Part shown: piece after piece, positions 1 to 64,000 of the stretch
Layout: each line of letters starts with the position of its first letter
Numbering within the stretch: the stretch's first letter is position 1
From: Sporomusaceae bacterium
GTDB lineage: Bacteria > Bacillota > Negativicutes > UBA1444
NCBI GenBank assembly: GCA_018434355.1
Contig: JAHDPL010000031.1
Span: 567-64,566 of the forward strand
Direction of reading: 5' to 3'
DNA length: 64,000 nt
Translations under genes and position numbers: made by a program
The notes under the pieces: generated by a model
What the model was told of the DNA's origin: nothing
Databases searched by the model: none
Seen by the model: only the letters and a program-made list of their open reading frames with translations

Positions 1-480
1 GGCGGAAAAATCGTGGTGATTCCGGTGCTGTATGGCGGAGAATTTGGACCGGACTTAGAGTTTGTCGCTCGTCACAACAACTTGACGACGGAAGAGGTCA
101 TCGCGATTCATACTGCTGTTTCCTATCGGATTTTTATGATGGGGTTCACGCCTGGATTTCCTTATCTGGGCGGCATGTCAGAGCGAATCGCTGCGCCGAG
201 GTTAACAACTCCGCGCAAAGAAATTCCAGCAGGGTCGGTAGGTATTGCCGGAATGCAAACCGGACTGTATCCGCAGAAGAGTCCAGGCGGTTGGCAGTTG
301 ATCGGCCGAACGCCACTCAAAGTCTTTGACCCTGACAGTGCCGAGCCTTTCTTGTATCAGGCCGGCGACTTATTGCGATTCAATGCTATTACCGAAGTCG
401 AATATGCACGGATTGAACGTGCTGTTTCGCGCGGTGAATACCTGCCACAAATTCGCAATCAAGCGGAGGTGGTTCAATGA
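1..480 (+). CDS. pxpB: 5-oxoprolinase subunit B (PxpB/KipI family); 5' end outside window
   Basis: The frame is open from nt 1. KipI-type sequence (FMMGFTPGFPYLGG, GSVGIAGMQTGLYP, SPGGWQLIGRTP). ATGA overlap with the next gene, and pxpC-pxpA follow. Confidence 0.85.
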   Translation, partial: GGKIVVIPVLYGGEFGPDLEFVARHNNLTTEEVIAIHTAVSYRIFMMGFTPGFPYLGGMSERIAAPRLTTPRKEIPAGSVGIAGMQTGLYPQKSPGGWQLIGRTPLKVFDPDSAEPFLYQAGDLLRFNAITEVEYARIERAVSRGEYLPQIRNQAEVVQ

Positions 481-1589
481 TCAGGGTAATCCAGCCAGGG
501 TTGCTTACAACCGTTCAGGATGAAGGACGCGGTAATTATCTCGCTTTTGGCATGCCGCGAGCCGGTTTCATGGATCGTTATGCTGCCAGGATGGCCAATC
601 TGCTGTGCGGCAATCCATTGGCAGCAGCAGTCCTGGAAATGACAATTATTGGCGGCAGCTATTGTTTTGAATCGGCTGCCAGAATCGCCGTATGCGGCGC
701 GGCCATGCCGTTACAGCTTAATGGAGAATCGACTGCTGCCTGGTCTGCCGTGGAAGTGTCGGCAGGCGATGTTTTGGAAATCGGCGCCGCAACAACCGGT
801 TGCCGAGCTTATCTTGCGGTTGCAGGCGGACTTGAGGTTCCTCTGGTAATGGGGAGCCGTTCGACTTATTATCGGGCCGGCATCGGCGGATTTTCCGGAC
901 GCGCCTTAAAAAGCGGCGATCAGCTATTTTGTGGCGTACCGGGTCCTTTCGCCGCGGCGCCGATTCAGCTGCCTGCCGACTGGATTCCCGAATATCCGTC
1001 TCAGGTCGATATTCGGGTAATGACCGGACCGCAGGCCGAGTTGTTTTCTTCAGCGGGATTGAATGCCTTGTTGACGTCCGTTTATACAGTTTCTAATGAA
1101 GCAGACCGCATGGGATATCGATTGGAAGGCGAAAAAATCGAGCACTTGACAGGACCGGATATTGTATCCGACGCGTTGACGCCAGGCGCGATTCAGGTTC
1201 CCGGCAGCGGGCAACCGATAGTGATGATGGTTGATTGCGGAACCACCGGCGGTTATGCGAAAATTGCCACGGTGATCGGTCCTGATTTGGCGAAGGTCGC
1301 CCAGACCAAACCACAAGACAGCCTGCGATTCGTCAGCTGTTCGGACCAAGAGGCAGTACAGGCATTGCAACAGGAGATGGACCGTTATCGCCAGGTTGCC
1401 GAATGGGCGGCATGCGGCGAAGTGCCTGCAGTGGCAGTGAATGTTGCTTCGCCGGAGATGCCGCGTGAGGTGCTGCAGCTGCAAACCCAAAATCCTGCAA
1501 TGTTACCGGCGACGCGGCAAGTCGGTCGCAAACTGCGGCTGCATATCGCAGGCAAGAGCTATGAAGTAGAAATTGAAGAGGTGAAGTAA
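477..1589 (+). CDS. pxpC: 5-oxoprolinase subunit C (PxpC/KipA family) with an extra C-terminal tail of about 50 aa
   Basis: KipA-type sequence (IQPGLLTTVQDEGR, GAIQVPGSGQPIVMMVDCGTTGGYAKIA). The start overlaps the pxpB stop. Confidence 0.85.
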   Translation: MIRVIQPGLLTTVQDEGRGNYLAFGMPRAGFMDRYAARMANLLCGNPLAAAVLEMTIIGGSYCFESAARIAVCGAAMPLQLNGESTAAWSAVEVSAGDVLEIGAATTGCRAYLAVAGGLEVPLVMGSRSTYYRAGIGGFSGRALKSGDQLFCGVPGPFAAAPIQLPADWIPEYPSQVDIRVMTGPQAELFSSAGLNALLTSVYTVSNEADRMGYRLEGEKIEHLTGPDIVSDALTPGAIQVPGSGQPIVMMVDCGTTGGYAKIATVIGPDLAKVAQTKPQDSLRFVSCSDQEAVQALQQEMDRYRQVAEWAACGEVPAVAVNVASPEMPREVLQLQTQNPAMLPATRQVGRKLRLHIAGKSYEVEIEEVK

Positions 1590-2348
1590 ATGCAAATCGA
1601 TTTGAATTGTGACATGGGGGAAAGTTTTGGCACCTATGAACTGGGGTATGATGCACAGGCGATGCCTTTTGTAACTTCGATCAACGTTGCCTGCGGTTTT
1701 CATGCATCCGATCCCGACAACATGGCCAAAACCGTGGCGCTGGCTAAACAGCATGGCGTAGCCGTTGGCGCTCATCCCGGATATCCAGACCTAGTGGGAT
1801 TTGGGCGCCGCTCGATGGCACTGACGCCGGAAGAAGTCAAAAACACTGTCATATACCAGATCGGCGCGCTGGAGTCTTTCTGCCGAACGGCGGGAATCAA
1901 AATGCAGCATGTAAAGGTGCATGGAGCGCTTTATAACAATGCGGAAAAGGACCTGACGATTGCAACGGCGATTGCGGAGGCGATCAAAGCGGTTGATCCT
2001 TCGTTATACATGTTGTGCTTGGCAAATTCCCAAATGGGAGTGGCGGCAAGGAACGCAGGCCTGCCATATGTCGAAGAGGCTTTCGCCGACCGGGCGTATA
2101 CTGATGAAGGGTCGTTGGTTTCGCGAAAAATTGCCGGATCTGTCATCCACGACCTGGAGTTGGTTGTCGCAAGAGTCGTACAGATGGTCAGAGATAAGAC
2201 GGTAACTTCAATCATTGGCAATGTGGTGCCGATTAACGCGCAGACTATCTGTGTACATGGCGATACCCCGGGGGCTGTGGCAATGGTGAAAGCTATTCGC
2301 GCTGCACTGGAAAAGGAAAAAATTACTTTGAAAGCATTCGGTTGTTAG
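1590..2348 (+). CDS. pxpA: 5-oxoprolinase subunit A (LamB/YcsF family)
   Basis: N-terminus MQIDLNCDMGESFG is typical of LamB/YcsF. Starts directly after the pxpC stop. Confidence 0.9.
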   Translation: MQIDLNCDMGESFGTYELGYDAQAMPFVTSINVACGFHASDPDNMAKTVALAKQHGVAVGAHPGYPDLVGFGRRSMALTPEEVKNTVIYQIGALESFCRTAGIKMQHVKVHGALYNNAEKDLTIATAIAEAIKAVDPSLYMLCLANSQMGVAARNAGLPYVEEAFADRAYTDEGSLVSRKIAGSVIHDLELVVARVVQMVRDKTVTSIIGNVVPINAQTICVHGDTPGAVAMVKAIRAALEKEKITLKAFGC

Positions 2349-2422
2349 AAAACGTAGCGGCCCCCATTCCCTGCGAATGACATTTAGTGTATGATAAAGA
2401 TACTAAGCATGGAGGTGTTAGC

Positions 2423-2785
2423 ATGGCTATTTTAGAAGTGTTTGAAAAGGTCAAGAAACAACGTAAAGCCGCTGAAAAGAAAAAAGCCTTGAAAAATGTT
2501 GCCGTGGGCGCTGCGATTGGCGCGACGGTCGGTGCGGTTGCCGGAGTTTTGCTGGCGCCGAAGTCAGGCAAGGAAACCCGTGAAGAATTGACTGTAGCCG
2601 CTAAAGAAGCGGTAGAGAAAGCAAAAGAGAAAATCGAAGAAGCGAAAGAGAAGGCGGCTGAGGTCGTCGAAGAAGTCAAAGGACAAGTTAAACAAAAAAT
2701 AGACAATTGCCATTGCGGTTGCGAAGAGTCGTCTGAACCTGATGCGGCAGCAGAACTGTCTGCAGAGACGCCAAACAAAAAATAA
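2423..2785 (+). CDS. YtxH-domain protein (general-stress-type, N-terminal membrane anchor, Lys/Glu-rich coiled region)
   Basis: GAAIGATVGAVAGVLLAPKSGKETREEL is the YtxH signature. I chose ATG 2423 because GGAGGTG lies 6 nt upstream; the track ORF starts at 2387. Confidence 0.75.
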   Translation: MAILEVFEKVKKQRKAAEKKKALKNVAVGAAIGATVGAVAGVLLAPKSGKETREELTVAAKEAVEKAKEKIEEAKEKAAEVVEEVKGQVKQKIDNCHCGCEESSEPDAAAELSAETPNKK

Positions 2786-2829
2786 CGCGCAAGACTCCGG
2801 TGACAATAAAGTGAGGGCAGAAAGAAGGG

Positions 2830-3216
2830 ATGTTCTTGTACATTTCCCTATATGACGCTGGACTGCTGATTTTGTTTGCGGTAGCCCTGACCGTGGGCTA
2901 TTACCTTATCGTCGTATTGCGACGATTGTCGGAAGTGGTGCTGAGAGTCGGCGGAATGCTCGATGAAAACCGCAAATCGATCGAAGAAACGCTGGAAGTT
3001 TTGCCTGAACTGTTGAACAACAGCAACGAAGTCGTTGCCGGCGTGAGAAAAACAGTGGAAGCGACGAGTTCGGCGGTAACTTGTCTGGAAGACAACCTAG
3101 TCGATACTGCCGATAAAGTGCAGGAGACCATGGAAACTGCCATGTTATACGCCCGCTGCGCCGGAGAAGTGGTAAAGGCGGTAGTGGGTGCTTTCGGCAA
3201 ATCAAACGAAAAATAG
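2830..3216 (+). CDS. DUF948-like small membrane protein (usual partner of YtxH)
   Basis: One N-terminal TM helix, then a helical Glu/Val-rich region. Sits next to the YtxH gene. Family assignment is by eye only. Confidence 0.6.
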   Translation: MFLYISLYDAGLLILFAVALTVGYYLIVVLRRLSEVVLRVGGMLDENRKSIEETLEVLPELLNNSNEVVAGVRKTVEATSSAVTCLEDNLVDTADKVQETMETAMLYARCAGEVVKAVVGAFGKSNEK

Positions 3217-3231
3217 TATTGTTTGTTAAGT

Positions 3232-3272
3232 ACTCCGCGGCGCCTGTGTTCAGGTTGCTGCGGAGTTTTTTC
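3232..3272 (+). terminator. Rho-independent terminator after the YtxH/DUF948 pair
   Basis: ACTCCGCGG...CTGCGGAGT stem followed by TTTTTT. Confidence 0.8.
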
Positions 3273-3430
3273 ATATGCCGGCGTATTGCGATGACAAAAA
3301 AATGAACAGTAATCAATTTTTGCAGGTTTTGCAGCAGAAATCGCGAATAATAAAAATATTCAATTTGCACAGTGTTCAAAAACAGAACGCCGGTCGTGAT
3401 TGTGCGAACTGGCGCAGGAAAGGAACCGGC

Positions 3431-5344
3431 ATGGAAAACAAGAAAAAATTGATTCAGGAATCCTGGGAACGTTGTCGCCAATATGGAATTGCCCAGAATG
3501 GCTGGAGTCAGGCGGAAGTTCTCACAGGAAAAGAGCTGGAAGCGGTTCTGAAAGATAGCCAGGAACTGATAGATTCAGCGCGATTGTTGATGCAAAGTTT
3601 GTACGAACTTGTCGCCAGTTCAGGTTTTGTCGTCGTATTGCTAAACGCAGATGGGTACATTGTAGAAGTGATCGGTGAAATGGATGACGCCAAATCTTCC
3701 TGGACTCGTTATTATGCACGAGGCGTAAAATGGACGGAAGAGCTAGCGGGAACCTCAGCGTTAAGTCTGGCCTTGCTTGGATCCGGGCCGATTCAGGTGT
3801 TGGGAGAGGAACACTACTGCAAGGCTTATGGAGAGTGGACCTGCTCGGCGGCGCCACTGATCGATGATTGCGGGAAAATCATGGGGGTTCTCAGCGTCAC
3901 CGGTAGCAAGGAAAATGTCCACTCACACACGCTGGGGATGGTTGTTTCGGCTGCTGCGGCGATCAACAACATGATCAAAGTTCGCCGGGCGCAAAAAAAA
4001 TTGGAAGATACTGCTCGGTTGCATGCGACGATCATTAACTCCGTATCGGATGGGCTATTGATGATCAACGGGCAAGGTATGGTGACTTTTATTAACCCGA
4101 CAGGCGCAAAGATCCTCAATGTTAAGCCGCAGGAGGCCGTTGGAAAGCATATTCAGGAGTTGGTCGACTTTAAGCCGGTTGTGCTCAAGGTGCTGGAAAC
4201 CGGTCAGGGATATACCGACAAAGAGTTTTTTATTGAGACCCGGCGCGGCGTCCTGCACTTCATCAAAACGGCGATTCCGCTGCATGATGCACAGGGCAGA
4301 CTGGAAGGGGTCGTCGATATATTCCGCGAAATCAAGCAGGTGCGTAAACTGGTCAATCGAATGGTTGGCGCGACAGCGATGTTTTCATTCGAGGATATCG
4401 TGGGTGAAAGTCCGTGTATGATGGAAATCAAGCGATTGGCCAAAATCGCTGCCAATAGCCTAGCGACGGTGCTAATTCAAGGCGAAAGCGGCACAGGCAA
4501 AGAAATGGTCGCACAGGCGATCCACAAAGCAAGCAGCCGGTCGGAAGGCCCATTTGTTGCGATAAATTGCGGCGCGCTGCCGCGCGATCTCGTGGAGAGC
4601 GAGCTGTTCGGTTATGAAGACGGCGCGTTCACCGGCGCGCGCCAGGGCGGCCGGCCAGGAAAATTTGAACTGGCGCATGGCGGAACGATTTTTCTTGATG
4701 AAATCGGCGAAATGTCGCTGGACGTTCAGGTCAAAATTTTGCGTGTGCTGCAGGAAAAGCGCATACTGAGGGTCGGCGGCGCCCGCTATATGGATGTGGA
4801 TGTCCGGGTGATTGCAGCGACGAATCGTGAGCTGTTGCAAGCGGTTGGCGAAGGCAGCTTCCGACAGGATCTGTATTATCGGCTGAATGTATTGCCGATC
4901 AACGTGCCTCCGCTACGGGAACGGCGCGAAGATATTGAACGACTGGCCCGCTTCTTTATGGAAAAAACCTGCGAGCAGCTTGGCGTTCCGCAAAAAAGCC
5001 TTTCCGCCTCGGCGCTGGCTGTGTTGCGCCGCTATGACTGGCCGGGAAATGCCCGCGAACTGGAAAATGTGATTGAACGGGCCGGACATTTCTGTGAAGG
5101 GCTGGAGATCACGGAACAGCATCTGCCGCCGAACCTGTTTGTCGCAAATACGGCTGGAATAAAAGAAAGCCGATCTCTGCGCGATTTGGAACGATTGGCG
5201 ATCGAAGAGACGTTGAATAAAACGCAGGGGAATGTTTCGCGCAGCGCCAGACTGCTTGGCGTGGGGCGCAACACTTTGTATGGCAAGATAAAAGAGTACC
5301 AAATCGAACTCAAGAAAGAAAACCGTTCGATTTACGAACAGTAG
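3431..5344 (+). CDS. acoR: Sigma-54-dependent transcriptional activator, AcoR-like (sensor GAF/PAS region, AAA+, Fis-type HTH)
   Basis: GESGTGKE Walker A, ESELFGYEDGAFTGA (GAFTGA loop) and C-terminal HTH NVSRSARLLGVGRNTLYGKIKEY. I chose ATG 3431 (MENKKKLIQESWERC); the track ORF starts at 3275. Lies directly upstream of a -24/-12 promoter and the aco genes. Confidence 0.85.
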   Translation: MENKKKLIQESWERCRQYGIAQNGWSQAEVLTGKELEAVLKDSQELIDSARLLMQSLYELVASSGFVVVLLNADGYIVEVIGEMDDAKSSWTRYYARGVKWTEELAGTSALSLALLGSGPIQVLGEEHYCKAYGEWTCSAAPLIDDCGKIMGVLSVTGSKENVHSHTLGMVVSAAAAINNMIKVRRAQKKLEDTARLHATIINSVSDGLLMINGQGMVTFINPTGAKILNVKPQEAVGKHIQELVDFKPVVLKVLETGQGYTDKEFFIETRRGVLHFIKTAIPLHDAQGRLEGVVDIFREIKQVRKLVNRMVGATAMFSFEDIVGESPCMMEIKRLAKIAANSLATVLIQGESGTGKEMVAQAIHKASSRSEGPFVAINCGALPRDLVESELFGYEDGAFTGARQGGRPGKFELAHGGTIFLDEIGEMSLDVQVKILRVLQEKRILRVGGARYMDVDVRVIAATNRELLQAVGEGSFRQDLYYRLNVLPINVPPLRERREDIERLARFFMEKTCEQLGVPQKSLSASALAVLRRYDWPGNARELENVIERAGHFCEGLEITEQHLPPNLFVANTAGIKESRSLRDLERLAIEETLNKTQGNVSRSARLLGVGRNTLYGKIKEYQIELKKENRSIYEQ

Positions 5345-5446
5345 TGTTCGATTGCGGAGCGATTATTGTGTTGCAAGAGTTGTAGTTATTTCGTGACAAT
5401 TCGTAAAACCCTTACTGTGAATGCGTTTGCGCAAACAATCATTTCT

Positions 5447-5462
5447 TGGCATGGTTTATGCA
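5447..5462 (+). promoter_or_regulatory. Sigma-54 (-24/-12) promoter of the aco-like operon
   Basis: TGGCAT-GGTTT-ATGCA fits TGGCAC-N5-TTGCA. It lies 49 nt upstream of the acoA ATG and downstream of the acoR gene. Confidence 0.8.
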
Positions 5463-5510
5463 AGATATATGATACTGCGTGAAAAGCTGAAACTTCATTA
5501 GGGGGGGAAA

Positions 5511-6491
5511 ATGTTGGCGTACAAAAAAGAGTTTTTGCAAAATCTTTACCGAACGATGGTGCGAATCCGACTGTTTGAGGAAAAAGTGGGCGAGTGCTTT
5601 CTAGGCGGCGAACTGCCCGGATTCGTACACCTGTACATCGGGGAAGAGGCGATTGCAACCGGTTTATTGAGCGAACTCAATCAGGATGACTATGTTGCCA
5701 GTACACACCGCGGGCATGGCCACTGCATCGCCAAAGGGGCAAAAATCAAGCCGATGATGGCTGAGATTTTCGGAAAATCAACGGGTTACTGCAAGGGTAA
5801 GGGCGGTTCGATGCATATTGCTGATTTTTCGGTCGGCATGCTCGGCGCAAACGGCGTGGTCGGCGGCGGGATCAACCTGGCGGTCGGGGCGGCGCTGGCG
5901 GCGAAAATGAAAAAGTCCGGTCAAGTTGCCGTTACGTTCTTTGGTGATGGCGGCGCCAATCGCGGCACTGTGCATGAAGGCATGAACATGGCGGCAATCT
6001 GGAAACTGCCGGTGATTTTTGTCTGTGAATTTAACCAGTATGCATCGACGACGCCCAGCAGTTACGGCACTTCGGTGCCGAATCTGGCCGTGCGGGCGCA
6101 GGGCTATAATATGCCGGGCGTTACGGTTGACGGCAACGATGTGTTTGCTGTCAATGAAGCGGCAAAAAAGGCGCTTGAATATGTCCGGGCAGGCAATGGT
6201 CCGTATATGCTGGAATTCAAGACTTACCGGATCAAGGGACACTATGTAGGCGACCCGGAGCTATATCGCAGCAAACAGGAAGTTCAGGACCACTTTGACA
6301 AAAATGACCCGTTGAAAAACTTCGCCAAAGTGGTGCTGGCGAAGAAGTGGCTGTCGCAAAAAGACATGGATGCAATCTATGCCGAAGTGGCTGCGGAGGT
6401 AAAAACCGCCGTTGATGATGCACGGAAAGACCCATACCCGACCGACAGCGAGCTGTTTAATGACTACTATGTTGAAGGCGGGGTGAACTAA
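5511..6491 (+). CDS. acoA: Acetoin:acceptor oxidoreductase / 2-oxoacid dehydrogenase E1 alpha subunit (TPP-dependent)
   Basis: TPP motif GDGGANRGTVHEGMNMAAIWKLPVIFVCEFN. AcoA-like N-terminus and length (326 aa). Confidence 0.85.
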   Translation: MLAYKKEFLQNLYRTMVRIRLFEEKVGECFLGGELPGFVHLYIGEEAIATGLLSELNQDDYVASTHRGHGHCIAKGAKIKPMMAEIFGKSTGYCKGKGGSMHIADFSVGMLGANGVVGGGINLAVGAALAAKMKKSGQVAVTFFGDGGANRGTVHEGMNMAAIWKLPVIFVCEFNQYASTTPSSYGTSVPNLAVRAQGYNMPGVTVDGNDVFAVNEAAKKALEYVRAGNGPYMLEFKTYRIKGHYVGDPELYRSKQEVQDHFDKNDPLKNFAKVVLAKKWLSQKDMDAIYAEVAAEVKTAVDDARKDPYPTDSELFNDYYVEGGVN

Positions 6492-6492
6492 G

Positions 6493-7467
6493 ATGCGGGA
6501 GATCAGTTTTTCGGAAGCAACCCTGGAAGCAATGAGCGAAGAAATGGAGCGGGATTCCAGCGTCTTTGTCCTCGGCGAAGATATTGCCCGGCAAGGCGGG
6601 ATTTTTGGCCAGTTCAAAGGATTGCCGCAAAAATTTGGCACCGAGCGCGTTCTCGACACGCCGATTTCGGAAACCTCGATTGTTGGTGCGGCTGTCGGTG
6701 CTGCCCTGGCAGGGATGCGACCGGTTGCTGACATGCATTTCGCCGATTTCATCGGGGTATGCATGGACGAAGTGTTCAACCAGATGGCCAAAGTCCGCTT
6801 CATGTTCGGCGGCCAGTGCAAAGTTCCTATGGTACTGCGGGCACCGGACGGCATCATCCGCTCGGCGGCGGCGCAGCATTCGCAAAGCGTCGAAGCCTGG
6901 TTCATGCACATTCCCGGCGTAAAAGTCGTAATCCCCTCGAATCCGGCTGACGCCAAAGGACTGCTGAAGGCTGCAATCCGCTCGGACGATCCGGTTCTGT
7001 ACTTTGAGCATAAAGTTCTGTTCCCGATGAAAGGCCCGGTGCCTGATGGCGATCATATCGTGCCGATCGGCAAGGCCAATGTGTCGCGCGCCGGAAAAGA
7101 CGTTACGATCGTTTCTTATTCGCTGATGATGCATCGGGCATTGGAAGCGGCCGAAAAATTGGCTACCGAGGGTGTCCAGGCCGAAGTCATCGACTTGCGG
7201 ACCATCAGCCCGATTGACAAAGAGACCATATTTGAATCGGTTCGCAAAACCAAACGTTTGGTCATTGTGCATGAAGCGGTGAAACAAGGCGGCGTAGGCG
7301 CAGAAATTTCTGCCTTGGTTGCAGAAGAGATGATCGACTGGCTCGATGCCCCGATTCGTCGTATCGGCGCTCCGTTTGTTCCGGTGCCGTTCAGCCCGCC
7401 GCTGGAACAACTCGTCAAGATTTCGGCCGACAATATCGTCAAAACGGTCAAGGAGATCTGCCGGTAA
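6493..7467 (+). CDS. acoB: E1 beta subunit (transketolase-like pyrimidine-binding and C-terminal domains)
   Basis: Starts 1 nt after the acoA stop. Typical E1-beta sequence (VLDTPISETSIVGAAVGAALAGMRPV, EHKVLF). Confidence 0.85.
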   Translation: MREISFSEATLEAMSEEMERDSSVFVLGEDIARQGGIFGQFKGLPQKFGTERVLDTPISETSIVGAAVGAALAGMRPVADMHFADFIGVCMDEVFNQMAKVRFMFGGQCKVPMVLRAPDGIIRSAAAQHSQSVEAWFMHIPGVKVVIPSNPADAKGLLKAAIRSDDPVLYFEHKVLFPMKGPVPDGDHIVPIGKANVSRAGKDVTIVSYSLMMHRALEAAEKLATEGVQAEVIDLRTISPIDKETIFESVRKTKRLVIVHEAVKQGGVGAEISALVAEEMIDWLDAPIRRIGAPFVPVPFSPPLEQLVKISADNIVKTVKEICR

Positions 7468-7512
7468 TTTGCCGGCTCACGATTTCAAAAATCAGGAGGA
7501 GGGGACAGGTCA

Positions 7513-8547
7513 GTGAAAGTGAAAAAGAGTCTGGTATTCATTCTGTGTCTCGTAGTTGCGATTTCCCTGGTATTGGTCGGTTGCGGCGGCAAAAAGGAAG
7601 AACCGAAAAAAGCAGAACAGAAAAAAATCAGCATTAAAATGAGCGTTACCACTCCCTCGGAATCGTCGCCCTGGAACATCGGCGCGAAAAAATGGGCCGA
7701 ACTAGTTAAAGAACGCACCAATGGGCGCGTTGAGATCACCACCTTCCCGAACGAACAACTTTCCAGCGGTAACCAACAAAAAGGCATCGAACAGGTTGCC
7801 GCCGGCGTAACCGGAGCATCCCTGCACTCGACGATCATTTATTCGGTTATTGAGCCGAAGCTGGCTGTCGTCAGCATGCCCTGGATCATGCCGAACAACG
7901 CCGCCGTCGACAAAGCGATGAAAGGCGCTCCCGGCGAGAAAGTCAAAGATTTGATCCGCGCCAAAGGCATCGAGCCGCTGGCATTCGGCGAGAATGGCTT
8001 CCGCCACTGGACCAACAGCAAGCGGCCGCTGGCCACGCCTGACGACATGAAAGGCCTGAAAATCCGCGTACCTGGCATGAAAATGTACATCTCGCTATTC
8101 AAAGCCATGGGCGCCGACCCCACCAGCATGAGCTTCTCGGAAGTTTTCACCGCCCTGCAACAAGGAACTGTTGATGGTCAGGAAAACCCGATCTCGGTCA
8201 TTTATACGACCAAACTGAACGAAGTGCAAAAATACATGACCATCTGCAACTACTCGTATGACCCGATCGTTCTCGGCGTCAACAAGAAGCTCTGGGATTC
8301 GATCGACAAAGACACCCAGGCGATCATGAAGAAAGCCGCTGAAGAAGCAATGGCGCTCAACATCAAGCTGACCCGTGAAGACGAAGCCAAACAACTCGAT
8401 GAAATGAAGAAAAAAGGCCTGCAGGTCAATGTATTAACCCCGGAACAAATCAAAGTATTCCAGGCCAGCGTCACTTCCGTTTATAAAGAGCAAGAGCCGA
8501 TCATCGGCAAAGAATTGCTGGATCTGTTTGTCGCAGCCGGCAAATAA
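7513..8547 (+). CDS. dctP: TRAP transporter substrate-binding protein (DctP family), lipoprotein
   Basis: Lipobox LVGCGG. DctP-type sequence (NEQLSSGNQQKGIEQV, FSEVFTALQQGTVDGQENP). GTG start with an AGGAGGAGG RBS. Confidence 0.85.
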   Translation: MKVKKSLVFILCLVVAISLVLVGCGGKKEEPKKAEQKKISIKMSVTTPSESSPWNIGAKKWAELVKERTNGRVEITTFPNEQLSSGNQQKGIEQVAAGVTGASLHSTIIYSVIEPKLAVVSMPWIMPNNAAVDKAMKGAPGEKVKDLIRAKGIEPLAFGENGFRHWTNSKRPLATPDDMKGLKIRVPGMKMYISLFKAMGADPTSMSFSEVFTALQQGTVDGQENPISVIYTTKLNEVQKYMTICNYSYDPIVLGVNKKLWDSIDKDTQAIMKKAAEEAMALNIKLTREDEAKQLDEMKKKGLQVNVLTPEQIKVFQASVTSVYKEQEPIIGKELLDLFVAAGK

Positions 8548-8644
8548 TCGCTTATCAAGAGTCAGACAAGCATAACTAACGGTGGCCCGCGTCCGGTTGA
8601 CCGGGCCACCACTTTTCACTGATTATGCCGTAGGGGGTGAGTCC

Positions 8645-9118
8645 TTGTTCTGGAAAGTCTTCGACGCGTTGGAGGACTGGTTTTTGGTCGTGACGCTCGG
8701 CGCCATGATGATCTTGAATTTTGCGAATGTGGTCTCCCGGTATCTGCTAAGCACTTCGATTGCTTTTACTGAGGAATTGACGACGAATCTGTTTGTCTGG
8801 AGCTGTTTTATCGGGGCTGCAGCAGCCGCCAAACGTGGCGCGCATCTGGGCTTCAGCCTGGTTGTCGATTCGATGCCAGGGTTGGCCCGTCGCTGGGTTG
8901 CCGCACTGGTTACGATGCTGACACTCGGAATGTTCGGCATTATGTTTGTTTTAAGTCTGGATATGATAGAAACGCAGATTATGCTTAAACAGGAAACTCC
9001 AGCACTCGGCATGCCGGAATGGATCGTCAGTCTGGCGATCCCGGTAGGCGCCGCGTTCTGCTTTATCCGATTCGCGCAAGCCGGCTGGCTCGCCTGGAAG
9101 AAGGGGGGACGGCAATAA
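8645..9118 (+). CDS. dctQ: TRAP transporter small permease (DctQ family)
   Basis: Four predicted TM helices, about 157 aa. I chose TTG 8645 because GGGGGTGA lies upstream; the track ORF starts at GTG 8582, so the start is uncertain. Confidence 0.75.
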   Translation: MFWKVFDALEDWFLVVTLGAMMILNFANVVSRYLLSTSIAFTEELTTNLFVWSCFIGAAAAAKRGAHLGFSLVVDSMPGLARRWVAALVTMLTLGMFGIMFVLSLDMIETQIMLKQETPALGMPEWIVSLAIPVGAAFCFIRFAQAGWLAWKKGGRQ

Positions 9119-10407
9119 TGTTCATGGATGCAAGCATTTTCCTGTTCTTGATGTTCGGGTTCCTGCTGCTTTGGAATACGCCGATCGCGGTCGGTCTGGC
9201 GATGGCAAGCTTGCTTACGATGTTCCTCAACGATGCGCCGATGGCGGTATTTCCTCTGACGATGTATTCCGCTACCGCGAAGTTCGCACTACTGGCGATA
9301 CCCTTCTTCATTCTGGCCGGCGTAGTCATGGAAGCGGCCGGCGTTTCCAGTCGCCTGATCAAATTTGCCAATGTCTGCGTCGGTCATACGACTGGTGGTT
9401 TGGCGATCGTGGCGATCGTAACCTGTTGTTTCTTTGCGGCGATTTCCGGGTCTGGTCCGGCCACCGTTGCGGCTCTCGGGTCGATCCTGATTCCGGCAAT
9501 GGTCAAAGCTGGATATGACAAGGGCTTTTCCAGCGCGCTGATGGCCAATGCCGGTGCGATCGGCATCATCATCCCGCCCAGTATTGCGTTTGTTGTTTAT
9601 GGCGTTATCGCCGAAGTCTCAATCGGCAAGCTGTTTATGGCCGGTGTGGTGCCTGGACTCGTCGTGGGCGCTGCGCTAGGAGTTGTGAGTTACATTGTTT
9701 CCAAAAAACGAGGCTATGGCGGCAGCGGCAAAAAAGCAACTGCGGCAGAAATTTGGGCTGCGTTTAAAGATGCGGCATGGGGTCTGATGACACCGGTCAT
9801 CATCCTCGGCGGCATTTACGGCGGGGTGTTTACGCCGACCGAAGCCGCCGGAGTGGCGGCGGTATATGGGCTGTTTGTCGGTTTCTTCGTCTACAAGGAG
9901 TTGACACTGGGTAAACTGAAAAAACTGCTGATTGACGCGTCAGTCGGTTCGGCGGTTGTTATGTTGATTGTATCGAGCGCTTCACTGTTCGCCTGGTTGA
10001 TTACGACTGAAGGGGCAGCACAGATGGCATCGGCGGCGATGCTGGCGTTTACGAAATCTAGCTGGGTGATTCTGTTGATCATCAATATTTTGGTCTTGAT
10101 TGCCGGCTGCTTCCTCGATGCGATTTCAATTTTCTATATCCTGTTGCCGATATTCTTGCCGATTATCAAGATGCTAAATGTTGACCCCGTGTTGTTTGGC
10201 GTAATGCTGACAGTAAACGTCGCTATTGGTCAAATCACGCCGCCGGTAGGGGTCAACCTCTATGTTGCCTGCAACATTGCCGACCTAAGTTTAACTGATA
10301 TTTCTAAGGCGATCATGCCGTTTTTGATCGCCTCGACCATTGCTCTGTTGTTAATCACTTATATTCCGGCATTATCCCTGTGGTTGCCAAAAGTGCTGGG
10401 TATGTAA
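9118..10407 (+). CDS. dctM: TRAP transporter large permease (DctM family)
   Basis: ATG 9118 overlaps the dctQ stop (TAATG). The polytopic DctM-like sequence starts MFMDASIFLFLMFGFLLL; the track ORF starts further upstream at 9019. Confidence 0.85.
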   Translation: MFMDASIFLFLMFGFLLLWNTPIAVGLAMASLLTMFLNDAPMAVFPLTMYSATAKFALLAIPFFILAGVVMEAAGVSSRLIKFANVCVGHTTGGLAIVAIVTCCFFAAISGSGPATVAALGSILIPAMVKAGYDKGFSSALMANAGAIGIIIPPSIAFVVYGVIAEVSIGKLFMAGVVPGLVVGAALGVVSYIVSKKRGYGGSGKKATAAEIWAAFKDAAWGLMTPVIILGGIYGGVFTPTEAAGVAAVYGLFVGFFVYKELTLGKLKKLLIDASVGSAVVMLIVSSASLFAWLITTEGAAQMASAAMLAFTKSSWVILLIINILVLIAGCFLDAISIFYILLPIFLPIIKMLNVDPVLFGVMLTVNVAIGQITPPVGVNLYVACNIADLSLTDISKAIMPFLIASTIALLLITYIPALSLWLPKVLGM

Positions 10408-10425
10408 CGAAGGGAGATCCTGTTC

Positions 10426-11889
10426 ATGGCATCAGAAATCAAAATGCCCCAATTGGGGCTGACAATGACCGAGGGAACGGTTACCCAATGGTTCAAAAAA
10501 GTCGGTGAGGCAGTGGCGCAAGGCGAATTGCTGTTTGAGGTGGCGACCGATAAAATCACCAATCAGATCGAAGCGACTGCCAGCGGTATTTTGCTGGAAA
10601 TCCGGGTGGCGGAAGGCAAAGTCGCGCCGGTGCAAGCGATTGTCGGCGTGGTTGGAGCGGCAGGCGAAAAAGTCGCCGCCGCAGGAGCCGATGCGGTTGT
10701 TGAGAGTACCCGGACGGCGGCGCCTGTCACGGAAGCGCCTGTAGCAGCAGCTGCCGGACAAGCCTTTGCCGCGGCTGCACAAGTTACAGAAGGCGGCTGG
10801 GTAAAAGCGTCGCCGGCTGCCCGTAAATTAGCCAAGGAGTTAGCCGTGGACCTGGCCAAAGTCACCGCCACCGGACCTGAAGGCATGGTAGTGGAAGCCG
10901 ACGTGCTCGGATTCGGCTGGGTCAAAGCTTCGCCTGCCGCCCGCAAAGCTGCCCGCGATAAAGGAATTGACCTTAGTATCGTAATTCCGACCGGCCCGGG
11001 CGGAATGGTGGTCGAGCGCGATGTGCTTGCTCTCGCCGAAGGAAAAGTCGCGGCCAAGAGCAGCCCGCTGGCCGCAAAACTGGCGGTCGACCTCGGCGTC
11101 GAGCTGACTTCGATTGATAAAGCAGGACGGATCATGAAAGACGATGTGCTGGCTGCTGCGTCAAGCGCTGTGGCGTCAACCGCTGTTTCCACTGCGGCTC
11201 ATGCTGCTCAGGCCAAGACAAAACCGCTCGTCGGCATGCGCAAAGTCATCGCCGAGAGGATGGGTCAATCCTGGAACACCGCGCCGCATGTCCATCTGAC
11301 AGTGGAAGTGGACATGACCGCGGCCTTGGCGCTGAAGGATCAACTGGCCAAAGTTTCCGGTCAGAAAGCTTCGATCACCGAAATTGTGATCAAATGCGCT
11401 GCACAGGTACTGGGAGAAATCCCGGTCGTTAACGCCAGCATTATCGGCAACCAGATCGTTTATCACGAATCCGTCAACATGGGTGTTGCCGTATCGCTGG
11501 ATGACGGCCTGATCGTACCGGTCATCCGAAAGGCGGAAACGAAGAGTCTGCGAGAAATCCGCGCCGCCGTGGTTGACCTCGGCGCAAGGGCGAGAAGTAA
11601 CAAGCTGCAACCGGACGAAATCTCCGGCGGCACGTTTACCGTCACCAACCTCGGCATGTTTGGCACCGACCATTTCACACCAATCATCAACCCGCCGGAA
11701 AGCGCCATTCTGGCTGTCTGCCGCACGGTAGAAAAGCCGGTTGTCGTTGGCGGCCAGGTCGTAATTCGACCGATGTGCAATTTCGTGCTTGGGTTTGATC
11801 ACAGGCTGATCGATGGTGCGGTCGGCGCGAAATTTATGGCCCGGTTCCGGGAACTGATCGAAAATCCGCTGTTGTTGCTTGTGGGCTAA
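10426..11889 (+). CDS. acoC: Dihydrolipoamide acyltransferase E2 (one lipoyl domain, three subunit-binding-domain repeats, catalytic domain)
   Basis: Lipoyl-lysine context EVATDKITNQIEA. PSBD repeats (GWVKASPAARK... twice, plus SSPLAAKLAVDLGV...). Catalytic DHRLIDG. Confidence 0.85.
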   Translation: MASEIKMPQLGLTMTEGTVTQWFKKVGEAVAQGELLFEVATDKITNQIEATASGILLEIRVAEGKVAPVQAIVGVVGAAGEKVAAAGADAVVESTRTAAPVTEAPVAAAAGQAFAAAAQVTEGGWVKASPAARKLAKELAVDLAKVTATGPEGMVVEADVLGFGWVKASPAARKAARDKGIDLSIVIPTGPGGMVVERDVLALAEGKVAAKSSPLAAKLAVDLGVELTSIDKAGRIMKDDVLAAASSAVASTAVSTAAHAAQAKTKPLVGMRKVIAERMGQSWNTAPHVHLTVEVDMTAALALKDQLAKVSGQKASITEIVIKCAAQVLGEIPVVNASIIGNQIVYHESVNMGVAVSLDDGLIVPVIRKAETKSLREIRAAVVDLGARARSNKLQPDEISGGTFTVTNLGMFGTDHFTPIINPPESAILAVCRTVEKPVVVGGQVVIRPMCNFVLGFDHRLIDGAVGAKFMARFRELIENPLLLLVG

Positions 11890-11956
11890 ACAGAAAAATT
11901 ACTTGGATACCGGGGCGCCCGTTGCGGTTGCCCCGGTTTTAACAGGAGGATTGACC

Positions 11957-13357
11957 ATGGCAAAAAAAGTTGTAGTAATCGGCGGCGGCCCCGGCGGCTA
12001 CGTCGCAGCGATTCGGGCGGCCCAGCTCGGGGCTGAGACCCATCTGGTGGAAAAGGAAAATCTCGGCGGCACATGCCTCAATGTCGGCTGCATCCCGACC
12101 AAGGCGCTACTGCATACCGCCGAACTATATCATGCCGTTAAGCATGGCGACCGCATCGGTCTTGTCGGCGACTCGGTCCAGATCGATTGGAAGGCCCTGA
12201 TGAACCGGAAGAACAGCGTTGTGCGCCGACTGGTCGGCGGCGTGGCCGGTCTGCTGAAAGCAAACGGCGTTGTCGTGCACAAAGGATGCGGCCAGCTAAC
12301 CGGACCGGGAGTGGTCCAGGTGCATGGCGACAAACCGGAAACCCTCGGCGCGGATATCGTGATCCTGTCCACCGGCTCCGTTCCCGTCAAACTGAATTTC
12401 CCCGGCGCCGACCTGCCTGGCGTCGTAGACAGCACCGGCGTGTTGTCGCTCGCCAAACAGCCGGAATCGATCGTCATCATCGGCGGCGGCGTGATCGGCG
12501 TTGAATTCGCTGCCCTCTATGCAGCGCTCGGGTCCAAAGTCACCGTCGTCGAACTATTGCCGGAAATCCTGCCGGGCATCGACTCCGAACTGGCGGCGAA
12601 TTTGAAGCAAAGCCTGAGCAAGACCGGTGTCACATTCCTGAACGGCGCCAAGCTGGAAGCGGTAAGTCAGGTAAATGGCTTGTTGTCGGCCAAAGTTATG
12701 CTGGGGACGGAAGCCAGGGAAATCGCCGCCGAAATCGTACTGGTTGCGGTCGGCCGCCGGGCTTACACCGATGGTGCGGGGTTGGAGGCGGCGGGAGTCA
12801 AGCTTGAGCGCGGCAAAGTGGTCGTGGACGACCATTACCAGACCAATCTGCCGGGAGTCTATGCGATCGGCGACTGCAACGGCATCACCATGCTGGCCCA
12901 TGCGGCCTCGCATCAGGGAATCGCCGCAGTGGAGCATGCGCTGGGGCATGGATCAACCGGGCATGGCAAGCCGATCGTACCGGCCTGCGTATATACTCAC
13001 CCGGAAGTGGCGGCGGTCGGGATCACCGAAGAAAAAGCCAAAGAACTGGGAATAGCCTATAAGAAGGGCGTATTTCCGCTGGCCGGCAACGGCAAGTCGA
13101 TGATCGACGAAGGCGAAGCCGGCTTCGTGAAGATTCTGGCCGGAGCAAAATACGGCGAGATTCTTGGCGTGCATATGGTGGGGCCGCGGGCAACCGAGAT
13201 CATCGGCGAAGCGACGCTGGCGATGCGACTGGAGGCGACGGTGGAGGAGCTGGTGTCGACGATCCACGCGCATCCGACGGTATCCGAGTCGCTCGGCGAA
13301 GCGGCGCTGGCGGTCGACAATTTGGCGATCCACTGGCCACCTGGCATGAAGGCGTAA
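11957..13357 (+). CDS. acoL: Dihydrolipoyl dehydrogenase E3
   Basis: GGGPGGY FAD motif and redox disulfide GGTCLNVGCIPTK. ATG 11957 has an AGGAGGA RBS; the track ORF starts at 11879. Confidence 0.9.
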   Translation: MAKKVVVIGGGPGGYVAAIRAAQLGAETHLVEKENLGGTCLNVGCIPTKALLHTAELYHAVKHGDRIGLVGDSVQIDWKALMNRKNSVVRRLVGGVAGLLKANGVVVHKGCGQLTGPGVVQVHGDKPETLGADIVILSTGSVPVKLNFPGADLPGVVDSTGVLSLAKQPESIVIIGGGVIGVEFAALYAALGSKVTVVELLPEILPGIDSELAANLKQSLSKTGVTFLNGAKLEAVSQVNGLLSAKVMLGTEAREIAAEIVLVAVGRRAYTDGAGLEAAGVKLERGKVVVDDHYQTNLPGVYAIGDCNGITMLAHAASHQGIAAVEHALGHGSTGHGKPIVPACVYTHPEVAAVGITEEKAKELGIAYKKGVFPLAGNGKSMIDEGEAGFVKILAGAKYGEILGVHMVGPRATEIIGEATLAMRLEATVEELVSTIHAHPTVSESLGEAALAVDNLAIHWPPGMKA

Positions 13358-14016
13358 TGAACCGAACGATTATAGTAATCCAACCGGGGTTGGTTTCCTA
13401 CCAGGAAGGGCTGGAACTCCAGCAACAGGCCCGGCGTCGGGTTGCCGACGGCGAATTGGCCGGGGTGCTGATTTTACTCGAACATCAACCGGTGATTACG
13501 GCCGGACGCGGTGGCGGCAGGGAAAACTTGCGCGCCACGCTGTCCGGATTGCAGGCAGAACAGATCGCTTTTGTTGAAACCGACCGCGGTGGCAACATCA
13601 CCTGCCACAATCCGGGCCAATTGGTAGGATATCCGGTGCTAAATCTGAGCTATTGGCAGGAAGATGTGCACTGGTATGTCGAACAACTGGAAGAAGTCTT
13701 GATTCGCACCGTCGCCCAATATGGCATCGTGGCCGGTCGCAAATCCCGCTATACCGGTGTTTGGGCGGGAAACCGCAAGCTGGCGGCGATCGGCGTCAGT
13801 GTTCGCCGCTGGATCACTGGCCACGGCTTCGCGTTAAATGTTAGCAATGATTTATCGCTGTTTCAGCAGATCATTCCCTGCGGAATCGAAGAATTCGGCG
13901 TCACCAGTCTGCGAGCTGCCGGAGTGACGGCAAGCTTGACTGAAGTGACGCAGCGGCTGATGATAGAGTTCACAACGGTGTTTGCCGCAGCGTTGCAGCA
14001 AACCAAGGAGGATTGA
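13357..14016 (+). CDS. lipB: Octanoyltransferase LipB
   Basis: RGGNITCHNPGQLVGYP and KLAAIGVSVRRWITGHGFALNV motifs. The start overlaps the E3 stop. Confidence 0.85.
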   Translation: MNRTIIVIQPGLVSYQEGLELQQQARRRVADGELAGVLILLEHQPVITAGRGGGRENLRATLSGLQAEQIAFVETDRGGNITCHNPGQLVGYPVLNLSYWQEDVHWYVEQLEEVLIRTVAQYGIVAGRKSRYTGVWAGNRKLAAIGVSVRRWITGHGFALNVSNDLSLFQQIIPCGIEEFGVTSLRAAGVTASLTEVTQRLMIEFTTVFAAALQQTKED

Positions 14017-14504
14017 GGGTTTTGTCGCAGGAAAAGCTATTCGTTTCGGTCGAAGCGCACAAAGGACGAACAATCGCCGCCCACCTGAAACCCGGAACCG
14101 ACCTGGTTTCCGGAATTGAAGCGGTTTGCCAAAAGCATCATATTCAATATGGCTATTTTGCCAGTGTGATGGGCAGCCTAGCCAAAGCCACCTATATTTT
14201 GCCGTACAAAGACCTGACCGCGCCGCTGGGATTTCGTTTCTGCGACCCAATCGAAGTGGAAGGTCCGATTGAACTGCTGGGCGGCCAAGGCGTAATTTGT
14301 CAAACGGAGAAGAGTGAATTGATGATTCACTTGCACGCGCAGGGTATAGCGCCGGATCGCGTTGCCTTCGGCGGTCATTTCTCGGCGGGCGGCAACCCGG
14401 TGCTGGCAACAATAGACCTCGTCATTGTCGAATTTGACGGGGCCAAACTGATGCGACGCTATGACAGCGAGACGGGCTTGATGGTGTTCAGCCCGGAACT
14501 GTAA
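14013..14504 (+). CDS. PPC/DUF296-domain protein
   Basis: HLKPGTDLVSGIEAVCQKHHIQYGYFASVMGSL plus a later GHLHA-type strand resemble the DUF296 fold. 4-nt overlap with lipB. Family call is by eye. Confidence 0.6.
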   Translation: MRVLSQEKLFVSVEAHKGRTIAAHLKPGTDLVSGIEAVCQKHHIQYGYFASVMGSLAKATYILPYKDLTAPLGFRFCDPIEVEGPIELLGGQGVICQTEKSELMIHLHAQGIAPDRVAFGGHFSAGGNPVLATIDLVIVEFDGAKLMRRYDSETGLMVFSPEL

Positions 14505-14524
14505 ATATAATCGAAAGAAAATAG

Positions 14525-15385
14525 GTGGCTGTGATGAAATCTGAAATGGCGGAACGCGCTCCCTGGTTGATCCGTCGCATACCGGCAGGCGGTATCGAGC
14601 AGGTGCAGGGATTGATTGATGATTTGAATTTGCATACGGTTTGCCGCAGCGCTTCCTGTCCTAACTTGGGCGAATGCTTTCACTCCGGAACAGCGACGTT
14701 TCTGATTTTGGGCGGCATCTGCACCCGCGGCTGTCGTTTTTGCGGGGTGCCCAAGGGCGATCCGCCGCCGGTTGACGAGGCCGAAGCGGAAAACGTGGCG
14801 ATCGCTGTGGCCCGGATGAGCCTCAAGCATGCGGTGGTGACTTCGGTGACCCGCGATGATTTGCCGGACGGCGGGGCGGAGCAATTTGCCGCCTGCATCC
14901 GCAATATCCGGGCCAAGGATGCAAAAGTGACGGTGGAAGTGCTGACCCCCGATTTTGCCGGCAATAGGCAGTCGTTGCAGATTGTTTTGAATGAGCGCCC
15001 GGATGTGTTTAACCATAACGTGGAGACGGTCCCCCGGTTATATGAACAGGTTCGCCCAAGGGCAAATTACCAGCAGTCGCTGAATGTGCTGCGGCAGGCG
15101 GCCGAGTGTGGCATAGTCTGGGTGAAAAGCGGCCTGATGTTGGGGCTGGGCGAGACGGAAGCGGAAGTGTTGGACGTTTTTGCCGATTTGCGCCAGGTTG
15201 GTGTCAACTCGCTGACGGTTGGACAGTATTTGCGACCGACACGAGAACATCTGCCGGTGGTCGATTATATCCACCCGGACCGATTCGCCTTTTTGGCGGA
15301 AGAAGCCAAACGCATGGGCTTTGTTCATATCGCCTCCGGACCGCTGGTGCGCAGTTCCTACCATGCTGGCGAGGTTTTTCGCTGA
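14525..15385 (+). CDS. lipA: Lipoyl synthase LipA (radical SAM)
   Basis: CPNLGECF auxiliary-cluster motif and CTRGCRFC radical-SAM motif. Start may be 14525 (GTG) or ATG 14534. Confidence 0.9.
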   Translation: MAVMKSEMAERAPWLIRRIPAGGIEQVQGLIDDLNLHTVCRSASCPNLGECFHSGTATFLILGGICTRGCRFCGVPKGDPPPVDEAEAENVAIAVARMSLKHAVVTSVTRDDLPDGGAEQFAACIRNIRAKDAKVTVEVLTPDFAGNRQSLQIVLNERPDVFNHNVETVPRLYEQVRPRANYQQSLNVLRQAAECGIVWVKSGLMLGLGETEAEVLDVFADLRQVGVNSLTVGQYLRPTREHLPVVDYIHPDRFAFLAEEAKRMGFVHIASGPLVRSSYHAGEVFR

Positions 15386-15421
15386 CAGGCGCAATTCCTT
15401 GCGGCAACACGCGAAAACCCG

Positions 15422-15451
15422 TTGACAGTGCAGGAAGCCACGGAGTAGAAT
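15422..15451 (+). promoter_or_regulatory. Sigma-70-type promoter (TTGACA-18-TAGAAT)
   Basis: Consensus -35 TTGACA at 15422-15427, 18-nt spacer, TAGAAT at 15446-15451. Confidence 0.65.
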
Positions 15452-15457
15452 AAACGT

Positions 15458-15717
15458 AAAGTTGTCAAACCGCAAAAGGAACCAGAGAGTAGAGGAGCGA
15501 GTAACATTAGTAACGCCGGCGAGAGGGACATCGCTGACCCGGCGCGAAAGGGTGGTCGCCGAAGCGTGGAATGCGTCCGACGTTCCAGGCTGGGTGCGCA
15601 TCGAACAGGTGCGTGACTGTCACCGAAGTTGGTGAAGCGCTATCTCATGAAGCGGCAAACACGATTCGTGTCTTTGGATGCCGTACACCGGGAGAATGCT
15701 CGCCGGTGTTTTATTTT
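15458..15717 (+). promoter_or_regulatory. Structured 5' leader of about 260 nt ending in an intrinsic terminator; T-box-like, class unresolved
   Basis: AGAGAGTA at 15484-15491, AGTAAC-ATT-AGTAAC, AAAGGGTGGT at 15547-15556, several short hairpins, then the terminator at 15685-15717, about 35 nt before the livJ start. Confidence 0.45.
15685..15717 (+). terminator. Leader (attenuator) terminator upstream of livJ
   Basis: ACACCGGGAG...CTCGCCGGTGT stem followed by TTTTATTTT. Confidence 0.75.
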
Positions 15718-15752
15718 CCCTATTTCACAGTATCGATGAAGGAGGAATCATT

Positions 15753-16907
15753 TTGTCAAAGCAGCTGCGTATCCTGTCCCTAGTTCTGGTTGTAGCATTC
15801 CTTGTCGTAGTAGCCGGGTGCGGCGGATCGCCGGCGGCGCCGGCAGGCCAACAAGCCAAGGCGAAAATCACCATTGCGATGGTAAATCCGCTGACCGGGG
15901 ATGCGGCAACCTATGGCGTCAGCCACCGCAAAGGCCTGGAAATGGCATTGGAAGAAATCAACAAGGCTGGTGGCATCAAAGGCCAGCAAATCGAACTGCT
16001 GACGCACGATGACGCCGGAGATCCCAAGCAAGCGGCCGCCGGCGCGCAAAAGTTCGCCGACATGAAGAGCGTGGTGACGATCGTCGGTTCCTGCCTTAGC
16101 TCCAACACGCTGGCAATGGTGCCGATTACCGACAAGGCCAAAGTTCCCCACTCCGTCGTTTCTTCCAGTACTCACAAACTGTCCGGCATGAGCAAGTACT
16201 TCTTCCGGATGGCGGTGCAGGATGACAAGGTTGGCGGACTGATGGTCGACTTGTCGGCCCAGAAGTTCAAGCCGAAGAAAATGGCGCTGCTGTATCTGAA
16301 CAACGATTACGGCAAGGGTCTGTTGACGTCGACCCAGGCCCAGGCGAAAAAACTCGGTATCGAAATGACCTCCGCCCAAACCTATCTGGCGACCGACAAA
16401 GACTATTCGGCCCTGTTGACAAAAGTGAAAGCGGAAGCGCCGGAAGTGTTGCTGGTTGGCAGCACCTACACCGATGGCGGTTTGATCGTAAAACAGGCGC
16501 GGGAAATGGGCCTGAACATGCCAATCGTAGGACCGACCGGCCTGTATAGCCCCAAGTATTTGGAAATCGCCGGCAAAGCTGTTGAGAACACCTATTTCCT
16601 CGGCGTGTTCGTGCCGACCAACCCCGATCCCAAGGTGCAGGAATTCGTTAAGAAATATAAAGAGAAATATGGCATGGACCCCGATACCTTCGCCGCACTG
16701 GCCTATGATCAGGGGTATGTCCTAAAGGACGCGCTGGAAAAAGCTGCAGCCAAAGGCGCGGTCACCCGCGAAAGCATGCGTGATGCGATGGCCGCCAGCT
16801 CCTTTAAAGGAATCACCGGCACCGTCACCTTTGATGACAAAGGCGACTGGGTTCGCCCGTACCTGTTCGTAACCGTCAAGGACGGCAAATTCGTCGTCGC
16901 CCAATAA
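15753..16907 (+). CDS. livJ: Branched-chain/hydrophobic amino-acid ABC transporter substrate-binding lipoprotein (LivJ/BraC family)
   Basis: TTG 15753 has a GAAGGAGGA RBS. Lipobox VAGCGGS. Type I PBP sequence (ITIAMVNPLTGDAATYG...). The track ORF starts at 15678, inside the terminator. Confidence 0.8.
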   Translation: MSKQLRILSLVLVVAFLVVVAGCGGSPAAPAGQQAKAKITIAMVNPLTGDAATYGVSHRKGLEMALEEINKAGGIKGQQIELLTHDDAGDPKQAAAGAQKFADMKSVVTIVGSCLSSNTLAMVPITDKAKVPHSVVSSSTHKLSGMSKYFFRMAVQDDKVGGLMVDLSAQKFKPKKMALLYLNNDYGKGLLTSTQAQAKKLGIEMTSAQTYLATDKDYSALLTKVKAEAPEVLLVGSTYTDGGLIVKQAREMGLNMPIVGPTGLYSPKYLEIAGKAVENTYFLGVFVPTNPDPKVQEFVKKYKEKYGMDPDTFAALAYDQGYVLKDALEKAAAKGAVTRESMRDAMAASSFKGITGTVTFDDKGDWVRPYLFVTVKDGKFVVAQ

Positions 16908-16933
16908 GTTTGTAGCAACAGCGTTCAACGCAG

Positions 16934-16969
16934 GCGCGGGAGCGGCCAGACCGTTCCCGCGCATTTTCT
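16934..16969 (+). terminator. Intra-operon hairpin/partial terminator after the binding-protein gene
   Basis: GCGCGGGAGCGG-CCAGA-CCGTTCCCGCGC, a 12-bp stem with one G-U pair, then ATTTTCTC. Confidence 0.55.
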
Positions 16970-16985
16970 CAGCGGAGGTGTCGAT

Positions 16986-17870
16986 TTGGTCCTGATACAA
17001 CAAATCATCAATGGCATGGCGCTCGGTGGGATCTATTCGCTGATCGCGATCGGCTGGACGGTCGTGTTCGGCATTGTCGGCCTGATTAACTGGACGCATG
17101 GCGAAGTGTTCATGATTGGCGCCTTTGTTGGCTTCTTCATGGTATCTGTTTTTAAAGTGAATTTAATCGCCGCGCTGATCATCGCGATGATGGCGAGTGG
17201 TCTGGTGGCGTTATTGATCGACCGGATGGCATATCGACCGCTCAGGACCAGTCCGAAACTGGCGGCGTTCATTACGGCGCTCGGCGCTTCGACGTTCTTG
17301 CGCTATCTGGCGGCGCTGGTCTGGGAGCCGCACGCCAGGGCGTATCCGGCCACCTTTGAATTCTCGGTGGTGCATATTCCGTTTGGCGCCAGTACGTTGA
17401 CCATAAACAGTCTGCAATTATTCATCTTTGCGGTTACCCTAGTCATCATGGCGCTGTTGCAATGGTTCATCACCCGCACGATGATGGGAAAAGCGATGCT
17501 GGCGGCTTCGCAGGATTTCGAAATGGTCGGCCTGATGGGCGTGGAAGTCGAAAAACTGGTAATGCTGACTTTTGGTGTCAGCGGCATGCTGGGCGGCGCC
17601 GCCGGGGTGCTGGTCGGCGTGCTGTATGCGATTGACCCGATGATGGGTTCGATGGCCGGGCTGAAAGGCTGGGCGGTCGCCGTGCTCGGCGGCGTCGGCA
17701 GCATCTCGGGGGCAATGGTGGCGGGGCTGCTGCTGGGCATTGCCGAGAATGTCTCTTCCGCTTACATCTCCTCCGGTTATCGCGACGCGATCGCCTTTGT
17801 CGCGATGATTCTGACGCTGATTGTCAAACCGACCGGCCTGATGGGCTTCAAATTTGAGGAGAAAGTATAG
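16986..17870 (+). CDS. livH: Branched-chain amino-acid ABC permease LivH
   Basis: N-terminus QQIINGMALGGIYSLIAIGWTVVFG is typical of LivH; polytopic. Confidence 0.85.
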   Translation: MVLIQQIINGMALGGIYSLIAIGWTVVFGIVGLINWTHGEVFMIGAFVGFFMVSVFKVNLIAALIIAMMASGLVALLIDRMAYRPLRTSPKLAAFITALGASTFLRYLAALVWEPHARAYPATFEFSVVHIPFGASTLTINSLQLFIFAVTLVIMALLQWFITRTMMGKAMLAASQDFEMVGLMGVEVEKLVMLTFGVSGMLGGAAGVLVGVLYAIDPMMGSMAGLKGWAVAVLGGVGSISGAMVAGLLLGIAENVSSAYISSGYRDAIAFVAMILTLIVKPTGLMGFKFEEKV

Positions 17871-17883
17871 GGGAGGCATCTGC

Positions 17884-18879
17884 ATGGCTTGGAGACAATG
17901 GCTGCAAGGCTGGCGCGGCGCTTTCCTCTTGTCGGCCTTCGTACTGGGAGTCAGTTTTATCGACTCCGTGCTGAATCGTCCTGAATATCTGTTTCCGCCC
18001 TACTTCAAACATGTATTGCTAATTAGCCTGATTTACAGCATCGCGGCGCTAAGCCTGAACTTTGTTTCCGGCTATATTGGCCAGACTTCGCTGGGACATG
18101 CCGCGTTCTTCGGTCTGGGTGCCTTTACTTCCGCCCTGCTGACGCAGGAGTTGCATTGGCCGTTCTGGCCGGCGTTTTTGGCGGCCGGCGTTGTCTCGGC
18201 TGTTGTCGGCTTGCCGCTTGGCGCGCCGGCGGTGCGGGTGCGCGGACCGTTCCTGGTTGTCGTGACCTACGGCTGCGGCGAAGTATTCAAATACATTGCC
18301 CTCAACCTGGAAGTGACCGGTGGACCGGCCGGCCTGCCCGGTTTGGTGACTCCTTCGCTATTCGTCAGTTTCAATGACATCGGCGCTACCGGCAAAGAGG
18401 CGTTTATTGTGCTTGCCCTGGTATTGGCGCTATTTCTGGCGTTTTTCTCGCGGCGAATCGAAAATTCGCGCGTTGGCCAGGCATTTGCCGCCATCCGCGA
18501 AGATGAAATCGCCGCCTCGGCGATGGGTGTCAATGTAACTTATTACAAATTGCTGGCATTTGTGCTGTCGGCATTCTTTGCCGGACTGGCAGGCAGCCTG
18601 CTGGCGCATTATCTGTCGTTTGTCAGCCCGGACATGCTCAGCTCGGCCGAGTCGATCATGATGCTGACAATGGTCGTCGTCGGCGGCGCCCGCAGCATCC
18701 ATGGCTGCTTCCTTGGCGCTTTCCTGTTGACAATTCTGCCGGAAGCGCTGCGTATGATCAAGGACACGATCGGCCTGCCGTTCGACCCTTGGCTGGTGTT
18801 GTTCGGCCTGATTCTGATTCTGATGATGCGGGTCCGTCCCCAGGGGATCTTGGGCGCCGACACCGTGTTCCGCCGATAA
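17884..18879 (+). CDS. livM: Branched-chain amino-acid ABC permease LivM
   Basis: LSLNFVSGYIGQTSLGHAAFFGLGAF motif. ATG 17884 has a GGGGAGG RBS; the track ORF starts at 17854. Confidence 0.85.
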   Translation: MAWRQWLQGWRGAFLLSAFVLGVSFIDSVLNRPEYLFPPYFKHVLLISLIYSIAALSLNFVSGYIGQTSLGHAAFFGLGAFTSALLTQELHWPFWPAFLAAGVVSAVVGLPLGAPAVRVRGPFLVVVTYGCGEVFKYIALNLEVTGGPAGLPGLVTPSLFVSFNDIGATGKEAFIVLALVLALFLAFFSRRIENSRVGQAFAAIREDEIAASAMGVNVTYYKLLAFVLSAFFAGLAGSLLAHYLSFVSPDMLSSAESIMMLTMVVVGGARSIHGCFLGAFLLTILPEALRMIKDTIGLPFDPWLVLFGLILILMMRVRPQGILGADTVFRR

Positions 18880-18891
18880 GGAGGCTTGGAT

Positions 18892-19654
<763 letters not shown>

Positions 19655-19677
<23 letters not shown>

Positions 19678-20356
19678 TGTATACTACGGTGCGATCCACG
19701 CTGTGCGTAACGTCAGTTTGGAAGTGCATGCCGGCGAGATCGTGTCGATCATCGGCGCTAACGGAGCTGGCAAGTCAACGATTCTGAAAACATTGGTCGG
19801 TTTGCTGCGCAGCAAGACCGGAGAGATCTGCCTGGACGGCAAAAGTATCGCTGATCTGTCGCCTGCGGCAATCGTGCAGCAGGGTATTGCGCTGGTGCCG
19901 GAAGGGCGGCGGGTGTTTCCCCGCCTGTCGGTGGAAGATAACCTGCTGTTGGGCGCTTATGCGCGCAAAGACAACGAAGTGTCCCGCGACATGCAGCGGA
20001 TTTATGAAATGTTTCCCCGCTTGTTTGAGCGCAAGAAACAGAATGCCGGGACTTTGTCAGGCGGCGAGCAGCAGATGCTGGCTACCGGACGCGGCATGAT
20101 GAGCCGACCCCGGCTGCTGCTGCTGGATGAACCGTCGATGGGGTTGGCGCCGCTACTCGTCAATCAGATTTTCGAGACGATTCTTGATATCAACGAACAG
20201 GGAACCACGATCTTGCTGGTGGAACAGAATGCCCATATGGCACTGTCGATCGCCGACCGCGGTTATGTGCTGGAAACCGGCGAAGTGGTGCTGGCAGGGC
20301 AAGCCGAAGAACTGATCGATAATGATGAGGTGCGCTGCGCCTATCTGGGGGAATAG
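19655..20356 (+). CDS. livF: Branched-chain amino-acid ABC ATPase LivF
   Basis: GANGAGKST, LSGGEQQMLATGRGM, LLLLDEPSMGL. I chose TTG 19655 because GAGGGA lies upstream; the track ORF starts at 19565, inside livG. Confidence 0.85.
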
Positions 20357-20359
20357 AGA

Positions 20360-20665
20360 ATGAGAGTGGAAAAACACCCGGTGCTGGGCGACCGCAAGGT
20401 CGGCCGGATGGTAACCATTTCGGTGGACGGGGCCGAAATCGAAGCGGTGGAAGGCGAACCGATCGCCGCCGCACTGCTGGCTCAGGGGATGATCGTGATG
20501 CGCAAGACACCCCGGTTTGGCGAACCGCGCGGTGTCTTTTGCGGTATTGGCCGCTGCACCGACTGTGCGATGACGGTGGATGGCGTGCCCAATGTACGGA
20601 CCTGCGTCACGCCGGTGAAGGCAGGCATGGTCATCACTTCCAACCTGAAAGGGGGCGGTGAGTGA
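20360..20665 (+). CDS. Small [2Fe-2S]-binding subunit (HcnA / sarcosine-oxidase-alpha N-terminal type)
   Basis: Cys cluster FCGIGRCTDCAMTVDGVPNVRTC. Starts 3 nt after the livF stop. Confidence 0.75.
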   Translation: MRVEKHPVLGDRKVGRMVTISVDGAEIEAVEGEPIAAALLAQGMIVMRKTPRFGEPRGVFCGIGRCTDCAMTVDGVPNVRTCVTPVKAGMVITSNLKGGGE

Positions 20666-21792
20666 TGGCAACAGGGCAGACTTTTGATATTGTCGTCGTT
20701 GGCGCCGGTCCAGCCGGGTTGGCAGCAGCGATCGAAGCCGCCAAGCGCGGCGCACGGACGCTGGTGGTCGATGAAAACAACAAGCCGGGCGGGCAGTTGT
20801 TCAAACAGATTCATAAATTTTTCGGCTCGCACGAACACCGGGCCGGTGTGCGCGGCTATGACATCGGTCGGCAGTTGCTGGATGAAGCGGCGAAATGCGG
20901 CGTGGAAGTGTGGTTGGACGCCGTGGTGCACGGCCTGTTTAATCAGCGGCTGGCCGTATTGCGTGAAGGGCGGCAGGTGACGGTGGAAGCCGGACGGATC
21001 ATTTTGGCGACCGGCGCATCGGAGAACGCGGTAGCGTTCCCCGGTTCGACCTTGCCTGGCGTGATGGGAGCCGGCGCGATCCAGACGATGATCAACGTGC
21101 ACCGGGTGTTGCCGGGGAACCGGTTTGTCATGCTGGGTTCCGGCAATGTCGGCCTGATTGTCTGCTATCAGCTGATGCAGGCCGGCGCGGAAGTGCTGGC
21201 GGTGGTGGAAGCCATGCCGTCAATCGGCGGCTACGGTGTGCATGCAGCCAAGATTCGCCGGGCCGGCGTACCGATTTTGGTCGGCACGACGATCAGCCGG
21301 GTGGTTGGCCAGGGTAAAGTCGAATCTGTCGTACTGGCGACATTGGGGCCGGATGGCAAGATCGATCCGCAGTCTGAACGGACGCTGGCCGCCGATACGG
21401 TTGGATTGGCCGTCGGCCTGACACCGCTGACTGAACTGGCCTGGATGGCCGGCTGCGAGTTTTTCTTTTCACCCAAGCTCGGCGGCCATTTGCCGCTGCA
21501 TGATGATAATATGCTGACCAGCTTGCCTTACTTATATGTGGCCGGCGATATCACCGGCGTGGAAGAAGCCTCGACCGCGATGGAAGAGGGCCGGCTGGCA
21601 GGGATTGCTGCCGCCGAGTCGCTGGGATTGTTGGCGGCGGCTGCCGCAGCGGCCGACAAGGCTGCCGTCCGGCAGCGGATTGATGTGCTGCGGTCCGGCC
21701 CGTTCGGCGAAGGCCGGCGGCTGGCCAAGGCGGAAATTTTGCAGCAGCAGGCGCTGCGGTCTCGGCAAGGAGGACAATCATGGAAGGCGTAA
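20662..21792 (+). CDS. FAD/NAD(P)-binding pyridine-nucleotide-disulfide-type oxidoreductase subunit (HcnB/OoxA/PdhA-like)
   Basis: Two Rossmann motifs (VVVGAGPAGLAAA and VMLGSGNVGL) and the C-terminal YVAGDITG motif. Overlaps the upstream stop (GTGATG). Confidence 0.8.
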   Translation: MMATGQTFDIVVVGAGPAGLAAAIEAAKRGARTLVVDENNKPGGQLFKQIHKFFGSHEHRAGVRGYDIGRQLLDEAAKCGVEVWLDAVVHGLFNQRLAVLREGRQVTVEAGRIILATGASENAVAFPGSTLPGVMGAGAIQTMINVHRVLPGNRFVMLGSGNVGLIVCYQLMQAGAEVLAVVEAMPSIGGYGVHAAKIRRAGVPILVGTTISRVVGQGKVESVVLATLGPDGKIDPQSERTLAADTVGLAVGLTPLTELAWMAGCEFFFSPKLGGHLPLHDDNMLTSLPYLYVAGDITGVEEASTAMEEGRLAGIAAAESLGLLAAAAAAADKAAVRQRIDVLRSGPFGEGRRLAKAEILQQQALRSRQGGQSWKA

Positions 21793-22544
21793 AATTGACC
21801 GGCGCGCTGAGCGCCGCTGAAGCAGCGAGTGTGTTTCCGCCAAACGAGCGAGCCGAGCGGGGGCCGGTCGCCGTGATCGAATGTGTGCAGCAGATTCCCT
21901 GTAACCCCTGTGAAAAAGCCTGTCCGTTCGGTGCGATCGAAGTAGGACCCGACATCACCAACCTGCCTCGGCTGGATCTCGACAAGTGCCAGGGTTGCGG
22001 TTTGTGTCTGAGCAAATGCCCGGGGCTGGCGATTTTTCTGGTCGATGCGTCGAAATCGGCAACCGAAGCCCTGGTGATGTTTCCCTACGAATACCTGCCG
22101 CTGCCCGCAGCGGATGAAATTGTCGACGGGGTCGACCGCACCGGCCGGTTCGTTACAAAAGCCCGCGTGGTCAAGGTCGACACAGGGGCGCAGCGGGAAG
22201 GCACTGCGATTGTGACGCTGGCCGTGCCAAAACAATATATGCATGACGTGCGCAGTATGCGCCTGGTCGCGCCGGGCGAGGTGTTCCTCTGCCGCTGCTG
22301 CGAAGTTTCGGAGACCGAAGTGCGGCAAGCCGTGCGCGAAGGCGCAAAAACGGTGGTTGCCGTGAAAATGCGCACCCGGGCCGGCATGGGACTGTGCCAG
22401 GGCCGCACCTGCCGCCGCCTGATCAGCCGGGTGATCGCCGAAGAGACCGGCCAGTCGCCGGCTGATATTCTGCCGCCGACCAGTCGCGCCCCGGTGAGGA
22501 CGTTGTCGCTGGAAGCGCTGGCCGGGGGTGACGACAATGAGTAA
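21780..22544 (+). CDS. Ferredoxin-like subunit: 2x[4Fe-4S] domain plus BFD-like [2Fe-2S] domain
   Basis: CNPCEKACP and CQGCGLCLSKCP motifs. CRCCEVSETEV...GLCQGRTC is BFD-like. Overlaps both neighbours. Confidence 0.75.
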   Translation: MEGVKLTGALSAAEAASVFPPNERAERGPVAVIECVQQIPCNPCEKACPFGAIEVGPDITNLPRLDLDKCQGCGLCLSKCPGLAIFLVDASKSATEALVMFPYEYLPLPAADEIVDGVDRTGRFVTKARVVKVDTGAQREGTAIVTLAVPKQYMHDVRSMRLVAPGEVFLCRCCEVSETEVRQAVREGAKTVVAVKMRTRAGMGLCQGRTCRRLISRVIAEETGQSPADILPPTSRAPVRTLSLEALAGGDDNE

Positions 22545-23649
22545 CAAGGCGGAAGTGATTGTCATTGGCGGCGGTGTCATCGGCACGTCGGTCGCCTACT
22601 ATGCGGCCAAAGCAGGCAAGCGGGTCGTACTGCTGGACCGGGGCGACATTGCCGCCGGGACCTCCGGCGCTTGCGACGGGTTTATCATCATGCAGTCAAA
22701 GAATCCGGGGCCGCATCTGGACCTGGCGATGCAAAGCGCGGCGCTATACCGGACGCTAGCGGCGGAACTGGACTATGACATCGAATACATGCCCTGCGGC
22801 GGCATGATTGTGGCGGAATCGGAAAAACAGGCCCAGCTGCTGCAAGGTCTGATTGCCAAGCAAAAACAGGCCGGCCTGCAGGTCGAGCTGTTGCCGATCG
22901 CCCAGGCGCGGCAATCGGAGCCGCTGCTGGCGGCAGACCTCTGGGGCGCAGCATACTGCGCCAACGACGCCCAGGTCAATCCGATCCGGCTGGCGCAGGG
23001 CTTTGCCCAGGCGGCGCGTCGGCTCGGTGCGCAGATCCGTCCCGGCGTCGAAGTACAGGCGCTGCTGGAGGAAAATGGCCGCGTCTGCGGCGTGAAAACC
23101 GGACAGGGAGAGCTGCGGGCTGACTATGTGGTCAATGCGACCGGCGTCTGGGCGCCGACACTGTTGTCGCCGTTCGGCATCGAGCTGCCGATCAAGCCGC
23201 GTCGCGGCCAGATTTTGGTTACCGAACCGTTGCCGCCGATGCTGAATCATGTCCTGCTGTGCGCCTGCTACCTGATTGCCAAGTATCACCCGGAAGAGCT
23301 GGACCCGACGGATCGTCAGCATCGGCTGGGCGTCGGACTGGCGGTCGAGCAGACGGCGCATGGCAGCCTGCTGATCGGCAGCACCCGTGAGTTCGCCGGT
23401 TTTGACCGCAAAACGACGCTGGCGGGAATCGAGGCGGTGGCGCAGCATGCCCGGCGGATTTTGCCGGCGCTGGCCAAAGTGAACATTATCCGGACTTTTG
23501 CCGGCCTGCGGCCGCACACGCCGGATGGGTTGCCGATCCTGGGGCCGGTGGAGGGGTTGCCGGGACTGATTATGGCGGCAGGGCACGAAGGCGACGGCAT
23601 CGCGCTGGCGCCGATCACCGGCCAGAAAGTGGCGGAGTATCTGAAATAG
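22537..23649 (+). CDS. FAD-dependent amine/amino-acid oxidoreductase (DAO family; HcnC/OoxB/sarcosine-oxidase-beta-like)
   Basis: VIVIGGGVIGTSVAYY dinucleotide motif, C-terminal AAGHEGDGIALAP. ATG 22537 overlaps the upstream stop; the track ORF starts at 22528. Confidence 0.8.
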   Translation: MSNKAEVIVIGGGVIGTSVAYYAAKAGKRVVLLDRGDIAAGTSGACDGFIIMQSKNPGPHLDLAMQSAALYRTLAAELDYDIEYMPCGGMIVAESEKQAQLLQGLIAKQKQAGLQVELLPIAQARQSEPLLAADLWGAAYCANDAQVNPIRLAQGFAQAARRLGAQIRPGVEVQALLEENGRVCGVKTGQGELRADYVVNATGVWAPTLLSPFGIELPIKPRRGQILVTEPLPPMLNHVLLCACYLIAKYHPEELDPTDRQHRLGVGLAVEQTAHGSLLIGSTREFAGFDRKTTLAGIEAVAQHARRILPALAKVNIIRTFAGLRPHTPDGLPILGPVEGLPGLIMAAGHEGDGIALAPITGQKVAEYLK

Positions 23650-23913
23650 AGTTTTGCGACAACAAGCAAGCACTGAATAATTCCGCGCATTGTTGTTTTC
23701 ACCTAAATTCGTAGCGTCATGCAGCAACTACCAAACGGACTAAACTGCTTCATCCGTCGCATTAGTCCTAAAATCAACGTCCATGTTGATTTTCTCGCAA
23801 TTCATCGCTGCATGACGACGAATTATACGGTTCAAATCAAAGATGCGCTTCATTATTTCAGTGCTTCCTCCCATTTTCGTGTCTCATCCATCATTTCCAC
23901 AAGAATAAAATTA

Positions 23914-23959
23914 AACGGGGCTGTGCGAGAACTCATTGAGAGTCTTGCACAGCCCCGTT
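23914..23959. terminator. Strong bidirectional terminator
   Basis: AACGGGGCTGTGC...GCACAGCCCCGTT with T-rich flanks on both strands. Lies 21 nt beyond the stop of the minus-strand dctM. Confidence 0.85.
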
Positions 23960-23979
23960 GATTTTATTCAGTTCTTCCC

Positions 23980-25257
23980 TTATTTATTGAACACCAGATT
24001 CGGCAGGAACAGCGTGACTTGCGGCACAAAACTGACCAACATCAAAACGATGAAGCTGACAGCGATAAACGGAATCAATGCGACCGACAACCGGCCAACC
24101 GAAATCCTGGCGATTGAGGAAGCCACGAACAGGCACACGCCGACCGGCGGCGTCGTCAGGCCGATGACCAGATTCAGCACGCACATGATTGCAAACTGGA
24201 TCGGGTCGATGCCAAGGGCGATGGCCGGCTTCAACAGAATCGGCATCAGGATCATCAGCGCAGCGATCGTTTCCATGAACATGCCGACAAACACCAGCAA
24301 GATGTTAACCAGGATAATATAGCCGGTCGGGCCGCTGGAAATGCTCAGCATCGCCTGCGTGACCATCAGCGGGATCTCTTCGCTGGTCAGAATCCAGGCG
24401 AAGACATTGGCGAAACCGACCAGCACCATCAGCGAAGCGGTCGTTACCGCCGAGTCGAAGATGATTTTGGGCAGTGCCGATAGTTTCAGCTCGCCATAGA
24501 CAAAGAAACCGACGATCAGTGCGTAAAATACGGCGATCATTGCAGCTTCAGTCGGGGTAAAGAAGCCGCCCATGATGCCGCCGAGAATGATCAGTGTCAT
24601 CAGAATCGCCCAGAACGCGCTGAAAAAGCTGCGTACCACTTCACGGAAAGGCAGCCGGTCTTCTTTGGGATGATTGCGTTTGACGGAGATGAGATAAGAA
24701 ACGATGCCGAGGCCGAAGCCGAGCAACAGACCGGGAATGATGCCGGCGACAAACAGGCGACTGACTGACAGGCCGGTTACGGTACCGGCGATGACCATCG
24801 GCAGGCTGGGCGGAATGATCGGGCCGACCGTCGAGGACGAAGCGGTGACGGCAGCCGAGAACTCAGCGTCATAACCGCGTTTGATCATGGCCGGGATCAT
24901 CACCGAGCCGATGCTGACCGTGTCGGAGATTGCGGTGCCGCTGATCCCGGCGAATACCATCGAAGAGCCGACATTGGCCAGGCCGAGGCCGCCGCGGACA
25001 TGGCCGATCAGCGCCATGCAGAAGTGGATGATCCGGTCGGTGATGCCGCCGACATTCATCAGGTTGCCAGCCAGGATGAAGCCGGGCACGCACAGGATGA
25101 CGAAGGAATCGATGCCGGAAAACATCCGTTCCGGCAGGATGCTGAGCGGAATGTCGGAGAACAGGATGTAGATGAAAGAAGAGAAGCCCAGACTGAAGGC
25201 GATCGGCATACGCAAAACGATACAGGCCAAAAAGACGACAAACAGTACGACGACCAT
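23980..25257 (-). CDS. dctM: TRAP transporter large permease (DctM family), second system
   Basis: The polytopic DctM-like sequence starts MVVVLFVVFLACIVLRMPIAF. ATG 25257 overlaps the dctQ stop (ATGA); the track ORF extends to 25401. Confidence 0.85.
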   Translation of the reverse strand: MVVVLFVVFLACIVLRMPIAFSLGFSSFIYILFSDIPLSILPERMFSGIDSFVILCVPGFILAGNLMNVGGITDRIIHFCMALIGHVRGGLGLANVGSSMVFAGISGTAISDTVSIGSVMIPAMIKRGYDAEFSAAVTASSSTVGPIIPPSLPMVIAGTVTGLSVSRLFVAGIIPGLLLGFGLGIVSYLISVKRNHPKEDRLPFREVVRSFFSAFWAILMTLIILGGIMGGFFTPTEAAMIAVFYALIVGFFVYGELKLSALPKIIFDSAVTTASLMVLVGFANVFAWILTSEEIPLMVTQAMLSISSGPTGYIILVNILLVFVGMFMETIAALMILMPILLKPAIALGIDPIQFAIMCVLNLVIGLTTPPVGVCLFVASSIARISVGRLSVALIPFIAVSFIVLMLVSFVPQVTLFLPNLVFNK

Positions 25258-25766
25258 CAGCGCACCTCCCCCAGCTGTTCTTCGGTCGCATCGATGTGAT
25301 GCGGGTAACGGCTGATCCTGCGCCAGATCAGTTGCAGCAGGTAGATCGTCAACATCAGCGTCTGCAGCCAGATCGCCACATAGAACACCGCCATCGGCCA
25401 TTGCAGGGCGGCCGAGGTATGGCCTTTGACCGCGAACATCAGTTTGGCGGCTTCATAAGTCAAGGTAGCAGTGAATCCTGCCAGCAGACAGTCGATCAGG
25501 ATCGCCAACAGGACGCGCAGCCTTAGGGGCAAGTGATTGATGAAAGAATCGACATCGACATAGGCCCGCTCGCGCACGGCCGGGCCGGCGGCAAAAGCCA
25601 CGCACCAGATGAAGCAGAGCCGGGAGGCTTCCTCGGTCCAGGCAGGGACGACCGGCATGGCGACACGGGCGAACACCTGCAACAGCACGACGGCGACCAG
25701 CGCCAACATGCTGAGAATTGAACCGGCCCAAAGAAAGCGGTCTAAAAAAATGAAGAAATATTTCAC
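25257..25766 (-). CDS. dctQ: TRAP transporter small permease (DctQ family), second system
   Basis: GTG 25766 is preceded by AAGGGGGA. About 169 aa with four TM helices; the track ORF extends to 25868. Confidence 0.75.
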   Translation of the reverse strand: MKYFFIFLDRFLWAGSILSMLALVAVVLLQVFARVAMPVVPAWTEEASRLCFIWCVAFAAGPAVRERAYVDVDSFINHLPLRLRVLLAILIDCLLAGFTATLTYEAAKLMFAVKGHTSAALQWPMAVFYVAIWLQTLMLTIYLLQLIWRRISRYPHHIDATEEQLGEVR

Positions 25767-25895
25767 GGGAATCCCCCTTGTTCGCAAAGCATAGTGGCAA
25801 TCGGGCCAACCGAATGAACGAAACTTTAACAGATTACTAAAGGAGAGGGCGTGCGGCGAAGTTCGCACGCACGCCCTAAAACCGTTTGACTAAGA

Positions 25896-26915
25896 CTATT
25901 TCATGTTGACGACTTTGTTGTAAAGAGCTTTTTGGTCGGCGTCGAATTTGGCCAGAACAGCATCTTTCGACTTGGCTTGGAAGGCGGCGATGTCAACATC
26001 GACAAAGGTCATTTTGCTCTTCAGGAAGGTTTCCAGTTCTTTTTCACCTTTGAGGAACAGTTCGTTCTCATACTTTTGCATTTCTTTGCCGGCGTCCAGA
26101 ACGACTTTCTGCAGATCGGGCGGCAGCGAAGCAAAGCGCTTTTCGCCGATGCAGACATAGATCCAGGAACGGACATGGCCGGTTTTGTTGAGGAATTTTT
26201 GCACTTCAAAGAAGTTGGCGCTGCGAATCAGGGCGTAGGGGTTTTCCTGACCGTCGATGGTTCCCTGTTGCAGGCTGGTGAAGACTTCCGAGAACGCCAT
26301 TGGGATCGGCTTGGCGCCGAGCGCCTGCCAGGTGTCGACGAACAACGGTACGTTGGGAACGCGAACTTTGAGGCCGTTCAGATCGGCCGGGGTCTTGATC
26401 GGGCGGTTGGAAGTCAGATCGCGCGGGCCGCGCTCAAAATAGCCGATAGTGCGCAGCTTTACTTTTTCGAGGACCTGGGCTTCGATTTCCTTGCCGACTT
26501 CGCCGCCGGCGACTTTATGCAATTGAGCCGAATCTTTCAGCAGGTAGGGCGTGGCCATCAAAATGGTTTTGCTGGCGCCGAAGGTCGTGAGGGTTTCGCC
26601 GAAGATGCCGATGTCGGCGGTGCCATTCTGAATGCTGGTGACCAGGTCTTTTTCCTTGCCAAGCTGTTCGTTCGGGTAGACTCTGACTTCAAGACGGCCA
26701 TTGGAATTCTTTTCGACGAGTTCCTTGAACTTGAGGGCGCCGAGGTGCCAGGTGTTCTTTTCGTCCGCGAGGTGGCCAAACTTCAGGGTGATCTTCTCCG
26801 GCGCCTTGGCGGGAGCGGGCGCTGCGGCTTTTTTGTCGCCACCGCCGCAACCTGCGGACAACAGGAGTGCGAAGCCGAGGGCGGCTACGCCGACGAGTTT
26901 GAGCGCTTGTTTCAT
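25896..26915 (-). CDS. dctP: TRAP substrate-binding lipoprotein (DctP family), second system
   Basis: Lipobox LSAGCGG. FSEVFTSLQQGTIDGQENP motif. Confidence 0.85.
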   Translation of the reverse strand: MKQALKLVGVAALGFALLLSAGCGGGDKKAAAPAPAKAPEKITLKFGHLADEKNTWHLGALKFKELVEKNSNGRLEVRVYPNEQLGKEKDLVTSIQNGTADIGIFGETLTTFGASKTILMATPYLLKDSAQLHKVAGGEVGKEIEAQVLEKVKLRTIGYFERGPRDLTSNRPIKTPADLNGLKVRVPNVPLFVDTWQALGAKPIPMAFSEVFTSLQQGTIDGQENPYALIRSANFFEVQKFLNKTGHVRSWIYVCIGEKRFASLPPDLQKVVLDAGKEMQKYENELFLKGEKELETFLKSKMTFVDVDIAAFQAKSKDAVLAKFDADQKALYNKVVNMK

Positions 26916-27011
26916 AGTGTCACGATCCTTTCCTGTTTGGTTTTGGAACTGGCCCTTTCGATTCTATCTGGTAATTCGATTTAGTTAACAAAAATCCTGC
27001 TAATTGGCGGA

Positions 27012-28091
27012 TTATTTCCGGCAATTTTGTTTATTCAGGGTATCCCAAATGCCGTGCAAATACATGATGCCGAGGCCGCGATCATACAGGCCATAGCCGG
27101 GTCGTCCGGTTTCGCCCCAGATCATTCGGCCGTGATCGGGACGCAGCGGGCCGGAGAAGCCGATGTCCCAGTAGGCTTGCATGATTTCGACGATATCCAG
27201 CGATCCGTCGTCGGTTTTGTGCGAAGACTCGGCAAACACGCCTGGCTGATGAATTTTGATGTTGCGGACATGGCCGAAGTGCAACCGGCCTTGCTTGCCA
27301 AAATGCCGAATGATCGCCGGGATGTCGTTGGCAGGGTTGGCGCCGAGCGAGCCGCTGCAGAGGGTCAGGCCGTTGCTGGGGCTGTCGACCAGGTCGATGA
27401 TGCGTTGTAGATTGGCCTGACAAGTCGTGATGCGCGGCAGGCCGAACACCGACCAGGGCGGGTCGTCAGGGTGGATTGCCAGCTTGATGCCGCAGGTCTC
27501 GGCGACAGGAATGATTGCCCGCAAAAAATAGCCAAGGTTGTCGAACAGCGCAGCTTCGTCAATGTGCTTGTACTTGTCGAACAGCAGCTGGAGCGACTGC
27601 AGGCGGTCTTTTTCCCAACCTGTCAGCATGACCCCCTTGGCGTCCTGTTCCATTTTTGCGGCCATTTTTTCCGGCGTCAGTTCGCGCAGCACCCGCGCGT
27701 CATAGGCAAGCACCTGTGAGCCGTCCGGCAGGGTCTTGGCCAGTTCGGTACGGGTCCAGTCGAACACCGGCATGAAGTTGTAGCAGACGACGTTGATGCC
27801 TACCTGGGCCAGGTTTTGCAAAGTCTGAATGTAATTTTCAATGTAGCGGTCGCGGGCCGGTCCACCAAGTTTGATTTCCTCATGCACATTGACGCTTTCG
27901 ATTGTTTCCAGTTGCAGACCAGCGGATTCAACTTCTTGCTTGAGGGCAAAGATTTTTTCTAGTGGCCAGACTTCACCGACCGGCACATCGAACAAGGCGC
28001 CGACAATATGATGCACGCCGGGAATCTGGCGAACATACTGCAAGGGATAGGATTCGTTCTGCTGACCGTACCAGCGGAAGGACATTTTCAT
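27012..28091 (-). CDS. uxuA: Mannonate dehydratase
   Basis: MKMSFRWYGQQNESYPLQYVRQIPGVHHIVGAL is a typical UxuA N-terminus; 359 aa. Confidence 0.85.
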   Translation of the reverse strand: MKMSFRWYGQQNESYPLQYVRQIPGVHHIVGALFDVPVGEVWPLEKIFALKQEVESAGLQLETIESVNVHEEIKLGGPARDRYIENYIQTLQNLAQVGINVVCYNFMPVFDWTRTELAKTLPDGSQVLAYDARVLRELTPEKMAAKMEQDAKGVMLTGWEKDRLQSLQLLFDKYKHIDEAALFDNLGYFLRAIIPVAETCGIKLAIHPDDPPWSVFGLPRITTCQANLQRIIDLVDSPSNGLTLCSGSLGANPANDIPAIIRHFGKQGRLHFGHVRNIKIHQPGVFAESSHKTDDGSLDIVEIMQAYWDIGFSGPLRPDHGRMIWGETGRPGYGLYDRGLGIMYLHGIWDTLNKQNCRK

Positions 28092-28095
28092 CGGG

Positions 28096-28914
28096 TCAGT
28101 CCTCCACGAACCTTACGTCCAGAGGCTTGCGGTCCGGCCAGCGCGGGAATTTGAACTCGGGATAGCCGACCATGATCGCGCCGCTCAGCTGGCGCCCAGC
28201 AGGGATATCCAGCAACTTCAGCAAGGGCGCATGGCCTCCGTAGGCCGCCGATTCCAGCAGGCCGGCCCAGCAGCTGCCGAGGCCCAGCGCCGGAGCGTAC
28301 AGTTCAGCGTAAGCCAGTGTGAAATGGCTGTTTTCGCGGGCGCGGACGAAACTGGCGTCGGCAGTCGCCAACACCAGACAGGGGGCGCTTCGCAAGATCG
28401 AGTCGCGTCCAGTTTTGCGGTACATCGCGGCGTATTGTGCATACACTTTGGCCGCAGCAACGCCCTGCTCGACTTGCTGCTCCATCCAGGCGACGGTTTC
28501 TGCGGTGATCTGCTCCAGCACAGCTCGATTCTCGATGACCTGGTAGCCGATGCCCTGCGAGTTGCCGCCGCTGGGGGCCAGCCGGGCCAGATCGAGCAGT
28601 TGCAGCAACTTGGAGCGTTCGACCGGCGTTTGCTTGAAGCAGCGGATCGAGCGACGCGACCGCAGGAACTGGTAAGCCGCCTCCGCCGTAAAAGTTTGCT
28701 TGGGGGCTGCGGTTTGTCCGGCCAGCGGCGCCAGGCGGTTGTCGAGGGCGGCGACCGGACAGACGGCTACGCACTGGCCGCAGGCGATACAAAGCTCCTC
28801 GACCTGCGACTTCGGCCACTGTTCCTCCAGATGGATCAGTCCGCGCGGGCAGACCGCTGCGCAGCGGCCGCAGCGGATGCAAAGCGAGTGGTCAACCGTA
28901 ATCAGGTCCATCAT
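28096..28914 (-). CDS. Ferredoxin-domain/nitroreductase-family fusion protein
   Basis: CIRCGRCAAVCP and CIACGQCVAVCP, followed by a nitroreductase-like region (RRSIRCFK...). Confidence 0.75.
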   Translation of the reverse strand: MMDLITVDHSLCIRCGRCAAVCPRGLIHLEEQWPKSQVEELCIACGQCVAVCPVAALDNRLAPLAGQTAAPKQTFTAEAAYQFLRSRRSIRCFKQTPVERSKLLQLLDLARLAPSGGNSQGIGYQVIENRAVLEQITAETVAWMEQQVEQGVAAAKVYAQYAAMYRKTGRDSILRSAPCLVLATADASFVRARENSHFTLAYAELYAPALGLGSCWAGLLESAAYGGHAPLLKLLDIPAGRQLSGAIMVGYPEFKFPRWPDRKPLDVRFVED

Positions 28915-28924
28915 TTACACATCC

Positions 28925-29221
28925 TTATAGTTTGACTTCCTCGCCCTGATAAATCGTGAGCACGTTTTTGCCGGACAGCAGCTCGCGCGACTGCTTGCGC
29001 CACTCGGCGATGTGCGGCGCGGCGGCGTGCTTCTGCAGCGAAGCCAGGTCGGTCCACTCCTCGACAAACATGCAACCGCCCGGATCGTAAGGGTTGTCGA
29101 GCAGCACATAGCTGACGCAACCTTCCTCCTTGCGCGTGGTTTCGATCACCGGTTTCGCCAGTTCCAGCAGTTCCTGTTTTTTCTCCGGTATTACCGAGAC
29201 TTTGGCCATGACAACAATCAT
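28925..29221 (-). CDS. ABM (antibiotic-biosynthesis-monooxygenase-like) domain protein
   Basis: 98 aa with a ferredoxin-like ABM pattern (VSYVLLDNPYDPGGCMFVEEWTDLASLQKHAAAPH). Confidence 0.7.
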   Translation of the reverse strand: MIVVMAKVSVIPEKKQELLELAKPVIETTRKEEGCVSYVLLDNPYDPGGCMFVEEWTDLASLQKHAAAPHIAEWRKQSRELLSGKNVLTIYQGEEVKL

Positions 29222-29427
29222 CGGGACCCCTCCTCAAATGTTTTGTGGATGCTCAAAAGCTTCGCCGCCAAGCCGGGGTTCTCCTGCTCGGATTATGGCG
29301 CTGCGAACGATTTCAACCTGGAAAAGGAAAATAAAGAAATATCGCCAGCAAACCATCACGCAAAGCGCAATTATTGGTATAATGCAAAATATGTAGCAAC
29401 GCCGGAAAAATCGGAAGGGGCAAAAGC

Positions 29428-30633
29428 ATGGACTTATTAAAACTGTTGGCGGTATTCTGTTTGATCATCGCCGTGATCAAGCTAAAAAAACCGCTGTATG
29501 TGTCGATTGCAGCGGGAATTGCAGGGACAAGCATCCTCTATGACATCGGTATTTTGCAAACACTAAAAATCATCAGCGCATCCAGCATCAGCCCGGTGAC
29601 GATCAGCTTGGTCCTGGCGTTCTATTCGATTACGTTTTTGCAGCGAATGCTGGAAAAACGAGAACAATTGGTTCTGGCCGAAATGTCGTTAAGCGGCATT
29701 TTCAACAGCCGGCGCGTCAACGCGATGATGGCGCCGTTTATCATCGGACTGTTGCCGTCGGCGGGCGCGGTGCTGATCGCCTGCCCGATCGTCGATAATG
29801 CCGGCGGCGAGCATATCAGCAAAGAAGACAAGACGTTCATCACCAGCTACTATCGCCATATCTCGGAAGCTTTTTTGCCGACGTACGCGTCGATCATCCT
29901 GGCGCTGCAGTTGTCGGGTGTCGATATGACAGCGTTTGTGGTGAGCATGCTGCCGATGGCGCTAGTGCTGTTTGTTTTGGGCTACATCTTTTATGTGCGG
30001 AAAATTCCGGCGGAAACCGGGCTGCCGGATTCGGACGATAAAATACGCGACCTGAACAATCTGGCGCGCAGTATTTGGACAATTTTGGCGGCGATCTTCA
30101 TTATCCTGGTATTCAAGATTCCGGTGCATATTGCGGTGGCGATGATCATCGTGCTCAACTTTATCGTGGACAAGTTCTCCTGGCGTGAAGTGCGGCCGAT
30201 GTTTGTCAGTGCGTTTGAAGCTAAACTGATCCTGAGCACGGTGGTTGTCATGATGTTTAAGGATGTGCTGACGTATACCGGCGTGATCGACCGTTTGCCG
30301 GCCGTGTTTGCCGTACTGCCGGTGCCGACTGTGGTCGTGTTTTCGCTGGTTTTCCTGGTGGGAACAATCATTGCCGGCGCGACGGCGATCATCGCCCTGG
30401 GGATTCCGCTGGCGTTCGCCGCGATGCCCGGCGGCGGCGTAGCGTTGCTGGTCCTGCTAATGTGCATGATCTATATCGCGATGCAGGTGTCGCCGGCGCA
30501 TATCTGCCTGGCGATCGTCACCGAACGGTTTGAAACCTCGTTCCTGGATCTGGTCAAACGGACGATTCCCATCATGATTCTGTTTCTGGTGATTATTTCA
30601 GGGTACAGTTTCGCCCTGTTTTTGCTGCAATGA
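29428..30633 (+). CDS. Polytopic integral membrane protein, putative transporter (possibly DUF401-like)
   Basis: 401 aa, about 10 hydrophobic segments, GGAAGGGG RBS, extended -10 TGGTATAAT at 29375-29383. Family not recognised with certainty. Confidence 0.6.
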   Translation: MDLLKLLAVFCLIIAVIKLKKPLYVSIAAGIAGTSILYDIGILQTLKIISASSISPVTISLVLAFYSITFLQRMLEKREQLVLAEMSLSGIFNSRRVNAMMAPFIIGLLPSAGAVLIACPIVDNAGGEHISKEDKTFITSYYRHISEAFLPTYASIILALQLSGVDMTAFVVSMLPMALVLFVLGYIFYVRKIPAETGLPDSDDKIRDLNNLARSIWTILAAIFIILVFKIPVHIAVAMIIVLNFIVDKFSWREVRPMFVSAFEAKLILSTVVVMMFKDVLTYTGVIDRLPAVFAVLPVPTVVVFSLVFLVGTIIAGATAIIALGIPLAFAAMPGGGVALLVLLMCMIYIAMQVSPAHICLAIVTERFETSFLDLVKRTIPIMILFLVIISGYSFALFLLQ

Positions 30634-30665
30634 TTCCCGCAGCCCAATGGATATGCGGCTTGCGA

Positions 30666-30697
30666 GACGGGTTCGATTGAATCGAACCCGTCGTTTT
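30666..30697 (+). terminator. Rho-independent terminator
   Basis: GACGGGTTCGATT-G-AATCGAACCCGTC followed by GTTTT. Confidence 0.8.
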
Positions 30698-30887
30698 AAT
30701 TATAAGCACCGATAGCCTTTCAGGGCTCTTTTTCTGTGCTACTATATAAACACAAGGAAGCAATGCAGACGGAACGTTTGTATTGCCGCTACAGGATGGA
30801 CGGTTGGGAGTCTTTGTGAAATTGTTTGAAATGCAAAGGAAATCGAGTATTTGTGACTGAATTAATACGAAGAGGGGAAATGAACGG

Positions 30888-31661
30888 ATGAAATACTACG
30901 TTGTAGATGCTTTTGCAGAAAAAATCTTTGAGGGAAATCCTGCCGGTGTCTGTGTTTTGGAAAAGTGGCTTTCGGATGAACTCATGCAGAAAATAGCAAT
31001 GGAAAACAATCTTTCGGAAACGGCTTTTACAGTTAAGGAAAACGACAGCTACCGTCTGCGGTGGTTCACTCCGGGAGGGGAGATTGATCTCTGCGGTCAT
31101 GCGACCTTGGCAACCGCATTTGTGCTGGCGAATTTTGTTGAACCGGATTCCACCGAATTTGTTTTCGAAACGCATAGCGGGAAATTGAACGTAATGCGCA
31201 AAAACGAATTATACGAGATGGATTTTCCCGCCTACCAGTTATCGCCTGTGCGTGTAACTGATGAGATGACAGAAGCGATCGGTGCGCGCCCGGTAGAAGC
31301 TTGGCTGGCCAGAGACCTGGTTTGTGTAATGGCGGAAGAAGCGCAAGTGCTTCTGGCGCAGCCTGACCCGGCAAAACTTAAAAAGCTTGATGGTCTGCTG
31401 CTGCACTTGACGGCAAAAGGGACAGAATATGATTGCGTTACCCGCAGCTTTGCTCCCAAGCTAGGCGTGGAAGAAGATCCGGTTTGCGGTTCCGGTCATT
31501 GTCATGTAATACCGCTATGGGCGAAGAAATTGGCGAAAAGCACGCTGGTAGCCCGTCAGGCCTCCCGCCGCGGCGGCACGCTGTATTGTCAGGATTGCGG
31601 TGAACTGGTAAAACTGTCTGGCAAAGCCGTTCTCTACGCAACAGCAGAACTCCATTGCTAA
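30888..31661 (+). CDS. PhzF-family isomerase/epimerase-like protein
   Basis: MKYYVVDAFAEKIFEGNPAGVCVL...NLSETAF...CGHATLA is typical PhzF. Confidence 0.8.
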   Translation: MKYYVVDAFAEKIFEGNPAGVCVLEKWLSDELMQKIAMENNLSETAFTVKENDSYRLRWFTPGGEIDLCGHATLATAFVLANFVEPDSTEFVFETHSGKLNVMRKNELYEMDFPAYQLSPVRVTDEMTEAIGARPVEAWLARDLVCVMAEEAQVLLAQPDPAKLKKLDGLLLHLTAKGTEYDCVTRSFAPKLGVEEDPVCGSGHCHVIPLWAKKLAKSTLVARQASRRGGTLYCQDCGELVKLSGKAVLYATAELHC

Positions 31662-31686
31662 GATAATCAGGAAAGGAAAGCAAGCA

Positions 31687-32313
31687 ATGACGAAAGTCTC
31701 ATTTATCCCGCATTTGCCGGGCGGAATTGTCACCCCGGAGCTGTTGAGAAAAATTGCGGCGGTGGCGGAAAAATACCAAGGCCGGCTGCGTATCGCCGGC
31801 AACAGTGTCATCATTGCCGGACTGACGTTGGCTGATAGCGATCAGGTCGCGGCTGAATTGGGCGTCCCGGGGGAATCGCATATTGCCAGCTCTGTGCGTG
31901 CCGTCACCTTTTGCCCCGGCAAACCTGACTGTGCAAGGGGCTTGGCTGAAAGCAGCCGCTTGGGACTGGAACTGGACGAGGAGTTCTGGCGGCAGGAAGT
32001 GCCGGCTAAACTTCGTATCGGGGTCAGCGGCTGTCCTAACTGCTGTGCGGAAGTTTTTGTAAAGGATATCGGCTTATATGCCACGGCCAAAGGCTACAGG
32101 CTGCTCGTTGGCGGCAACTCCGGGCATAAAGCGCAAATCGGCAGAATGATTGCTGAAAACCTGGCTCACGAGAAGGTTGCCCCGGCTATCCGGCTCGTGC
32201 TGGATTTTTACCGCAATAACGGTGAAAACAGGGAAAGATTGGGACAGACCATTAACCGGGTGGGTTGGGAGGTTTTTCTGCAAGAAACGGTGCCCAAACT
32301 AAACGCCCTATAA
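31687..32313 (+). CDS. Small nitrite/sulfite-reductase-like protein (siroheme/[4Fe-4S] motif)
   Basis: C-x5-C (FCPGKPDC) and GCPNCC cluster motifs of the NIR_SIR fold. Only 208 aa. Confidence 0.65.
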   Translation: MTKVSFIPHLPGGIVTPELLRKIAAVAEKYQGRLRIAGNSVIIAGLTLADSDQVAAELGVPGESHIASSVRAVTFCPGKPDCARGLAESSRLGLELDEEFWRQEVPAKLRIGVSGCPNCCAEVFVKDIGLYATAKGYRLLVGGNSGHKAQIGRMIAENLAHEKVAPAIRLVLDFYRNNGENRERLGQTINRVGWEVFLQETVPKLNAL

Positions 32314-32363
32314 TTATGCGGCGCGGAAAAGAATGCTGAAAAAATGACGAAAGAAGGGATAAC

Positions 32364-33884
32364 ATGACTTACAGTCCGAACCTGGCCTCGGCGTTCAATG
32401 AAACCCGGATGCGCAGCGACAAAACGACTCCCTGCTCCGGCATGTGCTCGCTGTGCAGCGCCGACTGTGCGGGGACCTGTGAAATCGGCCTGTCTGCGGT
32501 GCTCGGCAAATCGATTGTCTATCCGACCAACACCGGCAATAACCAGGTGGCGGGGGAAAAAGACTATCCGATCGATTACTCCCATTTCAACATCAACGGT
32601 CGTGCTTTCGGCGCCGTAGGCTGCCCGGCGGACAGCGAGCAGGCCACGATATATGGCGTGGGCCTTGGCACTAGCATCGGCCGTCGCAATCCGGTCAAGC
32701 TACTGTTGCCGATTATCTTGCCGGCCTTGATCAAGCTGAACTGGCCAGACTATTTCGCCGCCGCCGCGATGGCCGGCGTCTGCTGCGTGATTGGCGAGAA
32801 TGCGCCAAGTAAAGACCCGGACCTGCAGCTGGACGCCGAGGGGAAAATCGTGCGGTTTGCCAAGCTGAAAGAGATGAAAGCTGCATTCAGCCGCTACGAC
32901 CGGGGCTATGGGCAGATTGTTCTTCAGTGCAATCTGGAGGACCTGGCGATGGGTCTGGCGGAATATGCGTTGACGGAATGCGGGTTTACGGCGATTGAGT
33001 TTAAGTTCGGCCAGTCGGCCAAAGGGACGCAACCGGCAGTGCGGATCGGCAGTCTGCAGGATGCTCTGGCGAAAAAGAAATCCGGCCTGCTCGTGCAGCC
33101 GGACCCGGAAGACCCTGAAATCGTCAAGTTGTATGAAAAGCGGGCTTGTCCGGAGTTCTGGAGTTATGGCCGCTTGCCGATGTGGACGGAAGAGTCGCTG
33201 CGGCAGCGCATTGAGTCCTTGCGCGCGCTGGGGCTGAAGAATGTGTTTTTCAAAATGGCCGGCTTCGATCGCCGCGACCTGGAAGAGGTGCTGCGCCTGG
33301 CCGCTGTGCTGGACGTGGACCTGGTCACTTTTGACGGGGCGGGTGGCGGGTCCGGCTATAGTCCGAACAAGATGATGAACGAATGGGGCCTGCCTGCGGT
33401 GTGTATCGAAAGCGTCCTGCCGGAAATCTGTGGGCGACTGGAACGGTCCGGGCTGGTGCTGCCGGACATCGCGATCACCGGCGGCATCAGTAGCGAAGAC
33501 CAGGTGTTCAAAGCGCTGGCCATCGGGGCGCCTTATGTGAAACTGGTCGGCCTTTGTCGGGCGGCGATGGCGGCGGCGATGGTCGGCGAAAAAGTCGGAC
33601 AGCTGCTGGCAAGCGGTACGGTGCCCAAACATCTAGTACGGTTTGGCGAGACCAGGGAAGCATTATTTCGGCATCTGCCGGAATTGAGGGGCATTTACGG
33701 CGAAGAAGCCGGCAAGATGTCCGCCGGAGCGATCGGCTGCTACTCTTTCCTGCAGAAAATCGCCTTCGGTCTGCGGCATTTCGCGGCGCTGAACCGCAAG
33801 TTTGACGTGAAGTACATCGACCGGCAAGATGTGATTCCGATGACCAGGGACGCGAAGGATATCCTGAACGGGACCTGGTATTAG
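32364..33884 (+). CDS. FMN-binding glutamate-synthase-related (GltB domain 2-like) protein with an N-terminal Cys cluster
   Basis: CSGMCSLCSADCAGTCEIG cluster. FDGAGGGSGYSP and ITGGISSEDQVFKALAIGA are typical of the GltS FMN domain. Confidence 0.75.
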   Translation: MTYSPNLASAFNETRMRSDKTTPCSGMCSLCSADCAGTCEIGLSAVLGKSIVYPTNTGNNQVAGEKDYPIDYSHFNINGRAFGAVGCPADSEQATIYGVGLGTSIGRRNPVKLLLPIILPALIKLNWPDYFAAAAMAGVCCVIGENAPSKDPDLQLDAEGKIVRFAKLKEMKAAFSRYDRGYGQIVLQCNLEDLAMGLAEYALTECGFTAIEFKFGQSAKGTQPAVRIGSLQDALAKKKSGLLVQPDPEDPEIVKLYEKRACPEFWSYGRLPMWTEESLRQRIESLRALGLKNVFFKMAGFDRRDLEEVLRLAAVLDVDLVTFDGAGGGSGYSPNKMMNEWGLPAVCIESVLPEICGRLERSGLVLPDIAITGGISSEDQVFKALAIGAPYVKLVGLCRAAMAAAMVGEKVGQLLASGTVPKHLVRFGETREALFRHLPELRGIYGEEAGKMSAGAIGCYSFLQKIAFGLRHFAALNRKFDVKYIDRQDVIPMTRDAKDILNGTWY

Positions 33885-33987
33885 CGGCGAGGCGGCAGCG
33901 CTTGTTGTCGAACAAAAAAAGCTTGCCGAAAAAAACCGCATATGATAGGATAACTCCAACATAATAAAACCAACAGGTTGGCGGCGT

Positions 33988-34025
33988 GGCCTATGAGTGC
34001 AAATTTGCATTCATAGGCCTTTTTG
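33988..34025 (+). terminator. Rho-independent terminator
   Basis: GGCCTATGAGTGCAAA/TTTGCATTCATAGGCC inverted repeat followed by TTTTT. Confidence 0.8.
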
Positions 34026-34100
34026 ATGTTAAGGAGGTGAACTGACTTTCTGTGAACCGGCGTGTAATAGAAATCGTTTAAATTAAAGGAGAGTGTATTT

Positions 34101-35417
34101 ATGCTTCATTCGATTTCGAGGTTCTTTGTAAAGTTAGTTCAACGCTATTTGCCGGATGCATACCTATTTGCGATCTTGTTGACATTTGCCGCGTTTTTGA
34201 TGGCCTGGAGTTTAACTGGAAAGACGTTCATGGCGCTGATAAAAATGTGGGGCGATGGTCTGTGGGGAATCCTAGCCTTTGCCATGCAAATGATTTTAAT
34301 TTTGGTGACAGGCCATTGTTTGGCAAGTAGCCGACCTGTCAAAAAGCTGCTGAGTTCATTGGCGTCTCTGCCGAAAAACACTTCCCAGGCCGTCATGTTG
34401 ACTTCATTCGTGAGTGGGCTCGCTTATTATCTGAACTGGGGGTTCGGGCTGATCGTCGCCGCCTTCTTTGCCCGCGAAATGGCTCGCAAAGTCAAGAACA
34501 TGGACTACGGTCTGGTTGTTGCGGCAGGCTACTCGGCTTATGTTTGCTGGCACGGCGGAATTTCGGGTTCGATTCCTCTTTCATTGGCAACAAAAGGGCA
34601 TGTTGTTGAGAAACTGACTGGCATTATTCCTGTGTCCCAGACGATCTTCACCTATTGGAATCTGATTATTGTCTGGACCTTGATTCTTACCGTTCCTTTG
34701 CTGATGAAACTGATGGTTCCGCATCCCGATGAAGTTAGGGTCGCTGACCCGGAAGCGCTGGTTGACCCGGAAGAAATTACGCCGCCAGCAAAACACACTC
34801 CGGCAACGTGGTTGGAAAACAGCGTTGCCATCAATATAATTTTTGGCCTGATGGGCGTGGCGTACATATTCAATTTTTTTGCGACTAATGGCTTTAACCT
34901 GACGTTAAACATCGTGATCTTCATATTTTTTATTGCCGGCGTTTTGTTCCACATGACCCCGATCAATTATGTCCGTGCGATGAATGAGGCGATAAAGGGC
35001 GCCGGCGGCATTGCACTTCAATTTCCGCTGTACGGCGGCATTCAGGGAATCATGGTTTCCTCCGGACTGGCGGTTATGATTGCAAACTGGTTCATTTCCT
35101 TCTCCACGCCGGCCACTTTCCCGCTATTCACTTTTTTGGCGGGCGGCGTAATCAATATGTTCATTCCATCCGGTGGCGGGCAATGGGTCGTGCAGGGTCC
35201 GATCAACATCCCGGCGGGAATTGCGCTGGGAGTTGATCCTGCCAAGGTCGCCATGAGCATTGCCTATGGAGATATGTGGACAAATATGATTCAACCATTT
35301 TGGGCGTTGCCGCTTTTGGGAATAGCAAAGCTAGGCGTGCGTGATATTATGGGATATTGCACAATTACGCTGATTTGGAGCGGGATTGTAATCTCGCTGG
35401 GACTGTTGATTCTGTAG
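34101..35417 (+). CDS. atoE: Short-chain fatty acid transporter (AtoE family), copy 1
   Basis: AtoE-type sequence (RYLPDAYLFAILLTF, WGDGLWGILAFAMQMILILVTGH). AAGGAGAG RBS. Paralogue of 49776-51095. Confidence 0.85.
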   Translation: MLHSISRFFVKLVQRYLPDAYLFAILLTFAAFLMAWSLTGKTFMALIKMWGDGLWGILAFAMQMILILVTGHCLASSRPVKKLLSSLASLPKNTSQAVMLTSFVSGLAYYLNWGFGLIVAAFFAREMARKVKNMDYGLVVAAGYSAYVCWHGGISGSIPLSLATKGHVVEKLTGIIPVSQTIFTYWNLIIVWTLILTVPLLMKLMVPHPDEVRVADPEALVDPEEITPPAKHTPATWLENSVAINIIFGLMGVAYIFNFFATNGFNLTLNIVIFIFFIAGVLFHMTPINYVRAMNEAIKGAGGIALQFPLYGGIQGIMVSSGLAVMIANWFISFSTPATFPLFTFLAGGVINMFIPSGGGQWVVQGPINIPAGIALGVDPAKVAMSIAYGDMWTNMIQPFWALPLLGIAKLGVRDIMGYCTITLIWSGIVISLGLLIL

Positions 35418-35444
35418 AAGCGGCGAAATTTCAATACCAACCAA

Positions 35445-35491
35445 AACAGGGGCTGCGGATACTTTTTGAAAAGTTATCCACAGCCCCTGTT
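35445..35491. terminator. Bidirectional terminator between convergent genes
   Basis: AACAGGGGCTGCGGATA...TATCCACAGCCCCTGTT, 17-nt arms. T-run on the minus-strand side. Confidence 0.8.
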
Positions 35492-35520
35492 AATATGTGC
35501 ATTATTCTGTCGCGTTCGAG

Positions 35521-36516
35521 TTACTGTTGCGGCGCGATCATTTTCTCGATCTCGATCGACTTTTTCAGCATGCCGTTCTGCAGCAGGAAGTCCTGTGTCC
35601 GTTTCAGTTCGGCGATATCGGACGGCTTAATCGTCGGCGAGAAGTCGTACATCGGCAGTATCAGTTTGACTGTCTCGACCGGCAGGCCGGTTTCGGCGGC
35701 AGTCATCGCCAGCACTTCGTCAGGCTTGCTGCGCATATGCTCGATGGAGGCGCTGTGCGTATTCAGGAAGCGTTTCACCAGGTCCGGGTGTTTTTGCAAA
35801 AACTCGCCCCGCACGGCGGTGACGATCGTCGCCTCGACCAGGCCTTCGCCGGTGGTCAGGACCCGGGCACCGGCCTTCTCGGCGCGAATCGCATCCGGAC
35901 CGGCCGACAGGGCCGCATCGACGCTGCCGTTCATCAGGGCGGCGGCGGAACTGGGCAGATCCATTGATACGAACTGGATATCATCCGGTTTTAAACCCTC
36001 CTTGGCCAAGGCGGCCAAAATCAGCTGATGCAGGATGGTTCCCTTGGGGCCGGCGACTTTCTTTCCTTTCAAGTCGCTGACTTTTTGGATTTTATCGCCT
36101 TTGGTCAGCACGACGAACGCTTTGGGGGCGCGGCTGTAAATCGCGATGATTTTCAAATCGACGCCGTTGGCGGCGGCCAGAATCGCCGAAGTGCCGCCGA
36201 GGGCATGCGCGAAGTCCAGCGAACCGGCAGCCATCGCTTCGGTTTGTTTGGAACCGACGGTGATTTCCGGGTACTGCACGGCGATCTTGTCTTTGGCGAA
36301 TTCTTTTTCCAGCAGGCCGAGTTTCTTTTCGACGATCGACGGTACATTTAGCGGTGCTTTGACATAGGTCAGGCTAATCGACTTGGGGTTCGCGGCAGCC
36401 GGCTTGGCCGGCGCGGCAGGCGAGGCCGGAGCCGCAGGCGCGGAACCGCAACCGGCGGCAAAGGCGAACAGCAGCAGCGTCAATAGCCCGGTGAGAAGTT
36501 TGATCGTTTTGTTCAT
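35521..36516 (-). CDS. NitT/TauT-family (SsuA/TauA/NMT1-like) ABC substrate-binding lipoprotein
   Basis: ATG 36516 has a GGAGGTG RBS. Lipobox AAGCGS. The 5' part of the track ORF (to 36804) is out-of-frame overlap with the ATPase gene. Confidence 0.8.
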   Translation of the reverse strand: MNKTIKLLTGLLTLLLFAFAAGCGSAPAAPASPAAPAKPAAANPKSISLTYVKAPLNVPSIVEKKLGLLEKEFAKDKIAVQYPEITVGSKQTEAMAAGSLDFAHALGGTSAILAAANGVDLKIIAIYSRAPKAFVVLTKGDKIQKVSDLKGKKVAGPKGTILHQLILAALAKEGLKPDDIQFVSMDLPSSAAALMNGSVDAALSAGPDAIRAEKAGARVLTTGEGLVEATIVTAVRGEFLQKHPDLVKRFLNTHSASIEHMRSKPDEVLAMTAAETGLPVETVKLILPMYDFSPTIKPSDIAELKRTQDFLLQNGMLKKSIEIEKMIAPQQ

Positions 36517-36541
36517 TCGGAACACCTCCATTGTTGTTATG

Positions 36542-37291
36542 CTAGTTTTCCAGCGCCGCCAGGATTTCCTGTTGCCGCGCGAGCAGGGACGGATCGGTGG
36601 CCTGGCGGGGATAGGGATTGTCGATCGGCACCTCGCGCACGATTTGACCGGCTTCCATGACCAATACTTTCTGACCCAGAAAGACGGCCTCAGTGACATC
36701 GTGGGTGACGAACACGATGGTTTTGTGCTGGCTGAGGAACAGATCGACCAGTTCGCGTTGCAGTTTCTTGCGAGTGAAGTAATCGAGCGCGCCGAACGGC
36801 TCATCCATCAGGATCAGGTCGGGGTCGTAGCAAAGCGTGCGACCGAGCGAGACGCGCTGGGCCATGCCGCCGGACAGTTGCGAAGGATAGGCGTCGCGAA
36901 AGCCGGTCAGTCCCAGTTGTTCAAGCGTGCCAGTCACCTGCCGGTCGACCAGCGTCCGGTCCGGTTGCTTATCAAGTGCGAACGCCATGTTCTCGTAGAC
37001 AGTCAGCCAGGGCATCAAGCGAGGTTCCTGGAAGACAACGCCTACTTTGACGTCAGCGCCGCCGCTTCCGTCTCCAAGCCATTCGATGCTGCCGGCCGAT
37101 TTTTGCTCCAGGCCGCTGAGCAGCCGGAGCAGCGTTGTCTTGCCGCAGCCGCTGCGACCGACGATGACGGTGAAGCTGCCCGGCTCGATGGTGGTGGTGA
37201 CGTTGTCGACCGCTTCCAGTGGTTGTCCGGCCACCTGGTATTGTTTGGACAGTTGCGTCAGTTTAACCCCGGCCATAATCGGTCGATTCAC
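36542..37291 (-). CDS. NitT/TauT-family ABC ATPase (SsuB/TauB-like)
   Basis: GRSGCGKTT, LSGGMAQRVSLGRTL, LILMDEPFGALD. Confidence 0.85.
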   Translation of the reverse strand: MNRPIMAGVKLTQLSKQYQVAGQPLEAVDNVTTTIEPGSFTVIVGRSGCGKTTLLRLLSGLEQKSAGSIEWLGDGSGGADVKVGVVFQEPRLMPWLTVYENMAFALDKQPDRTLVDRQVTGTLEQLGLTGFRDAYPSQLSGGMAQRVSLGRTLCYDPDLILMDEPFGALDYFTRKKLQRELVDLFLSQHKTIVFVTHDVTEAVFLGQKVLVMEAGQIVREVPIDNPYPRQATDPSLLARQQEILAALEN

Positions 37292-38042
37292 CCACCTTCC
37301 AGGGAATCAGTCGCTGGGTCAGGGCAAAGAACAGCAGGTCGATCAGCGTTCCCATCACGCCGATCGTCAGGATGCCGATGATCACGAGGTCGGGTCGCGA
37401 CAGTTGCTGGGCGTCCAAAATCATGTAGCCGATGCCGGACGAGGCGGCGATCAGCTCTGCGCCGACCAGCGCCCGCCAGCTGTAGCCGAGGCCCAGTCGC
37501 AGGCCGACCATCACCGAGGGCAGCGACGCCGGTAACACGACCCGGCGGAAGATTTCACGCCGGGTCAGGCCGAACGAACGGGCGACCTCGACCAGTTTGC
37601 CGTCGCAACTGGCGACGCCGTGCAATGTGTTGAAAAAAATCGGAAAGAAGGTGGCCATGACCACGATCATCAGTTTTGGCAGCTCGCCGATACCGAACCA
37701 CAGGATAAGCATCGGGATCGTCGCCAGCGGCGGGATGTGCCTGAGCGCTTCCAATGTGATGTCAAAATAGGCCGACAGCCGCGAGAACATGCCAAGCAGC
37801 ACCGCCAGCGGAAACGCCAGCAGAAAAGCGGCGCAAAATCCGACAAACACCCGGTAGACGCTGGTGAGCAGATGCTTGGCCAGGCTGCCGTCGCTGCTGA
37901 TCTGCCAGAAGGCGGCGGCCACTTCGGCCGGCGGCGGGATGATATAGCTATTCCAGAGCGAAAAGTGCGAGCCGGCCAGCCAGGCCAGGCCGAGTACTGC
38001 CGGGATATATAGACCCTTGAGGGTATTTGCCGCACCGTTCAT
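37263..38042 (-). CDS. NitT/TauT-family ABC permease (SsuC/TauC-like)
   Basis: Six-TM BPD-type permease. ATG 38042 (MNGAANTLKG...) follows GGAAGGAG; the track ORF extends to 38108 across the leader terminator. Confidence 0.8.
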   Translation of the reverse strand: MNGAANTLKGLYIPAVLGLAWLAGSHFSLWNSYIIPPPAEVAAAFWQISSDGSLAKHLLTSVYRVFVGFCAAFLLAFPLAVLLGMFSRLSAYFDITLEALRHIPPLATIPMLILWFGIGELPKLMIVVMATFFPIFFNTLHGVASCDGKLVEVARSFGLTRREIFRRVVLPASLPSVMVGLRLGLGYSWRALVGAELIAASSGIGYMILDAQQLSRPDLVIIGILTIGVMGTLIDLLFFALTQRLIPWKVGESTDYGRG

Positions 38043-38077
38043 CGGGTTGCCGTCACTCCTTCCTGCCGTAATGCCGC

Positions 38078-38115
38078 AAAAAAATCTGCTTTGCGCTGAA
38101 AAACGCAAAGCAGAT
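38078..38115 (-). terminator. Leader terminator immediately upstream of the NitT/TauT-type ABC operon
   Basis: Minus strand: ATCTGCTTTGCG-TTTTTCAG-CGCAAAGCAGAT followed by TTTTTTT, about 35 nt before the permease ATG. Confidence 0.75.
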
Positions 38116-38207
38116 GGACTTCATGACACAATCGAGACAGTATGCGTCATAATGCACATCCCTTGGCGTCAGGCTAGGGCCCTGTTCCGCAGGTTGATTA
38201 TGTGAAT

Positions 38208-38236
38208 AGTATAACGCAGTGGAGAGAAATTATCAA
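38208..38236 (-). promoter_or_regulatory. Sigma-70-type promoter (TTGATA-17-TATACT) for the leader/ABC operon
   Basis: Minus strand: TTGATA (38236-38231), 17-nt spacer, TATACT (38213-38208). Confidence 0.6.
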
Positions 38237-38282
38237 TCGAATTATTCGGCGCGTTGCTAAGGACCCGCATTCCAGCGGGTCC

Positions 38283-38927
38283 CTAGCGTTTTGCCGCGAC
38301 CTGCCGTCCCTGCTCCAGAAACAATACTTTCCCGCCCATCGTTTCCGCTTCATCGGGGTCATGGGTCACCAACACGAACGGAATTTTCCAGAGTTTTTGC
38401 ATCTCCATCAGTTCCGCCTGCAATTCCAGGCGGGTCGCTTTGTCCAGCGACGACAGCGGCTCGTCCAGCAGCAGCAGCTTCGGCTCGGCCATTAGCGCCC
38501 GGGCCAGCGCCACCCTTTGCTTTTCGCCGCCGGAGAGCTGACCGACGCGCCGCGCCCCCAGATGACCGATTTTTAGCAGGCCGAGCAGTTTTTCGTACAT
38601 TTCCTGCGCAGCCTCGCCGTGTTGCTTCACGCCATACCAGATGTTCTTCTGCACGTTCATATGGGGGAATAGGGCAAAGTCCTGGAACATATAGCCGATC
38701 TGGCGTTCACGCGGCGGCGCGAAAATCCCTGCAGCAGCGTCAAAAAACACCTTGCCGTCAAGAATGATTCGGCCTGCATCCGGTTTGACCAGACCGGCGA
38801 TCGAGCGCAGCGTGGTTGTTTTGCCGCAACCGGACGGGCCGAACAGAACCAGGATGTCGCGCTCCACCTGGAACTGCAGGTCGAGCGAAAAATCGGGCAG
38901 ATCACAGCGGATATCTACAGACAGCAT
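38283..38927 (-). CDS. modC: Molybdate/tungstate-type ABC ATPase (ModC-like, short form without a TOBE domain)
   Basis: GPSGCGKTT, LSGGEKQRVALARAL, LLLLDEPLSSLD. ATG 38927 overlaps the modB stop (ATGA). Only about 214 aa. Confidence 0.8.
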   Translation of the reverse strand: MLSVDIRCDLPDFSLDLQFQVERDILVLFGPSGCGKTTTLRSIAGLVKPDAGRIILDGKVFFDAAAGIFAPPRERQIGYMFQDFALFPHMNVQKNIWYGVKQHGEAAQEMYEKLLGLLKIGHLGARRVGQLSGGEKQRVALARALMAEPKLLLLDEPLSSLDKATRLELQAELMEMQKLWKIPFVLVTHDPDEAETMGGKVLFLEQGRQVAAKR

Positions 38928-39613
38928 CAGAGCACCCCCCGTTCCGTCGCCTGCGGCTGTTTCCTGCGAGCCCACAGATTAACGCCGAAAATCAGCGAGA
39001 ACGTGAGCAGACTGATGATCAGGACGTATAAACCCGCATGGGTCATATCGTTCGACTCGGCGGCAAAGTAGATGGCGAGGGGAATCGTCTGCGTCTTGCC
39101 GGGGATGTTGCCGGCCACCATGATGGTTGCGCCGAACTCGCCGAGGGCGCGGGAAAACGACAGGACAATCCCTGACAACAAGCCGTGCCAGGCCAGCGGC
39201 AAGGTGACCGTCCAGAACACGCGCCACTCACTTGCCCCCAGCGTGCGGGCCGCGTCTTCCAACTTGGTGTCGATGCTCTGGAAAGCTGCTTTCGTGCTTT
39301 GGTACATCAGCGGGAACGCGACGACCGTGCCGGCGATGACTGCCGCATACGGCGTAAAGATCAGCTGCAGGTCGAAACTGTCAGCGAGAAAGCGTCCAAG
39401 CGGACCTTGCTTGCCAATCAACAACAACAACAAAAACCCCGTCACCACCGGCGGCAAGACCAGCGGCAACGAGAAAACCGCTTCCACGGCGGCCTTGCCG
39501 GTAAATTCGGACCGACGCATGACGTAAGCCGCTGACACGCCCAGCAACACCACGAATCCCAGCGATGCCAACGCTACTTTGATGGAGAGCCAAACCGGCT
39601 GCCACTCGAACAT
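38927..39613 (-). CDS. modB: Molybdate ABC permease
   Basis: ModB-like sequence (SRALGEFGATIMVAGNIPGKTQTIPLAIY). Confidence 0.85.
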   Translation of the reverse strand: MFEWQPVWLSIKVALASLGFVVLLGVSAAYVMRRSEFTGKAAVEAVFSLPLVLPPVVTGFLLLLLIGKQGPLGRFLADSFDLQLIFTPYAAVIAGTVVAFPLMYQSTKAAFQSIDTKLEDAARTLGASEWRVFWTVTLPLAWHGLLSGIVLSFSRALGEFGATIMVAGNIPGKTQTIPLAIYFAAESNDMTHAGLYVLIISLLTFSLIFGVNLWARRKQPQATERGVL

Positions 39614-39634
39614 GCGGATACCTGCCTTGCTGTA

Positions 39635-40444
39635 TTATTTACCCATGACAAAGCCGTGTTTTTCAAATACCGACTTGCCTTCCGGGCCGGCCAGATAGGC
39701 CAGGAACTCCTCGGCGGCTTTTTGGTTCTTGGTTCCGGTGAGCACCGCAGCCGGATAGATGATCGGCGCATGGCTGCCATTCGGCGCTGTCGCCAGGATC
39801 TTCACCTTTTTGCTGGCGGCGGCGTCTGTTTTATATACGAGCCCCGCATCCACATTGCCTGTGTCCACATAGGTCAGGACCGTACGGACATCTTTAGCAA
39901 AAACGATTTTGCTTTGGATTTTTTCCCAGACACCGAGGTTCTTCAGCGCCTGTTCGGCGTACTGGCCGGCGGGCACGACTTTGGTTTCGCCGATGCTGAT
40001 TTGTTTCACCGCATCATTTTGCAGGTCTTCCAGCTTGCTGATGGATAGCTTCGAATCTTTGGGGACGATCAGCACCAGCTTGTTTTCCAGCAGGTTTTTG
40101 CGCGTCGTTTTGATTGCCAGGTTTTTTGCTTCCAACTCGTTCATCTGTTTGGGCGCGGCGGAAATGAAAATATCGGCGGGAGCGCCCTGCTCGATCTGTT
40201 TTTGCAGCGAGCCGGAGGCCCCCAGATTGTAAACAAGTTTAACATGCGGCGCTTTTTTCAGGTAGTTGGTCTGGATTTCCGTCAGGGCGTCCTTCATGCT
40301 GACGGCGGCGGAAATGTTGAGTTCCACCGGTTTTGGCGCTTCCGCCGCTTTCGGCGCCGGTGACTGAGAACTTCCCCCGCAACCGGAAAGCAGCAAACTG
40401 ATTGCTACAACTACCAGGAGCGGAACCCGTGACAGATTTTTCAT
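39635..40444 (-). CDS. modA: Molybdate-binding lipoprotein
   Basis: Lipobox LSGCGG. ModA-type sequence (LNISAAVSMKDAL...ADIFISAA...VPAGQYA). Confidence 0.85.
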   Translation of the reverse strand: MKNLSRVPLLVVVAISLLLSGCGGSSQSPAPKAAEAPKPVELNISAAVSMKDALTEIQTNYLKKAPHVKLVYNLGASGSLQKQIEQGAPADIFISAAPKQMNELEAKNLAIKTTRKNLLENKLVLIVPKDSKLSISKLEDLQNDAVKQISIGETKVVPAGQYAEQALKNLGVWEKIQSKIVFAKDVRTVLTYVDTGNVDAGLVYKTDAAASKKVKILATAPNGSHAPIIYPAAVLTGTKNQKAAEEFLAYLAGPEGKSVFEKHGFVMGK

Positions 40445-40750
40445 GCTGAGTACCTCCTGTTACTGCTTTGCTTAGGAACCACTGAAATATTTAGCAATCG
40501 GAATTATTCAGCGCTTCCCTAAATCAAAAACAAAAGTCAGCGAACATAACCTAACAAGGATTACGTCGACTGACACAGCATTGTATCATTAGTTTGTTTT
40601 GCAACCGATATTGCTGAGGAGAAATTGCCGTGCCAATTCATAACCGAACAAAACACTACAAAACCATCATGGCGACATTATACAATTTGTTGTAATATAA
40701 ACGCAAGAGCATTTTCAAATAAGCATCATTCGGAACATGGAGGGGCAAGC

Positions 40751-41686
40751 ATGACAGGCACGCAGTCCTACACGCCGGAGGAACTGGCCAAAATCCTCAA
40801 GATCACCCGGTTCACGGTATATGAGATGATCAAGCGCGGCGATTTGCCTGCCTATCGTATCGGCCGCAAAGTCCGCGTCGAAGCCGCCGACCTGGACGCC
40901 TATATCAATAAATCAAAGGGGGCAGGTTTTTCTGTGCTCCCGAGCAATGAATCGACCGTTGCCTTGCCCCGAATCGGCCCGGAAGAGCTAGTCCTCTGTG
41001 GACAGGACGCTTCGCTCGACATTTTGACCCGCCACCTGCAAAAGGAATTGCCGCATGTCCGCTTGCTGCGCAACTACATCGGCAGCATCGACGGATTGCT
41101 GGCCCTCTACCACGGCAAAGCCAACGCGGTGACCGCCCATCTGTGGGACAGCGACAGCGACAGTTACAATACGCCGTATGTGCGCCGGTTGCTGCCGGGG
41201 CATCGCACCCTCATCATCAATCTGGTGTATCGCACCGAAGGGTTTTACGTGCATAAAGGCAATCCCAAGCAAATCCTGGACTGGGCCGACCTGTGCAAGC
41301 CGGCGGTCCGCTTCGTGAACCGGGAATGCGGTTCCGGCGCGCGGGTGCTGTTGGACGAGAAGCTGCGGATTCATAACATCGACCGTGACAAAATCAATGG
41401 ATACGCTGAAGAAGAAATGAGCCACCTGGCTGTTGCCAGCCGCGTGGCCCGTGGTGAGGCTGATGTTGGGTTGGGGATTGAAAAAGCGGCGCTGCAGGTG
41501 AAGGAACTGGATTTTGTGCCGCTGCAAACAGAGCGCTACGACCTGATTATCCGCCGCGAAGATGCGGAAAAGCCGATTTTCAGAACGCTGCTGACGGCGC
41601 TGCGTTCCCAGGCATTCCATAACGAACTGCGCGGCATGGGCGGTTACGACCTCAGCCGTACCGGCGAGATCATGGCCGAGACATAA
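40751..41686 (+). CDS. HTH (excisionase/MerR-like HTH_17) regulator fused to a periplasmic-binding-protein-like domain; putative molybdate-responsive regulator
   Basis: YTPEELAKILKITRFTVYEMIKRGDLPAYRIGRKVRV is an HTH_17 sequence, followed by a PBP-like domain. Divergent from modABC. ATG 40751 has a GGAGGGG RBS. Confidence 0.7.
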   Translation: MTGTQSYTPEELAKILKITRFTVYEMIKRGDLPAYRIGRKVRVEAADLDAYINKSKGAGFSVLPSNESTVALPRIGPEELVLCGQDASLDILTRHLQKELPHVRLLRNYIGSIDGLLALYHGKANAVTAHLWDSDSDSYNTPYVRRLLPGHRTLIINLVYRTEGFYVHKGNPKQILDWADLCKPAVRFVNRECGSGARVLLDEKLRIHNIDRDKINGYAEEEMSHLAVASRVARGEADVGLGIEKAALQVKELDFVPLQTERYDLIIRREDAEKPIFRTLLTALRSQAFHNELRGMGGYDLSRTGEIMAET

Positions 41687-41786
41687 TGTTCTCCAAAATT
41701 CTGAAAATTTGCGATGGACGAGAGAGATAAGAAGTGCTACACTGGAAACACGGAGAAATATTCTCTGATTTTAGGAGGTGGCATGG

Positions 41787-42200
41787 ATGAAAAAACTGAT
41801 GTCCGGATTGCTCCTCGCCAGCATGGTGTTGCTTGTTCTCGGTTCATTCCAGGTTGCATCGGCTGCTCCGTTCAAAGTAATGGGTAGCGATGACGAGTCC
41901 TATCTCGCAGACTCTCGCGGCATGACCCTATACATTTATTTGAAAGACAGTCCGGGCAAGGCCACTTGCGTCGGCGACTGCGTAAAGCGTTGGCCGATAT
42001 TCTATACTGAAAAAGTGATGGTGCCTGCTGGAATGGACGCGAAAGAATTTGGCGTCATCACCCATCCGAGCGGAGTCAAGCAGAATACTTTCCGCGGTTG
42101 GCCGCTGTATTACTTTGCCATGGACAAGATGGCCGGAGATACGATGGGGCAGGGCAGAAGCAACGTCTGGTTCGTCGTAAGGAACCCCGAATCCATTTAG
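41787..42200 (+). CDS. Secreted protein with Yx(FWY)xxD-type repeats (COG4315 / 'secreted repeat of unknown function')
   Basis: Signal peptide ending VASA-AP. Motifs GMTLYIYLKDSPGKATCVGDCVKRWP and FRGWPLYYFAMDKMAGDTMGQG. Confidence 0.7.
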   Translation: MKKLMSGLLLASMVLLVLGSFQVASAAPFKVMGSDDESYLADSRGMTLYIYLKDSPGKATCVGDCVKRWPIFYTEKVMVPAGMDAKEFGVITHPSGVKQNTFRGWPLYYFAMDKMAGDTMGQGRSNVWFVVRNPESI

Positions 42201-42233
42201 GAATCTGTAATCGTGCATAGTGGCAATAAAAAT

Positions 42234-42277
42234 AGCCCCTGGCGGTTCTAATCGGAGCAGCCGGGGGCTTTGTTTGA
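42234..42277. terminator. Bidirectional terminator between convergent genes
   Basis: AGCCCCTGGC...GCCGGGGGCT stem, TTTGTTT downstream and an A-run upstream. Confidence 0.75.
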
Positions 42278-42283
42278 TTGATG

Positions 42284-43030
42284 TTAAAGCGGAACCAGCT
42301 CCACTTGCCCCCAGGCGCCGAGCTGGTCGCCGAGGATGATGACGCAGCCGAGCAAACCAGGCAACGATGGCGCGACGGCCAGGGCGGTGGCGATGTCCTC
42401 GCCGGTCTGGACCAGGTTGCCGAGCGTGCTGGCATAGGCGTCAGCCAGGGCGGCCGAGGCGGCCAGCGTGACGGTGGCGTCGGTCTTGCCCAGACTGACC
42501 GACGGGCCGACCGTGCCGGCGGAGGTGCAGACGCCAAGCGGCATCTGTACGGGCGGGATGCGCAGGGCCAGCTGCTGTGACAGCGGCGAGTCACCGGCGT
42601 AGATGCCGATCAGGGCTTCGGTCTGCGTATGCAGGTAAATATCGCCGCCGTTTTCCACGATGATTTCGCGGGAGCCGGTCCGGCGGGCCAGCGACTTGCC
42701 GATCGTTTCGGCGAATGCGCCGGCGACCGCAGCCATCGGGCCGACCCCGGCCGGCGCAGCAGCAGCCGCCATCAGGCGGGCTATTTCCGGCGCGGAGGGC
42801 AGCAGCGTCACCGGACTGAAACTATGCAGAAAATCCGGCTGCTCTGTGATGTAGCGGTTCAGCTGTTGCCGCAGCAACATAACTTCTTGGCGGACCTGCT
42901 CCGGCAGACCGGCAAAAAAAGCGCCCGTATCGACGCCGATCCACAGGTCGGTTTCCAGCCAGGAAACCGAGAAGTAGGTCAGGCCGCTGCGGGCGGATTG
43001 CTTTCGGTAGGTTCGCGGTTCATACGGCAT
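42284..43030 (-). CDS. UPF0280/COG2122 (ApbE-like) protein, sulfide-assimilation-associated
   Basis: About 248 aa, with an N-terminus like UPF0280 proteins. Adjacent to the COG1900 and NIL-ferredoxin genes. Family call is by eye. Confidence 0.6.
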   Translation of the reverse strand: MPYEPRTYRKQSARSGLTYFSVSWLETDLWIGVDTGAFFAGLPEQVRQEVMLLRQQLNRYITEQPDFLHSFSPVTLLPSAPEIARLMAAAAAPAGVGPMAAVAGAFAETIGKSLARRTGSREIIVENGGDIYLHTQTEALIGIYAGDSPLSQQLALRIPPVQMPLGVCTSAGTVGPSVSLGKTDATVTLAASAALADAYASTLGNLVQTGEDIATALAVAPSLPGLLGCVIILGDQLGAWGQVELVPL

Positions 43031-43033
43031 GGT

Positions 43034-43441
43034 CTATTTGAACTCGGCCCGGATCAGCCGCAGCGGACAGGCGGGGACGCAGAGTCCGCACATCACGCAC
43101 TTTTCCGAGTCAAACACCAGCTGCCAGTTGTCGCGATCCAGCGACAGCGCGCCGGAAAGGCAGACGGCGGTGCAGGCGCCGCAGTGGATGCAGCGGTCCT
43201 GTTCGACCGTGATCTGCTGGTTCAGCGGTATGATCGTCACATTATGCGACTTCAGGAATGCCAGGCCCTGCTCCAGCTTGTCCGGTTCGGCTTCGACTTC
43301 CATCAACAAGCGGCCTTCCTGTTCGCCGCTGATCGTGGCCCGCAGGATGTTGACCATGAAATCGTAATCCTTGATCAGGTGATAGGTCAGCGGAATCTTC
43401 GAGCTTTCCGGCGGAAATTTGATCGTAAAGCGACAGCGCAT
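43034..43441 (-). CDS. NIL-domain/2x[4Fe-4S] ferredoxin protein
   Basis: NIL-like N-terminus (KIPLTYHLIKDYDFMVNILRATI), then CIHCGACTAVC and CVMCGLCVPACP. I chose ATG 43441. Confidence 0.75.
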   Translation of the reverse strand: MRCRFTIKFPPESSKIPLTYHLIKDYDFMVNILRATISGEQEGRLLMEVEAEPDKLEQGLAFLKSHNVTIIPLNQQITVEQDRCIHCGACTAVCLSGALSLDRDNWQLVFDSEKCVMCGLCVPACPLRLIRAEFK

Positions 43442-43442
43442 C

Positions 43443-44615
43443 TCAGCAGCCCTCCTTGACATTCAATGAGGTCAGCGACTTGCCGAGCGGCAATCGCTCT
43501 GCCGGTTCCTGCAGCAGGAACTGACCGGAACGGACCCATTCGCCGAGCAGGGCGGCGATCTGGCGGGCCTTGCGCATGCTGGACAGCGGCGCTGTGGGGA
43601 TGCGGCGGCCGTTTAGGTTGATATGACCGGATTTCAGCTCGGCGTAACTGACTTTGGCCAGCACCGGCCGAGCGCGGCGGGGAACGCCATAATCGACCAA
43701 TCCGGTATAGATGTCGGCATCGCTGACGGCCAGGCAGCGCACCATGTCGGCGTCCAACACCGGCATCGGCACGCCGATGCCGACAAACAGGCTGACGCCA
43801 TATTTTTCATAGACTGCGGCCTGGATATAGTCCGGGCTCATTTCTTTCAGGTTGCCGGTTACGCTGAGGGTGGCTGCGCCGCCAAGCGGTACGCCGTTGG
43901 GCAGGCGCTCGCGGGCCGAATTGTGCTGGGTGCCGTGGCCGGCCACGTAGCCGACCGCACCGCCGAGGAAAATCCGCGTGCCGAGGCCGATCGTGCGGTA
44001 CTCGGGGTCATTGAGCAGCGGGCTGAGCGCGCCGGAGGTGGAGTAGGTCACGTTGGCCAGGTTGGGCAGCAACACGCCCATGTAGGTGTAAAGCGTTTCC
44101 GCCGAAGAATTGACGGCTGCCGCGTAATTTTGGTAAGCGTTGCGCGGGTTGAACAGAATCGCCTCATTGATTTCGGCCAGCGTGATGTCGCTTTCCCATT
44201 CGCGCAGAGGGTAACAGTCCGTGCCGCTGCCGACCGCTTCCAGATGGACGGAGCGGCCTTCCAGCAACTCCTGGATCACATGCGCGCCGCCGTAGGTTTG
44301 GCCTGGTTCGCGGTCTTCGGCTTCCTCGGTGGCGCCGAGATAGGCGTCGACGGCTGCCAGGCCGGCATAGGCCGACACGCCGTTCAGCCAGACTTTTTTC
44401 ATCCGGATCGGCGGGTCGCTGTGACCAAAATTCAAAAACACGCCGGAAGAACACATCGGGCCGAAGGTGGCGGTCGTGACCACGTCGACGGTCTGAGCGA
44501 CTTTTTCCGCGCCCTGCTCGGCCACCATCGGGATGATTTCCTCGGCGGTGACGACTACCGCCTGGCCGGCGCGGATCTTGGCGTTGATTTCTTCATAGGA
44601 CTTGCGAATCGCCAT
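43443..44615 (-). CDS. COG1900/DUF39 homocysteine-biosynthesis protein
   Basis: DUF39-type sequence (VDVVTTATFGPMCSSGVFLNFGHSDPPIRM, LNGVSAYAGLAAVDAYLGAT). Confidence 0.75.
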   Translation of the reverse strand: MAIRKSYEEINAKIRAGQAVVVTAEEIIPMVAEQGAEKVAQTVDVVTTATFGPMCSSGVFLNFGHSDPPIRMKKVWLNGVSAYAGLAAVDAYLGATEEAEDREPGQTYGGAHVIQELLEGRSVHLEAVGSGTDCYPLREWESDITLAEINEAILFNPRNAYQNYAAAVNSSAETLYTYMGVLLPNLANVTYSTSGALSPLLNDPEYRTIGLGTRIFLGGAVGYVAGHGTQHNSARERLPNGVPLGGAATLSVTGNLKEMSPDYIQAAVYEKYGVSLFVGIGVPMPVLDADMVRCLAVSDADIYTGLVDYGVPRRARPVLAKVSYAELKSGHINLNGRRIPTAPLSSMRKARQIAALLGEWVRSGQFLLQEPAERLPLGKSLTSLNVKEGC

Positions 44616-45061
44616 TACCAGTAGAACCCCGGAACGTCGCCGGTCGCCGCGTCGACGGGAGCGGCGGTTGCGTCGCCGTTTACGATTCGGGCGGCCCGCT
44701 CCAGGTTATCGACCTTGATGACGACCCGGGCCTCGTTGGCCGAGGTCGCGGCAAACGCGTACACATACTCGACATTGATGCCGGCTGCGCTGAGGCTTTC
44801 CATCTTTTCCAGCAGGCCGCCCGGCGTATCGGCGACCGTCATGGTGAGCACCGGCGTGGCTTTTACGGCGTAGCCGGCGCCGCGCAGGATGCGCTCGACC
44901 TTGGCCGGATCGTTGACAATCATCCGCAGGATGCCGAAGTCGGCGGTGTCGGCGACCGACAGGGCCCGCAGGTTGATGGCGTGTTCTTTCAAGACGCCGA
45001 GGACTTCCGCCAGGGTTCCCGGGCGGTTTTCGACGAATACGGAGATTTGTTGAATGATCAT
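44615..45061 (-). CDS. ACT-domain protein (tandem ACT)
   Basis: ISVFVENRPGTLAEVLGVLKEHAINL is an ACT motif. Its stop overlaps the start of the COG1900 gene (TAATG). Confidence 0.8.
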   Translation of the reverse strand: MIIQQISVFVENRPGTLAEVLGVLKEHAINLRALSVADTADFGILRMIVNDPAKVERILRGAGYAVKATPVLTMTVADTPGGLLEKMESLSAAGINVEYVYAFAATSANEARVVIKVDNLERAARIVNGDATAAPVDAATGDVPGFYW

Positions 45062-45079
45062 GGCGTTTCCCTCCCTATG

Positions 45080-46378
45080 TTATATCATACGTTTGTCGAT
45101 TACCCGCTTGGCTTTGCCTTCACTGCGTTCGATCGCTTTGGGGCTGACCAGGCGGACTTTGGCGCTGACGCTGAGCGCGCTGGCCAGTTCCGCTTCTATT
45201 TTATGCTCCAACACTTCCAGGCGGCGGATCTCGTCGGAGAACATGTTTTCGGTCATCTCGACCAGCACAGTCAGGTTGTCCAGGTTATCGGCCCGGTCGA
45301 CGATCAGCTGGTAGTGGGGCGAGGTCTCACCCAGTCCAAGCAGCACGCTTTCGACCTGCGACGGGAACACGTTGACGCCGCGGATGATCAGCATATCGTC
45401 GCTGCGACCGAGCACCTTGCTCATCCGAATCAGCGTCCGACCGCAGTCGCAGGGGGCGGAGTCGAGCACAGCCAGGTCGCGGGTGCGGTAGCGCAGCATC
45501 GGCATGCCTTCTTTGGTCAGGGTGGTCAGCACCAGCTCGCCCTTCTCGCCGTGCGGCAGGATTTGGCCGCTGACCGGGTCGATGATTTCGGCGTAGAAAT
45601 GGTCTTCGTTGATGTGCAGGCCGTTTTGGCAGGGACATTCGCTGGCCACGCCGGGGCCGATGATCTCGCTGAGGCCGTAGATATCAAACGCCTTGATGCC
45701 GAGTGCTTTTTCAATTTCACCTCGCATCCGCTCCGACCAGGGTTCGGCGCCGAACACGCCGGCTTTGAGTGTGAGGTCCTGCGGCGATAAGCCCATCTCT
45801 TTCATCGTTTCGGCGATATACAGCGCATAGGACGGGGTGCAGGCGAGCAGCGTGGTGCCGAAGTCCTTCATCAACATGATCTGTCGTTGCGTGTTGCCGC
45901 TGGAGACCGGAATGACCGAGGCGCCGACCGCTTCCGCGCCGTAATGCACGCCCAGTCCGCCGGTGAACAGGCCATAGCCGTAGGCGACCTGGATGAACGA
46001 CTGTTTGCTGGCTCCGGCCGCCGTCAAGGTGCGGGCCATGACTTCCGACCAGATGCCGAGGTCGCGGCTGGTGTAGCCGACGACGGTATGTTTGCCGGTG
46101 GTGCCGCTGGACGCGTGCAACCGGACGATTTCCGCCAGCGGGACCGCGAACAGACCGTATGGATAGTTGTCGCGCATGTCCTGTTTGGTGATGAACGGAA
46201 GTTTGCCGATGTCTTCGATTGAACCGACCTCGTCCGGCAACAGGCCGGCTTTTTGCAAAGACTCCCGGTAAAACGGCACTTGCCGGTAAACCCGCCTCAC
46301 CTGTTGAATCAAGCGTGCGGACTGCAGCTCCGCCATCTGCTGACGGTCCATGGTCTCCATCGGTTTGTTCCAATACAA
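45080..46378 (-). CDS. paaK: Phenylacetate-CoA ligase family (PaaK-like) adenylate-forming enzyme
   Basis: [15 protein letters not shown] motif and PaaK-like N-terminus [18 protein letters not shown]. Start uncertain: TTG 46378, ATG 46360 or ATG 46423. Confidence 0.8.
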
Positions 46379-46555
46379 AATGAAAGCCCCCCATCTTACC
46401 TTGCTACACGAATAGTTCCCCACGGGGATGGTCGATGTATACAGTATGTTATTTGCAGTAATTATAACAGTCCACTGTTAACCGTGCAAGAAAACTGGGC
46501 CGGCTTTGGCGCTGCGGGAAGGAAAAAGCCGTCCGGATGTGAAAATTATCATAGT

Positions 46556-48046
46556 ATGTTAAACACAAGTTTTCGAGCCAGGCTTTTATTGCTGACCATA
46601 CTGCTGGGCGCGCTGCCGGTGTTGGCATCGAGCCTGTTCATCACGCTGCGGACCGAACAGGCGCTGGTCTGGGAGAAGCAGCAAAAGCTGTTCGGCATTA
46701 CCCGAGTGCTCGACCAGTATCTGCAAAGCAGCTATGATGGGTTGCTGGCGCAAAGCAGCCGCAGCGACTGGGGTCGCGAGGAAAAAATCGCGTTCCTCAA
46801 CCGCGCCCTGGCCCGCTACACCGACGAAATTGCCGCCGCTTATCCGGGGGTTGGCGTCGGATATTACTCCAAACAGCTGGACGCAATCGTGACCTACGGG
46901 CCGTCCTCGGTGTACGGCCATACGGTGGGGATACCGATCAGCCAGGACCATCAGGGCCGCCTGGTCATGGAATCGGGAGAGGATCGGGTGCAGGAAGGCG
47001 CGCTGGTGCGGGGCCGGATCATGAACGCGATGCATCCGATCGTGCGCGAAGGCGAGATTATCGGCTATATCTGGGCCAACGAACTGACCGAGGACATCCA
47101 GTCGCAAGTGGGCGAAATGAAGAAAAGCATTTACATCGCCAGCGTGATCGGCCTGCTTGTCGGCCTGTTCGGCGTGGCGCTGATCGTCGACAATCTGACC
47201 GCCGGTATCAACATGATCAAAAAAGGCGTGTTTCATCTGCAGGACGACCTGGACTACCGGCTGCCCAAACTGCCGGCCGAACTGGGCGAAATTTCGCTGG
47301 CGGTCAACCGGCTGGGCGATGAACTGCTGGCGAAACGACAGCTGGAGGCGCAGGTGCAACGCGCCGAGCGGCTGGCGGCGGTGGGCGAGATGGCGGCGGG
47401 CCTGGCCCATGAAGTGCGCAACCCGCTGATGTCGATCCGCGGTTTTGCCCAGTTGCTGCAAGAAGACAACATCAACCGCAGCCAAAAGGAATACCTGGAG
47501 ATCATCGTGCGGGAAACCGAGCGGATGAACGCCCTGATCGAACAACTGCTCTACTATGCCCGGCCGGTAGTCAACCGGGTCGACAACGTCGAAATCAATG
47601 CCGTCGTGCAGAATGTGAAAAAACTGGTGGAATCGCAGACCAAGGCGAAAAACATCCAGGTCGTCACCCGGTTGAAAAAAGACCTGCCGCCGGTAGCCTG
47701 CGACGCCGAACAGTTGAAGCAGGTGCTGTTGAACATCGTAATCAACGCGATCCAGTCGATCGAAACAGACGGCCGAATCCGCATTGCCAGCGCGTATTTG
47801 CCGGAACAACAACGAGTGGAACTGAGGATAGAAGATAACGGACAGGGGATTCCGCCTGCTCATCACGAACGAATTTTTGACCCTTTCTTCACGACAAAGG
47901 AACAGGGCACCGGGCTGGGACTGTCGGTGGCGTTCCGGTTGATGGAGACTTGGGGCGGTACGATCCACGTAGAGTCGGAGCCGGGGGCGGGCAGTTCGTT
48001 CGTATTGAGTTTTCCGGCGGGAATGGTTGAGGAGGACAAGGCTTGA
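46556..48046 (+). CDS. Sensor histidine kinase (AtoS/NtrB-like: TM, sensor, HAMP, HisKA, HATPase)
   Basis: H-box AAGLAHEVRNPL, N-box NIVINAIQS, G-boxes EDNGQGI and GTGLGLSV. I chose ATG 46556; the track ORF starts at 46253. Confidence 0.85.
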   Translation: MLNTSFRARLLLLTILLGALPVLASSLFITLRTEQALVWEKQQKLFGITRVLDQYLQSSYDGLLAQSSRSDWGREEKIAFLNRALARYTDEIAAAYPGVGVGYYSKQLDAIVTYGPSSVYGHTVGIPISQDHQGRLVMESGEDRVQEGALVRGRIMNAMHPIVREGEIIGYIWANELTEDIQSQVGEMKKSIYIASVIGLLVGLFGVALIVDNLTAGINMIKKGVFHLQDDLDYRLPKLPAELGEISLAVNRLGDELLAKRQLEAQVQRAERLAAVGEMAAGLAHEVRNPLMSIRGFAQLLQEDNINRSQKEYLEIIVRETERMNALIEQLLYYARPVVNRVDNVEINAVVQNVKKLVESQTKAKNIQVVTRLKKDLPPVACDAEQLKQVLLNIVINAIQSIETDGRIRIASAYLPEQQRVELRIEDNGQGIPPAHHERIFDPFFTTKEQGTGLGLSVAFRLMETWGGTIHVESEPGAGSSFVLSFPAGMVEEDKA

Positions 48047-49443
48047 AACAGACGGAACGGATCCTGATTGTCGATGATGAATTGAATGTGCGGCACTTGC
48101 TGAGCGAGGTCGTGCGCAAGGCCGGCTATGAACCGCATCAGGCCGAGAACGGCCTGGAAGGCGTGGAAAAATGCCGTCTGCTGAAACCGGAAGTCGTGCT
48201 GATGGACCTGCGGATGCCGGTGATGGAAGGCATGGAGGCGTTTGCGATCATCCATGAGGAAATGCCGGAAGTCCAGGTCGTTCTATTGACCGCCTTCGGC
48301 AATGTCGGCATCGCGATGGAGGCGATGAAACGCGGCGCCTTCGACTACCTGGTGAAGCCGGCCAATGTGGCGGAAGTGCGGACGGTGATCGAACGGGCGC
48401 TGGCGGTGAGCAAACAGCAGGCGGAAAGTCTGCTCAACGGCGAATCGGGTCTGAAAAGCGAGCCGGACAACCGGATCGTCGGCTGTAGCGCAGTGATGCA
48501 GAATTTGTTCAAATCGGTAGGGCGGGTGGCCCAGAGCAACGCGACGGTGCTGATCTCCGGCGAGAGCGGCAGCGGCAAGGAAGTGATCGCCAAGGCGATT
48601 CACGAGAACAGTCTGCGCAAGGACCAGCCGTTCGTGCGGATCGATTGCGGTTCGATCCCGGAAGGGCTGATGGAAAGCGAACTGTTCGGCCACGAGAAAG
48701 GCGCGTTCACCGGTGCGATCGCCGCCAAGCCCGGCAAGTTCGAAGTCGCCTCCGGCGGCACGCTGTTTATCGACGAGGTGGGCGACCTACCGCTACCGCT
48801 GCAGGTGAAGCTGCTGCGGGCGATTCAGGAGCGTGAGTTCGAGCGGGTGGGCGGCAATGCGGTCTTGCGGATGGATGTGCGGATCATCGCGGCGACCAAT
48901 CGCAACCTGCCGGAGATGGTGGAGCAGGGGCGGTTCCGCGAAGACCTGTTTTATCGGCTGAACGTGGTGCCGCTGCATGTGCCTGCCTTGCGCGAGCGGG
49001 CCGAAGACATCCCGCTGCTGGTGGATTACTTCATTAAAAAGGCGGCCCGCGCCGCCGGCTGCATGACGCCGCTCGTGACCCAGGAAGCGCGCGAACTACT
49101 GCTGCGATACTCCTGGCCCGGCAATGTCCGCGAACTGGCCAACGTGCTGGAACGGGCCGTGGTGATGTCCAACGGCGTCATCGACCTGCCTGACGTTTCG
49201 GGGATTGCGAATCCGCTGCTGACCAGTACGCCAAGGGTGGAAAAAAGTGAAGAGATCGTAGTTCCCTTTGCCGGCACCCTGCGCGAGATGACGCACTGCC
49301 TGGAGCGGGAAATCATCATCCGGACACTGAAGAAACACGGTGGCAACCGGATGCGCAGCGCGCAGGCGCTCGACATCAGCCGCCGTTCGTTGTTGTACAA
49401 ACTGGAAGAGCATGGCCTGGGCGAACGCGAAGAAAAAGAGTGA
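48043..49443 (+). CDS. Sigma-54-dependent response regulator (AtoC/NtrC family)
   Basis: Receiver domain (ILIVDDE...VLMDLRMP), [24 protein letters not shown]-terminal HTH. 4-nt overlap with the kinase gene. Confidence 0.9.
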
Positions 49444-49463
49444 AAATTCCTGCGGTAGTGTGA

Positions 49464-49508
49464 AAATAAATGCGCAGCGAAACGAACATCGCTGCGCATT
49501 TATTTGTT
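49464..49508 (+). terminator. Rho-independent terminator after the response regulator
   Basis: Perfect 17-nt arms AAATAAATGCGCAGCGA / TCGCTGCGCATTTATTT. Confidence 0.75.
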
Positions 49509-49631
49509 GCTGCTTGTAGCTGAGAAGGGTTGCCTTCTCCGACTGCCGGAGCAGGACCCGTACGGTTTATCGCTGCCGCAGCGAGGCGCCGATATTCCTG
49601 CGGGCGTTGAACCGGCCTGTTGTTTTTGTTT

Positions 49632-49647
49632 TGGCATGAAATTTGCA
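49632..49647 (+). promoter_or_regulatory. Sigma-54 (-24/-12) promoter of atoE2-atoDA
   Basis: TGGCAT-GAAAT-TTGCA, a near-perfect match to TGGCAC-N5-TTGCA, downstream of an NtrC-family regulator gene. Confidence 0.85.
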
Positions 49648-49775
49648 TTCACTTCAACTGGAGAGTTGGTTTCCGTGCAAGAAGTCAAAACAGTGAGTGA
49701 AAGGAGTGGTGACGCAACATTTTTAGTCAGCCCGGTCTTATCGTATCTGAAACATAATGAAGAGGAGGAAAATCT

Positions 49776-51095
49776 ATGTTACATGCGATGTCACGATTTT
49801 TTGTCGCCATCGTCCAGCGCTACCTTCCCGATGCGTATCTGTTCGCAGTCATCCTGACCTTCATCGCGTTCGCCGCCGCCCTGGCGCTCACCGGCAAAGG
49901 CTTCATGGACCTTATTATCATGTGGGGCAACGGACTTTATGGTATTCTTGCTTTCGCCATGCAAATGATTCTGATTCTGGTTACTGGACACGCGCTCGCC
50001 TCCAGCAAGCCGATCAAAAAATTCCTCACCAGCCTGGCTTCGATTCCCAGCAATGGCGCTCAAGCCGCTATGATGAACTGCTTCGCCGTTGGCGTGGCCA
50101 GTTTCTTCAACTGGGGCTTCGGCTTGGTCGTCGGCGCGCTCTTGGCGCGTGAACTGGCGAAAAAAGTTAAAAACATGGACTATGCCTTCGTCGTGGCAGC
50201 CGGTTACTCCGGTTTCGTCATCTGGCACGGCGGCATCTCCGGCTCGATTCCGCTGGCGGTTGCCACCAAAGGACATCTGGTCGAAAAACTGACCGGCATC
50301 ATCCCAACCACCGCGACGATCTTCTCCAGCTGGAACCTGATCATCACTTGGACCATCATCATCACCCTGCCGATTCTGTTCAAACTGATGACGCCTCCGG
50401 ACTCGGAAGTGCGCGCAGTTGACCCGGCATTGCTGGTTGAACCGGAGCCGCCTGCGGCGCCGAAAGAACAAACCTTGGCCACGATCCTGGAAAACAGCGT
50501 GATCATCAACATGGCCTTCGGCGCGATGGGCGTGCTGTATCTCGGCAACTACTTCATGAAAAACGGCATGGGCAACCTGTCGCTGAATATCGTGATCATG
50601 GTGTTCTTCATCGCCGGCGTTATCCTGCACATCACCCCGATCAACTATGTGCGCGCCGTCAATGAGGCGATCAAAGGCGCCGGCGGCATTGCGCTGCAGT
50701 TCCCGCTGTACGGCGGCATCCAGGGGATCATGGTGTCCTCCGGCCTGGCGGCGATCATCGCCAAATGGTTCATCTCTTTCTCGACTGCTTATACGTTCCC
50801 GCTGTTCACCTTTATCGCCGGCGGCGTAATCAACTTCTTCGTACCGTCCGGCGGTGGCCAGTGGATCGTGCAAGGCCCGATCAACATCCCGGCCGGCCTG
50901 GCGCTCGGCGTAGATCCGGCCAAAGTGGCGATGTCGATCGCCTACGGCGACCAATGGACCAACATGATCCAGCCGTTCTGGGCGCTGCCGCTGCTCGGCA
51001 TCGCACAACTGGGCGTGCGCGATATCATGGGCTACTGCTGCATGACTCTCATCTGGTCCGGCATCATCATGGCAGCCGGTTTGCTGCTGCTGTAA
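49776..51095 (+). CDS. atoE: Short-chain fatty acid transporter (AtoE family), copy 2
   Basis: Collinear with copy 1, about two-thirds to three-quarters identical by eye. GAGGAGG RBS. Confidence 0.85.
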   Translation: MLHAMSRFFVAIVQRYLPDAYLFAVILTFIAFAAALALTGKGFMDLIIMWGNGLYGILAFAMQMILILVTGHALASSKPIKKFLTSLASIPSNGAQAAMMNCFAVGVASFFNWGFGLVVGALLARELAKKVKNMDYAFVVAAGYSGFVIWHGGISGSIPLAVATKGHLVEKLTGIIPTTATIFSSWNLIITWTIIITLPILFKLMTPPDSEVRAVDPALLVEPEPPAAPKEQTLATILENSVIINMAFGAMGVLYLGNYFMKNGMGNLSLNIVIMVFFIAGVILHITPINYVRAVNEAIKGAGGIALQFPLYGGIQGIMVSSGLAAIIAKWFISFSTAYTFPLFTFIAGGVINFFVPSGGGQWIVQGPINIPAGLALGVDPAKVAMSIAYGDQWTNMIQPFWALPLLGIAQLGVRDIMGYCCMTLIWSGIIMAAGLLLL

Positions 51096-51190
51096 TCCTG
51101 ACAAACGATACCGCATCGTAGTATAATTATTTAAATTGTGGTTTTATCCCTGCGGGCCGTCCGGCCCGCAGGGAAGTGGAGGTGGAAGGA

Positions 51191-51838
51191 ATGGCAAAAA
51201 TCATTTCGGCTGCAGAGGCTGCAGCCAAAGTACAGGACGGCATGACCGTCATGGTGGGAGGCTTTCTTGGTTGCGGCACGCCGCAAAGCCTGGTCGACCA
51301 GGTGTTGGCCCAGGGGACCAAGGACCTGACCCTCGTCTGCAACGACACCGCGTTTCCTGATGCGGGCGTCGGCAAACTGGTGGTAAGCCGCCAGTTCAAA
51401 AAAGTCATCGTATCCCATATCGGTACCAATCCGGAAACCGGTCGCCAGATGAACGCCGGCGAACTGGACGTGGACCTGGTGCCGCAAGGTACTCTGGCGG
51501 AGAGAATCCGTTCGGCCGGTTTCGGTCTGGGCGGCATCCTGACTCCGACCGGCGTCGGTACGCCGGTGGAAGCAGGCAAACAAAAATTGACGATTGACGG
51601 CAAGGACTATTTGCTGGAATTGCCGATTAAGGCGGATGTCGCCCTGGTCAAAGCTTACAAGGCGGATAAGGCCGGCAACCTGGTGTTCCGCAAAGCGGCG
51701 CGCAACTTTAACCCGCTGATGGCGACCGCGGCCAAAGTCGTGATCGTCGAAGCGCAAAACATCGTGGAAATCGGTGAAATCGATCCCGACGAAGTCATGA
51801 CGCCGGGTATTTTCGTCAATTATCTGGTTCAGGGTTGA
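51191..51838 (+). CDS. atoD: 3-oxoacid/acetate CoA-transferase subunit A
   Basis: [34 protein letters not shown] is typical of CoA-transferase family I alpha subunits. ATG 51191 follows GGAGGTGGAAGG. Confidence 0.85.
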
Positions 51839-51851
51839 GGAGGGATAGCAC

Positions 51852-52499
51852 ATGGATGCAAAAGAACTAATCGCCAAACGGGTCGGACAGGAGTTTAGCG
51901 ACGGGGATCTGGTCAATCTCGGCATCGGTATTCCCACTATGGTTGCCGACAATCTGCCGGAAGGGGTCCACGTGATCCTGCACTCGGAAAACGGCTTTGT
52001 CGGTCTCGGCCCAGCGGCCAATGGCAATTCCGATCCCGATCTGGTCAACGCCGGCGGCAAACCGGTATCGATCAATCCCGGCGGCGCTTTCTTCGACAGC
52101 GCCACGTCCTTCGGCATCATTCGCGGCGGCCATCTGGCGGCAACCGTTCTCGGCGCTTTGCAGGTGGACCAGGAAGGCAACCTGGCCAACTGGATGGTGC
52201 CAGGCAAAATGGTGCCCGGCATGGGCGGCGCGATGGATTTGGTAGCCGGCGCCGAGCGGGTCATCATCGCGATGGAGCACACCGCCAAAGGTGCGCCGAA
52301 AATCCTGAAAAAATGCAACCTGCCGCTGACAGCGGTCAAAGAAGTCGACATGATCGTCACCGAGCTGTGTGTGATGATCTGCGACGCTAATGGACTGACC
52401 CTGACCGAACTGGCCCCCGGTGTTACCGTGGAGCAGGTGAAAGCGGCGACAGAAGCCGATTTCAAAGTCTCGCCCAATCTAAAAACAATGCCTGTCTAA
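51852..52499 (+). CDS. atoA: 3-oxoacid/acetate CoA-transferase subunit B
   Basis: Catalytic-Glu motif [10 protein letters not shown] and GMGGAMDLV. Confidence 0.85.
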
Positions 52500-52513
52500 T
52501 CAACACGACCAAG

Positions 52514-52558
52514 ACCCGGCAGTTGCTGAAATACTCAGTGGCTGTCGGGTTTTCTATT
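52514..52558 (+). terminator. Rho-independent terminator
   Basis: ACCCGGCAG...CTGTCGGGT stem (one G-U pair) followed by TTTCTATTT. Confidence 0.7.
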
Positions 52559-52632
52559 TATATTAATAGGCTTGCCAAAAGCAAATATGGTATGATTTTG
52601 CTATAGTAAATGCGAGGACGGAGGGCGTGCAC

Positions 52633-53313
52633 ATGAAAACAGGCGTCATCGGCGCGGGCCGGATGGGGAAAAGACTGGCGCAGCGACTGTCTGGGAAACA
52701 TGACGTATTTCTGTATGACGCGGACCCGGCTGCGGCCCAGGCTGCGGCGCAGGCGCTCGGGCTGCGGGCGGCGGCGGACCTGACTGGAGAATCGGCGGAC
52801 GCGCTAGTGTTGGCTGTGCCCGATATGGCGGTCAAGCCCTGTATCGAGATGCTATTGGCGCAGCAGGCGACGGCGCTGGTGTTTAATGTGGCTACGAATA
52901 TTTCCCGGGAAATGTTGGCTGAAATGGCAGGTGCTTCGCTACGCGCTCTCAATGTAAAGCTCATCGGTCACGCCGGAGAGATGGGCTGCGGCGGGCAGCC
53001 GGTCATCGTCGTCGACGAGGCCGAGCCGGCGCTGGCCGCGGTTGCCGCCGAACTATTCGCACCGGTCGGCAGCGTGGTGCTGGCGAATGCGGATGTGGTT
53101 CAGACGATCAACGTCATTGCCACCGAGCAGGCATTGAAAGCGGCGGTAATGCTCGAACAGGCGCTGCGGACGGCAGGAATAGAAAACTGGCAGATGATCC
53201 ACGGCGCGTTGTCAGTGGTGGCGCCCGGCGTAATCAAGGCCTATGCCGAAGATGATCTGGGGCCATTTGCGCGAAGAATCATCGCTGCATTGCGCGAGGA
53301 GGGCTTGCCATGA
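52633..53313 (+). CDS. NAD(P)-binding ProC-like / F420-oxidoreductase-like dehydrogenase
   Basis: N-terminal Rossmann motif GVIGAGRMG, about 226 aa. GGAGGG RBS before ATG 52633. Confidence 0.6.
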   Translation: MKTGVIGAGRMGKRLAQRLSGKHDVFLYDADPAAAQAAAQALGLRAAADLTGESADALVLAVPDMAVKPCIEMLLAQQATALVFNVATNISREMLAEMAGASLRALNVKLIGHAGEMGCGGQPVIVVDEAEPALAAVAAELFAPVGSVVLANADVVQTINVIATEQALKAAVMLEQALRTAGIENWQMIHGALSVVAPGVIKAYAEDDLGPFARRIIAALREEGLP

Positions 53314-54653
53314 CGACGCAGTGCAACATGGCAGGGGCGCTGATGGAAGCCTGGCGCGAGTTTTCCATTACGCCGCAGCAGTTTCAACAGATCGCGGCAG
53401 ACTTTGCGGTGACGCTGGAAGACGGACTGTGCGGCAGACCCTCGCCGCTGCAAATGTTGCCCGGTTTTGTCGGCAGGCCGTGCGGCGAAGAGACCGGCCG
53501 CTATCTGGCGCTGGACTTCGGCGGCACCAATGTGCGGGTGGCTGTGGTGGAGCTGTGCGGCGGCGGGCGGACCCGGATCGAAAAATTGCACAAGGTGTCG
53601 CTGCGCGACAAGGCAGCCGGCTACGACTATACCGCCGCCAACGTCCAGCTGGGTGAGCTGTTCGACTTCATTGCCAAACAGGTCGCGCTGGTCGCTGATG
53701 GCGGCGAGCAGCTGCTCGGCCACTCGTTTTCTTACGGCGGCAAGCAGACGGCGATCGGTCGGGCCGACTTCATCGGCTGGACCAAAGAAATCAAGGTGTC
53801 GGGCATTGCCGGGCAGGACATCAACGCCACGCTGGCCACGGCGCTGGTCCGGCAGAACCTGGCCGCCGTCCGCCCTGTGGCGGTGCTGAACGATACGGTG
53901 GCGACGCTTTTGACTGCCGCCTATGCGATGCCGGCGGCAGACATGGGCTCGGTCTGCGGCACCGGCCAAAACAGCTGCTACTACGAAAAACAGCCCAGGC
54001 ACGGCGACCGTAGCCGCGAAATGGCCTACAACGCCGAATCCGGCGGCTTCGACCGGTTGCCGTTCAGCCGGTTTGACAATGAACTCGATGCGGCCAGCGA
54101 AATTCCTGGCCGGCAACGGATGGAAAAAATGGTGGCCGGTCGTTATCTGGGCGAACTGGCGCGCCGCATCCTGTGGGAGGGGCGCGGCGAGTGCGGCATG
54201 CAGTTTGTCGAGCGATGTCCGGTATTCGCGCAGGTCGATGGACTGACCAGCCAGGACCTGGCCGTGTTTGCCGGTGACGAGTCTGAAACGCTGGCGGCGA
54301 CCGAAGCCTGGCTGGCGCAGCATTGTCCGGCAAGCGGCGCCAGTCTGGCGGAACGGCATTTTATCAAGGCGGTGGCGGAGCTGGTCATCGAACGGTCGGC
54401 GACGCTGGTCGCCGCCAGTTACGCCGGATTCCTGTTGCGACTGGACCCGGCGAAGCGGCGAAACCACCTGATCGGCGTCAATGGCTCGCTGTACGAAAAG
54501 ATGCCCGGCTTTGCCGCGGCGATTTCCCGCCAACTTGAACAGTACGGCGGCTGGCCTACCGGGCAGGTCGAATTTCTGGTGGTCGACGAAGCACCGCTGC
54601 GCGGGGCGGCGATCGCGGCGGCGATGGCCCAGGCGGAAGGAGCGATAGCGTAA
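53310..54653 (+). CDS. Hexokinase-family (eukaryote-type) sugar kinase
   Basis: LALDFGGTNVRVAVVEL, LLGHSFSYGG...GWTKEIKVSG and AVLNDTVATL parallel the hexokinase_1/2 signatures. ATGA overlap with the upstream gene. Confidence 0.7.
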   Translation: MTTQCNMAGALMEAWREFSITPQQFQQIAADFAVTLEDGLCGRPSPLQMLPGFVGRPCGEETGRYLALDFGGTNVRVAVVELCGGGRTRIEKLHKVSLRDKAAGYDYTAANVQLGELFDFIAKQVALVADGGEQLLGHSFSYGGKQTAIGRADFIGWTKEIKVSGIAGQDINATLATALVRQNLAAVRPVAVLNDTVATLLTAAYAMPAADMGSVCGTGQNSCYYEKQPRHGDRSREMAYNAESGGFDRLPFSRFDNELDAASEIPGRQRMEKMVAGRYLGELARRILWEGRGECGMQFVERCPVFAQVDGLTSQDLAVFAGDESETLAATEAWLAQHCPASGASLAERHFIKAVAELVIERSATLVAASYAGFLLRLDPAKRRNHLIGVNGSLYEKMPGFAAAISRQLEQYGGWPTGQVEFLVVDEAPLRGAAIAAAMAQAEGAIA

Positions 54654-55232
54654 ATGGAGCAGGAGCGTTGCGGCTGGTGCAAAGGCGATGCGCTTTATGA
54701 GGCGTATCATGACGAGGAGTGGGGACTGCCCGAGCATGACGACCGGCGGTTGTTCGAGTTTTTGATTTTGGAAGGGGCGCAGGCTGGGCTCAGCTGGATC
54801 ACGGTGCTGCGCAAGCGCGAGAACTACCGGCGGCTGATGGCCGACTTCGACCCGGCGGTGCTGGCAGGCTGGGGAGATGCCGAGGTCGCAGCCTGGCTGC
54901 AGGAACCGGGGATCATCCGCAACCGGCTGAAGCTGCACGGGACGCTGCAAAACGCCAGGGCATTCCTGCGGGTTCAGGCGGAATTCGGCAGTTTTGACGC
55001 TTACCTGTGGCGGTTTGTCGACGGCAAGCCGGTCCAGAATAACTGGCGGACGCTGCAGGAAGTGCCGGCCGAGACGCCGCTGGCCCAGCAGCTGAGCAAA
55101 GATCTGAAAAAGCGCGGCTTCACCTTTGTCGGGCCGACGATCTGCTATGCGCTGATGCAGGCGGTCGGTCTGGTCAACGACCATCTGACAAGCTGCTTCC
55201 GCCATCAGCAAGTGCAGAAACTCAGCCGCTGA
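54654..55232 (+). CDS. tag: DNA-3-methyladenine glycosylase I
   Basis: CGWCKGDALYEAYHDEEWGLPEHDDRRLFEFLILEGAQAGLSWITVLRKRENYR is a typical Tag sequence. Starts directly after the hexokinase stop. Confidence 0.9.
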   Translation: MEQERCGWCKGDALYEAYHDEEWGLPEHDDRRLFEFLILEGAQAGLSWITVLRKRENYRRLMADFDPAVLAGWGDAEVAAWLQEPGIIRNRLKLHGTLQNARAFLRVQAEFGSFDAYLWRFVDGKPVQNNWRTLQEVPAETPLAQQLSKDLKKRGFTFVGPTICYALMQAVGLVNDHLTSCFRHQQVQKLSR

Positions 55233-55306
55233 TTGCGCAGGACTTTGCCATCTGTTCCCGAATACTATCGACAAGAACCCAAACGGTTTAGGGGAGGAAT
55301 GAGGAA

Positions 55307-55777
55307 ATGATTGCCGGTTATCTGAAACTGTGGGACAAGGAAAAACACCTCTATGCACCGACGATTCAAAAAGCGCTGGCCTGGCTGCAATCCGCCGACC
55401 TGGCAAGTTTGCCGACCGGTCGCCATGTGATCGACGGCGACAATATGTACGCGATGGTCAATGAATATACGACCGAACCGAAAGAAAAAAGACGGGCCGA
55501 AGCCCATCGCAAATACGTCGACATCCAGTACATCGCCGCCGGCGAGGAAAAGATCGGCATCGCGCCGCTACAGGACGGCTACGAAGTGGTGGAAGACAAA
55601 CTGGCGGAGAAAGACGTGATCTTCTACGCCGGATTGCAGGATGAAGTGGAATTGGGGCTAAAGGCAGGCATGTTCGCCGTGCTGTTCCCATGGGAAGTGC
55701 ACCGGCCCAACTGCGCGTTTGACAAACCGGCTCCGGTGCGCAAAGTGGTGATGAAGATCAGCGTGGACAGTCTGTAA
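55307..55777 (+). CDS. YhcH/YjgK/YiaL (EbgC-like, DUF386) family protein
   Basis: 156 aa with family-like motifs (GRHVIDGDNMYAMVNEYTT, HRKYVDIQYI, FPWEVHRP). Confidence 0.7.
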   Translation: MIAGYLKLWDKEKHLYAPTIQKALAWLQSADLASLPTGRHVIDGDNMYAMVNEYTTEPKEKRRAEAHRKYVDIQYIAAGEEKIGIAPLQDGYEVVEDKLAEKDVIFYAGLQDEVELGLKAGMFAVLFPWEVHRPNCAFDKPAPVRKVVMKISVDSL

Positions 55778-55788
55778 GGAGAGTCGTA

Positions 55789-58677
55789 ATGACCGTCAAC
55801 CAAGCACTGCTGAAAAGAATCGCCAAGCGGTTTCGCCAGGAGAAGACGATTGGTGATGCGATATTCAACGGCGTCCCCGGCATCATTTACCTGATTGATG
55901 CCGAGGGAATGGCCGTGCGCTGGAATCGCCGGCTGACGGAAAGCACCGGCTATTCGGACGAAGAAATTGGCCAGCTGCATTGTCTGGAATATTTTCGCGG
56001 CGCAGACGCAGAGCTGATTGCGCAGAAGGTGGCGCAGACGCTGACGGACGGCAGCTCGGACGCCGAGGTCGAGTTTTACCGCAAAGACGGTTCGCATTTT
56101 TCCATCTATCTGACGTCCGTTAGGGTGATCATTGACGGCAAGCCTTATATCGCCGGAGTCGGCATCGACATCAGCGAGCGGCGGCGCGCGGTGGAGGCGC
56201 TGGCCCGGTCCGAGGCGGAACTGCGGCGGCACAAAAAAGAGCTGGAACTGACGGTGGAACAACGGACCGCCGAGGTCGTGGCGGCCAACCAGGAACTGAC
56301 GGCGATGAATCAGGAAATGAGCGCGATGAACGAAGAGCTGCAGCACGCCAATAGCCAGCTCGGCGCGGAAATCGAACTGCGGCAGCAGCAAGAGGACGAG
56401 CTGCTGATGCGGGAACGCCAGTACCGTTCGGCAACCCGGCTATTGACCCGCCCGGTGGAAGAAACCGCTCCGGGTCTTGAGGCGATATTGCGCGATGCAT
56501 TGCAGCTGGTGAAGGCTCCGGCCGGCTATATCGGCCTTTACAACCCGGCGGAAAACCATGTCTGGCTCGGTCCGGTGATCGGTCCGCTGGATTTTGTGAT
56601 GATGAATCCGCGCCCGGCCGACCGAGGCGTGCTGGGGCATGTCGTGGAAACCGGCGAAACAGTCAGCGTGGAAGATTACCGGGACTATTCACGGCGCATC
56701 GACGACCCGATGCTGGCCCGGCTGACCAGCCTGATCACCGTGCCGCTCAAACACGGCGACCACCTAATCGGCACATTGACGGCGCATTGGCTGGATGAAC
56801 CCTACCCGTTCGGCAAGGAAGACGTCGAAGTGCTGACGCAATACGGCAACCTTGCAGCGGCGGTGCTGGAGCGGGCCGAGTCGCAGCAACGACTGGTGCG
56901 CAAGAACGAACTGTTGCAGAGCCTGGCGGACACGACGACGGCGCTGCTGGGGGAACTGGACCTCGGCATGGTGTTGCAGGGGATTTTGAAGCAGGCGACC
57001 ACATTGACCGGAATACCGCATGGTTTTGTCCAGCTGTTTGAAAAAGATGACAACATGGGAGCGGTGCGGGCCGGAGTCGGCGTCTATGCGGCGCAAGTCG
57101 GGACCACCGCCAAGGTCGAAGGCGGAGTATACGCCGAAGTGGTGCGGACCGGAAAAATGGTGGTAGTGGAAGACTATGCAAACTGGGCAAACCGACTGAC
57201 GACCAAGCGCCAGGCAGGTCTGAGCGTGGGCTTGCAAGCGCCGCTGAGGATCAACGACAAATTTATCGGCATCATCGGACTGGCAGCGTTTGGCGAGGCA
57301 GTGTCGCTGGACTCCGACAAACTGGCGGCGGTGGAACACCTGGCAGGCATTGCCGCGGTCGCGGTCAAGAACGCGCTGAGCCATGACGAGGCGAGAACCC
57401 TGGCTTATCAGGACGTGCTGACCGGGCTGGCGAACCGGGTCAGCCTCGGCCGCTGGCTGGAGGCGGAAATGCAAAGGGCCCGCTGCGCGCAAGCCCACGG
57501 CGCATTGTTCTTTATCGACATGGATGACCTGAAAACGATTAACGATACGTTCGGTCATTCGCTGGGCGACGAAGTCATCATCACCGCAGCCAGGCACATT
57601 CAGGACGCGGTCGGCAAGGAAGGATTCTTTGCCCGGATCGGCGGCGATGAATTTGTGGTCGGCCTGCCCGGCAACTCCGACCAGCTGGCGATCAGCATCC
57701 TGGCCGAGCGGCTGTTGCAATACCTTAGCCACGACTACGAGATCTCCGGCCAACACATCCACATGTCGGCCAGCATCGGCATCACGCTCTACCCCAGGGA
57801 CGGCGATACGCCGGACGAGATCCTGAAAAACGCCGACAGCGCGATGTACGCCGCCAAACGGAGCGGACGCAACTGCTGGTCGTTTTATGAACCGGTGCTG
57901 CAAACCGAAGCGTTTGAAAAAATGACCCTGACCAACAGCCTGCGGCGGGCGCTGGACCGCGAGGAGCTGCTGCTGCATTTCCAACCCTTCGTCCGTCTGC
58001 CGGACAAGCACATCATCGGCTTTGAAGCGCTGCTTCGCTGGAACAGCGCCGAACACGGACCTGTGTCGCCGGGCCGGTTCATTCCCTACGCCGAACAAAG
58101 CGGCATCATCGTTCCGCTCGGCTACTGGGTCGTCGCCGAAGCCTGCCGGTTTGCACAGCAACTCGGCGAAACAGGCCATGGCGACCTCTGCGTCGCGGTC
58201 AACATCTCGCCGCGCCAGCTGGCAGACGTCAACTTCATCGCGATGGTGCGCAGCGCCATCCATGAGTCGGGCATCCGGCCGCAGCAACTGGAAATCGAAG
58301 TCACCGAAAGCGTATTGATCGAGTCGATGGAGGAAAGCATCAAAAAGTTGCTCGCGCTAAAAGAACTCGGCGTGCGGATCGCGCTCGACGACTTTGGCAC
58401 CGGCTACTCCTCGCTGACCTACCTGCGGCGGCTGCCGGTCGGCACCCTGAAAGTCGACAAATCGTTCATCGACGATATTTTGGCGGACTGGGTCCAGGCC
58501 GACCTGGTCGGCTACATCATCGACATGGCCCACACGCTGAACCTGTCGGTCGTCGCCGAAGGAGTGGAAAGCGAGGCGCAGCTGGAAAAGTTGCACCAGT
58601 ACGAATGCGACTGCATCCAGGGCTACGTGTTCAGCCGACCGCTGCCGGCGGCGGAGGCGATGGGGCTGCTGAAGTGA
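55789..58677 (+). CDS. PAS-GAF-GAF-GGDEF-EAL signalling protein (c-di-GMP turnover)
   Basis: RIGGDEFVV (GGDEF), FEALLRW and DDFGTGYSSL (EAL), N-terminal PAS, a coiled-coil linker and two GAF-like regions. Confidence 0.9.
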   Translation: MTVNQALLKRIAKRFRQEKTIGDAIFNGVPGIIYLIDAEGMAVRWNRRLTESTGYSDEEIGQLHCLEYFRGADAELIAQKVAQTLTDGSSDAEVEFYRKDGSHFSIYLTSVRVIIDGKPYIAGVGIDISERRRAVEALARSEAELRRHKKELELTVEQRTAEVVAANQELTAMNQEMSAMNEELQHANSQLGAEIELRQQQEDELLMRERQYRSATRLLTRPVEETAPGLEAILRDALQLVKAPAGYIGLYNPAENHVWLGPVIGPLDFVMMNPRPADRGVLGHVVETGETVSVEDYRDYSRRIDDPMLARLTSLITVPLKHGDHLIGTLTAHWLDEPYPFGKEDVEVLTQYGNLAAAVLERAESQQRLVRKNELLQSLADTTTALLGELDLGMVLQGILKQATTLTGIPHGFVQLFEKDDNMGAVRAGVGVYAAQVGTTAKVEGGVYAEVVRTGKMVVVEDYANWANRLTTKRQAGLSVGLQAPLRINDKFIGIIGLAAFGEAVSLDSDKLAAVEHLAGIAAVAVKNALSHDEARTLAYQDVLTGLANRVSLGRWLEAEMQRARCAQAHGALFFIDMDDLKTINDTFGHSLGDEVIITAARHIQDAVGKEGFFARIGGDEFVVGLPGNSDQLAISILAERLLQYLSHDYEISGQHIHMSASIGITLYPRDGDTPDEILKNADSAMYAAKRSGRNCWSFYEPVLQTEAFEKMTLTNSLRRALDREELLLHFQPFVRLPDKHIIGFEALLRWNSAEHGPVSPGRFIPYAEQSGIIVPLGYWVVAEACRFAQQLGETGHGDLCVAVNISPRQLADVNFIAMVRSAIHESGIRPQQLEIEVTESVLIESMEESIKKLLALKELGVRIALDDFGTGYSSLTYLRRLPVGTLKVDKSFIDDILADWVQADLVGYIIDMAHTLNLSVVAEGVESEAQLEKLHQYECDCIQGYVFSRPLPAAEAMGLLK

Positions 58678-58701
58678 AAGTGAGGATGCACATGATATAA
58701 A

Positions 58702-58743
58702 AAGCAGGCTTTCGGCGGTATGGCCGGAAGCCTGCTTTTTTTT
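58702..58743. terminator. Bidirectional terminator
   Basis: AAGCAGGCTTTCGG...CCGGAAGCCTGCTT followed by T8, with an A-run upstream. Confidence 0.85.
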
Positions 58744-58759
58744 GAGGGGCGGGTTATTG

Positions 58760-59026
58760 TTACTTGCTGACCAGGTAGTCAATCAGGGCGGCTTTTTCCT
58801 CGTCATTCAGCGTCGCGCCTTTGCCGATCATCCGGTTGACTGTTGTTTGCCAACCCGCGCGGTCTTTGGTTTTGCTGGTGATGCGGTCCAGACCGTGACA
58901 GCCGCCGCAACGATCTTCCATGATCGCTTTGCCATCCGGCGTACTGAACCCGTGGGTAGGTACACTGAACATCGCCAGAAAAACTGCCAGGACCAAACCT
59001 GCTGCCAGTAGCGTCCATTTGTTCAC
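58760..59026 (-). CDS. Small membrane-anchored/secreted mono-haem c-type cytochrome
   Basis: N-terminal hydrophobic segment and a single CGGCH haem-binding motif. GTG start after AAGGAG. Confidence 0.7.
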   Translation of the reverse strand: MNKWTLLAAGLVLAVFLAMFSVPTHGFSTPDGKAIMEDRCGGCHGLDRITSKTKDRAGWQTTVNRMIGKGATLNDEEKAALIDYLVSK

Positions 59027-59156
59027 TGCGTTCAGCTCCTTTTATTTAATGCTACTATTGCGATGAATTCGCGGCGGGGGAGGGAAATCCTGCAGGAATA
59101 TTGGTAGCTATTAGAGAAGGAGATTCCTGAATAAAAACCGGCAGGAGGTTGAAACA

Positions 59157-59582
59157 ATGAACAGAAAAATTGCTGGGCTTGTGTTTCTCCTAATGATTTT
59201 CTTGTCGAACAATGTTTGGGCGGCGAACTGGGTGCATGTGGCAACCAATTGGTTTGGGCAAGACAAGATGTATGTCGATACTGAAAGCGTCTTCAAAACG
59301 AAGGATACGATCATCTTCTGGGAGTTGCTGGTGGAAGACGACACCCCGGATAAAGCGAACAAAATTCTTTATAAGTACGAAGCGACGCTCACGTCGCCGC
59401 GACAGCAAAGAACCCTGGAATACTTACTCTACAACCCCCAAGGGAAAGAAACTTTTCGCAACAAAAGAAGCGGCGGTTTCTTGCCGGTGCAAAAGACTTC
59501 CCCCGCTGACCAGTGCATTGACTTTGCGATAAAACACGCAAAAGAGGGAAAAGACGCTGGCGAAGTACCGGTATTGCCATAA
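59157..59582 (+). CDS. Secreted hypothetical protein (141 aa)
   Basis: Signal peptide (LLMIFLSNNVWA-ANW), GGAGG RBS, own terminator. No family recognised. Confidence 0.6.
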   Translation: MNRKIAGLVFLLMIFLSNNVWAANWVHVATNWFGQDKMYVDTESVFKTKDTIIFWELLVEDDTPDKANKILYKYEATLTSPRQQRTLEYLLYNPQGKETFRNKRSGGFLPVQKTSPADQCIDFAIKHAKEGKDAGEVPVLP

Positions 59583-59601
59583 GAGCATTTTTTTACAAAT
59601 A

Positions 59602-59642
59602 AAGTGCGTAGATTACAGACGGGAATCTACGCACTTTTTTCT
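59602..59642 (+). terminator. Rho-independent terminator
   Basis: AAGTGCGTAGATT...AATCTACGCACTT followed by T6. Confidence 0.85.
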
Positions 59643-59781
59643 ACTTAGTGACCAGATAATCAATCGGGGCTGCTTTTTCTTTGGCGCTTAGCGTCGCGGT
59701 CGTTGGTCTTGCTGGCAGGGCGATTCGGCTTTAAGGAAATTGTTGCGATGAATTCGCGGCGGGGGGAGGGAAGTCTTGCAG
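59641..59781 (-). pseudogene. Decayed, internally deleted duplicate of the cytochrome c gene 3' end plus its upstream region
   Basis: 59641-59703 aligns with 58760-58822 at about 75% identity; on the minus strand it encodes ...ATLSAKEKAAPIDYLVTK* versus ...GATLNDEEKAALIDYLVSK*. 59742-59781 aligns with 59057-59095 (TTGCGATGAATTCGCGGCGGGGG(G)AGGGAA). The CxxCH-coding part is missing. Confidence 0.7.
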
Positions 59782-59822
59782 AGAGGGGGGCGAGGGGGGG
59801 TAGGAGAGAGGATGGGAAGTGA

Positions 59823-60116
59823 GAAATAAGAGAGAAGAAAGGCAGGTGCAAGGACAGCGACGCCGGGAAGTCGCCGGCAAGCAAGATTCCGGCGGATAAG
59901 ACCGTCATCACTCCAAATCAGACCGAGCAGAAAGTCGATGTATACCGCATTACGCTGGACAAGGCCAAGTGGGGCGTGAGTGGGCTGGTGCTGGCAGGTG
60001 GGTCGGAACCAGTCGAATTCGGCGGCGGACCAGCATACCATAACAAGGACTGGTCGGTCTCGGCCGGCGTGACGACGCGTAGCCGGGTGTTTGTAATGGG
60101 AACGAAATATTTTTGA
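59823..60116 (+). pseudogene. Start-less 97-codon ORF with host-like GC3-rich codon usage; probable 3' remnant of a disrupted gene
   Basis: The frame is open from the stop at 59820-59822 to TGA 60114-60116 (...KVDVYRITLDKAKWGVSGLVLAGGSEPVEFGGGPAYHNKDW...). There is no ATG/GTG/TTG near its 5' end, so it is absent from the ORF track. Confidence 0.4.
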
Positions 60117-60294
60117 TGGCAGAGCCGCTTTGGGAAACCGGGGCGGCTTTTAAGTTTATATAAATCATATAGCATGAAAAATAAACATGAAAGCATTGAT
60201 GTTTTAGAGGAATTATTCAATTTAATGACGAAAAGGATTCAAACGATACTATTGTTACCCGTAGGTTGTATGAAGCGATTCGAGGAGTGAGTTT

Positions 60295-61050
60295 ATGAAG
60301 AATTTAACATTTGTATTACGTGCGAGCATATTTGGTGATTTTTCGAAAATTAAAGTAAACCCCGAGACATCAATTAAACTCACTTCTTTATTCAGTCAAT
60401 ATGGGTTTATCCCTTCAATTTATCAGGAAATTTATCTTAATGAATTGCAAAAAAGGCAACAATTGCTTGAATTTGATCAAGGGTGGAACATTAAGTTCGG
60501 AATTAATCGAATTGACGTTGAAAAAACGTTAAATCCCAAAAATAGAGAGCTTAATTATAGATTGCCTGACTTTATTGGTACTGCAATGAAATATTTAAAT
60601 ATTATTATTGCGGAGTTTGATATTATGGCAAATCGTTTAGCGTTATTCTCTGACAATTTGATTGTTATTTCAGAAAAAAAGGTGCTTGATGACATATATC
60701 GAAACCTCACAAACCCTCTCGATGCTTATAGAGATGTGAGTGTTTCTGAGTGGAATTTAAGATCGGTGACAAGAAAAACTGTGAAAGATAATGGATGGGA
60801 AGAAATTTTCAATGTTATTGTTGACGTAAGTAGGTCAAAAGGCACGATTCAACTTGGCGAAGATATTCCAGAAGAGTCGATAGATGATTTGAGGATTTAT
60901 TTTGATATTAATACTGTTCCTGAAAGTGATTCGCTAAGATTCGACGCAAGTTCATTAGAACCGTTTTTTTCTAATGCGTTGCGATTTGTAGGTGAAATAT
61001 CTTTGCAGATGGAGGGGAGATTTAATGTCAATCTTTCAAGTATTAGATAA
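60295..61050 (+). CDS. Island gene A: hypothetical protein, 251 aa, no family recognised
   Basis: GAGGAG RBS 8 nt upstream, low GC. The 3' end overlaps gene B by 26 nt. Soluble, with mixed alpha/beta-looking composition. Confidence 0.75.
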   Translation: MKNLTFVLRASIFGDFSKIKVNPETSIKLTSLFSQYGFIPSIYQEIYLNELQKRQQLLEFDQGWNIKFGINRIDVEKTLNPKNRELNYRLPDFIGTAMKYLNIIIAEFDIMANRLALFSDNLIVISEKKVLDDIYRNLTNPLDAYRDVSVSEWNLRSVTRKTVKDNGWEEIFNVIVDVSRSKGTIQLGEDIPEESIDDLRIYFDINTVPESDSLRFDASSLEPFFSNALRFVGEISLQMEGRFNVNLSSIR

Positions 61051-61780
61051 TGAAAGTTCGATTGAGTCTGACTCCAAGAAAAAAATACAAGTAACGAAAG
61101 ATGTAATTTCGTTCATAACATTCACATCACCTAACCAAATAACCAAAGGAAAAAACGTAGTATCCGCGGTCCCAACTAACAGCGATATATTTGATATGAA
61201 GCAAAAATCCTGCTTTTTTTATTGGACTGATACAGAAAAAGCCAGAGGGTGGGACTTTGTATCATCGTCTATACCTGCAAGCGTTGAACAACGAGGAAGT
61301 CAGCATTGTGAGGCAATGCTGACATTAACCGTTAATTCCCCAGAATCGAAGCTTATTATTTCCCAAATTAATCGAGAAGAATATGAAGCTGGATATGAAA
61401 ACGAATCAGAAGATATGATGAAATTGCTGATAGAAAAATATGGAATTGATAGATTTGGTAAATGGTTGCTGGAAATTTGGAAAGAAGGGTATACGACGAA
61501 TCCGCATTTATGTGTAGGGATTTTGCATATGGTATCCCATGTTTCTCCAAGTTATATTGAGCCCTATGGGTCTAACATTGCTATGGCTGCTGTTTCGCAT
61601 AAATCAATGGAGGTAAAGGAGTTTGGCATAAAGGTTTTTGAAAATTGGGGCGACCCGCAATACATTAAAGTGCTTGAAATGATGGATTGCGGAAATAAGT
61701 TGATAGATTCGTATCGAAATGTTGTTATCAGTTCTTTGAAAAATGAACAAAAGGTGTGTAATAATGCCATTACTGCTTAG
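61025..61780 (+). CDS. Island gene B: hypothetical protein, 251 aa, no family recognised
   Basis: ATG 61025 is 5 nt after GGAGGGGAG (61011-61019), inside gene A; the track ORF starts at 60992. The C-terminal half looks helical-repeat-like. Confidence 0.75.
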   Translation: MSIFQVLDNESSIESDSKKKIQVTKDVISFITFTSPNQITKGKNVVSAVPTNSDIFDMKQKSCFFYWTDTEKARGWDFVSSSIPASVEQRGSQHCEAMLTLTVNSPESKLIISQINREEYEAGYENESEDMMKLLIEKYGIDRFGKWLLEIWKEGYTTNPHLCVGILHMVSHVSPSYIEPYGSNIAMAAVSHKSMEVKEFGIKVFENWGDPQYIKVLEMMDCGNKLIDSYRNVVISSLKNEQKVCNNAITA

Positions 61781-62276
61781 ATCTGCTACATTAAGTCGCT
61801 GGGTTGATATAGATGATGAAATTAATATTGAAGATATTGATGCAGATGCAATTACTGATTTGCGGACAACGAAAAATAGACTATCCATGTGGCTGATTAG
61901 CGATGATAAAAAAGATATGGATAATGCAATTCTTGCATTGGCAACAAATCGGGATGGCATTGAAAAAATGTCTGTTTTCTTTGTTGAATTAAATGAAGTT
62001 GAAAAGTGTTTTTCTATTCAAAACACGCCAGGCCAAAGCCCTTTTATTGATGTGAACTCTAGTCATCGAGATGTTTGTGGGTTGACTCATAAAGGCTTGG
62101 GGAAATTGGCCGGTATTTGTTTAAACTCAGTAAAAAATTCTAATTGGGAAGAAATTAGTAAGAATAGAATCAAAGAAATGATAAAAAATGCCATACAAGA
62201 AAAGAGATTGACACGTGATTTGGTTAAGAAAAAACTGCAGGACAATATAGAAAAGGAAATTGGTTGGGATTTGTGA
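61764..62276 (+). CDS. Island gene C: hypothetical protein, 170 aa, no family recognised
   Basis: ATG 61764 is 7 nt after AAGGTG (61751-61756), inside gene B, with a 17-nt overlap. The alternative ATG 61743 has no RBS. A terminator follows. Confidence 0.7.
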   Translation: MPLLLRSATLSRWVDIDDEINIEDIDADAITDLRTTKNRLSMWLISDDKKDMDNAILALATNRDGIEKMSVFFVELNEVEKCFSIQNTPGQSPFIDVNSSHRDVCGLTHKGLGKLAGICLNSVKNSNWEEISKNRIKEMIKNAIQEKRLTRDLVKKKLQDNIEKEIGWDL

Positions 62277-62310
62277 AGACTAAAATTGTAGAAGATTTTC
62301 ATTTTGCCTG

Positions 62311-62339
62311 ACCGCTCACCTTCGGGTGGCGGTTTTTTT
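62311..62339 (+). terminator. Rho-independent terminator of the A-B-C operon
   Basis: ACCGCTCACC-TTCG-GGTGGCGGT followed by T7. Confidence 0.85.
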
Positions 62340-62452
62340 GTTTGTAGGCAGGAGTTTCTTTTGCATTATTGAATTGAATATCAACACTCCTGTTGTGCTG
62401 AAGAGATAAGGTTCTTGCTCATGAAAAAAAGTTTGTGGAGATGAAATGTGCT

Positions 62453-63370
62453 ATGGACAAAGAAAAATGGCGCTTGACAGAAGAATTGGTTGTATTGATA
62501 GAAAAACACATTTCGTCTGATTCAATAATCGAATATGATCAAAAACTTACAGACCTTTCTGGAGATAGCAGCGGTGGGCGCCAATGTGATGTCGTGATAC
62601 GGACGGGTAAGCCTCCGAGGGAAACCTTGACAATTGTAGAGGTTCAGGACAGGGGAACACCATTTAATATTACGACCTTTGATGGTCTGTACGACAAAAT
62701 GAGAAAAGTAGGTGCGCAGCATCTGATTTGTGTTTCAAGGCAAGAATTCCCCGAGTCTATAAAAAAAGCTGCTCTGCGACATGGTCCGACAATTCGGTTG
62801 GTTACGCTGAAAAACATTGAAGCAGGGGATTTCCCAATTAATTTTTGGGATAATACTATTGTTTGTGAACATAGGGGGATTATAAATATTGGCACAGTTG
62901 CTCATGGCGTGAAAAAAGGCGAAATTCCAATGCAAAAGCCTTCGAGTTCTAGCTCAAAAGATGAGATATATCTTTTGGGAGAAGAGAAGGCTTCAATTGC
63001 AGAGTTACTATTTCAATACATTGATAGAAACAAGTTGCTTTTAACTCCAGGTCTGAATGAGGTTGCAGTGAGCGTGCCATTTGACGATAGATGCCTGTCG
63101 TTTGTGTCAAGTGATAAACTAATCCAGGTAAAGGTTGATTTTTCAGCTACTGTTGAATTTGCCTACTATCGATTGCCGCTTAAGTATATGTCTTATAATC
63201 AACAGGATTGGAACCATCCTCTAGCATGGATTGCTGAAGCGAAAGGGACTGTCAATGGTAACGAAGTGACAATTAAAGGCTTAGTTAAACCAACAGGAGA
63301 CGGCAATTATGGATTCAATGTTATGGAGATATCACCCGGGTATAAACTGAAAGTGACTACTGCGATTTAA
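62453..63370 (+). CDS. Island gene D: hypothetical protein with an N-terminal PD-(D/E)xK-like (restriction-endonuclease-fold) motif
   Basis: RQCDVVIRTG...TLTIVEVQDRG...HLICVSRQEFPESIKKAA follows the beta-strand D ... E-x-(K/Q) pattern of Mrr/restriction-endonuclease-like folds. Start uncertain (GTG 62435, ATG 62441 or ATG 62453). The C-terminal ~150 aa are unassigned. Confidence 0.65.
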   Translation: MDKEKWRLTEELVVLIEKHISSDSIIEYDQKLTDLSGDSSGGRQCDVVIRTGKPPRETLTIVEVQDRGTPFNITTFDGLYDKMRKVGAQHLICVSRQEFPESIKKAALRHGPTIRLVTLKNIEAGDFPINFWDNTIVCEHRGIINIGTVAHGVKKGEIPMQKPSSSSSKDEIYLLGEEKASIAELLFQYIDRNKLLLTPGLNEVAVSVPFDDRCLSFVSSDKLIQVKVDFSATVEFAYYRLPLKYMSYNQQDWNHPLAWIAEAKGTVNGNEVTIKGLVKPTGDGNYGFNVMEISPGYKLKVTTAI

Positions 63371-63478
63371 TTATCTTGACTCCAAATACAAAAGCGGAAC
63401 AACAAAGTTGTAAATTTGAAGATAAATGCGAATATCTTGCAACCCCAATAAAATCGGCAATTCGCCAAGCTTTAAAGT

Positions 63479-63512
63479 GCCACCTCTCACCTTCGGGTGG
63501 GCGGCTTTATTT
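63479..63512 (+). terminator. Terminator-like hairpin sharing its core with the 62311 terminator
   Basis: GCCACCTCTCACC-TTCG-GGTGGGCGGC, an imperfect stem, then TTTATTT. It lies about 110 nt after the gene D stop. Confidence 0.5.
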
Positions 63513-63750
63513 CCTACAATTACCAAAACGTGCGCCATTTCGTGTGCCACCCTTATGCAAAATCAGCAAAAACACCCTAATTGGCACAAACTAATAATGT
63601 GGCAATAACGGCGTATTTTCGGCATTTTCACACAACGCCAAGTGTAGCAAAAAGCCAAAATCCGCACTTCAAAACCGTGTGTTTCAATGCTCTGCAAAAA
63701 CATGGTAGCTTGAAGTATTTCAAGAATGATGCCGTATGCTTGCAAATATA

Positions 63751-63785
63751 AAAACTGCTCCGACCGTATGATCGGAGCAGTTTTT
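63751..63785. terminator. Bidirectional terminator
   Basis: AAAACTGCTCCGA-CCGTATGA-TCGGAGCAGTTTT. Confidence 0.8.
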
Positions 63786-63837
63786 GCTAAACGGTCAAAA
63801 TCTGGATAAATTACGGGTCAAGGTCGAAGATGTTCTT

Positions 63838-64000
63838 TCAAAGGTTCGCTTTAAAATAATCCATAGCCTTTCTAAAACATCCTCGTTTTGCGGAGAGTTG
63901 ACCAAACTCGCTTTCAGGTCCCTTCTGGACGACTTCTTTATCTGCTATGACTGCTAATGTTTGAGTATCAATTAACATGGCGCGGGCGCGAATGTTCACT
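63838..64000 (-). CDS. 3' end of an unidentified minus-strand ORF that runs off the window
   Basis: The frame is open from the window edge to TGA at 63840-63838 (...NIRARAMLIDTQTLAVIADKEVVQKGPESEFGQLSAKRGCFRKAMDYFKANL*), followed by the bidirectional terminator. Function unknown. Confidence 0.35.
   Translation of the reverse strand, partial: VNIRARAMLIDTQTLAVIADKEVVQKGPESEFGQLSAKRGCFRKAMDYFKANL

Follow-up and report, generated by a model that had tools for sequence, protein, structure and literature searches.

In a Sporomusaceae bacterium, nine tightly packed genes encoding a Liv-type ABC importer and a four-subunit flavo-iron-sulfur enzyme stand behind a lysine riboswitch with a terminator/antiterminator architecture, and the order of the nine genes is conserved in other Negativicutes. 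We give about even chances to the reading that, under lysine starvation, the cell uses this operon to import and oxidise an amine or imino acid that yields lysine. If true, this would be an undescribed route by which an anaerobic bacterium recovers lysine from a related compound. Positions given below refer to the window, i.e., the whole stretch of 64,000 nucleotides that was analysed.

An open reading frame and domain profile search placed all nine genes on the + strand, each with the domains listed in the preliminary description of this DNA, which was also right about the 3-nt gap between livF and the Fer2_4 gene and about the overlaps among the four enzyme genes (4, 13, and 17 nt). Given this packing, a single transcript starting from the leader, as first proposed, is still likely; the only strong internal hairpin within the operon lies at 16934-16962. 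The features are as follows.

15422-15451, + strand: sigma-70-type promoter, TTGACA-18-TAGAAT (11/12 consensus matches)
15482-15650, + strand: lysine riboswitch aptamer, RF00168 (103.5 bits, E 1.7e-28)
15652-15684, + strand: linker hairpin GCGGCA...TGCCGT between aptamer and terminator, from RNA folds
15685-15717, + strand: intrinsic terminator read from the sequence, stem ACACCGGGAG / CTCGCCGGTGT then TTTATTTT (hairpin -14.7 kcal/mol)
15753-16907, + strand: LivJ-like substrate-binding lipoprotein, HAAT family (Peripla_BP_6, 3e-69)
16934-16962, + strand: strong hairpin of 12 bp, 10 of them G-C, directly 3' of the binding-protein gene
16986-17870, + strand: LivH-like permease (BPD_transp_2, 3e-41; LivH model 220 bits, cut-off 379)
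17854-18879, + strand: LivM-like permease (BPD_transp_2, 3e-46; LivM model 182 bits, cut-off 366)
18886-19677, + strand: LivG-like ATPase (ABC_tran and BCA_ABC_TP_C; LivG model 279 bits, cut-off 362)
19655-20356, + strand: LivF-like ATPase, start placed at TTG 19655 behind a GAGGGA ribosome-binding site
20360-20665, + strand: small [2Fe-2S] subunit, Fer2_4 (PF13510, 1e-28)
20662-21792, + strand: FAD and NAD(H)-type subunit, Pyr_redox_2, HcnB/OoxA/PdhA/FngB-like (PF07992, 4e-35)
21780-22544, + strand: fusion of a 2x[4Fe-4S] ferredoxin (PdhF/gamma-like) with a BFD [2Fe-2S]/SO_alpha_A3 domain (PdhX/delta-like), from Fer4 and Fer2_BFD/SO_alpha_A3 matches
22528-23649, + strand: catalytic DAO-family flavoprotein, beta subunit (PF01266, 4e-81)
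~23914-23968, no strand assigned: two-way terminator read from the sequence (AACGGGGCTGTGC...GCACAGCCCCGTT and T-run), closing both the operon and a convergent TRAP operon

The lysine riboswitch leader

The leader had initially been considered a possible T-box; this is ruled out, and we assign it to the lysine riboswitches, apparently of the OFF type. The aptamer spans positions 1-182 of the 182 in the RF00168 model and is thus not truncated, its score of 103.5 bits compares with a gathering score of 30 bits, all conserved core blocks are intact, and its alignment with the aptamer upstream of dapB in the same genome is close. Against this background it is highly improbable that the aptamer has lost its response to lysine, either as a relic or as a variant that senses a lysine analogue such as the transported compound, even though ligand-specificity variants exist in other riboswitch classes and the antiterminator pairing is weak in this particular leader. 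The genome contains only these two lysine riboswitches, the second of which heads dapB-asd-lysC-dapA-dapF-dapL and has the same riboswitch/terminator design. A similar promoter is found upstream of the riboswitch in the relatives.

The terminator starts 38 nt downstream of P1 without overlapping it, and the 3' strand of P1 is complementary to the 5' arm of the terminator, not to its 3' arm, so that the 5' arm can alternatively pair with P1 to give an antiterminator. In folds of the nascent transcript, this pairing has the lowest energy in all six leaders (our own, four orthologous ones, and that of dapB in the same genome), with the linker hairpin enclosed in the antiterminator helix, and in the relatives and the dapB leader it beats 91-99.6% of shuffled controls. 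Because the isolated P1-3'/terminator duplex of our own leader (-8.2 kcal/mol) is not better than shuffled sequence, and the terminator persists in both states when this leader or the dapB leader is folded thermodynamically at full length, we base the OFF-type assignment on architecture and on comparison with the other leaders. Given the alternative pairing and the identical design on the dapB operon, the nine-gene operon is most likely shut off by lysine: with lysine plentiful, the aptamer would hold P1, the terminator would form and transcription would end before the first gene, and with lysine scarce the 3' strand of P1 would capture the 5' arm of the terminator and all nine genes would be transcribed.

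The position of the terminator 38 nt behind P1, the complementarity of its 5' arm to the 3' strand of P1, and the similar build of the biosynthetic dapB leader make it quite unlikely that we are dealing with a lysine-induced, ON-type catabolic operon for taking up and oxidising L-lysine, D-lysine, or pipecolate, comparable to the Pseudomonas D-lysine/pipecolate route. Such a reading could draw on the reported lysine riboswitches that activate the catabolic genes kal and kce (PMC5584792), on the leader of L029, for which the ON/OFF logic is not readable, and on related modules that look catabolic through their association with a racemase and, once, with a thiamine-dependent decarboxylase. However, the nine-gene operon has no downstream catabolic enzymes, unlike a paralogous module in the same genome that is accompanied by a sigma-54 activator and an aldehyde dehydrogenase and that, judged by its gene content, has the usual look of a catabolic system. 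The preliminary description had called starvation-induced control of a catabolic enzyme paradoxical. In its T-box form that paradox is gone, yet it persists as an oxidising enzyme induced at low lysine, and switching on such an enzyme by lysine scarcity would indicate salvage rather than ordinary catabolism. Against salvage, however, it counts that no gene for an aminotransferase or another follow-up step is present in the nine-gene operon.

The importer and the four-subunit enzyme

The transporter genes make up a complete five-part HAAT set with a Peripla_BP_6 receptor, two BPD_transp_2 permeases, and two ATPases, one of which has a BCA_ABC_TP_C tail. The binding-protein gene has a TTG start with the ribosome-binding site GAAGGAGGA upstream, and its product carries a lipoprotein signal ending in VAGC; at the other end of the set, the LivF model alignment begins at residue 29 of the longer open reading frame. 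The hairpin at 16934-16962 probably acts as a partial attenuator or stabiliser that would set an excess of binding protein over permease. Equivalence to the Leu/Ile/Val system of E. coli was considered and rejected, all five proteins falling under the NCBIfam equivalog cut-offs (the binding protein scores 171 bits against the branched-chain binding-protein model, with a cut-off of 477). In a pocket comparison with E. coli LivJ, the contact residues Tyr18, Ser79, Tyr150, and Phe276 are kept; Leu77, Cys78, Ala100, and Ala101 are changed to Cys, Leu, Ser, and Ser, and Glu226, which we take to bind the alpha-amino group, is changed to Thr. None of the positions compared has gained an acidic residue suited to a lysine side chain, which is a point against a lysine-related ligand. 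The list of contact residues was taken from PMC6983066.

The enzyme is a bacterial form of the dye-linked L-proline dehydrogenases of alpha-beta-gamma-delta type found in Thermococcales (T. profundus PdhA/PdhB/PdhF/PdhX; P. horikoshii, 1Y56), in which a DAO-type beta and an FAD/NAD(H) alpha subunit are combined with a ferredoxin-like gamma subunit carrying 2x[4Fe-4S] and a small delta subunit of BFD/A3 type (PMC4364671, PMC4575208). These building blocks are shared, the gene order alpha-gamma-delta-beta is common to both, and the best solved relative of our DAO subunit is the beta subunit of the P. horikoshii enzyme (1y56_B, 2.5e-42). This match, together with a gamma-type cysteine motif, upholds the likeness to HcnABC, opine oxidase, and the archaeal four-subunit proline dehydrogenase that had been pointed out at the outset. 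The Sporomusaceae operon differs in that the Fer2_4 [2Fe-2S] protein has its own gene, the gamma and delta parts are fused, and the DAO protein has no R-x-W anywhere in its sequence and thus lacks Arg-X-Trp, the proposed FMN site of the beta subunit; it also differs in coming from an anaerobic bacterium, in being joined to an ABC importer, and in its lysine riboswitch control. The substrate is probably not proline; a proline-like paralogue with an aldehyde dehydrogenase is located elsewhere in the genome.

In the Fer2_4 protein, Cys61-X4-Cys66-X2-Cys69-X12-Cys82 fits the gamma-type [2Fe-2S] motif Cys-X4-Cys-X2-Cys-X11-12-Cys (PMC4575208), and by this sequence similarity the subunit seems to be the counterpart of the gamma subunit of opine and D-hydroxyproline dehydrogenases and of the N-terminus of archaeal proline dehydrogenase alpha. 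The Pyr_redox_2 protein has two dinucleotide motifs (GAGPAG at 14 and GSGNVG at 159) and the motif GGQLFKQIHKFFGS (KQIH), which is present in all anaerobe-type modules and absent from OoxA and the Arthrobacter alpha subunits. Cysteines of the fusion protein are found at 35/41/44/48, 70/73/76/80, and 171/173/206/211, placing Cys-X-Cys...Cys-X4-Cys on the polypeptide that follows the Pyr_redox_2 protein, with a spacer of 32 residues compared with 15-20 in the alpha motif of the family. The two halves of the fusion are separate genes in L029, in Koleobacter, and in the paralogue of the same genome.

The DAO protein has a GGGVIG FAD motif at residue 14 and the conserved GLRP arginine (Arg328). Identity with ThiO (TIGR02352) was rejected, the score being 231.7 bits with a cut-off of 250.8 and no thi genes lying nearby; the subunit is 30.5% identical to a ThiO encoded beside the genes for thiamine phosphate synthase, ThiS, and thiazole synthase. 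Tight clustering of the DAO subunit with a characterised enzyme, which had been named as a finding that would speak against the first interpretation if that enzyme's substrate were unrelated to the transporter, was not seen with OoxB, ThiO, a SoxB-family protein, or a beta subunit linked to hydroxyproline epimerase in a tree that left out HcnC and PdhB. Because proteins 55-61% identical to the DAO subunit are found in quite different gene contexts, specificity may change quickly among them.

Conservation and gene context

The gene-neighbourhood survey suggested in the preliminary description recovered the nine genes in identical order in six related genomes that belong to three Negativicutes families, with protein identities of 66-98%, and three more contigs of the same genus have a matching gene order that is cut inside the operon. 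This recurrence means that the arrangement is not due to chance. Riboswitch and nine genes are kept together within the genus and in a second Negativicutes family; since the third family has the nine genes and no riboswitch, the lysine link is not universal. In an unrelated, distant Bacillota genome, a lysine riboswitch lies directly upstream of Fer2-PyrR-Fer4-BFD-DAO without any liv genes, at a locus that also carries a DctM-like transporter and a racemase, which suggests that the enzyme itself, and not the importer only, is regulated by lysine.

The last observation bears on a plainer possibility, namely that the operon provides a high-affinity importer for lysine or basic amino acids, like lysP, yvsH, or lysXY, and that the dehydrogenase helps lysine supply indirectly, e.g., by feeding the DAP pathway with pyruvate, oxaloacetate, or ammonia from the oxidation of a different imported amino acid, or is co-transcribed for unrelated reasons. 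The transporters tied to lysine riboswitches are all thought to carry lysine itself (PMC5584792), the closest solved relatives of the binding protein (4gnr, 3ipc, 3td9, and 4n0q) bind ordinary amino acids, and the DAO subunit is nearest to glycine oxidase and D-amino-acid dehydrogenase models. Nevertheless, we regard this explanation as unlikely, as a riboswitch placed directly before dehydrogenase genes in a region without liv genes makes hitch-hiking improbable and both the 3-nt gap and the retention of the complete gene set in three families point to a single function. A further link to lysine is seen in a spirochaete, where genes that score as dapA, asd, and aspartate kinase are interspersed with those of the module, which adjoins a riboswitch-controlled asd-dapB-dapA; the 'dapA', however, could encode a deaminase of the DHDPS family, as in hydroxyproline pathways.

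Relation to known systems and proposed role

Known members of the lysine riboswitch regulon are lysC, asd, dapA, dapB, and lysA, the transporter genes lysP, gabP, lysW/nhaC, yvsH, and lysXY, and kal/kce (PMC5584792). Our leader has the same aptamer class and terminator/antiterminator design, and control of uptake fits the pattern, whereas two published surveys of the regulon include neither a Liv-type (HAAT) importer nor a DAO-type dehydrogenase. A search of a collection of full-text papers did not find the lysine riboswitch together with sarcosine oxidase, and in a combined search with FAD-dependent oxidoreductase, glycine oxidase, opine, D-amino acid dehydrogenase, and pipecolate none of the papers among the matches listed mentioned the lysine riboswitch.

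For the original proposal of uptake plus oxidation, occQMPT-ooxB-(2Fe-2S)-ooxA of pTiA6 is a direct precedent, in that its ABC importer genes directly adjoin the oxidase genes in one direction, in a 'take up and split' arrangement like that proposed here. Both this system and OdhABC of P. putida have a heteromeric DAO-type dehydrogenase, as does our operon, and flavin-containing opine dehydrogenases split an N-carboxyalkyl amino acid into the parent amino acid and a 2-oxo acid (PMC4575208). However, OoxB is just 27.6% identical to our DAO subunit, the opine importers are of the polar-amino-acid type rather than the Liv type, no 2x[4Fe-4S] subunit is present, the hosts are aerobic, and induction is by the opine and not by starvation for the amino acid released.

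By this precedent, under the salvage reading, the HAAT importer with its lipoprotein receptor would take up a lysine-related amine or imino acid, and the DAO subunit of the cytoplasmic amine dehydrogenase would oxidise a C-N bond adjacent to the carboxylate, giving lysine or a compound one step away from it. Candidate substrates are N6- or N2-(carboxyalkyl)-lysines (for instance carboxymethyl-lysine, carboxyethyl-lysine, saccharopine, or lysopine), which would give lysine and a 2-oxo acid; D-lysine, which would be oxidised to 6-amino-2-oxohexanoate and then transaminated; and pipecolate.

On the proposed path, the [2Fe-2S] and [4Fe-4S] clusters would relay electrons from the substrate flavin to the FAD/NAD subunit. 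FngABC, a bifurcating enzyme described only recently, lets a donor of too high potential reduce NAD+ through co-oxidation of reduced ferredoxin, and it combines a DAO-family flavoprotein, a BFD [2Fe-2S] domain, an HcnB/OoxA-like FAD/NAD subunit, and [4Fe-4S] ferredoxin entry (PMC13689815). All of these cofactor modules are present in our operon, spread differently over the polypeptides, which suggests NAD+ and ferredoxin as plausible redox partners and thereby a possible answer to the question of the electron acceptor raised in the preliminary description; by this analogy, reduced ferredoxin that is co-oxidised may supply the drive for uphill NAD+ reduction. FngABC differs in that its substrate is glycerol-3-phosphate, its BFD domain is fused to the flavoprotein, and its [4Fe-4S] subunit is a DUF1667 protein, with no Fer2_4, in place of the 2x[4Fe-4S] ferredoxin domain; its QCIH motif may correspond to KQIH here.

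The enzyme might also run in the reductive direction, as an NADH/ferredoxin-linked imine or imino-acid reductase that makes an amine for lysine synthesis from a keto or imino precursor supplied by the importer, which we consider very unlikely. Imine reduction by NADH is exergonic, and in two related lineages the DAO gene is followed by a gene for an NAD(P)-binding protein of ~230 residues; on the other hand, we know of no lysine precursor that needs an imine-reductase step, and a complete DAP route, DapL and DapF included, is already encoded in the genome. FngABC runs freely in both directions (PMC13689815), but every characterised member of the family behaves as a dehydrogenase (PMC4575208).

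The leader of the nine-gene operon

The Liv-type importer and four-subunit enzyme named in a preliminary description of the window were recovered gene by gene: all nine ORFs are present on the plus strand with the domains reported there, and the close packing also held, with a gap of 3 nt between livF and the first enzyme gene and mutual overlaps among the four enzyme genes. The first gene, encoding the LivJ-like receptor, most likely starts at TTG 15753, downstream of the ribosome-binding site GAAGGAGGA, and the protein encoded from this position has a lipoprotein signal ending in VAGC; the livF start was assigned to TTG 19655. The sole strong hairpin internal to the operon lies 3' of the binding-protein gene (16934-16962), and a hairpin behind the receptor gene is a common device that gives receptor in excess of permease. 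The upstream neighbor is an acetoin-dehydrogenase-like operon, the last gene of which encodes a lipoate synthase-like radical SAM protein. Between the DAO gene and the downstream terminator, an 80-codon ORF (23719-23961) that overlaps the terminator and matches no family is unlikely to be a genuine gene. The regulatory features are as follows:

15422-15451, plus strand: near-consensus promoter, TTGACA-18-TAGAAT
15482-15650, plus strand: complete lysine riboswitch aptamer, 103.5 bits against a gathering score of 30, E value 1.7e-28
15685-15717, plus strand: intrinsic terminator, stem ACACCGGGAG/CTCGCCGGTGT followed by TTTATTTT
about 23914-23968: two-way terminator separating the nine-gene operon from convergent TRAP/uxuA genes

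A small linker hairpin lies between the aptamer and the intrinsic terminator. The earlier suggestion that this leader might be a T-box was not borne out, as neither a T-box nor any other Rfam family besides RF00168 matches the leader, even at a permissive E value. A rival reading in which the aptamer is altered has to be weighed against this complete, high-scoring match.

The source genome contains one other lysine riboswitch, which heads dapB-asd-lysC-dapA-dapF-dapL, an inherently lysine-repressed operon. Both leaders share one design, in which the P1 3' strand (…GCGCUAUCUC…) precedes, by 38-59 nt, a terminator with a 5' arm (CCGGGAGA… or CCGGUGAGAUA…) resembling the P1 5' strand. Nascent-transcript folds, beginning with the P1 3' strand and ending at the terminator loop, had pairing of that strand with the terminator 5' arm as their minimum-energy structure; this was so for the window leader, four orthologs of it, and the dapB leader alike. 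The isolated duplex has an energy of -14 to -17 kcal/mol in the relatives and the dapB leader, beating 91-99.6% of shuffled controls; the window's own isolated duplex is weak (-8.2 kcal/mol) and no better than chance against such controls. Comparison of the whole-leader minimum-energy fold with the fold obtained when the P1 5' strand was blocked did not discriminate between ON and OFF states, the terminator being kept in both, also for the biosynthetic dapB leader. Taking these folds together with the likeness to the dapB leader, we consider the window riboswitch very probably to be of the OFF type, in which the terminator forms when lysine is present, in preference to the rival reading of an ON-type catabolic operon. 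A SAM riboswitch (L016:11411-11515, contig C50 of the source genome) lies ~10 kb downstream of the dapB operon.

Distribution of the riboswitch and the enzyme module

The gene-neighborhood survey proposed in the preliminary description found the same arrangement elsewhere: the riboswitch and all nine genes are also present in two further congeneric genomes (L017 and L023) and in both genomes of a second Negativicutes family (L021 and L022), with protein identities of 66-98%. The remaining contigs from the genus end before the leader. Of 400 genomes sampled from the class, 19, counting the source genome, encode a close DAO homolog. In a third family, the set of nine is complete in one genome (L113), and a second (L114) has the four enzyme genes only; the riboswitch is absent from both, and the L113 leader was negative even with the filters of R1, our custom lysine-riboswitch covariance model, switched off. 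The leaders in this family (L113:3496-4070 and L114:9346-9745) are 400-600 nt long and have a small conserved ORF (MGERLLVAAAV.../MVERLLVAAVV...) opposite a divergent PhoH/PIN gene.

Among the 51 loci that were searched with it, R1 matched only L029 and L037; both are among the matches listed in a DAO-alignment scan of genomes, which is a broad sample and not one of close relatives. In L029, from a Bacillota metagenome genome outside the class, a 103.5-bit lysine riboswitch immediately precedes a Fer2_4-PyrR-Fer4-BFD-DAO module (PyrR being the Pyr_redox_2 subunit), which is followed by genes for a DctM-like transporter and a PRK07475-group racemase. A second complete lysine riboswitch in this genome precedes a gene whose product, judged by eye from its start only, is diaminopimelate decarboxylase-like. 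In the spirochaete locus L037, genes that score as dapA, asd, and aspartate kinase are interspersed among those of the module, which adjoins a riboswitch-controlled asd-dapB-dapA; since the dapA-like gene could encode a DHDPS-family deaminase, this locus is given limited weight. Because tblastn searches of the source genome found no homologs of the racemase (L029 and L037 queries) or the DctM-like protein (L029 query), a "racemase triad" model is not transferable to the window operon.

A trio recurring in several phyla combines a DAO-type module with a transporter, either DctM-like or TAXI-TRAP, and an Asp/Glu-racemase-family protein from the uncharacterized PRK07475 group. It is complete at L029:11250-13401, L111:11276-13390 (with a thiamine-dependent decarboxylase downstream), and L037:1489-4190; in L115-L118 the module and racemase were seen, and in Koleobacter (L027) the racemase and DctM genes are on the strand opposite to the module. 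The closest module outside the Negativicutes, with a DAO subunit 60% identical, is that of Syntrophobotulus glycolicus (L025, CP002547.1, 1094747-1115868). It is flanked by genes for a gamma-glutamyltranspeptidase and an ATC-hydrolase-like protein and accompanied by an ABC importer of the polar-amino-acid type; no riboswitch was detected at this locus.

Enzyme architecture and possible electron acceptor

The small Fer2_4 subunit contains the gamma-type Cys-X4-Cys-X2-Cys-X12-Cys motif, and the 254-residue subunit is a 2x[4Fe-4S] ferredoxin domain joined to a BFD/A3 [2Fe-2S] domain. Two dinucleotide-binding motifs are present in the Pyr_redox_2 subunit, and Glu183 after the second suggests from sequence that its cofactor is NAD and not NADP. 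Among solved structures, the DAO subunit is closest to the beta subunit of Pyrococcus horikoshii proline dehydrogenase (1y56_B, 2.5e-42), with glycine oxidases next, and its score against the ThiO model (231.7 bits) is under the cut-off of 250.8. The arginine of its GLRP motif (Arg328) is invariant; we take this residue to be the one that binds the substrate carboxylate in DAO-type enzymes, in which case the oxidized C-N bond would adjoin a carboxylate. An Arg-X-Trp motif proposed to bind FMN is missing from the window protein. The alpha-beta-gamma-delta proline dehydrogenase of T. profundus and T. litoralis has the same part list and gene order as the window enzyme but differs in its split and fusion points (PMC4364671, PMC4575208).

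In the DAO tree, the window clade is sister to the S. glycolicus homolog and two stand-alone DAO genes, and the racemase-coupled pair from L029 and L111 forms the next branch. The reference set comprised OoxB, one ThiO, one SoxB-family protein, and the beta subunit of an Arthrobacter enzyme linked to a hydroxyproline epimerase, whose gene adjoins a proline-racemase-family gene. Identities to the window protein are 27.6% for OoxB, 30.5% for ThiO, and 41% for the Arthrobacter subunit. The tight clustering with a characterized enzyme that the preliminary description named as a refuting condition was not seen with these four references, all of which are on long branches. As a four- or five-gene unit the module is widespread in anaerobes, with varied neighbors. 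The source genome itself encodes a paralog (contig C46, L112:5760-13772, minus strand), in the order PAS-domain sigma-54 activator, Fer2_4, Pyr_redox_2, Fer4, BFD, DAO, aldehyde dehydrogenase, and orphan LivJ-like receptor. This looks like a catabolic proline-dehydrogenase-type system, with the aldehyde dehydrogenase as a P5C-dehydrogenase-like partner, and is a useful contrast to the riboswitch-controlled module.

Amine/imine couples lie well above NAD+/NADH (about -120 mV for proline/P5C). The P. furiosus enzyme FngABC, which founds a fifth class of bifurcating enzymes, catalyzes G3P + 2 NAD+ + 2 reduced ferredoxin <-> DHAP + 2 NADH + 2 oxidized ferredoxin and has three components: a DAO-family flavoprotein carrying a BFD cluster, an FAD/NAD subunit resembling HcnB and OoxA, and a [4Fe-4S] subunit (PMC13689815, dated October 2026). 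All of its cofactor modules are also found in the window complex. The motif GGQLFKQIHKFFGS is present in the Pyr_redox_2 subunit of every anaerobe-type module, is missing from OoxA and the Arthrobacter alpha subunit, and resembles, as a motif and not by alignment, the QCIH near the bifurcating flavin of Fng. Because of the high potential of amine/imine couples, the window enzyme would face the same problem in reducing NAD+, and an FngABC-like solution, bifurcation linked to NAD+ and ferredoxin, is plausible by analogy. The rival to such an oxidation is that the enzyme acts reductively.

Binding protein, candidate substrates, and proposed lysine supply

Compared with E. coli LivJ, whose ligand-contact residues are listed in PMC6983066, the binding protein keeps Tyr18, Ser79, Tyr150, and Phe276, and has Cys, Leu, Ser, and Ser in place of the hydrophobic pocket residues and Thr in place of Glu226. 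These substitutions indicate a predicted ligand other than Leu, Ile, or Val; the pocket comparison does not single one out. An OFF lysine switch governing both an importer and an oxidizing enzyme would make most sense if the pair yields lysine; the rival is a plain lysine importer, to which the enzyme is only indirectly helpful. Members of the enzyme family catalyze an opine-type reaction, N-carboxyalkyl amino acid to amino acid and 2-oxo acid (PMC4575208), or the oxidation of cyclic imino acids or D-amino acids, and in pTiA6 importer and oxidase genes lie side by side. This chemistry makes N6- or N2-carboxyalkyl-lysines, D-lysine, and pipecolate candidate substrates, with no firm ranking among them.

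We offer only tentatively, as a possibility that we hold to be rather doubtful as a whole, an unrecognized route of lysine salvage in anaerobes. Upon lysine starvation, the riboswitch would allow expression of a Liv-type importer dedicated to this route and of an amine dehydrogenase that bifurcates electrons and is linked to NAD+ and ferredoxin; between them, the two would recover lysine from a derivative in the environment, such as carboxymethyl-lysine, carboxyethyl-lysine, opines resembling saccharopine, D-lysine, or pipecolate.

Few features point to function as reliably as a riboswitch, since the sensed metabolite tells what a gene set serves, and here a lysine sensor marks a widespread, uncharacterized type of anaerobic flavo-iron-sulfur dehydrogenase and a Liv-type importer as lysine-supply genes. 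Taken singly, the layout of importer plus oxidase, the riboswitch class, and the two protein families (enzyme and importer) are known; their combination is not known to have been described. Two published lysine-riboswitch surveys list lysP, gabP, lysW, yvsH, lysXY, biosynthetic genes, and kal/kce; neither a Liv-type importer nor a DAO-type enzyme is in their gene lists, and full-text searches yielded nothing relevant that pairs "lysine riboswitch" with names of such enzymes. If the proposal is true, the lysine-riboswitch regulon gains a new branch, the proposed fifth bifurcating class gains an amine-oxidizing member and test case, and a large gene family annotated as "sarcosine oxidase" or "HcnABC-like" in strict anaerobes gains a substrate class. 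Anaerobes would then recover lysine from modified or mirror-image forms, which would matter for how glycation products, opine-like compounds, and D-amino acids are turned over in sediments, digesters, and guts. Direct tests are feasible for all three components: leader, binding protein, and four-subunit enzyme.

A ~230-residue NAD(P)-Rossmann protein is encoded directly 3' of the DAO gene in two related families (L021:715-1428 and L022:374-1072, both minus strand; L114:13057-13740, plus strand), with 64% mutual identity. It matches no curated family and gives only weak N-terminal Rossmann matches far under cut-offs; it could serve the pathway as an accessory reductase. The source genome has only a 43% identical paralog, at 52627-53313 (plus strand) of the window, 29 kb downstream and adjoining the gene for an unannotated 447-residue protein.

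Follow-up and report, generated by a model that had tools for sequence, protein, structure and literature searches.

Homocysteine synthesis genes of the kind found in anaerobes occur in a wastewater Negativicutes bacterium directly behind genes for a PaaK-type ligase and a tandem-ACT protein, which raises the question of whether the two groups share a chemistry, a regulator, or a transcript. The anaerobe-type three-gene homocysteine pathway is already known; here it stands directly behind PaaK-ACT, to which it is unrelated. Gene identities, packing, phyletic distribution, and the lack of MetA/MetX are shown below, and the physiological role of PaaK-ACT is deduced from its context. We infer that two amino-acid-anabolic modules, PaaK-ACT and the homocysteine trio, are co-transcribed and have no shared chemistry (probability about 0.62).

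Organization of the Locus

The window is the whole stretch of DNA analysed (64,000 nucleotides), and the features of the locus are given in Table 1. The five genes are co-directional on the minus strand, in the order PaaK-type ligase, ACT_8, COG1900a/HcyBio, NIL-2x[4Fe-4S] ferredoxin, and COG2122/UPF0280. Open reading frames and reading of the junctions confirmed the gene order, strand, close packing, and TAATG overlap of the original prediction, and HMM search bore out all five of its family assignments. The junctions are 18, -1, 1, and 3 nt as read from the sequence. The 18-nt gap between PaaK and ACT holds a GGGAGGG ribosome-binding site, and the ACT/COG1900 junction is the TAATG stop/start overlap. 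The ribosome-binding site AAGGAGGG lies 5' of the NIL-ferredoxin start at 43441, and an upstream ATG at 43462 is a possible alternative start.

Table 1. Positions of the five genes and their flanking elements in the window.
Feature	Position	Strand	Basis
Lipoprotein_15 gene, convergent, beyond the terminator-like hairpin	41778-42200		
Terminator-like hairpin (AGCCCCCGG...CCAGGGGCT) followed by ATTTTTATT	42225..42270	-	Read from sequence
COG2122/UPF0280 (ApbE-like) protein, 248 aa	42284..43030	-	NF003323, 282.5 bits (cut-off 271)
NIL-domain 2x[4Fe-4S] ferredoxin, 135 aa from ATG at 43441	43034..43441	-	PF09383 (NIL), 55.5 bits; Fer4 families
COG1900a/DUF39 (HcyBio), predicted L-aspartate-semialdehyde sulfurtransferase catalytic subunit, 390 aa, no CBS domain	43443..44615	-	PF01837
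Stand-alone tandem-ACT protein (ACT_8), 148 aa	44615..45061	-	PF19571, 96 bits (gathering score 23.5)
PaaK-type aryl/acyl-acid--CoA ligase, 432 aa, TTG start	45080..46378	-	PF00501 (AMP-binding) and PF14535 (AMP-binding_C_2)
Sigma-70-like promoter, TTGCAC-17 nt-TATAAT, ~80 nt 5' of the PaaK start codon	46461..46489	-	Read from sequence

Upstream, the unit is bordered by a divergent intergenic region of 177 nt that contains the TTGCAC-17-TATAAT block, and downstream by a hairpin and T-run followed by a convergent gene. The block is the putative promoter of the PaaK gene; two sister genomes that carry the trio, G004 and G007, keep it as well. In both subclades a TGTATACA palindrome lies 3' of the -10 box; its candidacy as an operator was dropped because it is not enriched (27 genome copies observed against ~46 expected from composition), and many copies lie in TATAATGTATACAA promoter-like contexts. 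Neither a consensus promoter nor a credible terminator was found inside the five-gene unit. Rfam search over 41500-47000 at E<=1 and over the whole window at gathering score found no riboswitch in the unit, with 0 family matches in the PaaK leader and 0 matches for the SAM-I riboswitch or S-box (RF00162) in either search. Two S-box elements occur elsewhere in the genome, before metNIQ and metK.

Homocysteine Biosynthesis Genes

COG1900a, NIL-ferredoxin, and COG2122 proteins make up a known route to homocysteine from aspartate semialdehyde and sulfide, and by family membership the trio is predicted to encode it. Homocysteine synthesis in Desulfovibrio vulgaris requires all three genes, as shown genetically, and genetics has also demonstrated the pathway in Methanosarcina acetivorans (PMC5764234). 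The trio had been described as a methanogen speciality that goes unrecognised in bacteria; the requirement in D. vulgaris and the naming of PF01837 contradict this. COG1900a and NIL-ferredoxin would convert aspartate semialdehyde and sulfide to homocysteine with the assistance of COG2122, and the product would pass to a MetH-type methionine synthase.

The COG1900 protein matches PF01837 over its full length (509 bits, positions 1-349 of 349) and falls outside the MMP16 (COG1900d) subfamily (TIGR03287, 142 bits vs. a cut-off of 364). It is the single HcyBio protein of the genome. Pfam now gives PF01837 the name 'HcyBio'. Cys55 and Cys134 are invariant in 87/87 aligned homologues. Two cysteines of L-ASST are almost always present, numbered Cys54 and Cys131 in MA1821 (PMC12068725), and Cys55 and Cys134 would about correspond to them, the equivalence being one of position only. 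Sequence search found no solved structure for COG1900. The partner NIL-ferredoxin gene is 1 nt away and encodes a NIL domain at the N terminus and, after it, two CX2CX2CX3C motifs (CIHCGACTAVC and CVMCGLCVPAC). The COG2122 protein matches PDB 2O34 (125 bits). Across 89 examined loci with COG1900, its gene comes after the one for NIL-ferredoxin in most cases.

The M. acetivorans system, L-ASST (MA1821, COG1900a-CBS, and MA1822, NIL-ferredoxin) with MA1715 (COG2122), comprises the same three protein families. It resembles the present one in its two invariant cysteines at about equal positions and in a ferredoxin partner with a NIL domain and two clusters. However, MA1821 has a C-terminal CBS pair that is absent here, where only HcyBio was found in the 390 aa; the pair is not defining for bacterial members. 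MA1715 is located elsewhere in M. acetivorans, whereas the present trio lies in a single operon behind PaaK-ACT. DvMF_1464, DvMF_0262, and DvMF_0044 of D. vulgaris Miyazaki F (PMC5764234) encode the pathway in another bacterium whose genome, like the present one, lacks classical MetA/MetX, but they are dispersed by their locus tags, while the present genes are contiguous and translationally packed. In the S-box COG1900-NIL-ferredoxin-COG2122 operons of Bacillota, trio order and spacing are identical; unlike them, the present locus has no S-box and carries the trio distally in a longer operon.

MetA and MetX were not found in the genome, which is 100% complete by marker count; the original prediction had proposed this check, and the absence gives indirect support to the predicted conversion of aspartate semialdehyde and sulfide to homocysteine. 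MetE was not found either, and a MetH-like gene is present. Because of this combination, the trio is probably the only de novo homocysteine route of the genome. One Cys_Met_Meta_PP enzyme, on another contig (C43), is nearest to methionine gamma-lyase and under all cut-offs; it could be a minor alternative route. The genome provides a further bacterial case of the DUF39 pathway, here probably as the sole source of homocysteine.

The PaaK-ACT Module

The ligase has an adenylate-forming core, a P-loop, a C-terminal catalytic lysine, and the short PaaK-type C-terminal domain. It matches the Burkholderia PaaK1 structure 2Y27 with 450 bits, and the P-loop SSGTTGK and the lysine of C-terminal GKAKRV are conserved in the alignment. 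It scores below the TIGR02155 equivalog level (581.3 bits vs. a cut-off of 646.3) and is therefore filed as PaaK-type, its substrate unproven. The genome has one PaaK-type gene and two iorAB loci, and the gene is beside neither of them. The annotated neighbours of the locus include no paa (phenylacetate catabolic) genes. The ACT_8 protein, present in one copy, matches PDB 2F06 (93.6 bits). The ligase would form a CoA ester from an aryl- or branched-chain acid, and the tandem-ACT protein presumably senses an amino acid.

ACT_8 directly follows PaaK in 29/29 Negativicutes loci. The pair is also kept in six sister species (G002, G003, G005, G009, G010, and G011) in which HcyBio is absent by HMM search; identity in genomes without the trio is 74-85% for ACT_8 and 89-90% for the PaaK orthologue. 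Judged by this conservation of gene order, PaaK-ACT is an autonomous two-gene module that is independent of the trio and widely conserved.

Gene neighbourhoods give some indication of what the pair does. It had been linked to aryl-acid/indolepyruvate metabolism, and this stands in part: iorAB adjoins PaaK-ACT in 3/12 loci examined but not in every locus, and ilv-leu genes adjoin it in others. A ykkC subtype-2-like riboswitch often heads PaaK-ACT elsewhere. Its subtype was judged by a core that is the same as in the T-box-paired elements heading ilv-leu, and it is probably a ppGpp riboswitch. These neighbours and the leader place PaaK-ACT in amino-acid anabolism, a role to which gene context and general knowledge point, since literature searches gave no match for PaaK with ACT domain and indolepyruvate and nothing specific on reductive carboxylation. 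The iorAB-paaK-ACT clusters of anaerobes and their paaK-ACT pairs beside ilv-leu share with the present locus the PaaK-ACT_8 bicistron (gap ~20 nt) and an amino-acid biosynthesis neighbourhood. They differ in that the downstream partner here is the homocysteine trio, and the ykkC subtype-2-like leader of the relatives is missing.

Distribution and Origin of the Fusion

Trio genes are patchily distributed in Negativicutes (14/201 genomes). PaaK-ACT is missing from all trio loci outside the order (85 in total: 76/76 loci outside the family and 9/9 other Negativicutes loci), and six genomes hold trio and PaaK-ACT unlinked. An S-box usually heads the trio outside the order (14/17 tested loci), and the nearest relatives of the present trio (Lucifera and L015) have none. 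Regulation of the trio has been rewired between lineages: most Bacillota use an S-box, Lucifera has no recognisable element, and here the trio would depend on the PaaK-ACT operon.

The linkage extends beyond one genome, as the original prediction requires: PaaK-ACT-trio occurs in 5/13 species genomes of a small Negativicutes order. COG1900 sequences of the order's family form one clade (support 0.999), and the fusion therefore arose once, in this one order. Synteny between sister genomes illustrates the change. G005 has PaaK-ACT followed by an ssu promoter, and G007 has PaaK-ACT, the trio, and then the same promoter. The trio cassette would have landed precisely between the stop codon of ACT and the promoter of the operon that follows. 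Across both genera, 0 to 27 nt separate ACT from COG1900: genus 1 has the stop/start overlap, and genus 2 has a 27-nt spacer that contains a ribosome-binding site.

Transcription of the Five-Gene Unit

After insertion at this point, the PaaK promoter would most likely drive all five genes, and ACT and COG1900 would be translationally coupled at TAATG. Contigs assembled from four RNA-library runs (90-99% identity, partly from relatives) bridge PaaK/ACT, COG1900/NIL-ferredoxin, and NIL-ferredoxin/COG2122, but one contig crosses ACT/COG1900, by 19 nt only. Because the data are assembled contigs and this crossing is so short, they are not counted as proof of a single transcript. The peaks of depth in PaaK add up contigs from other organisms and were set aside, as were the habitats of low-share runs.

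The trio might instead have its own promoter within the ACT or PaaK coding sequence, which would make the adjacency a neutral by-product of insertion with no co-regulation. The patchy, mobile behaviour of the cassette and the lack of a convincing RNA bridge at ACT/COG1900 speak for this, as does a MITE-like repeat between PaaK and ACT in G004 that leaves the locus undisrupted. However, the 840 nt 5' of COG1900 hold no sigma-70-like site, even under relaxed criteria, and the junction has only the short spacer described above in genus 2 and no free space at all in genus 1. Trio-less G009 has a strong terminator after ACT, whereas the trio-bearing genomes have none there. A separate promoter is accordingly an unlikely explanation, if the most durable of the alternatives.

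Role of the ACT Protein and the Ligase

ACT control of the pathway and a PaaK activation step were both proposed for this operon, and neither finds support in the comparison: sister species keep PaaK-ACT in the absence of the trio, in all other lineages examined the trio does without PaaK-ACT, and the fusion arose once. A homocysteine step gated by ACT or dependent on PaaK is unlikely, and there is no sign at the locus of new chemistry or a new enzymatic step.

In its most specific form, ACT control would mean that ACT_8 is, or is also, a regulatory subunit of the homocysteine enzyme and senses an amino acid, a role that falls to CBS domains in methanogen L-ASST and to the SAM riboswitch in other Bacillota. 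Coupling at TAATG between ACT and a CBS-less COG1900 fits such a relationship equally well, methanogen L-ASST does have CBS (PMC12068725), and the operon is without an S-box in a genome that uses S-boxes before metNIQ and metK. ACT_8, however, always follows PaaK and is retained in sister species that lack COG1900, no ACT gene occurs in the trio loci outside the family (0/85), and the nearest S-box-less trios of Lucifera and L015 do without one. We consider such a subunit improbable. A broader version, in which ACT_8 of this order is a shared sensor gating both PaaK and the CBS-less L-ASST, and the ancestral five-gene unit, at which genus 2 (G001) still hints, is under a ppGpp-type ykkC riboswitch, is a speculative idea with a slim chance of being right. 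If true, homocysteine synthesis would answer to the stringent response and to a protein sensor, and not to SAM.

It is highly improbable that the ligase performs an undescribed ATP-dependent activation in homocysteine/methionine formation (e.g., of a pathway intermediate, or of 3-methylthiopropionate for reductive carboxylation): it is the sole PaaK-type gene, lies in this operon away from both iorAB loci, and scores under the TIGR02155 cut-off, but in other organisms the three genes suffice by genetics (PMC5764234), the similarity to authentic PaaK includes the C-terminal lysine region, close orthologues occur in trio-less genomes, and a ligase is found in 0 trio loci outside the family.

The comparison ties the poorly understood but common PaaK-ACT pair of anaerobes to amino-acid anabolism, a testable lead on its purpose. 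Its neighbours are iorAB, ilv-leu, or the homocysteine genes, and a ykkC subtype-2-like leader often precedes it.

The five-gene unit

Sulfide-dependent homocysteine synthesis from aspartate semialdehyde is the published route of COG1900 (HcyBio/DUF39), NIL-ferredoxin, and COG2122 (UPF0280). In Desulfovibrio vulgaris, all three genes are needed and the route does not pass through homoserine (PMC5764234), so this trio is already known in bacteria and is not the unrecognized methanogen-type pathway of the original prediction. The predicted gene order, packing, and family assignments were correct according to the ORF map, HMM scores, and junction reading. Five ORFs on the minus strand (42284-46378) encode a PaaK-type ligase, an ACT_8 protein, and the trio. 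The PaaK/ACT gap is 18 nt with a GGGAGGG ribosome-binding site, ACT and COG1900 overlap at TAATG, COG1900 and NIL-ferredoxin are separated by 1 nt 3' of TGA with a AAGGAGGG site, and the NIL-ferredoxin/COG2122 gap is 3 nt. Upstream of PaaK is a divergent 177-nt region containing TTGCAC-17-TATAAT, and across it lie an AtoS/AtoC-like two-component system and an AtoE-like transporter. COG2122 is followed by a hairpin with a T-run and then a convergent lipoprotein gene. An Rfam search inside the unit gave no match.

Coordinates of features in the window and in related genomes (L, loci; C, contigs; G, genomes of the order)
Feature	Position	Strand	Details
PaaK-type ligase	45080-46378	-	AMP-binding + AMP-binding_C_2; TIGR02155 581 bits, cut-off 646
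ACT_8	44615-45061	-	PF19571, 96 bits
HcyBio/COG1900	43443-44615	-	PF01837, 509 bits, full length
NIL-ferredoxin	43034-43441	-	PF09383 NIL + two ferredoxin motifs
UPF0280/COG2122	42284-43030	-	NF003323 282.5 bits, cut-off 271
AtoS/AtoC-like system + two AtoE/SCFA transporters	34101-35417; 46556-49443; 49776-51095	+	
Conserved promoter + leader + intrinsic terminator	38086-38250	-	5' of SsuC/B/A-like ABC genes 35521-38108
Further ssu-leader copies	L195 1455-1610 + 20 more		
Lysine riboswitch	15482-15650	+	103.5 bits
PaaK-linked ykkC elements	L106 2871-2964 (G009); L104 174-268 (G003); L110 746-840 (G001)		
PaaK-linked ykkC elements, further loci	L159 30-131; L163 4-102; L165 29-128; L157 3285-3383		
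S-box-like elements of the window's genome (G000)	C48:77452-77556; C50:250414-250513		precede metNIQ and metK
T-box leader	L108 627-881		G001
MITE-like insert	L101 1115-1500		G004

Homocysteine and methionine genes

The Methanosarcina enzyme, now named L-ASST, has near-universal Cys54 and Cys131 and carries a CBS domain at its C-terminus (PMC12068725). Unlike L-ASST, the window COG1900 protein has no CBS domain; its Cys55 and Cys134 are invariant in 87 of 87 homologues, and its HMM score indicates that it is not MMP16. The window comes from a Negativicutes MAG (labeled Veillonellaceae) that is 100% complete by marker count. No MetX or MetA match was found in it, a check that the original prediction had asked for. 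Because it also has a single HcyBio and only one Cys_Met_Meta_PP enzyme (nearest to methionine gamma-lyase, under every cut-off), the trio is probably its sole de novo homocysteine source. A MetH-like gene is present, and no MetE was found in this genome. A MetA-like gene (415-440 bits) occurs in G001, G003, G005, and G007, and G001 and G007 also carry the trio; searches of the window's genome and of G009 did not find a MetA-like gene. With MetA, MetX, and the trio all missing from G009, this genome may belong to a methionine auxotroph.

The PaaK-ACT module

The window ligase matches Burkholderia PaaK1 at 450 bits with catalytic motifs aligned, and the ACT protein matches PDB 2F06. ACT directly follows PaaK in 29/29 Negativicutes loci. 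Association with iorAB, expected from other anaerobes, was found in three of 12 larger loci, and other larger loci have an ilvN-ilvC-leuABCD-ilvB operon directly after PaaK-ACT. Presumably, as in rumen bacteria and methanogens, the module activates aryl or branched acids, which then undergo ferredoxin-dependent reductive carboxylation. Around the window operon lie genes for an AtoS/AtoC-like sigma-54 two-component system and for two AtoE/SCFA transporters, and G009 also has an SCFA transporter near PaaK-ACT; the flanking transporters may take up acids activated by the ligase. Genome G001 has a second PaaK paralogue (contig C11, 61% identical, no ACT gene) with a T-box leader ~600 nt upstream.

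A ykkC-like element and a T-box precede the ilv-leu operon. A ykkC-fold element (36-62 bits, under the RF00442 Guanidine-I threshold of 63) lies directly 5' of PaaK in six loci of other families and in G001, G002, G003, G009, and G010 of the window's family. The PaaK-linked and ilv-linked elements share one invariant core, which includes a 5'/3' pairing and a GCGGAAAGUU tail. A ykkC subtype 2a element in tandem with a T-box, upstream of genes for branched-chain amino acids, is the ppGpp riboswitch signature (PMC6003355). The PaaK-linked element is probably a ppGpp-class riboswitch, and from the shared core and this tandem signature we infer that PaaK-ACT usually serves amino-acid anabolism and is induced by starvation. 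None of the ykkC/ppGpp papers listed in a literature search mentions "phenylacetate", so the association with PaaK-ACT may be unreported. In the window's subclade, PaaK no longer has this leader.

Distribution and origin of the fusion

Nearly all of the 80 best COG1900 loci in species-representative genomes contain the trio; ACT or PaaK is upstream of COG1900 in only four, all from the window's own family. The order equals this family in extent (13 genomes, two genera). HcyBio is present in G000, G001, G004, G007, and G008, directly after ACT each time; the G001 contig begins within the PaaK 3' end, where 30/31 residues match the window PaaK C-terminus. The linkage is thus not unique to the window's genome, being seen in five genomes of the order. 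PaaK-ACT is kept (PaaK identity 87-90%) in G002, G003, G005, G009, G010, and G011, and no HcyBio was found in these six. Of 201 Negativicutes genomes sampled, HcyBio occurs in 14 and ACT_8 in 87; six genomes outside the family have both, with the genes far apart or on separate contigs. In a tree of 87 COG1900 proteins, the family groups as a single clade (support 0.999) with Lucifera as its sister, so the fusion arose once and is lineage-specific.

In G005, an SsuCBA-like ABC operon, with its promoter and leader, comes immediately after PaaK-ACT. In G007, PaaK-ACT-trio precedes the same ssu promoter, 6 nt past the COG2122 stop codon, and in the window the trio is followed by a terminator, an inserted block (lipoprotein, ModE-like regulator, modABC), and the same ssu operon. 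The trio is thus a cassette that fits precisely between the stop codon of ACT and the promoter that follows. Because both genera have it, linkage is probably the ancestral state, with a later loss in one subclade; alternatively, the trio may have been inserted behind ACT. In G009 a strong terminator closes PaaK-ACT, which is therefore a complete transcription unit by itself. The PaaK-ACT spacer of the sister species G004 contains a MITE-like insert (~370 nt) with terminal inverted repeats, and relatives of this repeat (72-78% identity) are on window-genome contigs C18, C19, C43, and C51.

Transcription and control of the trio

Elsewhere in Bacillota, a SAM-I riboswitch (S-box) precedes the trio in 6/8 loci of one set and 8/9 of another. 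The window operon has no S-box, and nhmmer found only two S-box-like elements in the genome, before metNIQ and metK. SAM controls methionine uptake and its own synthesis here, but not homocysteine synthesis. The nearest non-family trios (Lucifera/L016, L134, and L015) also lack an S-box, so its loss may be older than the fusion.

We favor co-expression of two amino-acid-anabolic modules (probability about 0.6), given a single fusion and that the trio and PaaK-ACT each work without the other in close relatives. In the simplest model, the trio would be transcribed by read-through from the PaaK promoter. An independent internal promoter driving the trio is the next reading, and an unlikely one: ACT and COG1900 are separated by 0 nt in the window's genus and by 27 nt in the second genus, and no promoter-like site was found in 840 nt upstream of COG1900. 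RNA-library contigs cover every gene of the unit and connect neighbors across three of the four junctions; ACT/COG1900 is crossed by one contig by just 19 nt, so they lend weak support to read-through. The original prediction took the gene arrangement as a sign of ACT control or an undescribed activation step. Both are disfavored by the independence of the modules and the single fusion; ACT control of L-ASST is doubtful, and a PaaK-dependent step in the homocysteine pathway is highly improbable.

The ssu-operon leader

At the ssu operon, the conserved promoter TTGATAATTTTTCTCC-N6-TATAAT precedes a leader and an intrinsic terminator. Besides a covarying hairpin, the leader has a nearly invariant core, CCUG[A/C]GGAA[C/A]AGGG-loop-[G/A]CCUGACGCCAAGGGAUG. 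BLAST found 22 copies in 13/13 genomes of the order and none in 188 other Negativicutes genomes. It matches no Rfam family and is a candidate new cis-regulatory RNA. Genes behind it encode a sulfonate-type ABC importer, or a TM1266-like protein ("iron-only hydrogenase system regulator" type) and an aspartase-like protein. The window also carries a Lysine riboswitch.

What the first reader, a model, noticed from the sequence alone, without database searches (positions are those of the whole stretch)
60120..63840. Low-GC island of four orphan genes: candidate undescribed conflict/defence module
Composition switches abruptly at about 60.12 kb. Hand counts of 60-nt lines give about 27% GC (line 60301) and 42% (line 62641) inside, against about 70% in a flanking line (58381). 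The island holds four well-formed plus-strand genes (251, 251, 170 and about 305 aa) with Shine-Dalgarno sites and their own terminators. I cannot place the first three in any characterised family by eye. The fourth has a nuclease-like motif. No integrase, transposase or tRNA is visible, and the left border is scarred (see the 59641-60116 finding). Compact, horizontally acquired, unannotatable operons paired with a nuclease-like gene are the usual signature of anti-phage, abortive-infection or toxin-immunity systems. That functional reading is inference. The right boundary is uncertain, because the remaining ~160 nt to the window end are also fairly AT-rich.
Basis: partly seen in the sequence, partly recalled or inferred. 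Interest (0 to 1): 0.9.

Follow-up and report, generated by a model that had tools for sequence, protein, structure and literature searches.

The report
Mobile three-gene cassette plus lone nuclease
The low-GC island is real foreign DNA holding two unrelated mobile modules: a tightly coupled three-gene cassette of unknown proteins that recurs in the same order in phages, tiny plasmids, bacteria and archaea, and a separate Mrr-like nuclease-fold gene. The cassette is a good untested candidate for a new conflict or defence system.

Summary
GC falls from 0.57 to 0.37 at about 60.15 kb and stays low to the window end. Four intact plus-strand genes lie inside.

The island is not one four-gene module.

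- **Genes A, B and C (60295-62276)** overlap each other and share one terminator. This trio, in the same order, occurs in 43 species-representative genomes from many bacterial phyla and two archaeal lineages. It also occurs in Acinetobacter prophages, in IMG/VR viral contigs and in an ICE-like element. In 4.4-7.5 kb plasmids it is essentially the only cargo. It is AT-richer than its flanks in 32 of 35 loci.
- **No family assignment for A, B or C.** None of 107 family members matches Pfam, NCBIfam or PDB sequences significantly, and the window's own A, B and C match no PADLOC model. The only hits are PHROG families of unknown function. AlphaFold models of A (pLDDT 85) and C (pLDDT 74) have no structural neighbour.
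- **Gene D (62453-63370)** has its own terminator and never accompanies A-B-C elsewhere. It belongs to a family of more than 350 solitary proteins with a weak Mrr-like PD-(D/E)xK N-terminal domain.

A conflict or defence role for A-B-C is inferred from context only (confidence about 0.45). No chemistry can be assigned.

The parts
59842..60151 (+). Left flank. It is the 3' remnant (no start codon; stop at 60116) of a host-type gene of about 200 aa whose product ends in ...KYF, plus 35 nt of downstream sequence. This is the last host-like DNA before the island.
   Evidence: Translation. No ORF with a start codon is listed there. blastn and tblastn match intact homologues in metagenome contigs L093-L097 at 70-82% nt identity; the intact 201-aa ORF is L095 3925-4530.
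60152..64000 (.). Low-GC island. The right end is not reached within the window.
   Evidence: GC is 0.30-0.46 in 300-nt windows, against about 0.6 upstream. Overall GC is 0.370 against 0.567 +/- 0.029.
60295..61050 (+). Gene A, 251 aa. It is the first gene of the conserved cassette. The predicted fold is alpha/beta with two beta-alpha-beta4-alpha-like halves. Invariant residues are P40, R114, E170, N173, N206, R215 and F216.
   Evidence: ORF and Shine-Dalgarno site GAGGAG. phrog_19817, E = 2.5e-11. Homologues lie immediately upstream of B in 39 genome loci. Alignment A6. AF2 model: pLDDT 84.9, pTM 0.84. No PDB or BFVD neighbour with TM above 0.31.
61025..61780 (+). Gene B, 251 aa; overlaps A by 26 nt. 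The N-terminal half is not conserved across the family. The conserved C-terminal half (about residues 108-241, motif ...FENW...) is helical and HEAT-like.
   Evidence: 720 representative clusters at E <= 1e-3, nearly all matching only residues about 108-241. Weak HEAT_2 and Imm30 hits in a few members. phrog_21208 and phrog_14576.
61764..62276 (+). Gene C, 170 aa; overlaps B by 17 nt. It is the most conserved member of the cassette. Invariant residues are R6, D28, T35, L40 and S41; N38, W43 and H101 are nearly invariant (at least 90%).
   Evidence: phrog_10743, E = 6.6e-20. Homologues lie immediately downstream of B in 41 genome loci. Alignment A5. AF2 model: pLDDT 73.9, pTM 0.69, residues 15-38 unmodelled. 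No PDB neighbour; best E = 2.5.
62312..62336 (+). Intrinsic terminator closing the A-B-C operon (CCGCTCACCTTCGGGTGGCGG followed by a T-run).
   Evidence: Terminator scan; sequence.
62453..63370 (+). Gene D, 305 aa; an independent transcription unit. It has an N-terminal PD-(D/E)xK (Mrr-like) fold domain with invariant E17, D46, E63-V-Q65, R67, K82 and the motif GAQHLxCVS. The C-terminal domain of about 180 aa is unassigned (Y248, Q250, W259).
   Evidence: More than 350 homologues, top identity 43%. Alignment A10. 21 of 57 members match Mrr_cat (best 1.3e-6), 12 match NA-iREase1 and 4 match NERD. Homologues are solitary genes. Never found with A-B-C.
63486..63510 (+). Terminator-like hairpin downstream of D. 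It shares the core CTCACCTTCGGGTGG with the first terminator.
   Evidence: Terminator scan; sequence.
63750..63785 (.). Perfect-stem inverted repeat; a likely bidirectional terminator between D's downstream spacer and the next gene.
   Evidence: Self-blast inverted repeat, 88.9% over 36 nt; sequence.
63838..64000 (-). 3' end of a minus-strand gene that runs off the window. It is still AT-rich (GC 0.43) and unidentified.
   Evidence: ORF list and translation; GC.

Best explanation
The island is a small accretion of two separately mobile accessory modules.

**Module 1, A-B-C.** This is a self-contained, translationally coupled three-protein cassette that travels on prophages, conjugative elements and tiny plasmids. 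I read it as a cytoplasmic conflict system of the phage-defence, abortive-infection or addiction type. The three proteins would be made in fixed proportion and act as one complex.
- B would be the scaffold. Its conserved HEAT-like C-terminal half would hold the partners, and its fast-diverging N-terminal half would set specificity.
- A would be a binding or sensing subunit, a two-lobed alpha/beta protein with a polar invariant patch.
- C would be the most likely catalytic effector. It is the most conserved protein and carries an invariant or near-invariant R/D/T/N/S/W/H set.

**Module 2, D.** This is an independent, solitary Mrr-like PD-(D/E)xK protein. It most likely acts as a stand-alone nuclease of the type IV restriction kind, or as a DNA sensor.

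**Shown:** gene structure, foreign composition, conservation of the trio as a unit, its carriage on mobile elements, the absence of any known family or fold, and the independence of D.

**Inferred:** complex formation, the roles of A, B and C, and the defence function itself.
For: **The trio is a unit.**
- A lies immediately upstream of B and C immediately downstream, on the same strand, in essentially all 43 genome loci where the contig allows.
- The same holds in 4 further IMG/VR contigs and in about 25 Acinetobacter prophage loci.
- A-B spacing is at most 10 nt, or overlapping, in 39 of 39 loci. B-C spacing is the same in 37 of 39.

**The trio is mobile and accessory.**
- It follows the lysis gene at the end of prophage Ab105-1phi.
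- It sits directly after a tape-measure gene in a Clostridia contig.
- It lies in a ParAB/MazE/Toprim ICE-like element next to a 2345-aa methylase-helicase.
- It is essentially the only non-backbone cargo of a 4375-bp ColRNAI plasmid of Klebsiella, and it is carried on 5.0- and 7.5-kb plasmids.
- Its GC is at least 3 points lower than the flanks in 32 of 35 loci (mean -9.6 points) and never higher.
- The window's copies are singletons, whereas host genes have many close relatives.
- Close relatives of the host lack the island.

**Diversification typical of conflict genes.** Only the C-terminal half of B is conserved across 720 clusters.

**Neighbours.** Some are defence genes: type III methyltransferase, bSEFIR, RT-UG17, Cas1, Stk2. 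In the window itself the cassette sits beside a nuclease-fold gene.

**D.** Mrr_cat, NA-iREase1 and NERD hits across its family. Its homologues are solitary insertions, one of them in an integrase and reverse-transcriptase island.
Against: - No experimental or homology link to any defence, toxin or antitoxin family. The window's A, B and C match no PADLOC model; the families match nothing in Pfam, NCBIfam or PDB sequences; Foldseek finds no neighbour.
- No recognisable effector such as a nuclease, NADase, protease, pore or kinase, and no NTPase.
- The 112 nearest neighbours of the cassette are heterogeneous, and most are ordinary genes. No formal enrichment test was possible.
- Several cassettes sit between housekeeping genes or at the end of a capsule locus, with no defence neighbour.
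- The roles proposed for A, B and C rest only on conservation patterns and on models built from shallow alignments (9-10 sequences).
- D's canonical catalytic lysine position is Q or R (E63-V-Q65-D-R67). Twelve members match an 'inactive REase' family, so D may not cleave DNA.
Confidence: 0.45

Rival explanations
1. A-B-C is an addiction or stabilisation module, a tripartite toxin-antitoxin-like system. Its selected role is to keep its mobile element in the cell, not to block phages.
For: - It is the sole cargo of very small ColE1/RepM plasmids that have no partition system.
- Overlapping genes are typical of TA operons.
- It is scattered across chromosomes, prophages and ICE-like elements, as TA loci are.
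Against: - The proteins are 170-250 aa, larger than classical TA pairs.
- No DNA-binding antitoxin domain and no known toxin fold was detected.
- The boundary with abortive-infection defence is blurred, so this rival overlaps the main explanation.
Confidence: 0.15
2. A-B-C is a counter-defence or establishment cassette that mobile elements use to overcome host immunity or to take over host functions.
For: - It is carried by prophages, an ICE-like element (next to a giant methylase-helicase typical of transfer leading regions) and small plasmids.
- B's variable N-terminal half is polar and slightly acidic: DE 14% against KR 9%.
Against: - Many copies lie in chromosomes with no mobile-element gene within 10 kb, for example between era/der and housekeeping genes in Imperialibacter.
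- Known anti-defence genes are usually single small genes, not conserved coupled trios (own knowledge).
Confidence: 0.12
3. A-B-C has a non-conflict accessory role, such as regulation, stress tolerance or surface or metabolic modulation, and merely hitch-hikes on mobile DNA.
For: - No conflict-type domain is present.
- In Lachnospiraceae the cassette sits at the end of a polysaccharide-synthesis locus.
- Neighbours are heterogeneous.
Against: - It is the only cargo of 4-7 kb plasmids.
- Its compositional foreignness is near-universal.
- Its spread is sporadic across phyla and domains.
- B has a rapidly diverging half.

All four points are more typical of conflict genes.
Confidence: 0.15
4. One reading: all four genes form one module, with D as the nuclease effector of A-B-C.
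For: The genes are adjacent on the same strand within one low-GC island.
Against: - A terminator and a 176-nt spacer separate C from D.
- No D homologue occurs in any A-B-C locus fetched elsewhere, and no A, B or C in any D locus.
- D homologues are solitary.
- D's GC (0.40) differs from that of A-C (0.33-0.36).
Confidence: 0.04

Closest known systems
Domain-less multi-gene defence cassettes carried in prophage or satellite hotspots, for example the '3HP' (three hypothetical proteins) system of Rousset et al. 2022 (PMC9122126, listed)
   Same: Three small cytoplasmic proteins with no annotated domain, encoded as a compact operon in the accessory (moron) region of temperate phages and on other mobile elements.
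   Different: A, B and C match no PADLOC-DB v2 model at E <= 1. That this library includes 3HP is my own knowledge and was not checked. No phenotype is known for A-B-C. Its distribution is far wider, covering many bacterial phyla and archaea.
Type II or tripartite toxin-antitoxin and abortive-infection operons
   Same: Overlapping, translationally coupled genes; sporadic, horizontally mobile distribution; presence on plasmids, prophages and chromosomes.
   Different: No known toxin or antitoxin domain is present. The proteins are larger. There are three conserved partners, one of them a HEAT-like repeat protein.
Mrr / type IV restriction endonucleases (Pfam PF04471 Mrr_cat) and NA-iREase1 (PF22722), for gene D
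   Same: An N-terminal alpha/beta domain with the PD-(D/E)xK pattern (E17, D46, E63). About a third of family members reach weak Mrr_cat matches. D is a solitary gene in variable regions.
   Different: The window protein itself gives no Pfam hit. The nuclease-fold domain is N-terminal rather than C-terminal as in Mrr (the Mrr layout is my own knowledge). The canonical lysine position is Q65 or R67. The C-terminal domain of about 180 aa is unassigned.
TBP-like (beta-alpha-beta4-alpha, duplicated) folds and the NCBIfam TIGR04255 'sporadically distributed' family, for protein A
   Same: The secondary-structure order of the A model reads as two beta-alpha-beta4-alpha-like halves. Weak Foldseek hits include viral TBP/TFIID-like and VETF-like proteins. 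One family member touches TIGR04255 at E = 0.0058.
   Different: No structural match exceeds TM 0.31. The self-comparison of the two halves is not significant. The TIGR04255 hit is far below its cut-off. These are leads only.
HEAT/ARM repeat scaffolds, for protein B
   Same: A helical-repeat-like conserved C-terminal half. A few members reach HEAT_2 at E about 2e-4.
   Different: The window's B gives no hit. No structure was predicted for it.

Membership tests
Any PADLOC-DB v2.0.0 defence-system protein (A, B, C) | Significant match to a system's HMM | tested here: not met
   No family at E <= 1 for A, B or C.
Any Pfam-A or NCBIfam family (A, B, C) | Match above the curated cut-off, in the window protein or in relatives | tested here: not met
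   The window proteins have no hit. Across 107 family members the only hits are isolated sub-threshold ones, the best being HEAT_2 at 2.4e-4 and TIGR04255 at 5.8e-3.
PHROG families 19817 / 21208 / 14576 / 10743 (phage proteins of unknown function) | Significant HMM match | tested here: met
   A: 2.5e-11. B: 4e-10 and 5.7e-6. C: 6.6e-20. The Acinetobacter phage trio maps to phrog_13731, phrog_14576 and phrog_10743. These families carry no function.
Anti-phage defence system (operational definition) | Statistical enrichment next to known defence genes | tested here: inconclusive
   Among 112 nearest neighbours there are scattered hits (type III MTase, bSEFIR, RT-UG17, Cas1, Stk2, RmrA, capH) but no recurrent partner, and no background comparison was possible.
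Anti-phage defence system (operational definition) | Protection against phage on heterologous expression | not testable with these tools
   Needs experiment.
Toxin-antitoxin / addiction module | Compact co-transcribed operon with coupled translation on mobile DNA | tested here: met
   Overlaps of 26 and 17 nt in the window. A-B spacing at most 10 nt in 39 of 39 loci and B-C in 37 of 39. Carried on plasmids and prophages.
Toxin-antitoxin / addiction module | One component is toxic and is neutralised by another | not testable with these tools
   Needs experiment. No known toxin or antitoxin domain was found.
Mrr_cat / PD-(D/E)xK restriction-endonuclease fold (D) | Significant match to the family HMM | tested here: inconclusive
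   The window's D has no Pfam hit at E <= 1. 21 of 57 homologues match Mrr_cat (best 1.3e-6), 12 match NA-iREase1, 4 match NERD and 2 match PDDEXK_10.
Mrr_cat / PD-(D/E)xK restriction-endonuclease fold (D) | Catalytic D ... (D/E/Q)-x-K triad | tested here: inconclusive
   D46 and E63 are invariant, but the x-K position is Q65, or R67 in the alternative register. An invariant K82 lies on the following helix. Activity cannot be judged from sequence.
   No locus other than the window holds D together with A, B or C, among 97 loci fetched.
TBP-like fold (A) | Structural superposition with TM >= 0.5 on a TBP-like domain | tested here: not met
   The best TM normalised to the query is 0.30 against PDB and 0.31 against BFVD.

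The most novel reading that the evidence does not exclude
A-B-C is a previously undescribed immune or conflict system found across bacteria and archaea. It would be built from three protein families with no known sequence or structural relatives, so both its sensing logic and its effector chemistry would be new. It spreads as a minimal 2-kb unit on phages, conjugative elements and cryptic ColE1-type plasmids.
Probability: 0.35. Interest if true: 0.85.

Novelty: categorically new. Interest (0 to 1): 0.7.

Why it matters
If A-B-C is a conflict system, it is compact (about 2 kb) and very widely distributed. B alone has 720 clusters at 50% identity. It occurs in bacteria, archaea, phages and plasmids.

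No component resembles anything characterised, so studying it could reveal new effector chemistry or a new way of sensing infection.

It would also explain what some 'cryptic' small plasmids of Klebsiella, Enterobacter and Acinetobacter carry.

Whatever the function, the result gives three uncharacterised protein families a firm genomic definition: order, coupling, invariant residues and mobile carriage. It also provides convenient experimental entry points, namely the 4.4-kb Klebsiella plasmid and Acinetobacter phage Ab105-1phi.

Gene D adds a defined family of solitary Mrr-like proteins with an unassigned C-terminal domain.

Tried and rejected
**Searches that led nowhere**
- Word-indexed homologue search with C alone found nothing but itself. 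Its relatives are too distant for shared 5-mers.
- A concatenated A+B+C alignment used as the query for the last homologue search returned no scored hit, so that search was wasted. Deep alignments for structure prediction were therefore impossible. I fell back on 9-10-sequence alignments of cluster members.
- Profiles of A, B, C and D against PDB sequences found nothing below E = 0.1.
- Foldseek of the A and C models against PDB, and of A against BFVD, found no credible neighbour.
- Longer B homologues were checked for fused domains as a 'Rosetta stone' test. None had any, and none is fused to A or C.
- hhalign among the A, B, C and D families showed no relationship. The self-comparison of A's two halves was not significant.
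- No conserved non-coding element was found upstream of A (nhmmer). Rfam gave only chance-level matches. A retron- or ToxIN-like RNA component is therefore unlikely.
- The Klebsiella cassette DNA has no match in 5,426 complete E. coli genomes.
- Literature searches by phage name, protein accessions, PHROG ids, TIGR04255 and descriptive terms found no description of the cassette.

**Ideas rejected**
- Colicin-type operon: sizes do not fit, I saw no signal or lysis peptide on reading the three sequences (no predictor was run), and the cassette occurs in archaea and Firmicutes.
- Polymorphic-toxin/immunity pair: I saw no trafficking domain, and the only hint is a weak Imm30 hit.
- ABC-3C systems: no ATPase gene and no Pfam hit.

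Full report
**1. The observation**

A sliding GC profile shows about 0.60 up to 60.0 kb, 0.44 at 60.0-60.3 kb and 0.30-0.46 from there to the end of the window. Over 60120-63840 GC is 0.370. The 3.7-kb windows in the first 58.7 kb average 0.567 +/- 0.029 and never fall below 0.50. Third-position GC is 0.28-0.36 in the four genes, against 0.77 in the adjacent GGDEF-EAL gene.

The four plus-strand genes exist as described:

| Gene | Coordinates | Length |
|---|---|---|
| A | 60295-61050 | 251 aa |
| B | 61025-61780 | 251 aa |
| C | 61764-62276 | 170 aa |
| D | 62453-63370 | 305 aa |

These exact products are the ones on record in the protein collection. A and B overlap by 26 nt, and B and C by 17 nt. 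Only two terminator-like hairpins are present, one after C (62312) and one after D (63486). The transcription units are therefore A-B-C and D. There is no tRNA in the window.

**2. Borders and host context**

The host flank up to the stop codon of the GGDEF-EAL gene (58677) is 90.6-93% identical to three metagenome contigs, L076-L078. In those relatives the next ~11 kb encode a TRAP transporter, HpaB, a dehydratase, PFOR and IclR. Only then come the cytochrome c gene and a 141-aa gene.

In the window that ~11 kb is missing. The cytochrome c and 141-aa block (58757-59778) is 92.5% identical to L001 and follows the GGDEF-EAL gene directly. It is therefore ancestral.

Beyond 59778 comes a purine-rich stretch. 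After it lies the 3' third to half of a gene with no start codon, whose product ends in ...KYF. Intact homologues of about 200 aa occur in other metagenome contigs, and nucleotide similarity runs to window position 60151. The foreign DNA thus begins at about 60152, next to a truncated host gene.

On the right, GC is still 0.43 at the window end. A minus-strand gene runs off the window, and the source contig is only 65,044 nt long. The right border cannot be determined.

All four island proteins are singletons at 90% identity among about 15 billion proteins. Six host proteins from the window have 10-169 close relatives. The island is a strain-specific acquisition.

**3. A, B and C are unplaced but not orphans**

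- The window proteins give no hit in Pfam, NCBIfam or PADLOC at E <= 1.
- Against PHROGs each matches a family of unknown function. A matches phrog_19817 (2.5e-11), B matches phrog_21208 and phrog_14576, and C matches phrog_10743 (6.6e-20).
- tblastn of C against phage genomes found Acinetobacter phages Ab105-1phi, AbTJ and MD-2021a. There, three consecutive hypothetical genes (226, 215 and 197 aa) follow the lysozyme gene at the prophage end. They are pairwise homologous to A, B and C in that order, with BLASTP E-values of 8e-4, 1e-9 and 1e-14.

**4. The trio is a conserved unit**

An exhaustive phmmer search with B found 720 representative clusters (at 50% identity) at E <= 1e-3. Almost all align only to residues about 108-241.

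A scan of one genome per species with the B alignment returned 43 loci. They come from Clostridia, Negativicutes-like and Lachnospiraceae Firmicutes, Bacteroidota, Planctomycetota, several Proteobacteria classes, Desulfobacterota, Acidobacteria, Spirochaetes, Hydrogenedentota, WOR-3, KSB1 and Victivallales. Two archaeal lineages are also represented, Methanomassiliicoccus and Halobacteria.

Local phmmer on all ORFs of these loci found an A homologue immediately upstream of B in 39 loci and a C homologue immediately downstream in 41. They are on the same strand, and the exceptions are contigs that end inside the cassette.

- Spacing between A and B is at most 10 nt, or overlapping, in 39 of 39 loci. 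For B and C it is so in 37 of 39.
- Four further IMG/VR viral contigs carry the complete trio.
- The cassette is AT-richer than its flanks by at least 3 GC points in 32 of 35 loci. The mean difference is -9.6 points, and it is never GC-richer by as much.

**5. Carriage on mobile elements**

Besides the prophages, the trio occupies several mobile contexts.

- It sits directly after a 1586-aa tape-measure gene in a Clostridia contig.
- It sits inside a ParA/ParB/MazE/Toprim element, next to a 2345-aa Eco57I-like methylase-helicase, in a Christensenellaceae genome.
- tblastn against plasmids found it on very small replicons:
  - a 4375-bp ColRNAI plasmid of Klebsiella, whose only other annotated genes are rop, an HTH gene, a replication peptide and a 38-aa fragment;
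  - a 5042-bp Enterobacter plasmid;
  - a 7513-bp RepM/MobQ plasmid of Acinetobacter.
- Family HMMs confirm complete A, B and C on all three plasmids.

Other copies lie between housekeeping genes (Imperialibacter) or at the end of a polysaccharide locus beside a transposase (Lachnospiraceae).

The 112 nearest neighbours in the 42 non-duplicate genome loci share no recurrent family. Known defence genes appear only sporadically.

**6. What the proteins look like**

None of 107 family members reaches a significant Pfam or NCBIfam match. Profiles of the three families find nothing in PDB sequences. The families are unrelated to each other and to D.

*Protein A.*
- Modelled with nine sequences, it gives pLDDT 84.9 and pTM 0.84.
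- Its element order is beta-alpha-beta4-alpha, then beta-alpha-beta3-alpha.
- Foldseek finds nothing above TM 0.31 in PDB or BFVD.
- The weak hits include viral TFIID/TBP-like, B263R-like and VETF-like proteins. I therefore note a TBP-like duplicated fold as a lead only.
- Invariant residues (P40, R114, E170, N173, N206, R215, F216) lie almost entirely in the second half.

*Protein C.*
- Modelled with ten sequences, it gives pLDDT 73.9 and pTM 0.69.
- It is an alternating beta/alpha fold with residues 15-38 unmodelled.
- It has no PDB neighbour.
- It has invariant R6, D28, T35, L40 and S41, and nearly invariant N38, W43 and H101. This polar set is compatible with an active site.

*Protein B.*
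- It combines a non-conserved, polar N-terminal half with a conserved helical half.
- The helical half occasionally touches HEAT_2.
- No longer B homologue carries a fused known domain.
- No conserved upstream RNA element was found.

**7. Gene D**

D has more than 350 homologues of about 300 aa, with at most 43% identity. The alignment shows an N-terminal domain of about 120 aa with invariant E10, E17, Q44, D46, E63-V-Q65, R67, K82 and GAQHLxCVS. A less conserved C-terminal domain follows.

The window protein itself has no Pfam hit. Among 57 relatives, however, 21 match Mrr_cat (best 1.3e-6), 12 match NA-iREase1, 4 match NERD and 2 match PDDEXK_10. The fold assignment to PD-(D/E)xK is therefore reasonable. 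Catalytic competence is open, because the canonical lysine position is Q or R.

Homologues are solitary. Two sit between housekeeping genes. One sits in a Pseudomonas island with two integrases and a reverse transcriptase.

No D homologue occurs in any A-B-C locus, and no A, B or C occurs in any D locus. D also differs from A-C in GC, 0.40 against 0.33-0.36. D is a separate module that happens to lie next to A-B-C here.

**8. Interpretation**

*Shown.*
- The island is a foreign, strain-specific insert next to a truncated host gene.
- It contains a three-gene, translationally coupled cassette that is conserved as a unit across bacteria, archaea, phages and plasmids.
- The cassette has no characterised relative.
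- It lies beside an unrelated solitary gene with an Mrr-like fold.

*Inferred.* I infer that A-B-C is a conflict system of the defence, abortive-infection or addiction type, acting as one complex. The grounds are these:
- It is the sole cargo of cryptic plasmids.
- It occupies moron positions in prophages.
- It is almost always compositionally foreign.
- It is scattered across domains of life.
- One partner has a rapidly diverging half.

I cannot name its chemistry. The assignment of B as scaffold and specificity subunit, A as binder or sensor and C as effector is a working hypothesis. I give the conflict reading about 0.45 for defence proper. Most of the remainder is split among a pure addiction module, a counter-defence cassette and a non-conflict accessory role.

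**9. Novelty**

I found no description of the cassette in Pfam (2025), NCBIfam (June 2026), PADLOC-DB v2 or PDB (2026). Full-text literature searches by phage name, protein accession, PHROG id and descriptive terms also found nothing.

The limits of this claim are threefold:
- PADLOC-DB dates from 2023.
- AlphaFold DB could not be searched.
- The literature library lacks most subscription journals.

With those limits, A-B-C is best rated as lying outside every known kind of system. D is a new member of a known fold class.

Noticed in passing
window 58677-58757 and 59778; loci L001, L076-L078: Close relatives carry about 11 kb of genes (TRAP transporter DctPQM, HpaB, a dehydratase, PFOR, IclR) between the GGDEF-EAL gene and the cytochrome c / 141-aa gene pair. 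In the window this ~11 kb is absent, and the pair follows the GGDEF-EAL gene directly. The locus has been deleted or rearranged independently of the island.
   Followed up: partly
window 59770-59840: A purine-rich tract with long G runs (GGGGGGAGGGAAG...GGGGGGCGAGGGGGGGTAGGAGAGAGG) lies between the end of homology with the relative L001 and the truncated gene remnant. Its origin is unknown.
   Followed up: no
window 60174-60290: A 38-codon ORF (MKNKHESIDVLEELFNLMTKRIQTILLLPVGCMKRFEE) ends 4 nt before the start of gene A and overlaps its Shine-Dalgarno site. No conserved upstream element was detected in other loci, so it may be a chance ORF.
   Followed up: partly
window 62312-62336 and 63486-63510: The two terminators share the 15-nt core CTCACCTTCGGGTGG, a UUCG-type tetraloop hairpin. 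This could be coincidence, or a hint that the two modules were assembled in one donor.
   Followed up: no
window 63371-63837: About 470 nt downstream of D contain no convincing ORF and no Rfam match. The stretch holds the 63486 terminator-like hairpin and a second, perfect inverted repeat at 63750-63785.
   Followed up: partly
L067-L070 and L079-L082 (Lachnospiraceae / Blautia): In this clade the longest ORFs of B and C overlap by 100-143 nt, and the public gene calls omit B altogether. The collection therefore under-reports B here.
   Followed up: no
L088 1592-5572 (Myroides sp. NP-2): Upstream of the cassette lies an array of repeated small ORF pairs (about 67 aa plus about 154-162 aa, three times) with no Pfam hit. 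It is reminiscent of an immunity-gene or diversity array.
   Followed up: no
L076 6075-6676 and L077 839-1440 versus L078: A HicA/HicB toxin-antitoxin pair is present in two close relatives of the host at a site where a third relative has none. This is another small accessory insertion in the same neighbourhood.
   Followed up: no
phage records JX403940 / NC_019541, ON391949, OR180312-14: Several Acinetobacter phages match only the first 43 residues of C (51% identity). This suggests truncated or recombined versions of the cassette's third gene.
   Followed up: no
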